A DNA stretch of 63,888 nt, taken from Circinaria calcarea (Eukaryota). Shown here in pieces: positions 1 to 63,888 of this stretch (positions are counted from its first letter, which is position 1; every line of letters begins with the position of its first letter). Under the pieces are notes generated by a model that saw only the letters and a list, made by a program, of their open reading frames with translations, was not told the DNA's origin and made no database searches. The position numbers were made by a program, and so were the translations under genes. Where the stretch lies: positions 1 through 63,888 of the forward strand of contig JAVECS010000003.1 of the NCBI GenBank assembly GCA_051942165.1, written 5' to 3'.

Positions 1-130
1 ATATTATAATATTATATAAAATAATTATAAAAATATTTTTTTTAAATTAAGTTTTTTTAATTTATTTTTATTTTTATTTTTTATAAAATTTTATAATTTT
101 ATAATTTCTGGCGAAATATTTATTTATATC
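1..130. repeat. AT-rich low-complexity edge, probably RIP-degraded repeat DNA
   Basis: Bases 1-105 are almost exclusively A/T with many TpA steps, followed by a sharp transition to mixed composition. RIP origin is inference. Confidence 0.7.
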
Positions 131-587
131 CGTAAAATCCAATTCCTTTCAATACTACTCGATATGGCATTAGCACCGGCCGTACCTATTAACGGCAAAA
201 CGAAAAATCCAGCGTTAATTAAAGCTGAACAGCTCTGTAAAGACTAGCATACATCCGGTGTGGCGCAGCAATTGAGCCGTCTGGATTGGCAACGCGACTT
301 GAACTGTAAGGATCCTCTACGAATAATATGATGATCTTACGATAAGGGTCGGTAAACTGTGTGATAATGTGCTCAATTGGTTCGCATAACGTATGAATTA
401 TTGCTAAAGAATTCTGGTGTAACGCTTCGCGAAGAAAACCTTTCTCGCTAAGCTAATACCTCGTGACCTCGGTGTATAGTTCACCCGTAGGGTTCGTAGG
501 GGTTCTCGGGTAGAGCCCTTACATGAACCTCCGTGCTCTTATAGTAAATAACTTTACAGCCTTATTCTCTAATTATTTTTATACAGT

Positions 588-1679
588 TTAGCGATTGAAT
601 AAAGAAGTAGAAAGTATATTTAATTTACGCTGTGATTGTTTTTTATCATCACCCACTCCAATGCTTTCAGCCTTTCCCAAATCGTTTTCACGGGATGTCT
701 TTCTGTTAGCCTTACGAGCCGTGGGTAAGAATTTGTCCAGCACGCTATGTCGCCGCTGCTCAACGTCCTCATCCTTTTGGCTCCAGTCATTCTGATCGTC
801 AACTTGAAAGATAGTATGTCTCCGTGGGCTCTGACTTTCGATTCCAAAGTCCATTGGCTTCCAGTGTCCTACCGGCCCAGGTCCCACACTTCGTCTGTTC
901 ATCTTCTCTCCAGACGATTTCTTTGAAGACCACAATGTACCCAAGCCCTTCTGGCGAAAGTGATTGACGTTGCGAACCGGGTCTACCTGGGCTGCCTGAG
1001 CGGCAGCCTGAGCGCGCGTTAGCTGAAAATTATTCCTCGCGGGCGCCTGTTGCGTGGTCGGTGTTGCACGATCACGGCCTTCTGTGAATGACGCGGTGGA
1101 CAGCCGTCGGTCGGGTAAAGTGGAGCTCCCGAGCACTGTAGAAGGCCGACGATCTGCGGTACCAGAGATTCGACGATCCGGCATCACGGAGACTCGGCGA
1201 TCTGGCATGATAGAAGCCCGACGATCCGGCAGAATAGATGCTCGACGATCTGGAGCTACCGAAGCGCGGCGTTCCGGAGTCAAGATAGTCGACTCCATAG
1301 CTGATAGTGATAGAGGGTGAATCGTCACATTTTCCGGTAGTTCGGCTGTAGCTGTGCTCATGAAATCGGACGCGGCAAACTGCGGTACATGACGATATCC
1401 CCGGGTAGGTCCAGTGGGAGGCTTGTCATTTTCCGGAAATGCCTGATGACTTCTGCCTTTTTCCCGCACCTTAAAATCCTCCAGTGCTCGGTACAGCTCG
1501 TCTGGATCAAGTGGTTTCCCCGCTGTGGTGGTCTGCCCGGATTTTGTGGCATTCCGCAATCGGTGGATGTTCGAGGAAACGGGAATTACAGGCTGAGGAT
1601 AAGATATTTTAGCAAGCTGACTCAAGCTTGAGACATCGTAACTCACATTCTGTGGTGAGAGTATTTCGCGCGAAGTCAT
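588..1679 (-). CDS. Hypothetical protein with an internal 8-aa tandem repeat (PDRRxS)
   Basis: Single long ORF (track 588..1700 opens at TTG; first ATG at 1679). S/P/R-rich, with no family recognised. Confidence 0.7.
   Translation of the reverse strand: MTSREILSPQNVSYDVSSLSQLAKISYPQPVIPVSSNIHRLRNATKSGQTTTAGKPLDPDELYRALEDFKVREKGRSHQAFPENDKPPTGPTRGYRHVPQFAASDFMSTATAELPENVTIHPLSLSAMESTILTPERRASVAPDRRASILPDRRASIMPDRRVSVMPDRRISGTADRRPSTVLGSSTLPDRRLSTASFTEGRDRATPTTQQAPARNNFQLTRAQAAAQAAQVDPVRNVNHFRQKGLGTLWSSKKSSGEKMNRRSVGPGPVGHWKPMDFGIESQSPRRHTIFQVDDQNDWSQKDEDVEQRRHSVLDKFLPTARKANRKTSRENDLGKAESIGVGDDKKQSQRKLNILSTSLFNR
1135..1278 (-). repeat. Coding minisatellite, 6 x 24 bp
   Basis: cgacgatc-like cores at 1147, 1171, 1195, 1219, 1243 and 1267 (period 24). 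Encodes PERRASVA/PDRRASIL/PDRRASIM/PDRRVSVM/PDRRISGT/ADRRPSTV. Confidence 0.9.
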
Positions 1680-3278
1680 GACTTCGATTGGATGGGACAA
1701 GGTTCCTCAGGACAGCTGAGAAACTCCACGAGCTTTACTTGATAGGTAAACAATGGGATGGAGAAGGGAATCGAAAGTGGCAGGCCAGGGACTTTATAGG
1801 GTCCAACAGCGGCCGAGCATAGCATGACCGGAAGAATATTCAGCTTGTAAAGCATCTTGCCTGCGTGAGTAGACTTTGGGAGGCGTCGTTGTCAATTGCG
1901 GGAACGTAGGCTCGTGATCAAGGTGTCGCAAGGTACCGAGAGCAAGAGTGGGATAGTCCACCCCACGGGAGATTGAGGTCTGGTAAGAGCGGGGCAAACC
2001 CGGGGGACAGAAGCAGGGAAGGCTCCGCATGCTCCCGTCAAGTTTAAAAGTCAGTTCCTGAGCCCCAGCCGTGGGACGGGGCATAGTCAAATTGCGACTG
2101 CATAAAGCCTCGCACACTTGCTCACACCCCATGACGCTCGCATAGGGCTCACATGAGATGAGAGGTTCATTTCCCGTGGTTGGCGTCGAAATCTTAGTTT
2201 CGACCTCGCGGCAACATCTTCGAAACCACGGGGTCGAGTAGCTGCCTCAGACCTGCTCGCATTCCAAGCGTGTCTGATCCCAGACTAGGAAGGCCGACAG
2301 AGGAGAGCATCGGGGATGGAAGCAGACTCCTGCGGTTCTTCGATGCCAGTCCATGGCACCTTGTGCCGGTCCACGAGGTCGACAAACGAGGTGAATCGGT
2401 GCCTCTATCACGGCAGGATCAGAGGCTTTGGAGGGACCATCTTACAGGATCTCGTGGAAGCACAGTGATTGCTGTGTCCGTCCATTGTACCTGCATTAGC
2501 CGGTTCCTGTCCGAGCCAACCCACACACTACTCTACTCCGGACGGAAGAACAGCAATTCGCACGTGCGGGCTTGCCGCCTTGCAGTATGTCCCTTTGTTT
2601 TGGCGCGCCTGAGCTCAGGCTGGGCGCACATCAGTTTGAGTGGGTCACTTTTGTACGAGCAACTGTTCCCAAGGCAAGCGCATGGTCCCGAGGCCTGCCG
2701 TCTTCTCTGTGGTAGAGAATGGATTCTCCTGTGAAGCTGTGACTAGGTAGATAGTGATGCAAATTCAATAGGGCAATTATGATAAAATCTAATTGTTTTG
2801 GTGAGGCCCAACGCAAACATTAGCGGCCCAATTTATCGTCAGGGCCATAGTTGTTGATACATGGGCTACCAACCAAGCGCTTTGATGATCAGACATTCTT
2901 CTGCCCTTAGATATCATCGCTTACCACCATCAAGCACGTCCATCCCAGGCAGGGACCTCAGCTTGCATGCTTCCGCCAGGTAATTCTTCGGTGGACCGGT
3001 GGAGCTTATTAAAACTTACCAAGGCAGCCTTTGGGAGGGGTTATTCCTCGTGCTCTTTCCTCCCCCTTCGGCTAAGGGGGAAGAACAACCACCCGAATCG
3101 TCCACATGTCTACTTTACCCCATCCTGCCCAAAATTCTGAGAGGAGCGCGTTTTCCGGGACCATGAGATAAAACTGCAATGTCCTTTTCAGCAAGACGGC
3201 AGACGCCACTTGGATGCGCAATTTAGGCGTGGAGAGAGTGTATTATCTATATCTTTCGCCGTTTCAATCCCATCATCC

Positions 3279-6200
3279 ATGGCGACGCATAACACGAGTC
3301 GGCAAGTCGGAGTATCCTCTACATTGACGATGTTGGACCACTCATCTCTCATCGCCTATCCATAAATCCCTGGTCTCAGCAAGCTTCCGGCCACGCTTCT
3401 TGACCGCGTTGTGCGGCCAGATGAGGTGAGGCAAGGCGGGGCGGCAGTGGCTGAAGGTGCACGCATCAATGATCGTCATGCTCAAAGAAACTTCCAAAGG
3501 ATGAAGTCGCCGAAAACGAAACTCACGAGGTCCGTGGAAGCTCCCAAGTCTCCCTGCGACACGCATGCCATACACTCGTCAGAGTCTATGTCTCGGCCAG
3601 GTCTCAAGGAGCGCTCTCGTTCGGCACCAATGGTGACTTCAGTTCTCCGAGAGGACCGCAATGGTGGCCAGCGCAGGGAACCTAACCCTACCACGTCCGA
3701 GCTCGTTACCAGCGCTGGCATCGATCTCGACGATGGCCAGCCATGCTCGTACTTACAGTCTGATCTCCTAGAGCCGAGCAAAATGATACAAGTCCCGAGT
3801 ACGTCTGGTGCTGTAAGTTGACCTGCGGCTAACACCATGACACCTTTCTGTCTACAAACTATTTCTAGTCAAGCCACAATCCAGTTTAAGGGGCGGTGTA
3901 TCTCCATTAAATTGGCAGTGGATAACTAATTCCGAGTGAACCATCCAGGGCGAACATCTCAAAGTGATGCCTGAGTTGAACTTAGCTGTGATAGGCGAAC
4001 GCGGAGCCGGAAAATCAACCTTCGTCCGCTGTGCACTGGACCTGCAGAACCCTGCAAACTCGCCTGCATCATCCAAGAAAATATCTCTGGAAGGAGAGAT
4101 CTTTCTCATCAGCCTGATTGAAGTTCAGCTTGGCGACCTTGTTATAGCCGGAGACCGGCAGATACTGTGGCCGCAAGTCGTCGAGCATAAAGCAATGCCA
4201 CGAATAGATGGCGCCCTCGTGCTCTTCGATGTCATGAATCGAGATAGTATCTGCAATGTACCCAATCTACTGAGTGAGTCTATCGAGTTTTGAGAACACC
4301 GCAGATATAGCAGCCTTACGGGCCTACTTCGGACCAATTTGTCCGTAAAGTTGCAGGACACGCAACGTCCCTTTGACTCTGTATAAGAGGCTTACACTTC
4401 CGTTGATCTCAGATGCCTGTGCCAGAAATGGTATCCCCGGCGTGCTAGTCTCATGTAAATGCGACCATCCTCCTAGCACCTGGCAGATCGACCCTCGCGC
4501 AGTTGAAAATGCCTGTAGTCTTACCGCTATCAAGGAATCTTTTCAAACTACCGTCCATGCCCCCCAAACCCATAAGCGATGCATTTCCATCATCCTGAAC
4601 AGTCTCATCGCTGAAGATCCGTGTGAGTCTTAATACCGTTCAATTTCTTCTAAGAATAACTTTGTATCTTTGCCGCGTGATCGTCACTTTCCACCGAGTT
4701 TTATCAATTGTCCGTATGCATTGTCATGGCGCTCAAGACTACTGTGTCGCAAGTACCTTTCTAAAAGCGCAAAGCTCCCGTGTCCGTTTAAGAAGTTAGG
4801 GCGCTCATAGGTATGGAGTAGTACCGCCGATACTTTCTTCTACAACAAGGCCATGGGCACTGACAACCTCGAGAAAATCACGAGTCGTCAATTCATCACC
4901 GCCTTCCGTCATAAAGATCAGGCATAGTCGAACCACTTCCGAGACGGCTGGGTCCCGATCATTCAAACCCACTTCTTCGCCACCGTTTCCTAACGTTTCA
5001 GGTACCGGCGGTACAAACATTCCTAAAAGTTATAGTGCTATAGGTGCAAGCTCCCAAGCTGCCGAAATTATATCCGTATTGTCTCAGGGCTTTTCATCGG
5101 CTGTGGATGTAGAACCTTGTGAACGTGGACAGATGGGTTCTGAGATTGTCCAGGAACGCCCAGAGGCCAATTGGCCGGCCGAGTTGGACCAGGGACCCGC
5201 TCGGCTCCGATCTGTAGCATCTCTCGACACTCTCACCGCTACAGCGCATTCAACCTTAGATATAGGGAGCGCAATCGAAGAGGACGACGGAGAGTCTGAG
5301 GAAAGCGCATCCATTTCAGGAATGGATCCTTCTCTACCTGAGAGTGACATCAAGGAAGCAGGTTTACGATTCGAGAGTTTGGTCGACCGTCTACTCTCAC
5401 CGTCGATGCTCAAATCGGACAGAAAGTTTGCAGCTGTGTTCTTATGCCTGTACCGTAAGTTCGCTGCACCTGCAGAACTAATGTCTGCAATTATCCATCG
5501 CTTCGAGCAAATAGGGAACAGCAGAGATCCACATATCTCACAATTAGCGTCTCAACTTAGATATATCGGCATCATTGCTCAATGGATCACAGACTATCCT
5601 GGCGATTTCGCTTATCCTTTGACTCACCATTGCATGGCCGAGTTTGTTGCCAAGCTGGCGAATATAAATGTATTCGCAGTGGGCGCCAAAGAGATAAGTG
5701 CTCGATTGGATTCAGTATCTGAAGACGACGATACCGAGTGGGCGTGTTCGGACAGCAACAGAGGCGAAGCAGCTACCGTGGCCAGTCTCTCAAGCATGGC
5801 ATCATCATCAAAATTTGATGCAACAATACCGCAAAATAGAAGTCGAGCTCCGGCCCACGGCGATAGAGAAATCGTGAACCCCAGCCGCATTGAAGACGCC
5901 AAGGAGCGAGTAACAGGGCACTCTAGAAAGCCTTCTTCATCCTCTAGTACTGGCCAGTTTGATAGTCAGTTCGGGACCTCATATTCCACCATTATCAGTC
6001 CTGTTGAAGGTGCAAGCCGCCAAGCTCATCTCCTCACCCCAACTTCCCGGAATCCCCTTACAAAATCCCAGTGGCACCAGTTCATGGATATCTCCAATGA
6101 TGAAATTGCCTGCGAGCTCACACGTATCGATTGGATTATGTTCTCCTCAATCCGGCCGCGTGACCTTGTGAGACACGTTAGCCTCGCAGGCGATCGCAAA

Positions 6201-6960
6201 GAGAAATGCAAACAGCTAGAAAATGTCAATCGGATGATTAATCATTTCAACCATATGGCGTTCTGGGTCGCGAACATTGTTCTACTCCGCGACAAGTCAA
6301 AGCATCGAGCGCTGGCATTGGAGAAATTCATGAACCTCGCATGGGTGAGCGTGATTGCACTCCTCCAGATGCATAAAGTAGACTGATGTTTGGTAGAAAC
6401 TGCGTCAGCTTAACAACTACAACTCGCTAGGAGCGGTCGTGGCTGGTATTAACGGGACGGCAGTATATCGTCTCGCGCAAACGCGGGAAATGGTTTCGCA
6501 CCAGGTACAAAAAGAGTTCATGCGCCTGGAAATCTTGATGGGGACGCAGAAAAGTCACTTTGCCTATCGACTGGCCTGGGAGAATACTTCGTCTGAACGT
6601 ATTCCCTTTTTACCATTACACCGGCGCGACCTTGTTTCCGCCGAAGAAGGGAATCAAACCTGGGTGGGTAGTAAGCAAGATCGTATCAACTGGAGGAAAT
6701 TCGAGATCATGGGCGACGCCATTATCGGTATTCAGACAAGTCAGAGCACGCCTTATCCAGATACTGGTCGGAATGCGGACGTGCAGCGGTTGGTACTGGA
6801 TGGAAAGTTCTCGAAAGATGATGATGTGAGTATTTCCTTTGTTGACTGTGTTGTCGTTGCATTGATGTGAATTAAGGAACTTTACGAACGCAGCATTTAC
6901 TTGGAAAGACCTGGCGTGGGGGAGAGTAATCGACGGAAGTTCAACTGGTTTCAACGATAA
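3279..6960 (+). CDS. Ras guanine-nucleotide exchange factor (REM + CDC25 domains) with N-terminal small-GTPase-like P-loop domain; multi-exon
   Basis: P-loop LNLAVIGERGAGKSTF; REM-like LVDRLL..FLCLYRKFAAP; CDC25 motifs IACELTRIDW, LRQLNNYNSL and RIPFLPLHRRDL..INWRKF. The last exon 6877-6960 ends FNWFQR*. The 5' start at 3279 is tentative. Confidence 0.85.
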
Positions 6961-7388
6961 TAATATGGTCACAACCTGGGCGTTGATGGGTGGAAGAAAA
7001 AATCTGGAGATGGCCTTTGATACAGTAATGAGGTCCCCTTATATGGGCAGGCTAATGTTAACATACTACAAGAGAAAGGGGCGATCCGTTCCGAGTCTCT
7101 TGGCGTTGGGAATCCGAAGCTCGTTCAAAGTTGCAATCTTGAGTTGGAAATCCTAACACATTTACTTTAGCTGAATATGGCAGATGTTCTTGGGATCTAT
7201 CGTCACAGTGCTTATCGTTGGACGAGAAGGATAGCCCTTCGGCTGAATTCTCCCTTGTTCTTCTTCAGCAAGTTATACCGTGAACGTCCTGCCTGATGTC
7301 CACGCTTCTTTATTAACTATAATTTCGAATAGTAATGCAAATGCGGCTGCTGTAGCGATGGGACCAAGACATTGTTTCTTACAGTGTG

Positions 7389-8115
7389 CTATGGTCTTGG
7401 CCCAATCGGAGTCTTATCAAGTGTGGTGTATGATTCCACTTCATGTATGATACCAACTCCAGCAGACAGTGCATCCTCGTGCGTCTTCATGACGAGTTTG
7501 GAGAATTCCTTCAAGCCGTTCCCGGCCTCGCCATCACGATCTCTGAAATCCCTCAGCTGCCGTGCAGCGTATCTCATTCCGCGCTCCTGTGTCCATGGAG
7601 CGCTGGTTCGCTCGTGCTGTACCAAGGCCTTACCTCCCCCACGAATCCTTCCCTTTCCACGGCGCCGGTCGAAGTCGCATTGGCCCCTAGAATGGTGGTG
7701 ACGGTTGCTGTCCTGGGAGAGCTCTTGGGAAGATTCTCGCGTTGCATTGTAGATAAACTTGATTTGGGCACGTAATCGCGGGTGCTGAAGGAATAGCTGG
7801 TGGAGTTGCTGGGATGAGAGAAGATTATGGGAGGAGGTAGGAAAGGAACCGTGAGACTTCGGAGCAACGAGTTCAAGGTTCGTGGGCTTTAGGGATTGCG
7901 CCGGAAGGGCATGGTTAAATATCGTAGGATTTGCACTAGACGTCTCTCCTTCATGAACCGTCTTGTGTCGTTTGTAGCATCCGATGGAACAGCTTGGGAA
8001 GTCGTTATTGTTAGCAACAATTCTTGAACTAGGTAGATAAAATTCACTATTGTACTTGACAAGAGGGACATCTGTATTTAGATGTCTGAATGGCGCAGAC
8101 GTGGCACGTCTCCAT
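7389..8115 (-). CDS. HIT-type zinc finger protein (Hit1/ZNHIT3-like)
   Basis: Exon 8115-8048 gives METCHVCAIQTSKYRCPSCQVQY; a GT-AG intron 8047-7993 joins it to CSIGCYKRH, completing the zf-HIT signature. The longer N-terminus in the ORF track is read-through of the intron. Confidence 0.85.
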
Positions 8116-8308
8116 TTTACATGTGGGAAAGATAGGTACCACTCGATGGCGTCGGAGAAGGTACACATGCATCCAATCACGCCCATTTTCTGTGCTCTCT
8201 CGAAAGAGGGGAATATAGAACTACATAACGTCATAAACTCTCTAGCAAAAGAGCTTTCGCGTTTTTTGGCCTCAACATCCATTAAACACCTACACCGCAT
8301 TGTACAGT

Positions 8309-9378
8309 ATGACATATCAGCGTACTGCATTTCGTCCTATCGCGTGGGTGCAATCCAGCACATGGTCTTGGAATACATCCAAGTCAATCTCGTCTCGAGA
8401 GTGGGCTTGTCGTTATAGTAGCACTAGACCAGCACCAGTCCTAACAGCTTCAATCTCTCGACGAAGACCTCGATTACCGCCCTTACATGAATCTCCTGCC
8501 TTCTCTCAGGCCATGCCCGCAGCACGAGTTAGGACTATTTTTATCCAGACGGAGAGTACCCCTAACGCAGATGTAGGGTGAAAAGAAGCGCTTACCGGAA
8601 CACAGCTTGCTGATCCTGTCCAAAAGGCCTTGAAATTCCTACCCAACTATCCCATCTTACCTCAAGGACTCGCATCTCCGTTTCTGGAATATCTCAATCC
8701 AAGGTCCACCCTTGCGCCACCGCATCCATCGCCTTTGGCCGCACGGCTATTGAACATTGATGGAATAACATCAGTGTTTTACGGACCGGACTTTATCACC
8801 GTGACCAAAGCGTCAGATGCCAACTGGGCCCACGTGAAGCCCGAGGTTTTCAGCTTGATTACCGAGGCAGTGACTTCCGGGGAGCAGATTGTTAATACTG
8901 TCGAAAATCGATTGCCCCAAGCTGGTCAAGAAGGTGGCAAGCAAGACTCGTTGGGATATGACGAAAACGATAGCGAGGTTGTAAGCATGATAAAAGAGCT
9001 GTTAGAAACTCGGATTCGACCGTCAATCCAGGAAGACGGTGGCGACATTGAGTTCAGGGGCTTCGAGAATGGAAACGTTCTACTCAAATTGCGAGGCGCA
9101 TGTCGAACCTGCGATTCTAGCACCGTCACACTGAAAAATGGTATTGAGAGCATGCTGATGCACTATGTGAGTTTTCATTGTGCATGACTACAATTCTCGG
9201 CTTAGCTGATCCTGGCCAGATCGAAGAGGTTCAGGGCGTCACTCAGGTCTTGGATCAAGAGGAAGAGATAGCCATGAAGGAATTCGCAAAGTTCGAAGAG
9301 AAGCTCAAATTGCAGAAAGGGCCCGCTGCTGTGGCTTCGACTATTGGCAAGGGAAGTCTAGATACGGTAGAAACATAG
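8309..9378 (+). CDS. NFU1: Mitochondrial Fe-S cluster carrier NFU1 (NifU-like); 3 exons
   Basis: Arg/Ser-rich presequence, IFIQTESTPNAD|ALKF, LETRIRPSIQEDGGDIEF and the CxxC motif LRGACRTCDSS. Confidence 0.95.
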
Positions 9379-12300
9379 GGGAAGAAGCATGACCTCGGGC
9401 ATGCCCTAGTGCCGACAGGAGCCCCATCGGCTGTCGTCTCCTGCTAGTTGGTGATAGCGGTCCGCTTGGCGAGCATCAAGCATCTCTCGACGCCGGCCCA
9501 TGGCTGGGCGGGAAGCTAGCGGCATTCATGAAGGATGAAGACCTGGAAGCAGCATGATGAATTATCTAAGTTAAAAGTCGTAGTGTTAAGGCAGAAGTGC
9601 AAGGGCGCTCAGGAGACCAGACCTCTTGGCCGCCGGGGAATACTGAGGACGATAGGAACGTGTACCTTAACATCTGGCCAGCGTGACGGCGCGGGCTGCA
9701 CGGCCAAGTCGCATTTTGATGGATGCTTTCATGATGAATTCGGTCTAACGGTATGATGGCTCTCCTGTGTGATGCCCTTTACCATGTTAATATGGAGCTT
9801 CGGCCTTGGCTGGGAACTTAGACCATGTCCCTCCCTTATTCTGGGAGGCGTTAGCAGAAGCTGAAGTCGAGATATACCTTTACCTCGTTGCTCTCTCCTA
9901 CTGTAGTCGGATCGAGATTGACATGGGCCGGGGTCCATGCCGGAGAGAGGTCGGCTGTCCGTGCTGACGGTTCATGCATATCAGGTACCTAGTAAGGTCG
10001 TTTATTCTCGACCAGAAGCGCAATGTGGGGAAAGGGTGAGGTAATCTTTTCCAGGACCGAAACCAAGCAGCCCCTCGGTGGTTACCTTTGCCGCCTGACG
10101 GCTTCCTCTAGCGCCGTCTTGGGGCTCCATCTGGTGGTAGTTGGATTGTGTCTTGATGGTAATACGTCAGGGCCCGTGTGCCGTTGGCGAAGGGAGAAGG
10201 GGTAGGAGAAATCATCATGAGAGTGAGAGGACACTGGTCCTGCATCAGGGTGAGAGGGGGGAATTCAATAAGAAGTAGCCATCCCACAATCCGGACGCAC
10301 CAAGCAATCTATCGGGGTTCCGGGTCGACTTGCCAATCCCACAGTCCATCGACCATCACCATCACTGTTCCGATGCACTGGGTGGCGGGTTCTCGTCTCA
10401 TGGCCCGCTGTCCCGACATTGTCGCTGTTTGCGAGGGATCGATATACCTCGGATGGTCTTTCGTTTTCCGTTTCGTGGACTCGTTCGTACAGAAGAGTAT
10501 TAGGCTGAATGCCAAATGCCATGTACGGAGTAGATCGCCTACCGAGACCTAGCTGCTGATCACTTTTCTCCGCAGTCTTTCCCCGCTAATTTGATAGCGC
10601 TAGGCATGGATGCCTTGTTCCACCTTTGGTGGCCCCCAGGCTTTTTGTCTTGCACATGTCCGGAGTAGTCGGTACTGTGAACGTGTCTCCAGGGGAGTAA
10701 CCAGGGCCGAATTACCCTCACTGCAACATCTCTTCCCCCTCCCTTAGACCCTTTTCCCTCACGCCAAGTCTCCGGCCGACCAGTCGTCTCGCCGTTTTTC
10801 TGTGCTGTCAGTTACTGGCCAGTGGCCAACAATCGGGAAGCAACGACAGACCATCCACCACATCCGACCAGTCGACTCACCGTACCCATCTTCATAGATA
10901 TACCACAAGCTCTTTCCCATCTCTCGAGGCCCGCACCACTGCTCTCCTGCCACCGGAAAAGATACAATTGCTTTCATGTGCATCGATATCTCTACCACCT
11001 GAGCCTTTGGCCGGCACCACCTCAGATTTGGGCGCATTCGACCCTCGAGCCTTTGGTTGGCCGAACACGTCCACCAAGAACTTGACTTAAGGAAGGCAGA
11101 GAGAACAGACTATCCCTTGGCGGTGCGGTGCGCAACATACGGGCGGCTGAGCGACTGGCGACGGAGCTTCTGTCTTGATGATGCGTAGGTCCTCGATTCT
11201 CGAGAAAAAGGGACAGACGCACCAAGTTGGCCACATTGCGTCCTGGACAGCCTTGTTTTGAGACTCCTTTCGCCCGTGTATGAATAGACCAGTATAAATT
11301 TCTAATTGTCGTGAGGCTTGGTAAGCCATCTCTTACTCTCTCGGGGTCCACTCTCGTGATACGAAAGAGTCCTATCTCGAACACGTTTGACATTACTCAG
11401 ATACCCTGTATACCGCGCTGCTATCCGGAATAATTTTCGCTTTCATAGAGAAGTGGATCTTTGGCGAAAACTTCTTACGACTTGGCATTGAGGAATATAG
11501 ACGACTACCCGGTAGGACACTCTCCTCTTAACATATATGGCTATGTCACGAGGAAAACCTGCATTCATTCGATCGGCGTCTGCAGGCGCCGTGTTAGCAG
11601 AATTTTCTTTTTATATCCTGGGTTGTGCTCCCTCTCGTGGGGCTTAATTGACTTGACTGCTAGGACGCTACTGGCTTGAAGCCTCTGACACTTGCAACGG
11701 CTGAATTAGATTCCGTACACCATGTATGTTATCAGTGCAACTCCTTATTTTTCACTGAGTCTGAGTTGTTGGAAGCATCGAAAACTAGTACTCGTCCGTC
11801 TGCAGATTTGACACGGCGATTCTCCGTCGAGGTGAGTCTTATTCACAGAACGTCCGAGTGTACCAAACTCCCCTCCACACGCTCTTCGATCTGAACCAGC
11901 GACCGCTTTTGTTGATCACTTCGTCAAGTTCCTTTCGACCACTTGTTCCGGGGGCTTGACTCTGATCCTGCACACCTTTCCCATCCGCTCCCGGAATTTG
12001 AATGTAAGTACGATTAGTTTACTCCGCCCCACCATCAAGTTTAGAAAATGATCGCATGTGTTCACGCTGTTGTTATATTTCCCATTATGTCAACTTCACC
12101 ACCCAACATTCGGTCATAAACCCACCATCTTCACACGTGTTTCACTTGGCACGTCAACCATCCTTTTCAATTCGTATTAGCTTTATACAGGGAATCCGTT
12201 CTAAACGTTTCGCTTATGCCTAGTCTAGCTTATCCACCGGGCTTGCTATCCTAGGGCTTCAGTCCACCAATAGGTAGTCAGCGCCCTAGAGTGATTGCTT

Positions 12301-12472
12301 CCGAAACGGTTGGAATACAATATTCGTATCACTTCCAGATTTACTGTATGTTGACATGTTGACATTGCTCGGTCTGAAGAAGCGTTGTGAGCCGGTGAAG
12401 ATCACTTTTGGGTACCGCTAATTAAGCCCCATAGATCCCCAAAAATCGGCAACACTATCATTCCTAGTTAAC

Positions 12473-15311
12473 ATGATGGCGTCAAATGCTACTTTCCCGG
12501 GGCAGTCAACCCAAGGAAAGCGTACGTCATTCGGTGGTTATCCAGGTAGCAATGCGTCTTTGCTTCTTGAGAAAGCCAAAGCTGGCATTCGTCGCTCTAC
12601 ACCAGATTCGGAGGCCTTAGCTTCTTCAGACGACGAGCAAGATCAGCATCATCAGCATCATTCCATCGCTCCTCAATCTGGGTCAAGAGTGACGCGCCGT
12701 TCCTCGTGGCTAAACGAATTTCAACAGGCGACTCAACGTAAAGCGTCTTTGAGCGGCAGTGGCACTTTCTCGCCCGCTAGTTCCCACCCGACGACGCCCG
12801 TTGCTGACCAGACCTCCTGGCTTCCTAGTACTGCTTCTACTATGTCAACTCCTGCAGGGCGCGTCCACTCGAGTAGTACCTCTTTCCCGTGGGGAAGTAC
12901 AATATGGAACAATGACAACCAAAAGGGTCCTCCGTCGCGTCTAACTGAAGTCTTGCCCTCACCCACAACTATGAACCCACCGTCCTCTGCAGCCTTCTAC
13001 GGGGACGACGCACTATTGAGTCCTCCAATCAACAGGGACAGTGTAGCAGACTCTGCCATCCCTTTCGCGATACCCCTCCACCCGACCCCGAAGACGTACC
13101 GTTCTCAGTCATACTCGGTCGGTCAATTGGATCCTGAATCTGCCGGTGGTTTTCCTAGCGGCGGCGGCGGGTATCCTCTTGCTAGTGGGCGTGGCCGAGC
13201 AGGTTCCTCGTATACCGGGCTTCAGCATCGCCCATCTCGTCCGAGCATGCTCGGTGAATTCTCTCATGACACTCCGACTTTAGGTCAACTCCGAGAAGTC
13301 GAGGACGATGATGACGAGAGCTCGAACGCTTCAGAAGCTGGGGTACAGTTAACCAACGCGCAAGCACGTACGATCGAGCAACTTGCCATGGAAAATGCTC
13401 TCCTCCGACAAGCGGCGGCCAACCACCAGCAAAATACAACACCCACTGATCCTAAAGCCCGGAATTCGACAGCGCATCTGCTTGGCACTCGTCTCGGTGG
13501 GCGGATTGGGCAACAGCAGTTGGACGATCGAAAGACTGGGGATCGAGAGTACGCACAAGTTGGAGTAGATTCGTCAAATTCAGGTCAAGCCTTTGATCAC
13601 ATTGACACTGCTGGTAGACGGCTTAGTGAGTTCTATGCTAATTCTGGAAGTCAATACCCCATTGCAGGTACACTCGAAAACCGTAAGCTCGAGAGCGTCA
13701 AAAAAGGACATTGGCAAAGCTCTTTGGGTTTTGGAGGGCTCGCTGAAGTTCCGCAAAGCCGTCGCCACTCCTTTGCCGACGTACCAACTCGTCATGGGTC
13801 GATCAGCTCCAGCGGAGAGCTACAGGGTAGTGTCAATAGTGCACGGGGTGGAAACGTCCCATCGGACGAATCCCGTAGCCTTACCGGCTACGGTGAAGGA
13901 CTTGCTCACTCGTCTCAGACTGATAGTGGTGAGTATACCCATTTTCGTTTACGTCACAATCTTGAGGAAGCAGCCTTGGAACTCGAGCATTTACACAATC
14001 GCAATTTTGCAGCTTCATATTTTTCCATCATGGACCCCTCTATACGCAATCCGGATCTCTACCGATCGGCAAATTCCCCCTCGGCCGTTCAGCAAGCGTA
14101 CTCTATAGCGGGTCAGTACAATCGATCAGCACACGTTGGACCGTCCCAGCCACACCCCGGTCAGCTCTTATGCATGGTTACATTTAAGGCTTGTCGGGCA
14201 GAAGTTTACTACGTTCAGGAAGGAACTGGTCTACAGGTCAAGACAGGCGACTTGGTAATTGTCGAAGCTGATCGTGGTACCGATCTGGGAACAGTCGCTT
14301 ACCATAACATTACTTGGGCAATGGCTAAAGACCTTAAAGAAAGTTTCATCGAGGAACATTACAAGTGGCTCATGATGTTTTCTCGTCACGGACAGAATGG
14401 AAACGCCGCCGCCGTGAACCCGAACGGCCCAGCGTCTTCCATGACAGGGGCCATACCGAGTGCAGTTGGAGGTATGGGGCCCGCAGGACAGTTTCCGGCT
14501 CAGGACCCGCAGAACGTTGAGCTGAAGCCAAAGATGATCAAACGCGTTGCGCAACCTCACGAGGTACAGACCCTGAGGGACAAGGAGGCCAACGAAGCGA
14601 AAGCCAAGCGAGTATGCCAGCAAAAAGTCGTCGAGCACAGGTTGAACATGGAGATTCTAGATGCGGAGTTTCAAATGTCAGCGATAATCTTACCAACTCT
14701 TGCAAGACCCTACTAATGGACGCGGCAGGGATTGGAAGAAGTTAACATTCTATTATTTCGCTGACTCGTATATCAACTTCAATTCCCTGGTGACCGATTT
14801 GTTCAAGATATACAAGACTCGTATATGGATGTCAGCAATCAATCCCGCATCTTTCGTCACCCCGAGCCTTGGACTTAACAAACTACCGAGCTTGGGACCA
14901 CCGAACACTGATCGTGATCACTTTACGGAGGCCCGAGTGCGGAAGGAGAACTTTGGTTTCAATTCGAATCCTTTGTCCGAAAATCCTCACGGGCCGTTCG
15001 ATCAAATCTGGAGTACTGGACCGGAAGTCAATCCACCTTCGTCAATGCTCCCAAGTACTTATCCGCAACTCTACGGCTCTCAAGGGATGGAGTCCCAAGT
15101 CCCAAATCCGAATCTTTCAGAGTATACTCGCGGAGTCCAGCCTGTCGCACGCTCGCATTCACCTTTCAACTATCAGGCAAACAGTCCTTTTCGCGCACAA
15201 TCATCTGCCTACACGAACGTAGATTTCAACAATGCAGCCGGTAGACAGGCATACGCACACACTGGAAGTGATTGGAACAAGGCCTTTTATGGCCTCTCTT
15301 TAGGATCTTGA
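12473..15311 (+). CDS. PSP1 C-terminal domain protein
   Basis: VTFKACRAEVYY..GDLVIVEADRGTDLGTV and MEILDAEFQM|DWKKLTFYYFADSYINFNSLVTDLFKIYKTRIWMSA; one intron at about 14677-14729. Confidence 0.9.
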
Positions 15312-16097
15312 TCATGGGTACCCCCCGCTTCCGGTAGCAATTTAATGCTGACGTTTCATCAATATGCGGTTCATCATCGAGTGGAATGGCATATTCGGGG
15401 CCTCGGCACCGCATGCATTCGGTTTTTTCGGATCCCCGATGGTTGTTCGGGGCGCGCTCGTGCTGGCTCGCATTTCCGTACAATCATTCGGCTGTTACAT
15501 TCTCCTCAAAGCGTAAGCGGGAGCTCCACCCGTACACTTCCGAGAACGACAATTGTCTGGCTCCACGTTGCCATACTAAGTTTCGGGAAGAGCTTGGCTC
15601 GGACGTATTGCTTGAGAATCATCGGAGTTTGCTGTGGCGGTATCTGAAACCATGAATCCATGATGTTACTGGCACATGTGGCTGTTGGATACCTAGATAC
15701 TGGGTGTGCTGAATGAATCTGCTAGGCCGAGTCCGCGTGTACATATGATGAAGCCATGAATCTCCCATTCGCAGATAGTGCTCTTCCATTATCATTTACT
15801 TGTCACGTTGATCAAACATCTCATTCTGTTGCAAACATACCATGGAGCCTCACAGTGTTGGCTTCCCTGCCTTGAATGTTTGAAGGATTCGACGCTCCTG
15901 GGGCAAAACACTAGATGGTGCTCTTCCTCCGCCGGATGTTCTTCGATGGAGGCCGATGTAAAGAAACGGTGGTAAGGTACCTATTGGCCAAAGTCGAACT
16001 ACGTACGTAGTGGTTGCGTTGTCTCGCTAAACATAGCCCTGTGCAAGGACCCCGAAGCTCGATTCCTTTTCCGAACATTTACCTCTCACGGTAGAAA

Positions 16098-17090
16098 ATG
16101 GGGACGACATCGAAGAGAAAAGCTGGTGTGTAAGCTCTGCCCGACTTCATCTTCACATACTCTCAGCATTCTGTTTCGCTCACATTAGTAGAAACGCAGA
16201 GCTCAACCATTCCCAAGAAGCCCAAATCCGTTAACCGCGTGCGAAGAAGTCGCGGTCCATCCGAGTCGGAACACTCCGAGTCTGAAGAGGATATTGGACA
16301 CCTCGAAGCTCAGTCCGCCTTGGCTTCTGACTCGCCAGAGCTATTCCACAGTCAGACTGACCGAGAGATAGGCGATTCCTGGCCCTTAGCAAGGCGATCG
16401 TGCTCGCGAAGAGCAAGAAGTCTGACGAGAACCATGCAGTAAAATTCGAGAGTGTCGTCAAGGAGAGGCAGCGGGCTTTGTCAGAATTATTGGACCGGAA
16501 GGCCAAGGAAGCGTGGGAAACTGACCTCTGGTTGATATTTAAGTCAGCTCGGCTGACTGCTCCTCGTCTACGTTAGATCATTACGTTGTACCACAGCCCA
16601 TAAGACTTTAGTTTCGCTGCTTACCGCCAACATTACCCCCGTCATGTCAACCTTATCCGAAGCTTATAACGAGGCCCAGCCTCTCTTCGATGCCAGAGTG
16701 GCTTTGCATCTGCTGCACGGGAGATCACAACTACTCATGGATGCCTCAAAGGATATTAACTCAAAATACGATAGCATCTCACAAGAGATTTCCGCCATCA
16801 CGCAATTGCTAGAACTAGGGCAAGAATGGGACGGCGATGGCCAAAAGCTCCTTGGCATTCTCGGCCTTGGGAGGAAAGCCTCCGAAGAAGGCATCATGGA
16901 TCTATTATTTGGGGAGGATGTTGCGGAGATACATGCAATTTCAAAAACGTCGGGCTCATCCAAGCACAGAGACGTCTGGACCAATTTCAGCACCCTGGCC
17001 AGTGATAATGGGGATATGGGAGAATCTTGGGCACTTGTAGCGCAGAGGACCGAGAAGGGTGTTCGACGTCTTCGAAAATATATTGAGTGA
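16098..17090 (+). CDS. Hypothetical protein (probably 3 exons)
   Basis: ATG at 16098 (MGTTSKRKA) followed by intron-like segments with branch/acceptor signals. The 148-aa terminal ORF looks like helical coding sequence. Exon boundaries are uncertain. Confidence 0.6.
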
Positions 17091-17739
17091 AATCACAGCA
17101 GGGGTAAATCTAGATGGAAGACCTCTGTAATGATGGAGTAGTTGCGAGCTCTAGCTTCAAGCCGTCAGTAAAGCTGAAAATCCCCATATCGGCAATTTCT
17201 TGAAATAAGCATGGCCTTTCTTGATAGTCATATATCAACACTGCCATTTCCCGCTGTCACGATCTAGAGTACCTGTTTCAATCGGGAGTCAGCATTTGCC
17301 GTGCAGAGGACCACAAATGGGTCCCCGAGTGCTTTGGAAAGGGCGTCGGGGCTAACTGTGCTATGGTATTCTACTGTGTAAGCGAGAGGTATAAAAGCTA
17401 GAGCTTTTACAGAATAGCCCCGGATCCGAGCCCACAACCCTCTTGAACATCTAAAAAGAAAAACTCCTAACCTGTAAACCACCACAGCTCACGACGGCCA
17501 AGGGCGAACTACTGCAAAGGCAAGTTCACCCCTTCCCACAGACGGTCTGCCAGAGACGTATTCAAGACAATTCCATTTGGGTGGTTGCTTCAATCTGGAC
17601 GTTTGTCAATAAGCTCCCCCCCCCCCCTATATTCTGACCTCTCTTCTCGAACTTATCCTTATATGGCGTTCCTTACGTTGGACCTTAAGAAGGCGATTCG
17701 ATACCGTTCCGTCATTGCTAATCGCGATTTTTCGTACAG

Positions 17740-18613
17740 ATGGGTTCGCACAAGTACATCGAAGAATTGCACAAGAAGAAGCAGTCAGATGTCATGCGAT
17801 TTCTTCTCCGAGTACGCTGCTGGGAGGTAAGACGACTTCATGTCTGTTGGCTGGAGTGGGGAACACTAGACATCGTGGCATCCATATGCCTTGCTATACA
17901 CTCGTTGAACTCAGCTAAGAGTGCATTAATATAGCTTCGACAATTGAACGTCGTCCATCGCGCATCTCGTCCATCTCGTCCGGACAAAGCCCGTCGTCTG
18001 GGATACAAAGCCAAGCAGGGCTATGTTATCTACCGTGTGCGTGTCCGCAGAGGTGGTCGGAAGCGACCTGTACCAAAGGGAGCTACCTACGGTTTGTCAA
18101 TCTCATTCCGGTAACGACCAGTCTAATAGGAATCGTTACGCAGGCAAGCCAACGAACCAGGGTGTCAACCAGCTCAAGTATCAGCGTTCCCTCAAGTCTA
18201 CTGCCGAAGAACGTGTCGGACGTCGCTGCGCCAACCTGAGAGTTTTGAACTCCTACTGGATCAATCAAGATTCCACCTACAAGTACTTTGAAGTTATCCT
18301 GGTCGATCCTCAGCACAAAGCCATCCGTCGCGATTCCCGCATAAACTGGATTGTTAAGCCTGTTCATAAGGTATACCTTGATGACTCGTCTCTCTACCTA
18401 CGATCATTGACTTTGGAATAGCACCGTGAGTCCCGGGGACTTACAGCCACCGGGAAGAAGTCTCGTGGATTAGGAAAAGGACATCGCTTCAACAAGACTA
18501 CTGCCGGAAGGAGAAAGACTTGGAAGGTACGAAAGAAAGGGTTCGAGGTTACGGGGCTAGTTACTGACTTATCACAGCGTCTTAACACTCAATCATACTG
18601 GCGTTATCGTTGA
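17740..18613 (+). CDS. RPL15: 60S ribosomal protein eL15 (203 aa)
   Basis: Exons 17740-17826, 17935-18091, 18144-18370, 18422-18526 and 18578-18613 total 612 nt. Motifs [33 protein letters not shown] and [25 protein letters not shown]. Confidence 0.98.
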
Positions 18614-19203
18614 TGGTTGGTCGTTGCAGGAAGGGGCGGTAAGCTCTGCATTAGCTTCCAAGATGTCTCATAGAATGACAGGCCGTAGTACAAGTATTCT
18701 ACTTGCTCTGAAAAATGAAAGTCCTATTCTATTAGGTTGAACCGCGTAGTCATTGCATGTTGCCCTTCTCAAGGGTTTCTCCCTCGAATCTCCATTATAG
18801 CTGCATATGATCGACAGTAAACAGCATCCCACCTAAAATACTCCAATTGCCGAGGGTTAGCAAGGTTTTTAGTAGCACCTTCCGGATGACTGATGTTACA
18901 AACATGCTGGTCAGCCGGGCAACTTCAATGGCACTTCTCCACTTATCAATTCAGCCGCTATTTGCGAGGACTGATACGCCACTGATCCACACAGAGAAAG
19001 GTGATGAAAATGACCCTCCGTGATCCTACACTTAGCCGCCGTGAATATCTCCGGGAGGCAACTCAGCATACCACAATAGCTCGGAGGAACAGCGGAACGC
19101 CAACGCCAGTTGCCAACAACCTAGGCTTCGACTCTGAGAACAAGGCGTTACGGATGAGTTTAAGGATCGTCTCAGATGGTTAAGGCGCGGTTGGGATAGT
19201 CCG

Positions 19204-22200
19204 ATGCCTTCCTGGCCTTCTCGATTCCTTCCTGGGCCCTCTAACTCAAATAATCTCTCCCCAACTTCTGCAGCTTCTCGCCATGACGAAGTTCCTCCTC
19301 GAGGTCAGTTCTTCGAGGCTGCGGCTCGGGAAGACAGTTTCTCCAATGCAGCTTCTCGCCGACAACGAACTTTCTCAGGAGGCTCGGCTTCGAGTGCAAG
19401 TCCCGTGCAGCGGCCTTCCAGTCATGGACGATCAATTAGCCACCCGTTTCCTTCCCTGTTTGGCAACGGGAAGAAAGCGGAGAGGAAGCCGGCAATGATG
19501 GCAGAGGGCCGTAGCGGTGTCATTGGAATCGATTTAAATGCTTCCGACGAGGAAGCGTCCGAAATCACAGCTGGACCAGGGAAAAACGGCCTTCGAACGC
19601 CGGACCAGAGGAGTGCTGCTCAGCGATCAGACACGGGTTTCGTTACTGGAAGGTGCGCCACTTGTGACTCTATGGTGCGCTGGCCATGTCATTTGGACGT
19701 CTACAGGTGCTCTACCTGTCTTATGATTAATGATCTAAGTTTACCTGCAATGGTGAGGGGAAATGTCCAGGCCGAAACGTCGTCATGTAAAACAGATTCT
19801 CCTTCCGGCGTTAAAATAGGTACGTGGTTGTTGAAGCCTGTCACTGTGATGGTGCTAACGATCGGCCGTCTAGTTCCTCCATTGTCACTGAACCGAACCA
19901 AAGACCTCATCGACCAATGCGTTAACTTGTACTTACAACGAATGGCAAGGCTTATAGATGGAAACGAGGGTATAGCTCTCGAAGCACCATCTTCGGTAGC
20001 GATCCTGTGTGCGCCAGCAACTAGATCAAGACACAGTACCTCAGCACCTCCATCCCATTGGCATCCTTCACCAACCACGGGGATCGATGCACGACCTCCG
20101 CCATCCCCATCAGCTCTCTCTGACAATGCACAGATAAGCCGTGCAAAGTACACCTTTCAACCTCTGGAAAAGTACCTCGTAGCATCGCTGCAAGGTTGCG
20201 CTTGCCTCAATAGCTCATTCAGTGTCATAAGACCGTCTTTACCTATGCGGTCGGCCAGCGAAGGAACAGCGTTGAAGCAGAATACGCTGCTGACGATTGC
20301 CTCGAGCGACTCTGCCACTCATCTTTCCGAAGTTGATGCAAAGACGTTACTTTTGGGTGACTTCGCTGAGAATGGTTTATGGTGGACCGGAGCTGGTATT
20401 GATCGTCACCGATCCCAACGAGACAACCCAGAATATTCCATACTGCTAGATGGTACAGATACACGATCGTATCCTAGGTCGTCTAGGATCAATTGGCCAG
20501 AAGTCGACCGATGGTACAGTATAATTCTGTCATGCGGTGACTCTTGGCGGGAAAACTGGCAGAGATTTAGACACGGCAGCTCTGACATTGAAATATCGGC
20601 CGAAAGTATCTCCGAGATCGAAAAGCACATAAAGGAAGACATGGTTGAGGCTCGGGTGCATGTCCAAAAAACCTTTTTAAAAGCTATAGAGAATCTATTA
20701 CGTCGACCAGGCCGGCCACTGAGAGTTCCCGAAGATTGTCGGTTCCTGCCAATTCTGCTTGCAAATCCACTTCTCAGTTCTCCGAGTTCCAACGCTTCGA
20801 AATCGATGTCGCTAGGCGAAGAACAGAAATCAACAAGCAACGGCTTGAACGCCACAAACGAGTTGCATACAACACCCTTACGAAAAAGCTTCACGTCTAC
20901 CGACCAGGTGGAGTCGAAGGGGCCATCTGCCGGACAGCATTCGGGCATTATCAAGCGCATTCTGGGTCTCATGGCAAATATTACAAGCGAGTGTCACGAA
21001 TATTTGTTGGCGTCGATATATCGCATGCCTGAGTCACATTTTGGAAAGACAGTGGAACTTGTAGGGTCTTTCGTAAACTATCGTCTATGTCGGCTAGCAG
21101 GCCGCAAGCGAAGTCTAAGCCATGACCCAACGGCAGGCCTTATTCCGGACATATCTGGTCCAGGTGCAGGAACGTCGGCACATTTGCATGCCGCACTTGG
21201 CACAACAACACGATCAAGAACCCCAGAAGCAAGGGAGTATCTTATCAACTACGGCGAAGACTGGCAGATCAGAGCTGCCGCAAAAGTAATGTCTCTACTT
21301 TTTACCGTCAATAACAGTGGTCTTCATTCCCGGCGTGGGTTTTCACATGATCCTTTGAATTATGCTAGAGCACGTGCTCACAGACGGGCCCAGCTTCTGC
21401 CAACCAGCCAGTTTTATAACACGCTTCTGGATTGCGCAGACCTGATTGCAGATTTCGAAGCATGGGAGTCTAGGAGGAGCAAATTTACTTTCTGTCAGTA
21501 CCCAATGTTTCTGTCCATATGGGCCAAGATACGTATCATGGAGTATGACGCCCGAAGGCAAATGGAAGTAAAGGCTAGAGAAGCTTTTTTCGATAGTATC
21601 ATTAGTCGAAGAGCGGTTAGTCAATATCTTGTCCTCAAAGTGCGTCGTAAGTGTCTTGTGGACGATAGCCTACGAAAGGTAAGTGAAGTCGTCGGCACTG
21701 GACAAGAAGAGATCAAGAAGGGTCTGCGTATCGAGTTCCTTGGCGAGGAGGGAGTAGACGCCGGAGGGTACGTGTCTCTGCCCACTCAATAGCTTGCGTA
21801 TCCTCAGAAGCCCAGACCTAATACATGCAGATTAGGCTACGCAAGGAATGGTTTCTCTTGCTCGTGCGGGAAGTATTCGATCCGGACTATGGTAGGGATT
21901 CAGATCTTCAAGACTCTGAAGATATGCTAAGGCTTTTGCTCTAGGCTTATTTATCTATGATGAGGATTCTCGTTACTGCTACTTCAATCCCAGCAGTTTC
22001 GAGACGTCCGACCAGTTTTTTCTTGTTGGCGTAGTACTTGGCCTAGCCATCTATAATTCAACAATTCTGGATGTAGCCCTACCACCATTTGCCTTCAGGA
22101 AGTTGCTTTCTTCTGCGCCAAATCAAACCGGACCTGCGAAATCGTCTACACGCCCAGCTGTCAGTTATACTTTGGAGGACCTTGAAGAATACAGGCCAGC

Positions 22201-22867
22201 TCTTGCTAAAGGCTTAAGGCAACTTCTCGAATTCAAAGGCGACGTAGAGGCGGTCTTCTGCAGAGAGTTCGTGATTGATGTCGACCGTTACGGGCAGATC
22301 GCACGTGTACCTCTTTGTTCTAACGGAGAGAACAGGGTCGTAACCAGCGGTAACCGGCGAGAATTTGTCGACCTGTATGTTCATTATATTCTCGATACGG
22401 CTGTGGTTAGACAGTATGAACCCTTCAAACGCGGCTTCTTCACAGTTTGTGGTGGCAACGCACTCTCTCTGTTTCGGCCCGAAGAGATCGAATTGCTAGT
22501 GCGTGGCTCCGACGAGGCCCTCGATGTGAACTCTCTTCGAGCTGTGGCAGTGTATGAGAATTGGGGCGTCGGGCCCGGGGTAGAGCAAGAACCTACGATT
22601 GCTTGGTTCTGGGAGGTGTTCCTCACTGTGGATGTTAAGTTTCAGAGAAGGATCCTCAGCTTTATTACGGGCAGTGATCGCATCCCGGCCATGGGAGCAA
22701 CCAGCCTTGTGATTAAAGTCGCCTGTCTTGGTGACGATCATGAGAGGTTTCCAACAGCGAGAACATGCTTCAATATGTTGGGCTTATACCGGTATATGAC
22801 AAAAGGTGAATTGGAGACCAGGCTTTGCAGAGCAGTCCTCGAAAGCGAAGGCTTTGGGTTAAGATAG
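19204..22867 (+). CDS. HECT-type E3 ubiquitin ligase (Hul4/Mug30-like)
   Basis: N-terminal CATC..CSTC zinc ribbon; HECT motifs LRIEFLGEEGVDAGG|LRKEWF, FITGSDRIP and catalytic PTARTCFN; C-terminus EGFGLR. A probable stop-free 54-nt intron at 19820-19873 and two introns near 21768-21944. Confidence 0.93.
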
Positions 22868-23174
22868 CAGGAATGCTCCTTATAGGTGTGGTATGAGGTT
22901 TATGTTTAGGGGGCGGGGGTCATCTTACGTTACGACGAGGATTTGGCCCTGGATATATATGGTGACTGTCATCGTAGGCGGCAGGCTGGCTTTGATAGTC
23001 CTGCACCCAGGCGTTGGGTGCGGTTTGCATGAATGGGTCATGATTACAGCACGCGGTATGTAATGCTCCATTGGGGACCGGTTTCTGAGACTTCGGGAAG
23101 TCCCCAGGGGATCGTCACGTAGATGCCATCACAAGCCATAGTAACATCCGGGGCAGTTTGAGTTTCACAAGCAA

Positions 23175-25246
23175 TCAATCGACCTTGCTATCCATTCGTG
23201 CAGCCCGATTAGCTATTTTGAGGCTCTTCTTCACTCCCTTCATACTCCGCCTCGGCCTCGCTTTTCTCCTGCTCGCCGGCAACGGCCTTGATCCACCCAT
23301 AATCCAGGCGTTCATCGGTCGTCGGGAACCAACATGCCTCCCATTCGGACTAAAGACTTCGACAGCAGGGAGTCTAGTTTTACCATCCCCCTCCCCAGCA
23401 ACGCTCCCACTAGCCGATTCGAGAGCTCGTTTGCGGACCTGTACAGCAAGCTCGATCCACCCACAGCCTTCGATAAGGATGTCTATAGAGTAGATCACAA
23501 AGGGAAGAATTTGCGGTTTCAACCCCACCCCTGCCGATGCAGTCAAGGGGCCGGCTCGGTACTTGGTTACATCCCAGGCCAAGGAGAACGTTCCTGCAGA
23601 GAGCATTTTGTCCCCAGCTCCAGACAATGTAATGGTGGGTATCCCGGACGAAATGCGTTGAGTATGGATCGCAGCTGCTTTCTCTGTTGACGTGACATGA
23701 CATGGGAGGGGTACGAACGGACAGACAAGGAGGACCATGTCAGCAAATAGAGGGGTGATTCTAACAAGGCCGCCTATTAACAATGACTGACCAGGCTTGA
23801 CAGTAAACTGCTCCGGTTTCAGTCTCTGTTTCATCACCAGATCCAGCTTGTGCTCTTGGCGGACATGATCCTCTAGATTACCTCGTGATAGTCCAGGTAA
23901 ATCAATGAGCTCGCCTCTTCCGGAACCGAAAGGTAGACGGATAGGAGATGCTGTCGTCCCAGGTAATGATGATACAATTGGCATCACCGGAAACGCCCTC
24001 TCTGCTGGTGCAGGTGGCAACAATGTCGACTCATACCCGTCTTCGTCATTATAATCTTTGGGAGTTTTCAGGTTTGGTCCGTCCTGCGGATCTGAATCTT
24101 GCCGAGCAACTGGCGCTTCCTGAGCATCGTCCTCCTTGAAGGCGGAAGAACGCAAGGCTTGGAAGCTAATAGCTTCATTCCGACCTTTGGGAAATACAGA
24201 CTCGAATAAGCTGGATTTCCCAACATTCACCTTTCCAACCAACCATCCGCCCCCTCCGCGTTTCCATATATCCTCTTTCAGATCCTTTGTCCACCAACCT
24301 CGTTTCGAACTCACGCATCGAACGTTACCTAGTCGAACATCTTTGCCTGATGATCCGAGGTTGTCCCTTAGTACCTGTATCAGATATGGCATTAATGAGT
24401 CAACTTGCTCCTTCTTAGGTGCCAGCAAATCAGATCGAGTTATGATAAAGCTTAGCTCTGCTCTTCGGCCATGATAGAATTTCCCAAGTTTTGCACGCCG
24501 GTTCTGGCTGCGTTGTGGCATTAACGAAAGATGCCGTTGTAACTGCGGGATTAGAGAAAGTGGGAAATCGGCAGCATCCAGCACGTGGTATATGTGGTTG
24601 TATTTGAACGGTGACTCTGAGATGGTTTCCTGAATGGATTGCAAAGTTGGATGGACGATAGAAACTCCCTTATGATGATGTAATAAGTGGTGACAGCGAT
24701 CACAGACAGGAGTAGTAGCAGGCGTCTCAGCAAAGATGTCTGCAAGGATGTTAGAATGTAGCACGAAAGAGTTGCTGGAAGGAAAATGTAACCTCCGTTA
24801 TGTTCCGAGACATCATCAAGCCCAAGTCTTTGTCGAATAGATGGTTTCGCATCGGCAATGACCTTATCGAACAGCTGCGCCTCTTCTATGTTTTTGCTTC
24901 CTATTGTAACCTGCTTCGCCTTCAAAAACGCCTTCACCGGTTTTCGCGTCGTAGAATAGAAACCGGCATCGTCTAGATTCAACGTCTGTGTATATGCACC
25001 GCAGCCGGGACATGTCCATGGTAAGCCTGAAGGGAGCAATGTGTCTACAACAGCACTGTCGACTAGCGGCGCTTTTAAAGTCTGCAATGAGCTTTGCTGC
25101 CTCCTAGTAGTTGCATTCTCGATGTTGCCGCGCTTTGCTGGAGACCAGCCAACATAATGAGGACCGCTGAGTAATGGGCAAAGAAAAGTTGGTATGCTCC
25201 ATCTTTGGAGGTGCGGTGAACAGAAACATCGCGGCCAAGCTCTCAT
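23175..25246 (-). CDS. GEP3: Mitochondrial circularly permuted GTPase Gep3/Mtg3 (mitoribosome small-subunit assembly)
   Basis: CPGC..CDRC zinc finger; G4 TRSD precedes G1 GKVNVGKS, G2 LPGTTA and G3 DLPG (cpGTPase order). One intron at about 24793-24741. Confidence 0.9.
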
Positions 25247-25393
25247 TGTTCAGGTTGGGAGTGGTTTTCCAAGACGCACAAAGTTGAAGGTCCCGGCGCT
25301 AGGCGTTTACCCTAAATTTAGAACAGCATTCAAGCGATGCCCTAGCTTACCAACCTTGGTCCGGGCCTGCCATTCCATTCTGCAGACTTGAGG

Positions 25394-26405
25394 ATGAGTG
25401 AGTTCCAGAACGAAGCCGTTGTGGCTCCACGGGCTGAGGAGTCCAATGCTTCAAAACAAGCTCGTCTCCGCCGCGAACGCCGCGAAGCCAAAATCAAGGC
25501 AGGTGGCTCCGCACGATTGGAGAAGATCACGAATCTCTCAGGGAGACCAGTGGAGCCAGGTATCTACTCTAGAGCACCCTGTTTTTCTTACATCGCTATA
25601 GAGCTCCGCCTGACTCTAAGCACTGCCAGCCCAACCCACTACCGACGCTTTGCCTCCGCATCCGTACCCCCAAAGTCCTCTGTCTTCCGAAGATCCAGAA
25701 GAAATAGACATCACCAATCACCCTTTTACCTCCTTTCGGACACCTGATGGAACGCGTTCGCCAGACCCGCGGCAGTTATTACGGGGTAGCCAGGCGCCCC
25801 ACATGAGTGGTAGTCGGTTCGACATACCAGGCCAGCAAGGGCAAGGAGGCATGGGTGGAGAAGAGGAAGATCCGATGATGAGAATACTTCAGCAAATGAT
25901 GGGAGGAATGCCGGGAGGAGCCGAAGGGACCAGGGAAGGTGCAGACGGGGGGCTACCTCCAGGGCTAGCAGCAATGCTAGGTGGTGCGGGCATGGGAGAG
26001 ACAGAATCCGTCCAGCAGGATAATACTTTTGGATCTTTTTGGAAGATCATACATGCACTTTTCGCATTTTCGCTTGGCATCTACATTACCGCCATGACTT
26101 CCTTCAGCGGCTCTCGCCTGTCGCGCTCTACGCTAGTGGAAAGGGAGCATATAGGCGTGCAGTTCTTCTGGGTGTTTGCTACGGCGGAATTGATTCTGCA
26201 GTCCAGTCGATTCTTCTTGGAGCGGGGAAAAGCTGCGCAAGTGGGCATACTCGCGACCGTGGCGGGATTTCTGCCCGAGCCATGGAAAGGGTACGTGGGA
26301 CTTGTGAATAGGTATAGCGGTATCTACACGACCATCGTTGAGGATGCTATGGCGGTAGTGTTCGTGCTGGGTTTAGTTGCTTGGTGGCAGGGGCTGGCTG
26401 GCTAA
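25394..26405 (+). CDS. GET2: GET complex membrane insertase subunit Get2/CAML
   Basis: N-terminal QARLRRERREAKIKAGGSARLEKIT motif and three C-terminal hydrophobic segments; intron 25560-25629. Confidence 0.88.
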
Positions 26406-27477
26406 AGATAGTGTTGGCTTTGCATCGAGGCAACCAGGTACGGGGCAGTTCAATATCAGTATCAGTTTCTCGTACAACTTTAAGATATGTTATCAAGATG
26501 AGTTCCTAGAATAGTGAAGAATCCCTTTGCATTCTGACTATGCTCGAATTGCTTTATGGGTAGCGGATTCGTTGTTTGCGATATCAGCATACTGACTTGG
26601 TTTCTGCACGAATTTAGCTACTGCCCTTATTGAGATTCAACATGCACTCAACGCGGACGAGAGGAGATACTCCGAATTGAGGACGTTTACCCACGTAGTG
26701 CCGGAGAACTACCAGCTTGCACTTTTGCGCAGGATCCTGTATGAGCAGTCTGGAGTAGGTGCCTCCAGATGAGACTAAGACAAGCACATACGGCTCAATA
26801 CATACAGAACAAAACCTCTTCAGGTGGCAACTACACCACATAAACCACCGAAATACACTCATGAAATCACTTCCTATGTCGACGGCAATAGGCCACTAAA
26901 GGAGGAGGGGGTCCTCTATATAACGACGATCCGTGCTGTACACAGACAAGGCTTATTAAAGGCACGATCTTGACTGAAGTTGCTGGATGGAGTCTTTGGT
27001 GAAGAAGGTAGTGATCTACTGTCGCCTGAAGGTTCTTTGCTGCACGAGGGAAATTCATTGTGGGCATATGCTGCTTCTACTGGGCCTGTGGAGAATCAGT
27101 GATATTTTGGTTTTTACGAACTTTTCCCCCTTGGGTAGCGGTGGTCTGACCTAGACGGTAAGAGATGGCAAATCCGATATTGGTCCATGGCGGCTACGCG
27201 AATGCTGGAAACTGGTTATCCCTATGGAGGAAGTAGTCGTTGTATATAAAAGAGAGGCTCCCAACTGTGTTGTAGAGCCGCCTTAGGGCTAGCTAGATTC
27301 TTGACAGGATAATCCAATCACTAACCAACCAACGTACAAAGTGCTTGTCTTGTTATCCAACAGTGTCTTGGAGATAGCTAGAACCATGTGAAGGTAGTCC
27401 GTCACTGTCTCGATGATCAAGTTTGGAGAGAAGCCGTGACTACTGTCTGAGGATACTTTGAGCTGCTAGCCACACAG

Positions 27478-29410
27478 TCACTCAGGGTTCAAGTGGAATC
27501 GTTCATGAGCAGCCATGGCGAAGTATGGCATAACTGAGCCACAGGTTGCGCATGTTTCGCCGAGATTCAGATCTTCGCCTTCACTATCCCAGGCATATTC
27601 TGCATTGAGGCTTGTCTGCGTGGGGGGTATCTCCTCCTCCGAACCATGCCTGAGACAAATCTCAGTTTGATTTGCGGGGATTGGTGAGGAGCTTTCATCA
27701 ATTTGATCATGTATCGTACCTAACCCCTTTCCAGGAGGCATGACGTCTTTCTCCTGTACCTTTGAATTCTGGAGGGCATTTGCTTGCCTCTTGAACATCT
27801 TTCCAATATCTCGACCACGGTCATCAGTCGCGGTCTCCACCATATTTACCACGGCGATATTGACCAAACTCAAGTTCCATCCAGACTTCTCTGGATGCAG
27901 CTTTTGGAACAAAGGGACCAGGGTCTCAATGACCAGCTTGTCCACCAAGACCTCTCTCGTCTCTTTGAGGTTGAAGATGAGTGTCGGCATGGGAATCGAG
28001 CGGGAAATTCGATTATATGTACGCGTCCGGATTCCATCAGAATTCACCGGCGGGCGAGGACGGGTCGTGAGCCGCAGTGTGCGAGGATGAGCGAGCCATC
28101 GTCGCGAAAAATTGACCTGATCTGCTGAGGGTTGCCCCTCTTCTGCCTCTTGGCAGTAACTGTTGTCCTCATCATCTACCTCCGTAAGGTCCAAATAAAC
28201 CCTTCTTAGAAGACTATCCGCTAACCTCTGGAGCTCCGTCTTCACTTCTTTGATGTTGTCTAGCCGAGTGTAGCTGTCCTCGATACTGATTTGTCGGGGC
28301 ACCTTTCTTGCTTTGCCCACTTCTGTTTCATCAATACCGTTAATTAAGCCCCAGATCTTCTGACCGACGCCTCTAGGGAAGCCAGGCCCTCCTAGCAGAT
28401 CCTCCAGTAAGTGTGGACCCATGCCAGGGAAAAGTCTCACATCTCGTACTAACAAACCCTTCTTCGTGCTTTCAGTCACGAGTCCGGCATCGAAGATCTC
28501 TGGCCGACCCAACACATGGTCTCGTATCTTCTGCCCCAACTTACAGCCAATGCCAGGAATTCTCCTAATCTCATGAGAGTCAATGAACTGCGTGACGTTA
28601 CTCTCCTCATCGCTAGAGGGAGGGATATATGAAGGCACCAAGGTCGTTTGAGCTTTGGGCTTGTGGACCTCGCCAATAAGCTTGGAGAGGAGTTTGTTTA
28701 TGCTGATGCCAACGGTTGAGGTATATCCCTTCTGCTCATCTAGCTGATGCCTGAGATATTGTCCTAGGTGCGACGCAAGCCGGAAACGTAACATCCTGCG
28801 ATCGGACCCGGGAGACGCTGGGGTTGGAAGTGCTGAGGAGCTGAGACAAGCCGAGCTAGTCGGGTACTCGTTGCCGCACATGACAGTAGCATCATAGGAA
28901 AAACCCACTGTCGGATCGTCCTGTTTCAGGTGAAAGAACGAGTGACTTAGATTCCTGTAGTTGAGAAGCTCCATGTTGTAATCGATCATCGTGGTGGTGT
29001 CCATGAAAACCTCATCAAAGCCCAGCCTTTCCACTTTGCCGCTCCAGCTAAAGTCTCTCAAGAAGTTATAGAGATCCTTGGAGGCGTTCCTGAAGCGCGT
29101 CAGGTCCTCCCCTAGCACGATAACGACATCCGGACACCTCTTCTTGGCTTCTTTGATGAGCTGGAGTTTATGAAGTCCCCTCCGTCGGGCTTCATAGTTG
29201 CAAGTGACAATGATATGTTTTTGCTGAACAGCAAGGGGCAATGATTTTAGTGAAGGGTTTTCGTTTTCGATCACGGAAGCGTAGAAGGCATCGTAGTCCT
29301 AGACGAAGCCCTTAGACAAGACTTGATAGAGAAGAGATGCAGAGCGCTACCAAATGTATGATGATCCTCTCAACAGCCCTATTCGGCGCGTCCCTATCTG
29401 ATCTCCACAT
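27478..29410 (-). CDS. Y-family translesion DNA polymerase (iota-like) with C-terminal UBZ finger
   Basis: Exon 1 MWRSDRDAPNRAVERIIIHL splices to DYDAFYASV (catalytic motif I); VTCNYEARRRG; VERLGFDEVFMD; C-terminal CATC..HERFH. Confidence 0.92.
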
Positions 29411-31168
29411 TCCTCCTGTGTCATTATTAGAATATGACCACAGTAAGACTTGGGGGGTTTAGGTGTCTATTGTCAGAAGTTTGTTATGTACGGCACCGAC
29501 ACTCTAGGCCTGATGCCGTAACGTCCCAGCTACAGTCGGGAAAGTTTTGGTGAAATGCGATGATACTACTATAAGTGTGGAGAGTGTGCCAGAAGTATAT
29601 CGATCTACTCCGTAAGCATCTTTGGATCAAATCGTCATTCCATCTTTTCATATCTAACAACTGGTACCGCATATCTTCTGGATAGCGACCTCGAATATAT
29701 GCATATTCATACCTTTGCTGACTGTGCTTTTTCCAAGTCCCCTTGGTTGATCTTTTCCATCGGGTTGGACACTTAGTAGGGGCGCTCCCTGCTTATCTGT
29801 CCATTTGTGATTGTGATTGTGATTGCAGGCACGGTAGCAAACCACCCTTCTTCATACTGTATATATATTCGTCGTCGAACTTACTGTTGGCCCCATCGGT
29901 TATCATCGCGGCCAGCGTGAATTTCTTATCCATCAATCCTCGCATGGCCACATTTGCCCCGGTTACGGCCATGGTCACCTCGTCCCCAGCATCCCAATTC
30001 GCCTACCATCTTCCCCCGTGCTAATATGACCCAGACTTGACAGTCCGACCACTCTGCCTTCTTGCAACCACGACAAGGCCGATTCGATCGAGAGGATAAA
30101 TGAAAGTAAGCCATTGGGTAATGAAGTTATCAACGGCGGAAGGGGGTATTTAGACTGGCAGCCGATCGGTCGTATTTGACATTTCTCCCATCAGAAGAAC
30201 AAATCAAGGAGCATTGGGGCATCCGATCGGACGGGGGCTACGCATCTCAAGGGGGAGGGTTTTGGATAGAGACATGCGGGTTGGCCTCAGTTTCCAAGCA
30301 TGTTGCATAAGTATAGGAGGTCTCGCATGCTTCTAGATTGTGCATGTTTGGTAAAAGACTTTTGGCAGTAAGAGGGGTGGATCAGTTGATCGAAGCTGAA
30401 GATTGGAGGGTCGTAGTGGGTGGAAGTTCCAAGTGGGTGCGTGGGTGATACAAGAATAGATGCATTCGTACGCGGGGCTGGTGTGAGAGACCATTGGGGA
30501 GTCTCTTGGACTCGAGGATCAACAGGATCAATAGCCTCGATAGACAGGCAAGTACGTAACGTCTTCCCGGCTCTGATTGCTCCTTGTTCATCTGCATGAA
30601 AATCTCGGCGTGGCGATCAAGACTAGAGTATGCCAGCCGAGCTTATAGATCGACTCGCACCGCTTTTTGGCAGGTTCGGCCGAGGAAAATAAAAATAGGC
30701 ATCGGCAAGACTGAGACATGGCATTTGCCTCCTCCACTCACTCGAGAGCATTTCGGGCTAGCGGGCGATGATCCCCCTCCGGCTGCTTTGTTCGGGGACA
30801 ATTCCAAAGGCCCTTCTGACTGCCGAGCCTATTCTTGGCCGACTTGCCCTTGATTGTCGGTGCTTGGGCTTAGCGTTGCATGCTAATCCTGCCAATCTTG
30901 CTCCCACACACCCGGGTAGAATACAACACCTCTTTATATGCTGCCCCTTCTTGCATCTCAACGCTTCTCACGCTGCATCATCTACCCACTCTCGATTGTC
31001 AGTTTTGCCGGACGACAGCCTGTACATACACTTGGAAGCGCAAGCTGGTCTTGTCTCAATTTGGACCAACACCCGCCACCCTCGCCCTCCCTTACGCGTC
31101 CACACCTGACTCGCCTCTTCACCGTTAGATCCTGCCCACCCTCCTTATAGGCAGCTCGATTCTCCACT

Positions 31169-32185
31169 ATGCTGACACTCCCAATGCGCTCGCCTCATTC
31201 AAACCTTGACCATCAATCTCCTGGAACCCGCTCCCCGGCGGAAGAAGCCCAACAGTCTAGACGGGTCATCCCGTCGCACCCCAAACCAGCATCGTCTACG
31301 ATGAGCATATCCATTCTGCCGCCAATGCGGTCAGTCTCGGCAAGACGACCAAAGCTTTCGCTGCAGACGAACGCAACACCTCTACTTTTCGCGTACAAGT
31401 CAAGTACTGGACTTGCTCTCAATACAGCCACCGACTCTCCGACCGTCCGCAATACCTATAACAATGCTTTCAACTCCCAAGCTGCCGGATCCCCGTCGCC
31501 GAAACGACCGGCCGATAAGGCTCCGAAACCGCCGAGGTTTGCTGAGGAGTCGACACCACTGGCTTCCCCGTCGGCAACTTCCCCAGCGTCAAGCGAAACG
31601 TCTCCATTCTCGCAATCAATACCGTACACCCATTCGATAGTTCCGCGGAGTATCCTACGCAACAGCCCCTTGTCCAGGCGGCTTCTTTTGGCTACATCAA
31701 CGAAGTCATCGAAACGGATTTTTCCTCCAAATAAGCGTGTCGTCTTCCGTAGTAATCTTGTCGAGCTAATACCAACATCCGTGGTTGATGAGTCCTCATC
31801 GGATTCAGACGCCAGTGACTCGAGTCAGAAACGGGGAAGGGTATTATCATCGCAGGGAACTTTGAAAGTTGACGAAGCGGAGTTCGCTCCAACTACACCA
31901 CAAGGGAGACGGAAGAGGAGGCGGGAATGGATATGGACGTTGGGTTCTGCGGAAGATGGGAAAGCATCGCCAGACGAAAACAATAGCCCGAGCAAAATAG
32001 CAACTCAGGAGAGCTGCCTAGCGAGTGTCAACAGCCGGCAAGAAAACATACTGAAGTTACCCGAAGCATGTACGCCAATACTTCGCACACCTTCGGAACG
32101 CAAGCCCGGAAATTACCCTTTTCGTGCGAGCCGACCTTCTCTCATGACTGATGACGATGACCCTGTCAGAAAACCCCCAGAATAG
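31169..32185 (+). CDS. Ser/Pro-rich disordered hypothetical protein with docking motifs (candidate PP1 regulator)
   Basis: Intronless 338-aa ORF containing RRPKLSLQT, PRSILRNS, KRVVF and GRRKRRREWIWTLG. Confidence 0.8.
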   Translation: MLTLPMRSPHSNLDHQSPGTRSPAEEAQQSRRVIPSHPKPASSTMSISILPPMRSVSARRPKLSLQTNATPLLFAYKSSTGLALNTATDSPTVRNTYNNAFNSQAAGSPSPKRPADKAPKPPRFAEESTPLASPSATSPASSETSPFSQSIPYTHSIVPRSILRNSPLSRRLLLATSTKSSKRIFPPNKRVVFRSNLVELIPTSVVDESSSDSDASDSSQKRGRVLSSQGTLKVDEAEFAPTTPQGRRKRRREWIWTLGSAEDGKASPDENNSPSKIATQESCLASVNSRQENILKLPEACTPILRTPSERKPGNYPFRASRPSLMTDDDDPVRKPPE

Positions 32186-32657
32186 AGGAACCTTTGGAGG
32201 CAGGGGGAGATTTGCAATTGAAAACACCACCGGGGCCATCATGGGGCAGGATGGTGGAACGAGGCTTGCGAGCGAGCCCTAGTGATCAAGGAATCATGTA
32301 TTTTCGAACCGTCAGATGGTACGGGTGAGACATAAATACACATAAATACACGGGACACCACACCGGTGCACGTAGAACTCTACTGAGGAATAAACGAATA
32401 CTGTACATGGAGTATACTAGACAGGATTTAGACGAGCTCAAGTCTCATCCCAATTTTACCTATAGACTGATCAGTCTCATGGAAGGCTGTCCCGTGGTGC
32501 ATGCGTCCTAGTGTCTGCTGTGACCTCCGAACATGCCATGGTTGCAGGACGCTCTGGAAAACCTCGAGGGAGACAAACCCGGCCAATAACCAAATCAACG
32601 GTGATGACCCCTTTCCCAGTCAGCCGCCTTACTCTTCCGCGCCCCACAACATCATCA

Positions 32658-35600
32658 TCACGTGCCCGTCTCGGTTTCTGAGTGTTGCGTGTTAGCAAAC
32701 GGAAAGCGAACGCGGTCTCGGCATCACTCACCGATGTCCGGCTCCCTGCCTCCCAATCCACCAGTCATCTTCCTCTTCACCCTCTTCAGCGCAAACTTGG
32801 CCTCGTCTTTGGCAAAGGCCACATTCCGCATCGGTTTCCACTGCATCAGGCCCCGCTGCTTCCTCTTCTCGCTCTTCTTGTTCGCCGTCGCCGTCGCCTT
32901 CTCTTCCTGTTTGCTGGTCCCGTCAGTCGTCTCCCCGCCCATATTCTCATGGAGTGCCGAGCCGTTCATGTTCTTGCCGGCATCGGTATTCGTAGCGTCT
33001 TGAATGCCCAAATCATCGGAGTCGGAGTCGGAGTCGGAATCGCTTTCGAGGCTGTTGTCGTCGATTTCGTCGTCATCTGAACTGGGAACGATCGGATGCT
33101 TGACGGGTTTCTGGGCACCCGGTTCGGCGCGTTTTCGGCCCGTCGAGTCCATGTATGCTTTCGGATCGTGACCGAAGGCACCGCTCCAGTCCTCACCGTC
33201 CTTGGCCAGCCACTTCTTTCGCTCTTCCGGATCGGCTTCCTTGAGAATATCGCGACCTTCAGTGAGGGATTGCTCGTGAAGTTCCTGTATGCTCGGAGGC
33301 AGTTCGTTGGTGACCTTGTGGTGGCGAACGCCCTCGGCGACGCATGCTTCCCATGTCTCAAAAGTCTCCCGCGTATCATTATCGACCACGAACTGCTCGT
33401 GATCTTCGTCAGTTCCTGCCTTGAATCGACAGCGGAATTGTAGACGACCAATCTCCCGCAAATCTTCCAGCCCGGGGATTTCTGTTTTCGCTCGCACGTT
33501 CTCTTCCGTGATGTAATTCTGAGTCAGTCGAGGTCCGTTCTTAGTCGTCCAGATCGGGATATTGATATCCGTTACTTCATTATCCACCAAATGTTGCAAC
33601 CAGATGGTGGCATAAGCAGCTGCACCACGCTTGCCGGCTGTGTGGAACTCGAAGACCACGGGTGACCTGTATCGGAACTTGACGGGTAGCCGAACACTGT
33701 TCTTGCCGTCTTTCTTTGCAATATCCCAAAACATGCCGTCTCCTTCGGGTAGGCTTCGACACTGCGTCTTCGATATTGATCCGACGCTACCTCCAGTACG
33801 CAGTTTCAGCTTAGCATGTGACTGGTAATTGAGGGCCAACAGCCTGCTGGAGGTGAACTCAAATGTACCCACGTCCCAGCCAAGCATGTTGGGGGGTAAA
33901 CGGGTCTCGACGCTACGGAAAAGTAGAGAAACTCGCATACGACCAAAACCCTGCCGATATGAGCAGACATACTTGATGAAAGGGTTCGAAGGGACTCACA
34001 ATGCCACCATCAAGTGGATACCATCGAGTTACTTGCGAGCTCGATTGAAGTATATCCGATATCTTGAGAGGGACGACACCAAGGATTGGATCGTGCTGTC
34101 GGTATCTTTGGTCTCGTACCGTTATCGTCACAATACCTGACCTCCAATCCCGCATAAACCTTTCTGTACCGGCATTGAAAATTGGCTTGCTACTGACGGC
34201 CTTCGCGCGAGTGCGGTAAACCTGGAAAGCTGTTAAAACGTGTTTGACTTGTATTTCTCTGGTAACGAACCAGCTGGTCGTTGAATAAAATAGTACAATA
34301 ACTGCTTGGCAGCTTCTTACTCTCCTCCTCGGTGTTCTCGCCAGCTTCCTTTGCTGGTTCGTATTCCCTGCCCTTTGGCTTTCTCTCGCTGCCTTTGATG
34401 TTCTCGAGCTCTAAATTGACGATCTGGTGGATAACCACGCTGCAGATTCCGCTGGGCCACAGGGGGTCTGGCGGTGTATGTGCAACAGCATCCTCAGTTT
34501 CGTTTGCCAAAGTGCCTTTATCATCCTGCAGCTCTGGTTTATCTTTGAGCGCCTCAGGCAGGTTCCTATCCTTGCCGTCTGTCCGCAACGCCGGCCTGAA
34601 CTGTGGCTTGCTGAAATATCCTACTTCCCAGTGCAGCTCGCCTGGCATCTCGCTATCGGCCTCCATACCAGTGAGCTTCGAGACTTGCGGGTACATCTTC
34701 GCGGGATGTTGGATCATTTTCTGCATGGAGAGTTCAACTTTGCCGACGATGTCATCCGCTGTGGAGCGATCAGAGTCCCACAACTCGACGCTAAGTTGTT
34801 CATCCGCCTTGATGAGCTCCGGTGTGACAAGCAACCTGATAACCTTTAGCAAACCAGAAGTATGGGTTTTGTCCCGCCACTTACGCTGCTGTCTCCTCCC
34901 ACATCGGATTCAAGTCGTCTGTGATGACCCTAGTGCAATACATGGGTTTACCATACTTTGAGAAGGACAACGTGATATATGGATCGGAGCCGCCACCCTT
35001 GCTGCCCCGCCTGTCCTGTTTGCTCAAACCGACGGCACGATGAATTCTGATCCACATAACCCCAAGGGCTTCTGTTTCCTTCTGGATATCATCTCCCTGC
35101 AGCAGCGCAGCCAAATCAAGAGACATGGACTTGGGCGCTACGTATAGACTTGCGGCAGCCTTGATCGCGTAGTTTACGAAAGTTGAAATTAAGGGGAGAT
35201 TCAGTATATTGACCCCAGTCTATCCAGACAGCCGCAGTTAGAAAATGATCCTACGCCCCAAAGCAATCTGACTTACCTTCACCAGTGGTACACAACCCGC
35301 TGTAACTTGGGGAACGCCCATCAGAGTAAAAGTTAGATTTTTGGCAAATGGCGGCTCTGGCGTCATCTGTAGCCGTAATCTGATTGTACCCACAAGTTCC
35401 TGCAGTTCAACAAAGATGGGTAAGGGTACGCCGAACAGCCCCTTGACACCCAAGTAGAAGACGAGTTCCATGTGCATGTTCCGCGCCTTTGAAGAAGAAT
35501 CCGCCCCGCTAGGTTTCGCATGATAGGCAAAGGAAGCTTCAATATTATAGTAATCGCCCCCCTCTTCGTCGGCAGCAGCTTCCTGGGGATCCTTGGTCTT

Positions 35601-36785
35601 TTTGTTCTCGTCGTGGATACTGTCTTTCAATTCCTTCACATGCGAATCCGGTAATGCACGAAGACTAAGGATTCGGATGGGATTGTTACCCTGGTTAATC
35701 TCGGCCACGCGTACGTTTTCAATCACGCCTGGAACAGAGGCCTGCATAACATCCTCCAAGGTATCCGCCACAGATGCAAACATATCAGGATTCAGAAGGC
35801 CCCTGTGTCAACTTAGCAGACGCTATAAGGCTCCTTCTCTTTCACTTACCAGACGATTTCGAGAAAATGATTCATCCATTCCACGGATTCCGGGATAAGA
35901 TTGGCAACTGCCGTCTCTCCTCTGGATTGCTCGCTTGACCATTCAACTTCTCTACCGGAGCGTATGACCTCCTTCATCCACAACCAGATCCCAGATACGA
36001 TGCATGCAGCAGTCGGGATCAACCCTTTCAAAGACCCTCCAAACATTTTCCCTAGGACCACGATTGCCACAAATACTCCTATGCAGAGACCTCCTGCTTG
36101 CTTCTCAAGAGAGGTGAACATAGGTTCATAACTGACCGAGGGGGTCGGAAAAAATTGAATGTTAGATTTCTCACCGTGAATGGGAACGTCCGATGTACTG
36201 CCCTCGGCGACTGGATCTGGAGGGGCTGTGACATCTTGATTATGTTTGTATTCAGGGTTGGACTGAGACGGATCCACCTTGATGGTCTAAGTAAGGAGTC
36301 AGCGAGGGTCTTTTGATGCCATTCTACTGCTTCCTAACTCACAGTATCCTTGCCCAGATTTGCGTTAGGGACAGTAAGCTAGATCAGTCAACAGTCAAAT
36401 ACTTTCCAACCAGTAATGGTCCCGCTTACTTTAGGATCCTTAGCCAACTTAACAAAAGATTCATTGACATCTTCAATCTTCACCGTATTGCCAGTTGTAG
36501 GATCCGTCACGGTCTTGTGTGCACCTGAGTCGCCCGCAGGCTTGTTCCTGTGGGGAGTCGCATCCCCCAGTTTCTGACTCGCCTCCGCTTTCTTTGCTTC
36601 GTCAAGCTGTCGGTCTCTGTCTTGCTTGTCCTTATCAAGCCCCGCGAGGAACTTCGAGATCGTCGGCACCTTGTTTTGACCTGTTCATCTGTTATTTCCA
36701 TACACTCAATGGATAGCACCCGACGGGTATAGCCCGTACCACTGTAATGTGCGCCAGGTCTGTACTGGGTTTGCTGGTCTGCCAT
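32658..36785 (-). CDS. SMP- and C2-domain membrane contact-site protein (Mug190/tricalbin-like); multi-exon
   Basis: ATG at 36785; TM hairpin; PESVEWMNHFL (start of SMP); C2 motifs GGGSDPYITLSF..DLNPMWEET, VELWDSDRSTADDIVG and VRDQRYRQHDPILG. The last micro-exon ETETGT* ends at 32658. Confidence 0.9.
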
Positions 36786-37476
36786 ACTGGTTGGCGGAAG
36801 GCGGCTTGCTTCCCTGGCGTTATTTTTCCTTCGACTCCCCCGTCCTATGCTTCGCAAAGAGGCCTCTTTCCCTGTAGTGATGTCGGACTCTCGTACTCAA
36901 TGGTTCCAGTACATCTAAGGAATGATCACAGGCATTCGTAGAGGCCTTAAAAACGGTGAGCACAACTCGGAGAATGCATTCCAGATGCCCAAAATATCCA
37001 GACGCGGTTCCTTGATTTCGCTAGACGGCTCCAACTTCGTCACTAGGGGGTTCACCGCGCTTATAAACTAAGATAGACGGGCCCTTGGCCCTTGTTATCC
37101 TCTCAGCTGGGCAATGCGCGAACCGTTTCTCTGTATCTGATGATACTGTCGTTCCGTTGGGATTTATATTAATATTATCTCGTACCAAGAATTATCTAGG
37201 AAACATCAAGTATGGCCCCGGTCCAGAAATGGAGTGGAAATTGCCTTTGGTAGATAGCGCCATGGACCCAGGTCAGGTGACCTCTAAAGGGAAAAAGGGG
37301 GGGAAGTTGAATCACATGTTTGAACCAATGAATACCTTCCATCGTCTAACGGAACAGGGCTTTCACTGTGCTCAGAATCATACCGGAGAGCTTCGGACGC
37401 CTCGTAATTGTCAAGCCTTCCACCTATCTGTACCGGTTACATCCATCCATCTTTGGATAGAAATTCTCGGCAGCAA

Positions 37477-39075
37477 ATGGAGAACGTCATCGGCTTCGAA
37501 AATGGCTTGTTGTGTCTGCGTGGGAAGCTTGTTTGGGGCACACTCTATGTCGACTTGGCAGACGGCTGCATTATTGATGAACCACCGGCGAGGCCCCACG
37601 TAGTACACGACATGAAGGGCCAGATCATAGCCCCGGCGTTTCTGGAGCTGCAGACCAACGGCTGCATTGGCTTTCATTTTACTCATTTCCACGACCCCGA
37701 AGTCTATCAAGAAAACCTCAAGGAGGTAGCTCGTTATCTGGTTACAACAGGAGTAGGAAGTTTCTGGGCAACTCTGCCTACCATTAGTGTAGACCTCTTC
37801 AAAATTGTAGGCAGTTAGGCCCTTCTCGTATCCCCTCCCGCTACATGTCTTTGAGCGGAACTGACTCAAGAGCCGGTTGTATTGTTTGACCGTGAGTACC
37901 AAAACTGCTACAATCTCCGTTTCTCCCTGGAACTCTTTGTGTTTAAACAACCGTTTTTCCAAGTCCATGAGCTATCCATATTAGCAGTGAAAATCTTGGC
38001 TTGTTTATTCAGTGTTATGACCATTCTCTGATTTCATATACCCAGGTCCTCTTCTTTACCTACCCTGTATACTCTATTAATGGTACTTTTATGCGATGCC
38101 TACGAGGTTCTACAGAAGCATGTAGTACTACTGTCAGACAACCAAACTAGGATAATACTAAGTGTCTTCCAGATCCTTCCACATCTGAAACCCCTAGAGT
38201 TTCCCGGAGGCGCCGATTTATTAGGTGCGCACTGTGAAGGTCCTTGGCTGAATCCATCCAAGAAAGGAGCCCACAGTACTATACCGACGTTCCCTTATTG
38301 ACGAAACATACTCACGAAAGCAGATGCTGCTCTTATGCAATCTCCTGAGTCGATGTCGGCGGAGAATGTGTACGGCACATCCAACTTAACGACGAGTATC
38401 AAGATGGTCACGATTGCACCTGAACTAGTGGCCTCCTCGAAAATCATCCGACAACTGGCTGAGAGTCGAGGCATTTGCGTATCCCTCGGGCATTCCGCTG
38501 CAGACTATCCCACTGGCGTTGCGGCACTGGAAGCGGGTGCCAAGACGTTGACCCACGTCTTTAATGCGATGAACCCCCTGGACCACAGGAAGCCCGGACT
38601 GGCTGGCCTTGTGGCATCGCCCGAAGCCCCATATTATTCCATCATAGCAGATGGCATCCATCTGCATCCAGCAACGGTGGCAATGGCCTTCCGAGCAAAT
38701 GCAGAAAAGTGCACGCTCATCACCGACTCTATCGAGATGGCGGGGATGCCCGATGGGGTGTATCCGGGGCATGCCCAAATACCGCACCCTCAGCGGAAAG
38801 TGGGTAACAAGGTCACCATCGAGGGGACCGACACCTTGATCGGTAGTTGTATCAGCCTCGATGAGTGTGTGCGCAACCTAGGCAAGTATAGCGGCTGTAG
38901 CCTAGCCGAATCGGTCAGATGCGTCACCGAGAATATTGCGAATCTCATGGGTTTGGAGGATCGGGGGGTTCTCGAGCCGGGACGAAGGGCCGACTTAGTG
39001 ATCCTGGATGGCGAGGGTTTTGTCCAGCAAACGTGGGTTCGGGGTGTTCGCGTGCATGCCAGAGCCCATCCCTGA
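37477..39075 (+). CDS. N-acetylglucosamine-6-phosphate deacetylase (NagA/Dac1 family)
   Basis: IAPAFLELQTNG, GAHCEGPWLNPSKKGAH, VTIAPE, SLGHS, LTHVFNAM, IADGIHLHP, LITDS and GRRADLV. Introns 37808-38172 and about 38276-38323. The start could lie further upstream. Confidence 0.92.
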
Positions 39076-39737
39076 CACGTGAGAGAACCGATGATTTACG
39101 GCGGAAACTTGTCCGCGATCATATTTTGGTGCATCAGAAAGAAAGCCAGACAGCCAAAGCTGTTGAGGCCAATCGTCCAAGACGCTTACAATGTTTCTCT
39201 CTCGTCGGTAATAAATTTGATATGCAAAGCTTGGCCGAGTCCTCTGACTGAGGCTACCAGCGGAATAAGGATGACAGTTACTACGGAGTAGTGGTCTCGC
39301 TTCGAAGGTGGTCCAAGATCCATTGATGCGAGATCCGACCCCACCTCCGCTCGTACGGTGTAACGGCCCCGCCCCCCAAAAGGGATGTCTACTAATAATC
39401 ATAATGTGGTGGTCTCCTCAAGCCAAGGCCAAGGCTAGAACTAGAGCCAATTCTACATACCGGTATCTCCAACCCCAGATAAATCTACCAATTCCCGCTG
39501 GACCGATGCATTACCCCACCCCCCGCCCTCGGTCACGTCGTCGACAGTGTCTCGAGGGAGATGCACCTACCAATCTGGAAAGCTTTCTACCTCTGTCGGT
39601 CGTGAACAAACTACCACGTTGCGCAAGCTTCCTTGCTGCCACATAGTCTACTGCTGTACCGCCGCCAGACTTTCATAGACAGTTGATCCTTCATCTATCT
39701 CTGTCCTACATCTCTTCGTTCTATAATCGATCTAAAG

Positions 39738-42121
39738 ATGTCCGAAGGGAAGGTTGATCCCCCAAAGCCAGGGGTCGTTATTGAGGTTGGTTAACTTTCA
39801 CTCGTCCTCCTCCGTCACCTCACTGAAGTCTACAGGCCCATAATGTCGGTGAGTACGTTGTGGCTCAAAGGGCCAGAAACCGATCTGACTTTGACCTCGG
39901 ACACCTACCATGTCCCCAAGCAAATGTTCGAAAAGCATCCTTCGAAACCCCACCTCGACGGTCTTGATCAGTACAAGCAGATGTACAAAGAGAGCATCGA
40001 AGACCCTGACAGATTCTGGGCCAAGCTTGCCCGTGAACTATTGACGTGGGAAAGAGATTTCCAAACAGTCCGCTCCGGTTCTTTTCTCAATGGAGATACG
40101 GCATGGTTCCTCGAAGGCCGACTGAATGCATCCTACAACTGCGTCGATCGTCATGCTTTCAAAAATCCCGATCAGCCAGCCATTATCTACGAAGCAGACG
40201 AACCGAACGAAGGCCGAGTAATCTCGTACGGAGAGTTGTTACGCGAGGTCTCCAAGCTTTCATATGTACTGAAACAGATGGGTATAAGGAAGGGGGACTC
40301 GGTCGCAATCTACTTGCCTATGATACCCGAGGCATTGATTGCGTTTCTAGCCTGCACGCGGATCGGTGCTGTTCACTCCGTCGTTTTTGCCGGCTTCTCG
40401 TCAGATTCACTACGTGATCGCGTGATAGATGCGCAATCAAAGGTGGTAATTACCAGTGATGAAGGAAAGAGAGGGGGAAAGATTGTCGGGACGAAAAAGA
40501 TCGTCGACGACGCTTTGAAGCAATGTCCCGATGTCAGTCACTGCCTGGTATTCAAGCGGACCGGAGCCGAAGTCCCTTTCACCAAAGGTCGGGACTGGTG
40601 GTGGCATGAGGAGGTTGACAAATACCCAAATTATATCCCGCCTGAGTCCATGAGCTCCGAGGATCCTCTATTCTTATTGTATACCTCGGGGTCGACAGGT
40701 AAGCCAAAGGGTGTCATGCATACCACTGGTGGATACCTTTTAGGCGCAGCCGCAACCGGGAAATATGTCTTCGATATACATGATTCGGACAAGTTTTTCT
40801 GCGGCGGCGACGTCGGTTGGATTACTGGACATACATATGTAGTCTATGCGCCCCTGTTGCTAGGGGTTGCTACTGTGGTGTTTGAAGGGACTCCGGCGTA
40901 CCCCAACTTCTCACGTTACTGGGAGGTCATCGATAAACATCAAGTGACGCAGTTTTATGTCGCACCTACAGCCTTAAGATTGCTGAAGCGAGCGGGCGAT
41001 TCCCATGCAAAGCATCCCATGAAACATCTCCGAGTTCTAGGTTCTGTCGGTGAACCCATCGCTGCCGAAGTCTGGAAGTGGTATTTTGAGATCGTTGGAA
41101 AGGAGGAAGCACACGTTGTCGATGTAAGACTTCTCTTTTACTTGAAAAATTACCTCGGAGCTGACCTTGATCAAGACGTACTGGCAAACCGAGACCGGGT
41201 CTCACGTGATTACGCCTTTAGGAGGTGTTACCCCCACCAAGCCTGGGAGTGCATCACTGCCTTTCTTTGGAATCGAACCTGCAATCATCGACCCAGTTTC
41301 GGGAGAAGAGATACATGGAAATGACGTCGAAGGTGTTCTGGCAATTAAGAAGCCCTGGCCAAGTATGGCTCGAACGGTGTGGGGTGCCCATAAGCGATAC
41401 ATGGATACATATTTGAACGTGTATAAAGGCTACTATGTACACATCTGTTCTGATCTTCCGAGAAAATGATGGTAGGCTAACAAAGGATAGTTTACCGGAG
41501 ATGGTGCTGGACGGGATCACGAAGGCTACTACTGGATTCGGGGCCGGGTAGACGACGTAGTAAATGTTTCAGGGCATCGCTTATCCACGGCAGAGATAGA
41601 GGCAGCGCTCATTGAGCATCGTGGGTGTAGCAAAGCCGACAGTCAACCTACCAAGACTAACCTTGCATAGATCAAGTTGCAGAAGCCGCGGTAGTCGGAG
41701 TCAGTGACGAGCTCACCGGTCAGGCTGTGAATGCCTTTGTCTCCTTGAAAGACGGTGCGGAGATGAACGACCAAATCCGCAAAGATCTCATCCTCCAAGT
41801 TCGGAAATCAATTGGGCCATTTGCAGCTCCGAAAGTAGTTTTCATTGTGCAAGATCTCCCCAAGACTAGGTATACAACGGCCTTTTCTGTAAATTTGTGC
41901 AAGCCTAACAGAACGCAGGAGTGGTAAGATCATGAGGCGTATCCTCCGTAAGATTGTTGCCGGTGAGGAAGACTCACTGGGAGACACCTCTACGGTGAGT
42001 TTGACGACTATTCTGCCGTCGACTAAGAGCATGCTGACCTGCTTACCTGCTTACCTAGCTGTCCGACCCGGCCGTGGTTGACCAGATTATCGAAAAAGTC
42101 CACTCTTCACGGAGAAAGTGA
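39738..42121 (+). CDS. facA: Acetyl-CoA synthetase (AMP-forming); multi-exon
   Basis: [49 protein letters not shown] and [12 protein letters not shown]; ends VHSSRRK*. Confidence 0.97.
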
Positions 42122-44169
42122 GAGGATGGGTTTTATTCAAGGTGTACGCCTCGAGAGGTTAGCCAGGTAGCCATTTTGATCACGGACCGAGGAGGCGTTA
42201 CGGTTATGTTCAACGTTCCAAGGGATTCAATCTGTGGCGTCTAATCTTAAGGCACGATGAGATTGACGGCTCCGCGGGCCGGAAGTCGAATGGCAGTTTT
42301 ATTGTTTAACGTGTAATGGATTCGATGCTAAATTCTGATCTAACTGTGCTCTGCAGTAAGGCATAATGCTAATTTCCGAACCCTTTCGCACACGAAGTGC
42401 ATTTCGGCCATCGGCCTATGTATCTATCTTCCTTGTATCTCCCTTCTCCCTTCTCCCTCCCTGCCGTCTAGAGCCGAGGGAACATGATACTGGCACGCAT
42501 TCAATTCTAGCGCTCGCTCACAATGAGCCCGTGAATTACTGTACTCTCCCCCGGGATGCCAGCCCACCGACTAAACCTTCGCCATTCTTTCCCACTTTCT
42601 CTTGCCCTTGGGTGCGCCGTTCTGGTTCTCTCCGTCTGACCTCTTCTCTCTTTGGTCGGTTCGGAGTTTTCCCTGTCTTGCGTAAAACGGTAGTCCTGGG
42701 TTTCTTCTCCTGAGCAGCCTACTTTATTCTTTGCCATTGCACTGCTAGTTGCTTTTCACCGCCTGGACTTTGAATACCGAGCGATTTCAGGGTTAGAGGT
42801 ACGCGTATATGCTTTCTTGCAGCTTGCTGCCGAAGATGTGTTGTAGATGGCGGATGGAGGACGGAAATGATAACACGGCGGACCTCAACTATACCTTCTC
42901 GGCCCATACTCTGATGGTTTTACCACCGACGATGAACGCATATTCTTATAGTAGCTCAATAGTAATATCATCTGGGAGTGGCTTTTCCGTAGGGCAGCTA
43001 AACCAGCACCTTGAGAGATTCAGGATTAGATTAGGAAATTGCTCGTAGACCTTTCCTCCATGCGGCGGCCAGGCAAAAGGTAGTTGTGTGATGTACTCCT
43101 CGCGACTTGGTTGGCTTGGCTTATCCCCATGATTGCGGCGATAGTCGCATTGTAATAAAAAAATTTCGACAGGTTATATGTACAAAGGAGAACAGGCCAT
43201 GCCACGTACTATAAGACGGCCCACCGCGGTCAAAATAAGAACAATGCAGACGCGGTCACTGATGCAAATGTTTGCCGATTTCATTGGCTCAGGATATTTG
43301 GAAATGCTGTTAGGGATCTCTGGGAAGCAGCTCCTCTCAGGCTTGAAAGACAGTCAACGGGAGATGTGACTCTCATGAAACACGAGATGATCTGGTCCCC
43401 TTAACGCCGATGACTAATCGCTTCTCGTTGGCTGAAGTCGCTCGAGGGCAATGGAACGGTAACAAATTGAAATGCAAGAGGCACGATGCACCCTGCAGGA
43501 CGCAGCATTTTAGGAGTGGTAGGAGTGAATGGATCTTCTGGTTGCCTGGACAGCGTCTCGCATGGTCTTCCTACCCATCCTTCTCTACGTTTCCGAAGGC
43601 GGGGAAGACGTAGCAATCGATGCCAACATTACAATGGCAACGTTGCTGCTGAGGAGCGTCGGGAGTAAATAAATCAATATCTAATCAGTAATCAGTACGA
43701 TAGAGTAAGAGTGGAGAGTTCGGAGGTGGAGTAACTCTAAGCCGCGGCTTCGGCCTCGGCCTCTCCGCCTCAGCCGCAGCCGCGTAATACATGGAAGCAA
43801 AGGAAGGGCCGCTTGTGAGGAGGGTGCGTGCTTGGCGCTTACGATCGAGGACTACACTGATGGACTACTCCGGACTGTGCTGTGGTACGTCAAAATCGCC
43901 CCATGCAACGCCATCCCTCGTATCTCACCATTCGTGATGCGGCCTCGACCTCATCCTCCTTCACACCTACTCCGTACCGCTCCCTTTCATCTCTCCGACC
44001 GACCCACCTACATCCTCTTCCTCTCCCTCTTCCTCTTCTCCATGAGTGCCCATTTCCCGACCTTTTGCATCTTCTAGGGCGCATTTCCTTATCCGAGTGT
44101 CCTTCATTCGCTTACTGCTGCTCGTTCCTTTGTCCTTGCAGTCGCCGACTCGGCTCGCTTCCCCTCGTT

Positions 44170-46643
44170 ATGCTATTCCCGTGGCGGCTATCGACATTCA
44201 TCCTCATCATTTCATCGATTCATGATATTGCACATGGTGAGCCGTATTGGTAGTCCTGTCTACTCGGTGATCCGTTGACTGATCGCTTGGACAGCTCACT
44301 CGCGAAGCCGCAATCCTCTCGATTACCTCGCTCTGATTGAAAACCCGACCATCCTAACGCCCTCTCACCGTGTACATTCTTCGTCAAGCTTCGACATAAT
44401 CTTCAACCTCCACCGAAGACAGCAGAAGATCAAACTAAGTCTTGAACCGAGTCATGGCATCGTAGCCGAGGGTGCGTCAGTCGAGTACTTAGATGCCGCA
44501 GGTAGCGTGACAAGAACCGAACCCATCGATCGCAGAGAGCATAGGATCTTCAAAGGTTACACGTGGTTAGAACAGTCGGATGGTAGTTGGACCAACGTCG
44601 GATGGGCCAGGATATCAGTGAGGAAGGACGGGATAGACCCGCTCTTTGAAGGCGCCTTCACCGTCTCACATGATCATCACCATGTCCAACTCCGCTCAAG
44701 CTATATGCAAACGAAGCACGAGCTGGACCCAATTTTGGAAAGCAGCCTAGATGAACACATGGTTATCTTCCGGGATTCCGACATTGGTCAACCGCGACAC
44801 GGCGAGTTGAAGCGATCTCTGGGAGACAAATCGTCCTGCTCGGCCCACCAATTGGTTTTCAATACAGACCCATCTCATCCAGTATTTGCGCCGGACTTGA
44901 AGCGGGAGACTAGCTCGTGGGGTGCCATGCCAATACATTCGCTGTTTGGAAAGAGACGGATCGATAGTAACCCTACAAGCGGCAATTCAGGGGTTATCAA
45001 CCTCAGCTCGACCATTGGCAGTACGAATGGGTGTCCTTCCACTAGAAAGGTTGCACTTATTGGCGTGGCGACAGACTGTTCCTACACCGCTTCTTTTAGT
45101 ACCGCCGACGAAGCACGGCAGAATGTTATTACCCAGATAAACTCCGCCTCAGAAGTCTACGAAAATACGTTCAACATCACGCTGGGACTTCAAAACCTTA
45201 CTGTGAGCGATAGCAATTGTCCCGGCTCCCCTCCGGCGGCCGCACCGTGGAATATTGGGTGCAGTGGAAACACCACACTTACGGATCGGTTGAATATCTT
45301 TTCTCAGTGGCGGGGTGAAAGAAATGACTCCAATGCATTCTGGACGCTTCTCACAAGGTGCTCCACTGGAGCTGAAGTTGGTTTGGCCTGGCTTGGCCAA
45401 GCTTGTGTGACCGACATCACTCAGGGTCAGGGTGAGACCGTAAGTGGCGCCAATGTGGTAGCAAGAACATCGACAGAGTGGCAGGTCATTGCACACGAAT
45501 CCGGTCACACTTTTGGCGCTGTCCATGATTGTGATAGTCAGACGTGCAGCAACGGCAACACCGTCAATGCTCAGCAGTGCTGCCCAAAAAGTAGCTCGAC
45601 CTGCGATGCCAGCGGTCAATTTATTATGAATCCTTCAACCGGCTCTAGCATTTCCCAATTCAGTCCTTGTACGGTTGGAAATATATGCTCGGCTTTCCTC
45701 CGTAATAGCGTCAAGTCGAGTTGTCTCGCAGATAATAGGGGTGTCACTACAATATCAGGGAATCAATGTGGCAATGGGATTGTTGAAGAGGGCGAGGATT
45801 GTGACTGCGGGGACGCTGCAAGCTGTGCCAATAACCAGTGCTGCGACCCGGGAACCTGCAGGTTCAGGAACAATGCTGTCTGCGATGACTCCAACGAGGA
45901 TTGCTGTAGAGGCTGTCAATTTGCCTCGTCCGGGACAATATGCAGAGCCAGCACGGGCGTGTGCGATCCGGAAGAAACGTGTTCTGGTACCAATGCTACT
46001 TGTCCACCGGACCAGACCGCCCCGACCGGTCAAAGCTGTGGAGACTCTCTGCAATGTGCGAGTGGTCAGTGCACTTCTCGAGATCTGCAGTGCAAGACCC
46101 TCATGGGCTCCTTCACAACGAACAATGACACGTACGCATGCAACAGTCAAGACTGCACCTTGTCTTGCGCTTCTCCTTCATTTGGTCCAGGGACCTGTTA
46201 TAGTATGCAGCAGAACTTCTTGGACGGTACTCCGTGTGGCGGGGGTGGCACCTGCTCCAATGTAAGTACATCTGATAATCTCGTGAGAATACCGATTCCT
46301 AATTGTCCTCTCGCAGGGCCAATGCAGGGGGTCTTCAACCCTCAGGGAAGTAGGATCGTGGTTAAGCGACAACAAACCACTTGTCATAGGGGTTGCTTCT
46401 GGTATTGGTGGTCTCATCCTTCTCTCCATCCTCGGATGTATCATTCGACGGTGCAGGCGGCCTAGAAAAGCCGCGAAATCAAGGTCAAACAGAGGTCCGC
46501 CAGTGCACCAGGCTTGGCCTCAACACACCGGCGGATGGGGAGGCAGCAGAAGGTCCTGGCAGCATCAGCCGCAACCACCATCGGCGCCACCCCCTTATGC
46601 TGGGTACGGTGGCTATCCCCAATCGAGTGTTAGATATGCATGA
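44170..46643 (+). CDS. ADAM-family (reprolysin/disintegrin) membrane metalloprotease
   Basis: Signal peptide; zinc site HESGHTFGAVHD with Met-turn FIMNP; disintegrin CGNGIVEEGEDCDCG; Cys-rich region. After intron 46262-46316 come a TM helix and a cytoplasmic tail ending SVRYA*. Confidence 0.93.
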
Positions 46644-47192
46644 GTATTTGGATAACGAATGACGGAACGAGTACTGCATTGGATGGCGTTGGCACGGGAA
46701 AGTTATACCCTTAGATAGCTGGGCAGGGAGGCACCGGTAGGTTTTGAATTAGTGGCAAGCAAAGCGCGTCACCTTCTTGTTGGGAGGGGAAGTTATCATG
46801 ATGCAAACAGAGCATGGCGACAAATTTCCAGGCGAGGAACGGCATATCCGGTAGTTATTATCATGGTATGACGAAACCATACTACCACCATTGGAGTCTT
46901 GACGACTTCGGTACAAATACACTAGAATGATAGACGTACAGACTCTCCACAATTTTGATGACTGTTCCTCTGCTCTAGATGTATGATGTAAAATTAAATC
47001 CTTAGTTACCACACATTACCATTAACCAGTAGGTCCGATGGTCGCCATGCTAGGTATCGGTACTACTCAGCCATGGGCAATCCAGATATAGTGGGTTTGC
47101 TTGCAGAGGGTTTTCTCCTGCATTTCCTACTTTAGTCTTATCGGAATCTTCTATGGGCGTCGTCGTACCTCAAGAGAATCTAGTTCCACATC

Positions 47193-49271
47193 ATGATTCC
47201 CTCCTTCCCACGACTGTCAACCGCCTCCATCTCCGGATGTAGGAGCAGTCTCCGGATCGCCTCTGCACGACGCCAACTCTGTCAGTCTTCGGCATCGAGC
47301 TGGGCAAGGCCTGTAGTGGCTGATAACCACCTCTCCCAGCTCAAAGTCAATCGAGATCGGCTCATAAACGACATTCACCATACATGCCAGTGGGGACCAG
47401 GCGAAAGATGGGGCGAGTACGTGATCTTGCGATTTCTAAACCCTCTTTGTTCCTTTCGTGTAGCATGCATATACAACTTGGTCCTGTTACTCGCAGTTCT
47501 CTCTTAATAGGATGCTCTACTTTGATGCTTCGGTTCTATTTCATCCTATGCTACAACAGCGAGACCCAATCTTACATGTATTCCTCGAAGTGGTGAAAAC
47601 GACACCGGCATGTCCAGGTTAGCTCTCTCTGACGCCGACCGAGACGCGCGAAACTGGTTTGTGGAGACGACAAAGCAGCTAGGCTGTAAGGTCACTATTG
47701 ACGCAATGGGAAACACCTTTGCGGTTCGTCCTGGCAGGCAAGCAGCTCCACCGACCTGCGCCGGCTCTCACCTTGATACTCAGCCGAGCGGAGGCCGTTA
47801 TGTGTGTGCTATGCATATCCGTTGTCTCAGCTGACCATTACTGATTGGGCACAGGATGGGATTCTTGGTGTATGTGCCGGAGTAGAGTTGTTACGGGTTC
47901 TACATGACGAGAAGATCGAAACCGAGTATCCAATCGGCGTGATCAACTGGACAAAGTAGGTATTAGGGCGAGAGCCACGCCCGTACACTATCCTCTCATG
48001 CATCATTGTTGAGCCAGTGCTGCAGCGAAGAAGGAGCTCGGTTCCCTATCAGCATGGTCTCATCCGGAGTCTGGGCAGGCGAAATAAACTTGGATAGGGC
48101 CCACAACCTCAGAGAAGTCGGTGGCGGTTTCCGCACCATGAAGCAGGAGCTCGAAAGAATTGGCTACCTCGGAGAGACTGCCGCAAGCTATGAAGCGATG
48201 CCGATTGGCGTGAGTCAAGTTCCGCCGACTCTCAAGTTCTACTGAAAGTAGATAGGCACATTTTGAACTGCACATAGGTACGCCTTGGACATAGAAGTCC
48301 CTGTGAGAGGTAGATTCGAAAAAGTCTCGTTGAGCCGCAAAACACAGTCTGTCCCGTAACTATTGATTTCTTGCAATCTTTAAGACCCTAAAGGACGACT
48401 ATATATGTGGATACTTATCTTTCTATTCCACCTAGAGCAGGGTCCACGTTTGGAAAGCAAAAACCAAAAGATTGGCATCGTACAAGGCGTAAGCAAGCCG
48501 TTCACCGCCATACCTACAGCCAGATGACAGATACTGAACCACTAGCAGGTTCAAGCGTATCGATGGCACTCAATCACAGTAAAAGGCCGAGACTGCCACA
48601 CAGGCACAACGGACTTTGCCAACCGCGCAGACGCAATGCTCGCTGCAGCCACGATGATCTGCCACTCCCGCGACATAGCGAGCAAACACTCGGCTCTAGC
48701 AAGTACTGGCATCCTTACCCTGAAGCCTGGAAGCGTAAATACCGTTCCAGGAACTGTTCAATTCAGCTTGGACATCAGAGCTAGTGAAGATGATCGCCTG
48801 ATGGAGATGGAACGAGAGCTTGTGGCCGTTTTTGATAGGATAGCCAAGGGGGCTAGTCGAGATAAAGACACCGTAGGTCTTTCGTGTCAGGTGGAGTGGC
48901 AGCTGGATGCCCCGAGCAAAGCAGTCAAGTTTCACCCAGACTGCATCAGGTGCGTGAGAGAGAGTAGCATGGGGCTGTTTGGGGGTCAAACCGCACGTTT
49001 GACGCAGAGTATGACATCAGGAGCAGGTACGTCGTTGTCTTCACATCCCGGAGCATGGACGTATCAATGACCTTGACGGGTTTTAGGACATGACAGTGTT
49101 TTCACCGGCAAACAAGTCCCGACCTCGATGATCTTCGTGCCTTGCAAGGACGGCATCTCGCATAATCCAGCCGAATACTGTGCTCCTGGGGACTGTGCGA
49201 ATGGGGCTCAGATCTTGATGGGCGCTGTGCTCCGGTACGATGATCTTCGGGCCCAGCGAGCTGGTTTGTAG
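47193..49271 (+). CDS. Beta-alanine synthase / N-carbamoyl-amino acid amidohydrolase (M20 family, Pyd3-like); many short exons
   Basis: GSHLDTQPSGGRY|DGILGV, NWT|SEEGARF, AHFELHIEQGP, DCHTGTT and SGA|GHDS..MIFVPCKDGISHNPAEY. Confidence 0.92.
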
Positions 49272-49878
49272 CTTGTGAAGCTTGGGAAAATCACGGACAG
49301 CGGATTGATAACACGGAAGAGGGCTTAGATCACCCGAGATAATGCTATTACGCTGTCGGCCCATGAGCCGTGAGAAAGTCTTTTGCCATATTTGTTTGGC
49401 ATGTGTAATCATTAGAGGAGAGGAAGACGCAGTTTAAGATTGAGAAGATATATAAAAGATATATAGTATCCAGAATATTCCATTTATTGGTATGTCTCAT
49501 GGTATCGATCGACGAGGACATCGGAATGATCAGAATGGCTTCGTGCACGCGGAAATAAGCGCAAGTCATATCTCTTACATGCGTTCATTTCTCTAGAGCC
49601 ATAGAGAAATACTCAACAGGAACTACACTTGGGAAGTGACACGGCAGTTCAAGTCAGGTCACATGCAATATCTAGCTCATGTGCTTAAGCAGGATTCTGT
49701 GCCCTCTAGTGTAAGAATCCGTAAGACGGAAAACCTACTCATATAAGCTTGATTATCGAGACCTGAGCTGCGCTATCTTTGTGTTGCCTTATGGAGCTTC
49801 TTCAACTCAGGTTCAGACGTTGTCGAGACTGCTTGGTACCCATTGAGTGGTGACAGGTTCAAATTGTGGAACTGTCGT

Positions 49879-50545
49879 CTAGGAAGGGGGAGCGCCACGA
49901 CCTCTCCCAAAACCACCACGGAACTGAGGAGCGAACTCGCCCGGCGCACCGCCCTCTTTGCCCTCCCCAGCATCACGTCTCCTGTATCCGCCCTCACGAT
50001 CTCCACGATCCCCACGGGGAGCTCCGCGTCCACCTGGACGACGCTCACGGTCGCCATCACCGCCCATCATACCTTTTGGTGGCGCATGAGAACGCTGCTG
50101 CTTGATGTGCGTTGCGGGGACGATTTCAGCGGGGAGGTGAAGCCATTCTCGGAGGTAATCGAGTCCTTCGGGAGTAAGTGTGTAGTAGTACCATTGCCAT
50201 GAAAACTGAGTCTTGAGATAACCGCAGGAGGTCAGGGATTGGCAAGCTTTGACGACCTGGCTGCTGAATTAGTTTGCTGGTAGAGAGGGAGCGAGTAGGA
50301 TGACCAACGTAGAGGTTCTTTGTGTCAATCTCATTGTGCTTTGGGAGGTTAAAGTCCTTTTTGGCGGTAGCCACTCCCTCTGTGCTGTAGGGTAAGTAAA
50401 CTTGCCCAGCAAAGCATATGGAATGTCGCATTCGGGCTCACCGCGGAAGAGGTACTCATGAATCTTCTTTCGATCTGCTTTGGGAATCAGCCTGCATGGG
50501 CGTTAGCTGAGTTTTTATGGTGTTTAGAACAAGGTTCAACTACAT
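49879..50545 (-). CDS. RPS10: 40S ribosomal protein eS10
   Basis: AT|G start split by intron 50543-50492, then [31 protein letters not shown] and [17 protein letters not shown]. Confidence 0.97.
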
Positions 50546-50866
50546 GGCGGCGAGTTCCTGTCGTGAATCGGGGAATCGCTTTCTACCAAATGCTCTTCGT
50601 ATGTCAGTGTTGGGGTGGAATGCAGATTATAAATTAGCAGAATAATTGAATGTGGGAGCCAGCAGCAAGCGAGAGATTAATGCGCTAGGCTAGTTTTAGT
50701 GGAGGCTTTGAGTTGGACTTCACTTGCAGTTACTTTGGTATTCTCCTCCACAATCCATAACTCCCTTGCGAAATTCAGCTTGTGGTCCTACTGATGGTAG
50801 TAACATTCAGCACTTCAATCTCAAACACCTGAAAGCCAATAAGAATACTGCATTTTCATATTCAAG

Positions 50867-51760
50867 ATGGCGCCCACGATGATCAACGTCCTCTTGACAT
50901 CTTTTCCGGGCCTCAATCTGCCATCTACTCTATCTGTGCCTGTATTAGCGTCCACCCCTATATCAGATCTGACCTCGCAGCTTGTGGATCGCCTCCCGAA
51001 AACAAACAGTCGCTTCATTATCACGACTAACTCGAATAGAGAGCTGCCGTCTTCTTCGTCAGCGCCAGTATCATCACTGTTGCCAAATGGTAATGACTCG
51101 TTCCTACCTCTACGTGTTTCCCTACCCCTTTGCGGTGGCAAGGGTGGGTTTGGTTCACAGCTACGAGCCGCAGGCGGTCGCATGTCCTCCAAACGTAAGA
51201 AGAACCAAGGAGAAAACAATGGCTCAAATCGTAACCTAGACGGACGGCGATTGAGGACAGTTACGGAAGCGAAAGCTCTGGCAGAATACCTAGCACTAAA
51301 GCCCGATATGGAGAAGAAGGAAAAAGAGACGAGAAGAAAACGGTGGGAGCAGGTGGTAGAACTGGCAGAGAGGAGGGAAGAGGAAATCAAGAATGGATCG
51401 AAGGGTAAGGTCGACGGGAGGTGGGTAGAAGACAAGGAAGAAGCGGGGGAGAGAACGCGAGAAGCAGTGGTAGCAGCAATGAAATCTGGGAACTACAGGG
51501 ACAATTTACTAAGTACTTCAGATGGGAGTTCTGGTGGCGCATCAGGAAGTGCAAGTGGGGGCAGTGAAGAAGATGAGATGGATGGTCTGGACTCGGCAGC
51601 GAGAGAGCTATCACCAGCGTCAAAAGCCAAGGCATCATCTACACGCACATACTTTGGTTTCGATGAGGATGATGAGTTCATGAGTGATGACGACGCCGAA
51701 AACGAGTCTGGCGATGAGGGAACAATGATCAAGGAAGCTATCAGGGGTGCTAAAGGATAA
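50867..51760 (+). CDS. SDE2: Ubiquitin-fold splicing/silencing regulator Sde2
   Basis: [19 protein letters not shown] cleavage motif (GG|KGG) and [13 protein letters not shown]. Confidence 0.93.
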
Positions 51761-54187
51761 GAGAAGCTCTGAGATTTTTTCGAATCGTACGATTACCAGT
51801 TACGTGTTGGCGTTCAGGATCTCCGAGTGGGATAGGGTGGTTTTCTATTCCTCCTAAGCTACAATAGATAAGAGACGACTCCGAGGGTCAGGAGTCGGTT
51901 ACTTATGAGGCGGAGTTGCAAAAACCGTTTCGGTCCGAGATTACCGTATCCAAAAGCTTGTTACCAATCCAGCGACCACCTGGGATCGCCCACCACTCCC
52001 GACGATACTGAAGTATTTTGGCGAGCACCACATTTCTTGGCTGTTGGTGGAAGATGTATCATGATTGCCGTCCAAGTTCACATATTTGTAGGTTCTCCTA
52101 AATGCAGCTGCTCCTATATATCCATCTAGGCCTTTGTCAGACACCCCATTGAATATCCCTCCCGCGATTTCCTTTTCCTTTCGAGATCTCGGTCCCTCGG
52201 TCCCTCAAACCTCATTTCTATATCCCGAATTTCTTCTATACGTTTACTTCGGAGCGTAGAAGCCATATTGCAGACCAGCCCCTAGAGAATGTATTCCTCT
52301 GCTCCCAAAAGGGCCAAAGATAATCCAGGTCTAATTTAGCTGACCTCTAATGCGAACGGTGTAATCGAAGCGAAGTGCCATTTCCCGTAGGGCCGTTCTG
52401 AACCGATGCTAAGTAAAAAGATGGCCCAAGCTACGTGAGGAAGTGTTATTTCTTTGAAAGACCCAAAGACACTGCGAAGCGGCCTATAGGATTCTTGAAG
52501 GCCTGAAATGCCAGTTTCCCAGCTACTCCACTAATGTGGCCTGTCTACATTGTCGTCGTGGAGGTTCTTGCTATCAGTAGCGCCACACGTCTGAGAACTG
52601 AGGCAAGATTCTTCCTACGACAGGTTTTGCTATGCATCTAATCCAAAAATCCAGAACGTTGCAAAGAAGAGAAGGATCGATTGCTTTCCCTACTGGCAGT
52701 CTGGCCCGACGGTCATGATGTCTGCTGACTCTAGCCTTCTGCTGGATACATATGAGCAATTGCAGGCCTGTCCATGGGTTAACGGCGGAATTGGTACTCA
52801 CCACGCTGACACATGCGTCATGCTTATGGACGTATGAATCTCTCTGGAATAGAATCACTATATCGAGAGTACAAAATATCTAACAGCCGTCAATATTTAG
52901 ATCATGTTAGAACGCCTCAAATGTCGATATCGAGGCTGAGAACGCTACCAGGGTGAGAGCCTTCAGATGGCGTGCAAATGCAGGGGTCATCCAATCTCTA
53001 CTACCTTGACACCTCTTCGATGGGGCTGTCGAAGAGCGCCCTTCACATTGTTGATACTTGATGACTGACGCGGCAAGCTGGGTTGGTATAGTCTTACACA
53101 TGCTTCGTCATGCGTAACCAGGATTCATCATCTTTTAAGGGCGGAACATACCAGTACATCTTTGTTCATTCAATATTTTCAATACCTCACAAATATTTGC
53201 TTTGCTTTTAGCCGTGCATAAGAGTCTTTAATGTGTATGAACCCTTACTTTCCTTCCGATAACTTGTGGCATCCACCTTGTACATCCTTCTTGGATATGT
53301 TCTCCCAATTTACAACAACTACTAAACACCTAACGTGTTTAGTCAACTGTCGCAGGTGGCTATTGCTACCTTCTGTGGAATGGCTATTGCACAATACTTT
53401 CCTCCAGCATCTGAGCGAGTACAGTTCTAAAGTCTCGATTCCACCCTGGAGTCAGCATTACGTATAAAGAGGTCAGGCAATAATAATCACAAGCCTTGAC
53501 CTTTTATCAATATCGCTTGCTTCTCTAAACAGGATTGACTGACCTTCCCAATTCAATTTGGATGGAACAGTGCCTTATTATCAGCCTGAGACAGCTTATA
53601 GGGTATTCATGAGATCAGTGTTCGATAAACACATTGCTATCGGGAACACAGTCATCCATACCGGTAGCACATACAGGATACTTGGATCATCATTGCGCTT
53701 CTAGATTAAGAACAATTTCTCAGGTCTCCGCCGCCAATATGTTATATCTAAGCTATTTCCTACGCGCGTACGGAGAAGCAAATTGCTTCCTTGATGGATG
53801 AAACGGCAATTGTGAAGGATTTTGTCGTCATTGGACAGACGAGTTGAAAACTCCAGCTGTTTTCTCCTCCCCCTGTTGGTACTCTGGGAACTATCACAAT
53901 AGTCGCTGCCAGTGGCACTCTTTCTCGTTGTGAAAGGGCTTGGAAGCTTTTGAATGACTCCATAGCCAAACATCCGTAGGAACATAACAATATGTATAAT
54001 GTTAGGACACATATGATATCATCTGTTGGGAATCATCATAACAGAAACATAGGCATACAATACTGCGCCTAGGAATCTCTAGATAAACATTGGAGTAGGC
54101 TAGAAAGCGGACTAACCATAAAGCGTAATTCATATTTACATCTGAACTTGTGCATTGTGTCTAGAAGAGATCATATGCATCTTCAAT

Positions 54188-54921
54188 ATGGTCAGCGTTA
54201 TTCAACGTATGAGAAAACTGAGAACTGTACGTTCCACATTTGTCCGCGCTCGAACTGACGAGGATACACTAACCACTGCTCTCACATGTAGAAAGTATGC
54301 CTCCATCGTGTATCAAAAGCCATCGGAGTTCCCACACTGACCCACCGCCCATAGCTACTGGCAATACGACTCGGGCCTGGCGCGGCCGTCCTCCCCAAAG
54401 ATGTCAAAAGAATACATATGGATTTTGCCTCCAAGCTCAACGATGGACACTTTGGCGCGCGCAAATTCTGGCGAAACTACCTTCCCCGTCTCAAATACCA
54501 CAACCCGGCTGTTTCGATGACCATTAATCGTACGACGGACCAAGCAGGTCCTTCAACCATGACAGTCTTCTTCGCCCCTCCCCTCGATTCCACTTCTCCC
54601 ACCACCTCCCCTACACCGTCATCCTCGGCTGGTACACCCACCACTATGTCAGGGCAAGCGCCGTTCGATCGGACAACGTCAATCGACATGAAGTACAAAC
54701 ATGAATCGGAGATTCTAGCAAAGCTGATAGTTCTTACGAAGGCGACAGCCGTGGTAGCGACACCGGAGGAGGAGGCGGAATTGCAAGGGTTGGAGGAGCA
54801 GAGGAAAAGGAGCTTGCAGGATGCGGAGAGGATGGCGGAAGTCAATGAGAGGAGGAGGAGAGAAAAGAGCTTATTGCAGGCAGCAAGAGGGGATGTGGGT
54901 GAGACCCACGCGTTGACTTAA
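54188..54921 (+). CDS. MRP49: Mitochondrial large-subunit ribosomal protein Mrp49 (L51/S25/CI-B8 domain)
   Basis: Exon 1 MVSVIQRMRKLRT|gtacgt; GHFGARKFWRNYLPRLKYHNPAV. Confidence 0.85.
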
Positions 54922-55304
54922 ATAATTTGTGGCTGTTATGTATAACTATTGCGTATAAAGCGCTTGTGGTGGAAGGTACTTTAGGAGAGGGAGTAAACCA
55001 TCTTCCTCTACGAAGAAGTTATCGAAGCTTTACGCATAGTGGCTGTTTTGGAATAGCTCGCACTGCACAGCTGATTTGGGATCGACCGAGGACATGATGA
55101 TCTTCATTACTTTGAGACGTTCCATTGTCTCGTAGATATTGTGTATCATTTGACAGGATTAGGGATGACCAGATGCCGTCCCTTCCAGCAGCTATGTGAA
55201 GTCAAAGTCCGGTCTATATTGATATAGATACCAACCATCTACACCACCGATAGGTTATCGCAACTAGCTGTGCAACCACCTACTGAGCATTTCATGGGCC
55301 GAAC

Positions 55305-55920
55305 TCATTGGTCAAGACGGGTCGGGAAAGTGCCGGTCTCTGCGAGATTTTATCAGCCCATCTTTCCTACACCCCACCCACAACTGCTTTACTGACCCCG
55401 CTGAGTATCCCATCTTTCAACCCAAGCACTAGGGCACAATGACCGATATGCTAAGAAGAACTATGGGAAAGCTATCAGTTAGGGGCAAAATGGTTGGGAG
55501 GCGGGCGCCTCTACTTGACGGCAAGGGGCAAAGTCCTCGCCCTTTGCTAGAATACATTTGTGGTAATCAACATAGTTCTGCCAACAGTGCTTGGTTCTAT
55601 TGATCCATCAGCCCTTATGTATATTATGGATTCGATAACATGGCGGATAGATAAGCCACTCACTGGTTTTGGTTAGGGAAGCGAGCATCGAAGCCTTGAG
55701 TTAGGTCCGGTCGTCAGTGCCCACCCGGTATGAGGATATCAGAGGATATCAGGGAATAGCGGGCTGAATTGGCGGCTTGGGGCAGTTTCCGTCGAAGATG
55801 TGGATATACATACCAGCTGCGACAATGTTGTCAGTAAAGGAAACAACTACTTTACATCTCGGACAATCACTTACCTGTGACGAACTTGAAAGGCTTAGTC
55901 ACACGCTCCTCGTCTGACAT
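55305..55920 (-). CDS. COX12: Cytochrome c oxidase subunit VIb (not in ORF track); 6 exons
   Basis: Exons 55920-55875, 55816-55814, 55694-55664, 55596-55515, 55460-55397 and 55339-55305, all GT-AG, give MSDEERVTKPFKFVTAGFDARFPNQNQTKHCWQNYVDYHKCILAKGEDFAPCRQFFLAYRSLCPSAWVERWDTQRETGTFPTRLDQ*. Confidence 0.96.
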
Positions 55921-56138
55921 GATATTGAAAAGAGTAATTTTTGTTGCTGTGGTTATGATTAAGTATTGCAACTGGTACTACTTAGGAGGAGACTCAATTT
56001 GATGTCGTCAAAAGCAGAGACAGCACTCGGCAATTTGCCGAAATAGGATTAGTACGTTAAGCTTCACGTCAGTGACAAGTCGGTAATATTCCCCCTCGAT
56101 TAAATCCGCTTTTTCCCAATCTTTCCAGGAAAGTCATC
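55921..56138. promoter_or_regulatory. Putative bidirectional promoter with central palindrome
   Basis: 218 bp between divergent ATGs. Contains TCGGCAA-T-TTGCCGA at 56027-56041, CACGTCA at 56065-56071 and CCAAT at 56116-56120. Confidence 0.6.
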
Positions 56139-56663
56139 ATGTATCCAACACGTGTTCTACGAATGCAGCCTACAAGGGCGTTGATGCGGCCAGTGCCGGT
56201 GAGTTAAGGAAAGCTCGGACGGAGAGGAACCCGGCTAATGCCAGCTGTAGAAGGAGGAGCATAGCGGTCTGTCATCCCAAGAAACCAGAGCTTGATATGG
56301 ACAATGGCATTCTCCAGTCATGACAAAACTCTTCACTAACGGGTTTCTTGGGAACAGCACATACTGTCTCTCAGCGTTTGAGGAACCTCAAAAAGATTCC
56401 CCCGGAGTTGATCCCCCTTGGTACGAAAGATCCATAGTGCCCGTATGATCCGCTTGATCTTCTGTACTAACCTTCTCATAGGAATTGTACTTGGGTGAGC
56501 ACTACATCCTCGTGTTCATACGTTTCTCAACCTCTAGGAATACTGATGGGCTCTTCAACGCAGTATTGCCATTGGGGCGGCGTTCTGGTCCATGGGAAAC
56601 AAGCTCTTCACAGACAAAACTCTACGATTGACGAAATCAAATCGGTCGGATAATTTCAAATAG
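56139..56663 (+). CDS. 83-aa single-TM mitochondrial protein, MLRQ/NDUFA4(COXFA4)-like (not in ORF track); 5 exons
   Basis: Exons 56139-56198, 56251-56266, 56358-56420, 56482-56494 and 56564-56663 (252 nt, all GT-AG) give MYPTRVLRMQPTRALMRPVPKEEHSAHTVSQRLRNLKKIPPELIPLGIVLGIAIGAAFWSMGNKLFTDKTLRLTKSNRSDNFK*. The PELIPL-TM-KLxxDxxLRL pattern resembles the MLRQ family. Confidence 0.85.
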
Positions 56664-56885
56664 CGGGTATTATGGAGCGATACTGTTCTAGTGCGAGAGG
56701 GATCTATTTGAACCGACTCGGGGGCCGGACAGATAAAGATACTGCAATTTGTGAAGTGTGACCAGGCCAAAAATTTCGGGGCCTTAGTTTATGTTGTACA
56801 TATGTTAGGGGTGTATTCTAGCTGATTGGAAGACATCATTTGTCATTAGTTCGCTGCGGCAAAGCACGTTGAATTTCTTAGATTC

Positions 56886-57427
56886 TTATGACGACGCTGG
56901 TTGTGGACCTGCTACATCGAGTCCCTCGAGTCCTTGCATGGGGCCATCGGGACGGACGTCTGATCCATTCCTCGCCTTTTCCGCAGCTAGTCGGTCTTCA
57001 TCGCTGACTGCGTGTTTGGCCAGCCAACCCTCCTGGAAAATAAAATGTCAGCTCAGAATACCTTGCCGCCGCCTTGGCAGATGAGGTGGAATGCTAGACG
57101 ACATACTTGCTCCCAAATTGCCGTTTTGCTTCCCAGGCCTTCGTTGCTCTCCTTTTGGGGCTTTGCGGCTGCCACTTTGATTACTCGGCCAAATAACTCG
57201 CTCTGATGCATGTTGTCTATCGCCTCCTTGGCGTCGCCCGGAACCTCAAATTCAACGTAGCCAAATCCCCGATGCGGATCCGGCGAAGAAGGTACTTCTG
57301 GCTTTGGTAAGGAAACTTCTACAATCTCTCCAAAGGGTAGGAATGCTTCGGCCAGTATTCTCTCGTTGACCGCGTTATCGAGACCGCCCACGTAGACGGT
57401 TGCCTTAAGTCGGGCGGTGTCTGACAT
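56886..57427 (-). CDS. RRM protein homologous to the N-terminus of cyclophilin E (PPIE/Cyp33), no PPIase domain
   Basis: TVYVGGL (RNP2), HRGFGYVEF (RNP1) and AIDNMHQSELFGRVIKV; intron about 57107-57034; exon 2 EGWLAKH..GPQPASS*. Confidence 0.88.
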
Positions 57428-57851
57428 GGTAAACCGTCAAGATGGTGACTGATGCTATAGCCTGTTAGCATAGACATGTACACAGCTCTAAATAGATGGC
57501 ATCATAACTCACCGAAGTAGTCTGATGTCACGTGGAGGCTTGGATATTTCTTGAGTGACCGGGTTAAATTCGGCAAAGTAGCCTGGCACTACCATAGTGG
57601 CCCTCCAAGCATTGATTGGGCGGAAGGACACTTCTTAAAATGCCCCGATTATCCAGACATGCAAGATATAATATATTGACCGTCAAAAGTAGACGCTTTC
57701 ATGAATTAAATTGATCGTTGAAGATGAGAAACTTGATTGTATGAAAAAGGGCGCAGAGTATCGGTGAGGAAGATCATTTCGGAGCTGCTTACATCCCTAA
57801 TACGCCTGGCAAAATCACGAATCTGCTTGTTGTTGCGCGATTGTATCTGCG

Positions 57852-60800
57852 ATGGTGGGCCTCCGCGAGATCCCAAGGACTGCAACCTTTGCTTGGTCTC
57901 CTAGTACCTCCTCGACCTTGCTAGCTACCGGAACGCGGGCAGGCGCTGTCGATGCGGATTTCTCCAACGACACCCAGCTTGAGCTCTGGGATTTGGATTT
58001 GAGCAATACGAAGGGGATTGAGCTACAGCCATCGGCTAGCATAGATACCGACTCACGGTGGGTTAAAATTCTTACTTGTCTTTGGTCGTGTTAGGCTCTG
58101 GCTGATCAGACACAAATAATGGCAGGTTCCACGATATTGCATGGGTCCAGCCAAAGGATGGATTCTCCAGAGGTGTCATTGCCGGGGCGTTGGAAAACGG
58201 ATCTTTGGACTTGTGGGATGCGGAAAAGCTTCTCAACGGGAATGGGTAAGGGGACTGTCGGATATTGGTTGGACGCCATTTGACTCTCTTTAGGGACCCC
58301 TTTATATCGCGGACAACAACGCACACCGGAGCAATCAAAACGCTTCAGTTCAATCCATTTCGAACGGAACTTTTGGCAACGGCAGGGGCACAAGGCGAGG
58401 TATGCATTACGCATCAGGGAAGCTCGCCATGGTCTAAGCAGTGCATAGATATTCATCTCCGACATCAATAACATTGCCAATCCCTTTCGCCTAGGTACAG
58501 GTCGACCAAATACAGTCGCTAGGGCAGATGACTTTGAATGCCTGGACTGGAATAAGAAGGTACCCCACATAATGGTAACAGGAAGCAGCCGCGGCTCTGT
58601 CACAGTATGGGATGTGAAAACCAAAAAAGAGAGCCTGACGCTCAAAGACCTTGGCCGAAAGCCTGTAGCGGCGCTTGCTTGGGATCCGGAAAAGGCGAGT
58701 TAGGGATTCATGTGCTGGAAGAATACATCGCTGACAAGGACTTATGCAGCCAACACGACTCATTACGGCAGTTGCTCTTGATCCCGACTCACTTATTCAG
58801 GTGTGGGACTTGAGGAATTCAAGCGCACCCGAACGGGTATGTGTTTACACTATTAGCATAGTTTCATTACACTAACCTCACGAAAGATCCTCAAAGGCCA
58901 CGAGGGGGACGTGCTCTCTCTTTCCTGGTGCAGGCAGGATAGTGATCTCTTGCTGTCCTGTGGAAAAGATAATCGCACTATCTGTTGGAACCCTCAAACC
59001 GGTGATGCCTATGGCGAGTTCGCCGTTGTTGAGAACTGGACATTTCAAACAAAATGGAACCCTCATAATCCTAACATTTTTGCTACGGCATCTTTCGATG
59101 GCAAAATTGCTGTGCAAACTATCCAAAACACCAACTCGAGAAATGATAAAAATGTCGGAAACCAATCGCAGGCATTAGACGGTGAAGAATTCTTCAACAA
59201 AGCTCAATCCCAACTCCCAAGCGCTTCGTTTACTCTGTCCAAAGCTCCTAAATGGTTACAGAGACCGTGCGGGGCATCTTTCGGGTTCGGTGGGAAAGTC
59301 CTGAGCTTCACACTTGGGGAGTCTCATGGGACTTCGTCGAGAAACTCGATAGTTCGTTTGTCAAATTTTGTTGTGGATACTGAGATTGGTGCCATGACGG
59401 ACGCATTCGAAAAAGCAATGAGCGAACATGACCTGAGAAGTATATGCGAGACCAGGATTGTCCAGACTACGCTTGAGGCCGAGAAAGCTGATTGGAAGAT
59501 TATTGAGACACTAATCTCTGATAATCCTCGCAAAGAACTGGTTAACTTTTTGGGTTTCTCAAAGAAAGATGACGAAGCGGCCGACAAGCTTTCCAAACTT
59601 GATACCAACGGCGATGCAGGCAAGCGCTTATCAACGCGTGATGCTGACGGAGCAAAGAACAACCGTCTATCAGCCTTCTTTGACAATAGTCATGAGGGCG
59701 ACAACTTTTTGGCGGACCTAGCCGCAACGAAGGGCGCAAAAACCAATAATCCCTTTCATATTCACTCCGGTTCTGAATCAGATTCGGATCGAAAAATAAC
59801 TCACGCATTAATGCTTGGGCAATTTAGCAAAGCCATGGAAGTATGTTTGCAGGAGGACCGGATGTCTGATGCATTTATGATTGCAGTCTGCGGCGGACAG
59901 CAATGTATCGACCAGGTACAAAAAGCGTATTTCACAAAGCAAGCAGATGGTCCAAACTACCTCCGTTTGCTAGCCTCTGTGGTGGGTAAGAATCTCTGGG
60001 ATATTGTCTACAATGCCGATCTTGAGAATTGGAGGGAGGTAATGGCCACGCTCTGCACATATGCCAATGCTGAAGAATTCCCGGATCTATGTGAGGCCTT
60101 AGGTGATCGATTGGAAGAACGACTGAACCACACTTCGAATGAGTCGGAGTCGAGAACGGACGCAACATTTTGCTACATAGCAGGCTCCAAATTAGAGAAG
60201 GTTGTGGGTCTCTGGATAGCACAGTTGGAACAGTACGAGAGCTCCGATTTACAGGACGAAAATCAGGATTCATCCTTCTCTAACCATGCGCGCTCTTTGC
60301 AGAGTTTTATCGAGAAGGTTACTGTGTTTCGGGAGGTTACCCGTTACCAAGATGGTGACCGCAACTCTACTTCTGATTGGAAGCTTGCCTCTCTATACGA
60401 TAAATATACCGAATACGCGGATATTGCCGCTTCTCATGGACGGTTACAGATTGCTGAGAAGTACCTGGATCTGCTTCCAAAGCAGTATCCAGCTGCTGAA
60501 GTAGCTCGGAATCGTGTAAAGCAAGCAATCTGGAAACCGGCCACCGCGGCTGCTGCAAGACAGTCGGTCAATGCGCCCATGAATACAACGATGAATGTGA
60601 CGGCAACTTCTAATCGCACATCGAAGAGTATGCCCACTTTTGAGGATCAGCGACAACCAGCCAAATCCTCTGTACCATCTACGAGCATGTATACTCCACA
60701 GGGTGTGAGCCAACCGGAAGGAGCATATGCTCCCCAGAGTCATGGTTCGTATGGGTTGCAAGGCTATCAACCTACTCAACAGCCCCAGCAAGGCCAACGG

Positions 60801-62043
60801 CAACAATTTGGCGTCGCACCGCCGCATACGTATGGTGCACTACCCCCAAATAACCATAGCTTGGGCCCACCTCCTAGGGCTTTCAATTCATCCCCCTCCA
60901 TAGCTCCTCCATCGAAAGACAAGAACATGAGTAATTGGAACGACACCCCCGAGGACTTTTTTAAACCTCCGACATCGCGCCGGAGTACTCCAAGCGTTGT
61001 TGCTCCCCCTATGGTCGCACCGTTCGCTAACCAACCCACTATGCCGACGCCACCGATGGCTGGTCAAGCCTTTGGTGCCCAGCCTAGGTCTACTCCGCCC
61101 GCACCACCTCCCAAAGGTCCTGCACCTCCTCCAAGATCCATGACACCCCAGACAAATGGGCCATATTCTTATCAGCAGCCTGAACAGCCACCGTCGTCGG
61201 CAGCAAATGTATACGCACCGCAACAGTACTCCAATCAGCTTGGACCAAGTCAACAGCATCCGCCAGTACCTCGAGGACCTTCTCCTTACAATGCTCCGCC
61301 GTCAGGTCCACCACCTCCCAATCGCTACACTCCTGCACCAGCCGCACAGGCACCGGCACCTGTCGTGAAACGGCCCGCGCCACCCCCTAACCCTTATGCA
61401 TCTCAGCAGAATCTTCCCACCCGACAGTCATTTCCAACCGAACAGTATGGCTCCCAAGAAACGCCACTACAACAACCGGCTCCACCGCCTAACGCATCTA
61501 CAATACCAGCCGGCCATTCGGAGGGATCGCGACCTGGTACCGCTCAATCTCAAAAAGGAAGAGCGTCGGTTCCTGCAACTCCAAAGTACCGTAAGTCTAT
61601 ACCACTCCGGTGCTTCCAAATCAATTCGGTTGACGTTTTACAGCACCTGGTGATCGCAATCATATACCGGCAAATGCGCGACCCGTGTACGAGATCCTGA
61701 ACGATGATATGCACCGTGTTAAGTCAAGAGCACCTGCAGCGTTCAAGGCTCATGTGAACGATATGGAAAAACGACTAAATATCTTATTCGACCATCTCAA
61801 CAACGAGGATCTCCTGAAGCCGAATACTATCGAGGACATGGTTGAACTGGCGCAGGCAATACGATCAAAGAACTACGACCAAGCCCAGGCCATTCACATT
61901 GATATTTTAACCAACAGAAACAGCGAGTGCGGAACCTGGATGGTAAGCCCCTATGCTCGATTGGTTGTACACTATAGGCTACTAACTATACAATTTAGAC
62001 CGGCGTGAAGCGTCTAATCAGCATGAGTAAGGCAACGCCTTAA
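57852..62043 (+). CDS. SEC31: COPII outer coat protein Sec31; multi-exon
   Basis: [18 protein letters not shown]40 repeats, [18 protein letters not shown], Pro-rich region with WNDTP, and C-terminal [19 protein letters not shown]. Confidence 0.97.
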
Positions 62044-62858
62044 GATATGGGACGTAAGGTGAATTTAGAGAGCACATCCGTCTCTTGGAAGTCATCATGT
62101 ATCAGCAATCCTTATAGCACAGAAAGTTTGTTGCTTTATATCTAGGCCGAGTCTGAGAAATCAACCATTTTTCCAAACCCATTCAGACGAATTTTCCACT
62201 CATGTCAACGTCAACGTAATCACATTATCAATAGTATCTACTCACCCTTACTCTTCCCCCTATTCGGGCATAGTTGAAAAGATTCAAACTGTCATCAAAC
62301 TGTAGTCCGCCGGTAACGTACGTAGTCTTTCAACCCCATACTATACTGTAGATCGTTATTACATTATTTCTTCCCTAATCCGGCATCCTACTCATCCTTT
62401 TCCGCATCGTCGTCTCACTTACGATATCCCATCTACTCATGGCGAAGAATCTTCCAGCAACGATCTATTCCACCTTACTCCCAGCTAAACATGGATGAGA
62501 AACTGCGAATCCATTCGGTGACGCCCTTGTATAGTGCTGTGTCGAGTCTTGTGCTTTATTAGACCCCCAACCTCTGTGCTTTCCCTTGAGTAGCTTTCGT
62601 TGCGGCTCCTGAGTCAAGTTTAGACTTGATGTAGTATAGGGCGCTGGTAGGTCCCTATCCGGAAAGTGAAATAGGGAGATTGAATGCTGAATGAATGAAC
62701 TTTTCATATCTGGTTTATACGTAGAGGAGAGTAAATGCTTCTGGTCATTGAGTTATCCTACGTATGCTCTTAAAAAAACGGTTGGAGGGATTTTACATGA
62801 TCTGCAGAGACAATAGTTGTCAGCACCATATCAACCATTGCTTTGTATGGTTAAAACT

Positions 62859-63232
62859 TTACGCCATGTTATCAGAAATTGTTTTGTTACTGGTATTGGT
62901 TTTCAGCCTATCGGGATCAGTAACTGCCTGGCAGCGAGCATGCATTGATCTAATTAGATCACGTAACTGGTCCTCCGTGACAGCATCCAATGCTTCCCTT
63001 ACTGGGTTTCTAAACTTGCCATAGGAGAGCTTGTCTTCATTTCCGTAGTGCTCTTGAATCCATTCTTTCATAATATTCCACACGGCTTCAATAGGGTTCA
63101 AATCAGGTGAATAAGGTGGTCATTCAATGATCTTAATACCGCGTTCCTGCATCTCTTGCTTCGTATACGCTGTGCGGTGACCAGGAGCGTGATCTTGCAT
63201 GAATTAAAGCTCTGGATGCAGCCGAATCAGTC
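62859..63232 (-). mobile_element. Degenerate Tc1/mariner (DDE_3-type) transposase fragment
   Basis: HPEL*FMQDHAPGH...IE*PPYSPDLNPIEAVW..SMHARCQAV, with in-frame stops at 63206-63204 (TAA) and 63122-63120 (TGA). Confidence 0.88.
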
Positions 63233-63429
63233 CTTCTCGGTTTCTCCTCGAGGCACATACAAACTCAATAAGGGTTTGTAGAGAAGAGTCGTGAATGACT
63301 GATTTTGCACCACATTTGCGTTTTTGGAGCGTAGGGCGATAGTTGACTGTATATTGCACCTGATGATAGGATATACTGAGGGCTTTTGTAATAGAATCAT
63401 AGTTCTAACCTAAATCGCGCAAGCACAAA

Positions 63430-63888
63430 GCTTTCCCGAGTCTCAGGGGGGGTCGCCAGGCTTTCGGCGGGGGTCGTCCGGTATCTAAATTTCGCCCTGG
63501 TATATAATAAAAACTAGGCGTATTCGCCCTGAATCAGGCGCAATTCGCCCTGAGCCAGGTATAATTCGCTCTAAGTATCAGAACCGGCTCCAATTAGTAC
63601 ATTAATATAAATTCCAAAAGTAATACTAAATATGAAAGGCTATTCGGCTGGTTCGGCGTATTCTAAAAGGCATAATTCGGCGCATAGTTCGGCGTATTCC
63701 GAAGGCATGGAAGGCACGAATATACCAATATTTAGTAGAGTCCGAGGCACGAGGCGCGAGTATTCGGCAGGCGTAGCCTTTATAGATAAAAGGTATAGGC
63801 CCGGAATAGTGAGTTACGCTTAATTATAAATTCTGGTTTCGGGTAATACTCGGGTCGGTAAATTACCGGCCAACCCCCCCCCCCGGAG
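63430..63888. repeat. Degenerate repeat-rich DNA, probably the edge of a RIP-mutated element
   Basis: Four TTCGCCCTG-like units at about 63490-63575, several TTCGGC units at 63641-63770, and a TpA-rich composition. Confidence 0.55.

Follow-up and report, generated by a model that had tools for sequence, protein, structure and literature searches.

A COX12 gene and a gene for a small protein of the B12D/MLRQ family were found to be arranged head to head in Circinaria calcarea, and the same arrangement was found to be conserved in relatives from three classes of Pezizomycotina. In the sequence comparison this conserved head-to-head pair is the new part of the locus, which is otherwise ordinary, and a literature search on the COX12/B12D gene pair returned no account of it. 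The stretch of DNA analysed, referred to here as the window, was positions 1-63,888 of contig JAVECS010000003.1 (assembly GCA_051942165.1; 63,888 bp), in which the locus occupied positions 54,188-56,663. The block is best explained overall, and with good likelihood, as a set of ordinary but anciently conserved nuclear genes for mitochondrial proteins of a Lecanoromycete-like fungus. The MRP49-like gene and COX12 were found to be convergent, followed by the divergent COX12 and B12D genes and by an RRM-domain gene convergent to B12D. The three gene models and the spacer were located where the original prediction had placed them, as judged by coordinate reading and a script check. The genes were as follows.

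54188..54921 (+), MRP49-like gene with a mitoribosomal L51_S25_CI-B8 domain, ATG at 54188, stop at 54921; exons 54188-54226, 54292-54294 and 54355-54921
54292-54294 (+), micro-exon of the MRP49-like gene, 3 nt, AAA
55305..55920 (-), COX12 (COX6B family), ATG at 55920, stop at 55305, 86 aa, six exons: 55920-55875, 55816-55814, 55694-55664, 55596-55515, 55460-55397 and 55339-55305
55814..55816 (-), micro-exon of COX12, 3 nt, CTG, supplying the Ala of VTAGFDARF
55921..56138, ATG-to-ATG spacer between COX12 and B12D, exactly 218 bp
56139..56663 (+), B12D/MLRQ-family (NDUFA4-like) gene, CDS 252 nt, 83 aa, 5 exons: 56139-56198, 56251-56266 (16 nt), 56358-56420, 56482-56494 (13 nt) and 56564-56663, with all introns GT..AG
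56886..57436 (-), 3' part of the RRM-domain gene, convergent to B12D, from ORFs and Pfam RRM_1 (E 9.2e-15)

The COX12 gene is, by its domain and cysteine pattern, a clear member of the COX6B/Cox12 family. Exon 3 alone was found to match Pfam COX6B (E 2.5e-9), the PDB search reached yeast Cox12 chains at 2e-13, and the twin Cx9C/Cx10C cysteine pairs were legible in the spliced translation. The gene shares this domain and these cysteine pairs with Cox12/COX6B1 and differs in having six exons, one of them only 3 nt long. The 3-nt micro-exon agreed with the intron-less, cDNA-like contig L003, which encodes VTAGFDARF, and the micro-exon motif YAG/CNG/GTRNG was found at the same COX12 site in 16 of the 27 groups, whereas in L016 the CTG was joined to the following COX12 exon.

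The protein of the MRP49-like gene was found to contain the Pfam domain L51_S25_CI-B8 (E 5.3e-9), and its residues 1-182 matched the N. crassa mitoribosome chain 6ywe_j in the PDB (E 2.7e-47), which upheld the claim that a mitoribosomal protein gene adjoins COX12. The name MRP49/mL61 is given to this neighbour as a presumed equivalent of yeast Mrp49/mL61. A micro-exon motif, YAG/NNN/GTRNG, was found in 9/9 lichen-like groups of this gene. The locus illustrates how micro-exons of 3 to 16 nt conceal small mitochondrial proteins from ORF-based tracks.

By comparison with its homologues, the 83-aa product of the B12D gene belongs to an already annotated Pezizomycotina branch of the Pfam B12D/MLRQ family. 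It was found to be 88% identical to the annotated 83-aa protein P0020 of Xylographa parallela, without gaps over 83/83 residues, and 79.5% identical to P0016 of Usnea florida. Pfam was run on the homologues, so that the membership of the window's protein is by proxy: P0020 and P0006 scored 23.6 and 26.5 bits, respectively, against PF06522, for which the gathering cut-off is 21.5 bits. PF06522 matched 35/35 family members at E ≤ 0.01, and the window's spliced protein scored 156.7 bits against an HMM built from these 35 proteins and retained 22/22 invariant columns, in agreement with the proposed MLRQ/B12D similarity. Single exons of the gene gave no Pfam match on their own, and the exon-5 peptide searched alone gave neither a Pfam nor a PDB match. 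A total of 325 homologues were found at E ≤ 0.01, many of them named 'MLRQ subunit', and the nearest Atlas clusters were Ascomycota B12D clusters with 220, 72 and 55 members. The 'MLRQ subunit' proteins of Aspergillus, Penicillium and lichen fungi are of the same family and of about 80-83 aa. As hundreds of Pezizomycotina homologues are already named MLRQ, the family is not new; the genes had been described as hidden, which is correct for ORF tracks but not otherwise, the family being widely annotated. SPCC417.16 of S. pombe (PMC9935853) and B2B1C3 of P. anserina (PMC10886707) are likewise of this family and of about 80-83 aa according to the available parts of these papers, a likeness taken from their descriptions.

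The B12D protein was found to contain a basic N-terminal stretch followed by the conserved KKIPPELIPL motif, then a single transmembrane helix and a tail that is short and basic. The first 20 residues contained 4 K/R and 0 D/E; this stretch resembles an import signal, by which the protein may be imported. A single hydrophobic segment was found at residues 43-61 (Kyte-Doolittle maximum 2.06), and the AF2 model of the family contained helices at 29-37 and 43-73 (mean pLDDT 69; pLDDT 91-96 at residues 41-60). Hydropathy and model thus both placed one transmembrane helix right after the conserved motif, as PF06522 requires. Mammalian NDUFA4/COXFA4 is of the same Pfam family and is likewise small, spans the membrane once and has the motif immediately ahead of its helix, whereas the fungal protein covers only positions 1-42 of the 54 in the PF06522 profile, has a short C-terminal tail and carries a long basic N-terminal extension. 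The fungal profile also failed to reach the solved NDUFA4 chains: in the PDB set, which included 5z62, no NDUFA4 chain was retrieved at E ≤ 10 by P0006 (phmmer) or by the family profile (hmmsearch), and only chance-level rows were returned. The Foldseek search of the AF2 family model against the PDB returned nothing beyond one row at E = 8, as expected for a single helix.

The conservation of the pair was followed in orthologous loci from fungal metagenome contigs, of which those whose upstream sequence reached 1200 bp or more were taken as informative for COX12. COX12 was found divergently upstream of the B12D gene in 44 of the 46 informative loci and in 7 shorter loci (L036 contributing COX12 exon 1 only), and the predicted linkage is thus strongly conserved. 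After removal of redundancy, 32 groups, the window included, contained the head-to-head pair and 2 groups did not (L070/L071 and L078); in these two COX12 was absent from the upstream 4 kb and the RRM gene was still there. The ATG-to-ATG distance across the 32 groups ranged from 192 to 807 bp with a median of 241 bp, and was typically 200-290 bp. The nearest named relatives were found in Lecanoromycetes (Xylographa, Usnea, Acarospora, Stereocaulon), Leotiomycetes (Hyaloscypha, Oidiodendron, Cudoniella) and Dothideomycetes (Vermiconidia, Fulvia, Cercospora). As a control, the RRM gene was looked for in the 48 loci whose downstream sequence reached 1500 bp or more, and in 41 of them it lay convergent to B12D on its downstream side. 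This unrelated neighbour is kept almost as often as COX12, and adjacency alone is therefore no proof of functional coupling. The pair resembles bidirectional gene pairs in its divergent orientation, in starts less than 1 kb apart and in an arrangement conserved among relatives of several classes; it differs from pairs with a common untranscribed promoter in that the spliced contig of one relative spans the whole spacer.

That contig, L003, contained no intron of COX12 or B12D, yet it spanned the entire 216-bp spacer of its locus, so that the 5' ends of the two genes may overlap instead of lying on either side of a shared promoter that is not transcribed. COX12 and B12D are transcribed divergently out of a compact spacer, with 5' ends that probably lie close together or overlap. 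Such 5' ends could tie the expression of the two genes, which would amount to co-regulation, and could make a breakpoint between them harmful; tied expression together with a harmful breakpoint would explain how the head-to-head pair survived in relatives of three classes. The persistence could also be passive, with tight packing and overlapping transcripts alone conserving the block and the B12D protein not specially linked to Cox12 or complex IV. The RRM gene retained on the other side, which has an unrelated function, fits such passive micro-synteny, as do the B12D and RRM mRNAs merged in 1.1-kb cDNA-like contigs, the COX12 and B12D mRNAs merged in L003, and the place of the B12D protein in none of the fungal complex IV structures, as far as the available parts of two reports describe them (PMC9935853, PMC6608615). 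COX12, however, was retained at least as often as the RRM gene, both loci that broke the COX12/B12D pair kept the RRM side, and the products of COX12 and B12D are both small respiratory-chain proteins. The argument from the structures is also weakened by the loose binding of mammalian NDUFA4 and by the loss of Cox12/Cox13 from S. pombe preparations, both as given in the accessible portion of one report (PMC9935853). On balance, purely passive retention is considered somewhat unlikely.

The spacer was found to contain the following elements.

56027..56041, perfect palindrome TCGGCAATTTGCCGA, 7+1+7, containing CGG-N7-CCG
56059..56065 (+), AAGCTTC, matching RAGCTYC, which may mark the region where B12D transcription starts
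56065..56071 (+), CACGTCA
56116..56120 (+), CCAAT box, lying 19 nt upstream of the ATG of B12D

The perfect inverted repeat reported near the spacer midpoint was present, with its centre at 56034, 4.5 bp off the midpoint. Its exact 15-mer was unique within the 63,888-bp window, which says little on its significance. The window contained 32 inverted repeats with arms of at least 7 and a spacer of at most 5, versus a mean of 19 (range 14-25) in 20 Markov-1 resamples, and repeats of the palindrome's size occurred at about 0.11 per 218 bp. CGG-N7-CCG was found 18 times in the window versus 12.0 ± 3.2 expected, a count reached in 6 of 100 shuffles. The palindrome is thus real but statistically unremarkable taken alone. 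The predicted hairpin contained 6 bp and a 3-nt loop (-8.6 kcal/mol as RNA, z -1.64; -5.9 as DNA, z -2.34).

The original prediction had read CGG-N7-CCG as a symmetric Zn2Cys6 site through which one regulator co-activates COX12 and B12D. Zn2Cys6 half-sites usually take the form of paired CGG triplets, and the perfection of the palindrome, its nearness to the midpoint and the presence of a central palindrome in the two nearest relatives (L024 and L069) are in line with this reading. The triplets were present but not conserved: the palindrome, with 2 mismatches allowed, was found in 0 of the 51 other loci, and a copy of CGG-N7-CCG was found in only 3 other groups, with a different and unrelated sequence in each. 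The palindromes of these two nearest relatives (AGCCACATTGTGGCT and AGCCACTTTGTGGCT) contained no CGG/CCG pair, the abundance of the bare motif and of similar-size inverted repeats in the window counts against the reading as well, and the 32 spacers showed no enrichment in palindromes (5 with arms of at least 7 versus 2.9 expected, equalled in 15% of shuffles). The central palindrome is specific to its lineage and does not represent a conserved site for a regulator, and the Zn2Cys6 reading is very improbable. The palindrome might instead be kept by position and symmetry, and not by sequence, in this lecanoromycete lineage, either as a hairpin formed within overlapping 5' leaders or as a core-promoter element of symmetric form. 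For the window, L024 and L069, the best or near-best inverted repeat was found at the relative spacer position 0.50-0.54, and its centre lay 25 nt upstream of RAGCTYC in the window and 20 nt upstream in L069. L069 and L024 also contained a common central block (local score 53, reached by 0/300 shuffles), and the spacers of the window and L069 showed weak collinearity as far as the palindrome (z 3.8; 3/400 shuffles). When the window spacer was aligned with L069 and L024 under strict local settings, however, the result stayed at shuffle level, which only the lenient gapped L069 alignment exceeded, and in the gapped alignment the palindromes of the window and L069 were offset by about 9 nt. Since the independent events number only two, the hairpin scored weakly (z -1.6 as RNA) and no central-palindrome rule was found in the remaining 29 groups, retention by position and symmetry is judged improbable, if slightly less so than the Zn2Cys6 site.

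The best-conserved spacer element is RAGCTYC, which lies 60-115 nt upstream of the B12D ATG and probably at the transcription start of B12D. In 14 of the 32 groups RAGCTYC was found on the strand of B12D within 55-120 nt upstream of its ATG, versus 0.71 in shuffles (maximum 5 in 500); the motif had been obtained post hoc, from k-mers that were enriched, and the groups are related by phylogeny. The cDNA-like contig L063 was found to begin at RAGCTYC and L065 to begin 3 nt before it, which is compatible with a start site at this position. CCAAT boxes were in modest excess, occurring on either strand in 18 of the 32 spacers versus 10.9 ± 2.6 in shuffles (maximum 20), at varying positions and in related groups. 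Both the CCAAT box and CACGTCA named in the original prediction were present at their sites, but CACGTCA was not conserved, as it was found in the window only (1/32 groups versus 1.3 expected); CACGTCA, TGACGT and CACGTG were all at or below expectation in the 32 spacers.

The chances are about even that the B12D product is a small inner-membrane protein acting at or near cytochrome c oxidase, by analogy with mammalian NDUFA4, which is reported to bind complex IV loosely as one of its subunits (cited in the part of PMC9935853 available). The tight COX12-B12D pairing in relatives of three Pezizomycotina classes provides an independent genomic-context argument for work with cytochrome oxidase, and it indicates tractable fungi for testing the role of B12D. 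In complex I of P. pastoris, Y. lipolytica and N. crassa no MLRQ was found, going by the sections of PMC2953923 at hand, and its lack in these three preparations suggests that the B12D protein is not a fungal complex I subunit. Any functional NDUFA4 equivalent in fungi is putative, and published structures speak against a complex IV role: in S. pombe the annotated orthologue was without density in complex IV as imaged by cryo-EM, as stated in the same available part of PMC9935853. The passages available for the S. pombe III-IV supercomplex give 11 complex IV subunits without mention of NDUFA4 (PMC10655221), and those for N. crassa complex IV give 10 subunits, with a nanodisc belt said to exclude more (PMC6608615). 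One subpopulation of the S. pombe complex IV preparations contained neither Cox12 nor Cox13, from which it follows, within what that excerpt reports, that purification can strip off subunits of this kind (PMC9935853). A more far-reaching reading, which we regard as unlikely, is that B12D would be the missing loosely bound NDUFA4-equivalent or a late assembly partner, its dosage tied to that of Cox12 by a head-to-head transcription unit of ancient origin whose 5' ends interleave, and that the position-conserved, sequence-variable palindrome would serve as a symmetric core element in both directions in the window's lineage. In P. anserina, B2B1C3 was reported to accumulate alongside complex IV components in a CLPP-null strain, according to the accessible text of PMC10886707.

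The region 54188-56663 was read from the sequence as three genes, all intron-rich, and the original prediction was confirmed as an observation, every splicing and motif position being correct on recomputation, whereas its interpretation was only partly supported. The NDUFA4/MLRQ-like B12D gene was found to contain five exons, separated by GT..AG introns throughout and encoding 83 aa, and its start codon lies head to head with that of COX12 with 218 bp between them (the spacer, 55921-56138).

Features of the region:
54188 to 54921, plus strand: MRP49-like gene (spliced model; L51_S25_CI-B8 domain match)
54292-54294, plus strand: 3-nt micro-exon AAA of the MRP49-like gene (motif in 9/9 lichen-like groups)
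55920 to 55305, minus strand: COX12 (spliced model)
55816-55814, minus strand: 3-nt micro-exon CTG of COX12 (spliced contig L003 reads VTAGFDARF)
56027-56041, spacer: palindrome TCGGCAA-T-TTGCCGA
56059-56065, B12D strand: RAGCTYC copy
56065-56071, spacer: CACGTCA
56116-56120, spacer: CCAAT
56139-56198, 56251-56266, 56358-56420, 56482-56494, 56564-56663, plus strand: B12D exons (spliced by coordinates)
56886-57436, minus strand: RRM-domain gene, converging on the B12D gene

To assign the window protein to a family, its exons and their relatives in databases were used. Starting from the peptide of exon 5 (P0001), a search of 1.84 billion proteins gave three representatives, among them P0006 (96 aa; Pfam B12D at 26.5 bits, cut-off 21.5), which as a query matched 325 proteins at E<=0.01. 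Pairwise alignment of the window protein with P0020 of Xylographa parallela (88%) and with P0016 of Usnea florida (79.5%) covered all 83 residues and needed no gaps. This confirms the five-exon model and puts the window close to Lecanoromycetes. All 35 aligned family members matched Pfam B12D, and against their HMM the window protein scored 156.7 bits and retained 22/22 invariant columns; the closest Atlas clusters were Ascomycota B12D clusters. The proposed resemblance to MLRQ is thus genuine; the family is already annotated, and the window protein is, on its sequence, an additional member. A basic N-terminus was found, with a single hydrophobic segment at residues 43-61, and the AF2 model of the family was one long helix.

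The further proposal, that this protein is a complex IV subunit, is a hypothesis. The fungal family profile matched no solved NDUFA4 chain in the PDB at E<=10, human complex IV entry 5z62 being among the chains searched. In the published reports, the annotated S. pombe NDUFA4 orthologue SPCC417.16 is without accountable density in complex IV (PMC9935853), the same 11 subunits are given for the S. pombe III-IV supercomplex (PMC10655221) and ten for N. crassa complex IV (PMC6608615). On the other side, MLRQ is reported as not found in complex I of three fungi (PMC2953923), and in a CLPP-null strain the Podospora homologue B2B1C3 is reported to build up alongside components of complex IV (PMC10886707).

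The linkage of COX12 and B12D was borne out in relatives. Metagenome contigs scanned with the family alignment yielded 80 loci, and neighbours were sought by tblastn with the window's proteins. Of the 46 informative loci (1200 bp or more of upstream sequence), 44 have COX12 upstream in divergent orientation, as do 7 loci with shorter flanks; L036 contained only its exon 1, and in L048 the pair was present with the COX12 start not placeable. Both start codons were placed in 50 loci and the window; these collapse into 32 non-redundant groups, in which 192-807 bp (median 241) separate the two ATGs. Their nearest named B12D proteins, a rough placement for so short a protein, were from Lecanoromycetes, Leotiomycetes and Dothideomycetes. 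The exceptions, L070/L071 and L078, contained another gene upstream of B12D, and their B12D was closest to Onygenales-like proteins. In L070:1554-2794 (+), where COX12 is lost, the translations of the long upstream ORFs, judged by eye, may resemble an HMG-CoA-lyase-type enzyme. The MRP49-like gene adjoined COX12 only in lichen-like loci. This conserved head-to-head pairing is the one result that literature searches did not find in print.

The RRM gene, whose last coding ORF ends ~220 bp from the B12D stop, served as a control and was kept in 41 of the 48 loci with enough downstream sequence, both exceptions to the COX12 pair included. A functionally unrelated neighbour is thus almost as conserved as COX12, and the genes may have stayed together because they are tightly packed, not because co-regulation was selected for. 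Some metagenome contigs were clearly spliced. In L001, L002, L005, L007 and L063 the B12D frame was without introns and preceded by 11-101 nt 5' of the ATG; these and L065 extend into the RRM gene, joining the two mRNAs, so that their 3' ends probably overlap. L003 (1-1054) was without any COX12 or B12D intron, yet covered its entire 216-bp spacer. As a donor directly follows COX12 exon 1 in all 30 other metagenome groups, L003 would most simply be mRNA-derived, in which case the COX12 and B12D transcripts would abut or overlap head to head in that relative; the contig resembles two mRNAs fused where their 5' ends overlap.

The palindrome, proposed as a symmetric regulator site, did not hold up as a conserved element. 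The window contained 32 perfect inverted repeats (arms >=7, spacer <=5) against 19 (range 14-25) in Markov-1 resamples, and 18 CGG-N7-CCG against 12 expected; at ~0.11 such repeats per 218 bp, the palindrome alone is unexceptional. Another palindromic CGG-N7-CCG, CGGTAAATTACCG, was present at 63856-63868 near the window's end. With up to 2 mismatches the palindrome was found in 0/51 other loci, CGG-N7-CCG occurred in three other groups with unrelated sequences, and the 32 spacers taken together showed no enrichment of palindromes. The idea of a regulator acting through the palindrome is unsupported. The spacers of the two nearest relatives (L069:3550-3761 and L024:3510-3754) contained a common central block, GACTCGGAAGCGAGCCAC(T/A)TTGTGGCT, with its own, different palindrome at relative position 0.50-0.54. 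Its score of 53 was reached by 0/300 shuffles, and it appears as a clear phylogenetic footprint between these lichen-like contigs. The window spacer was weakly collinear with L069 up to the palindrome position.

Among the 32 groups CACGTCA was found in the window only, and CCAAT was modestly enriched (18 spacers against 10.9). The clearest common element was RAGCTYC: 14 groups (0.71 in shuffles) have it 55-120 nt before the B12D ATG, on the strand of that gene, and two spliced contigs start at it or 3 nt before. Since its discovery was post hoc and the groups are not independent of each other by descent, it is a candidate lead. In seven groups (L016, L019, L051, L056, L061, L067, L074) the B12D ATG is preceded by CTCCACTC at a distance of ~20-30 nt, and the 8-mer GAGTGGAG / CTCCACTC occurred on either strand in 9/32 groups against 0.5 expected. 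GGTCTGAG (8/32) and GTGAGGT (10/32) were also over-represented.

The adjacent COX12 and MRP49-like genes both contain 3-nt micro-exons, and the acceptor and donor motifs around both were kept in relatives. For COX12, 16 of 27 groups have the flanked CNG motif; L016 has these three nucleotides joined to the next exon.
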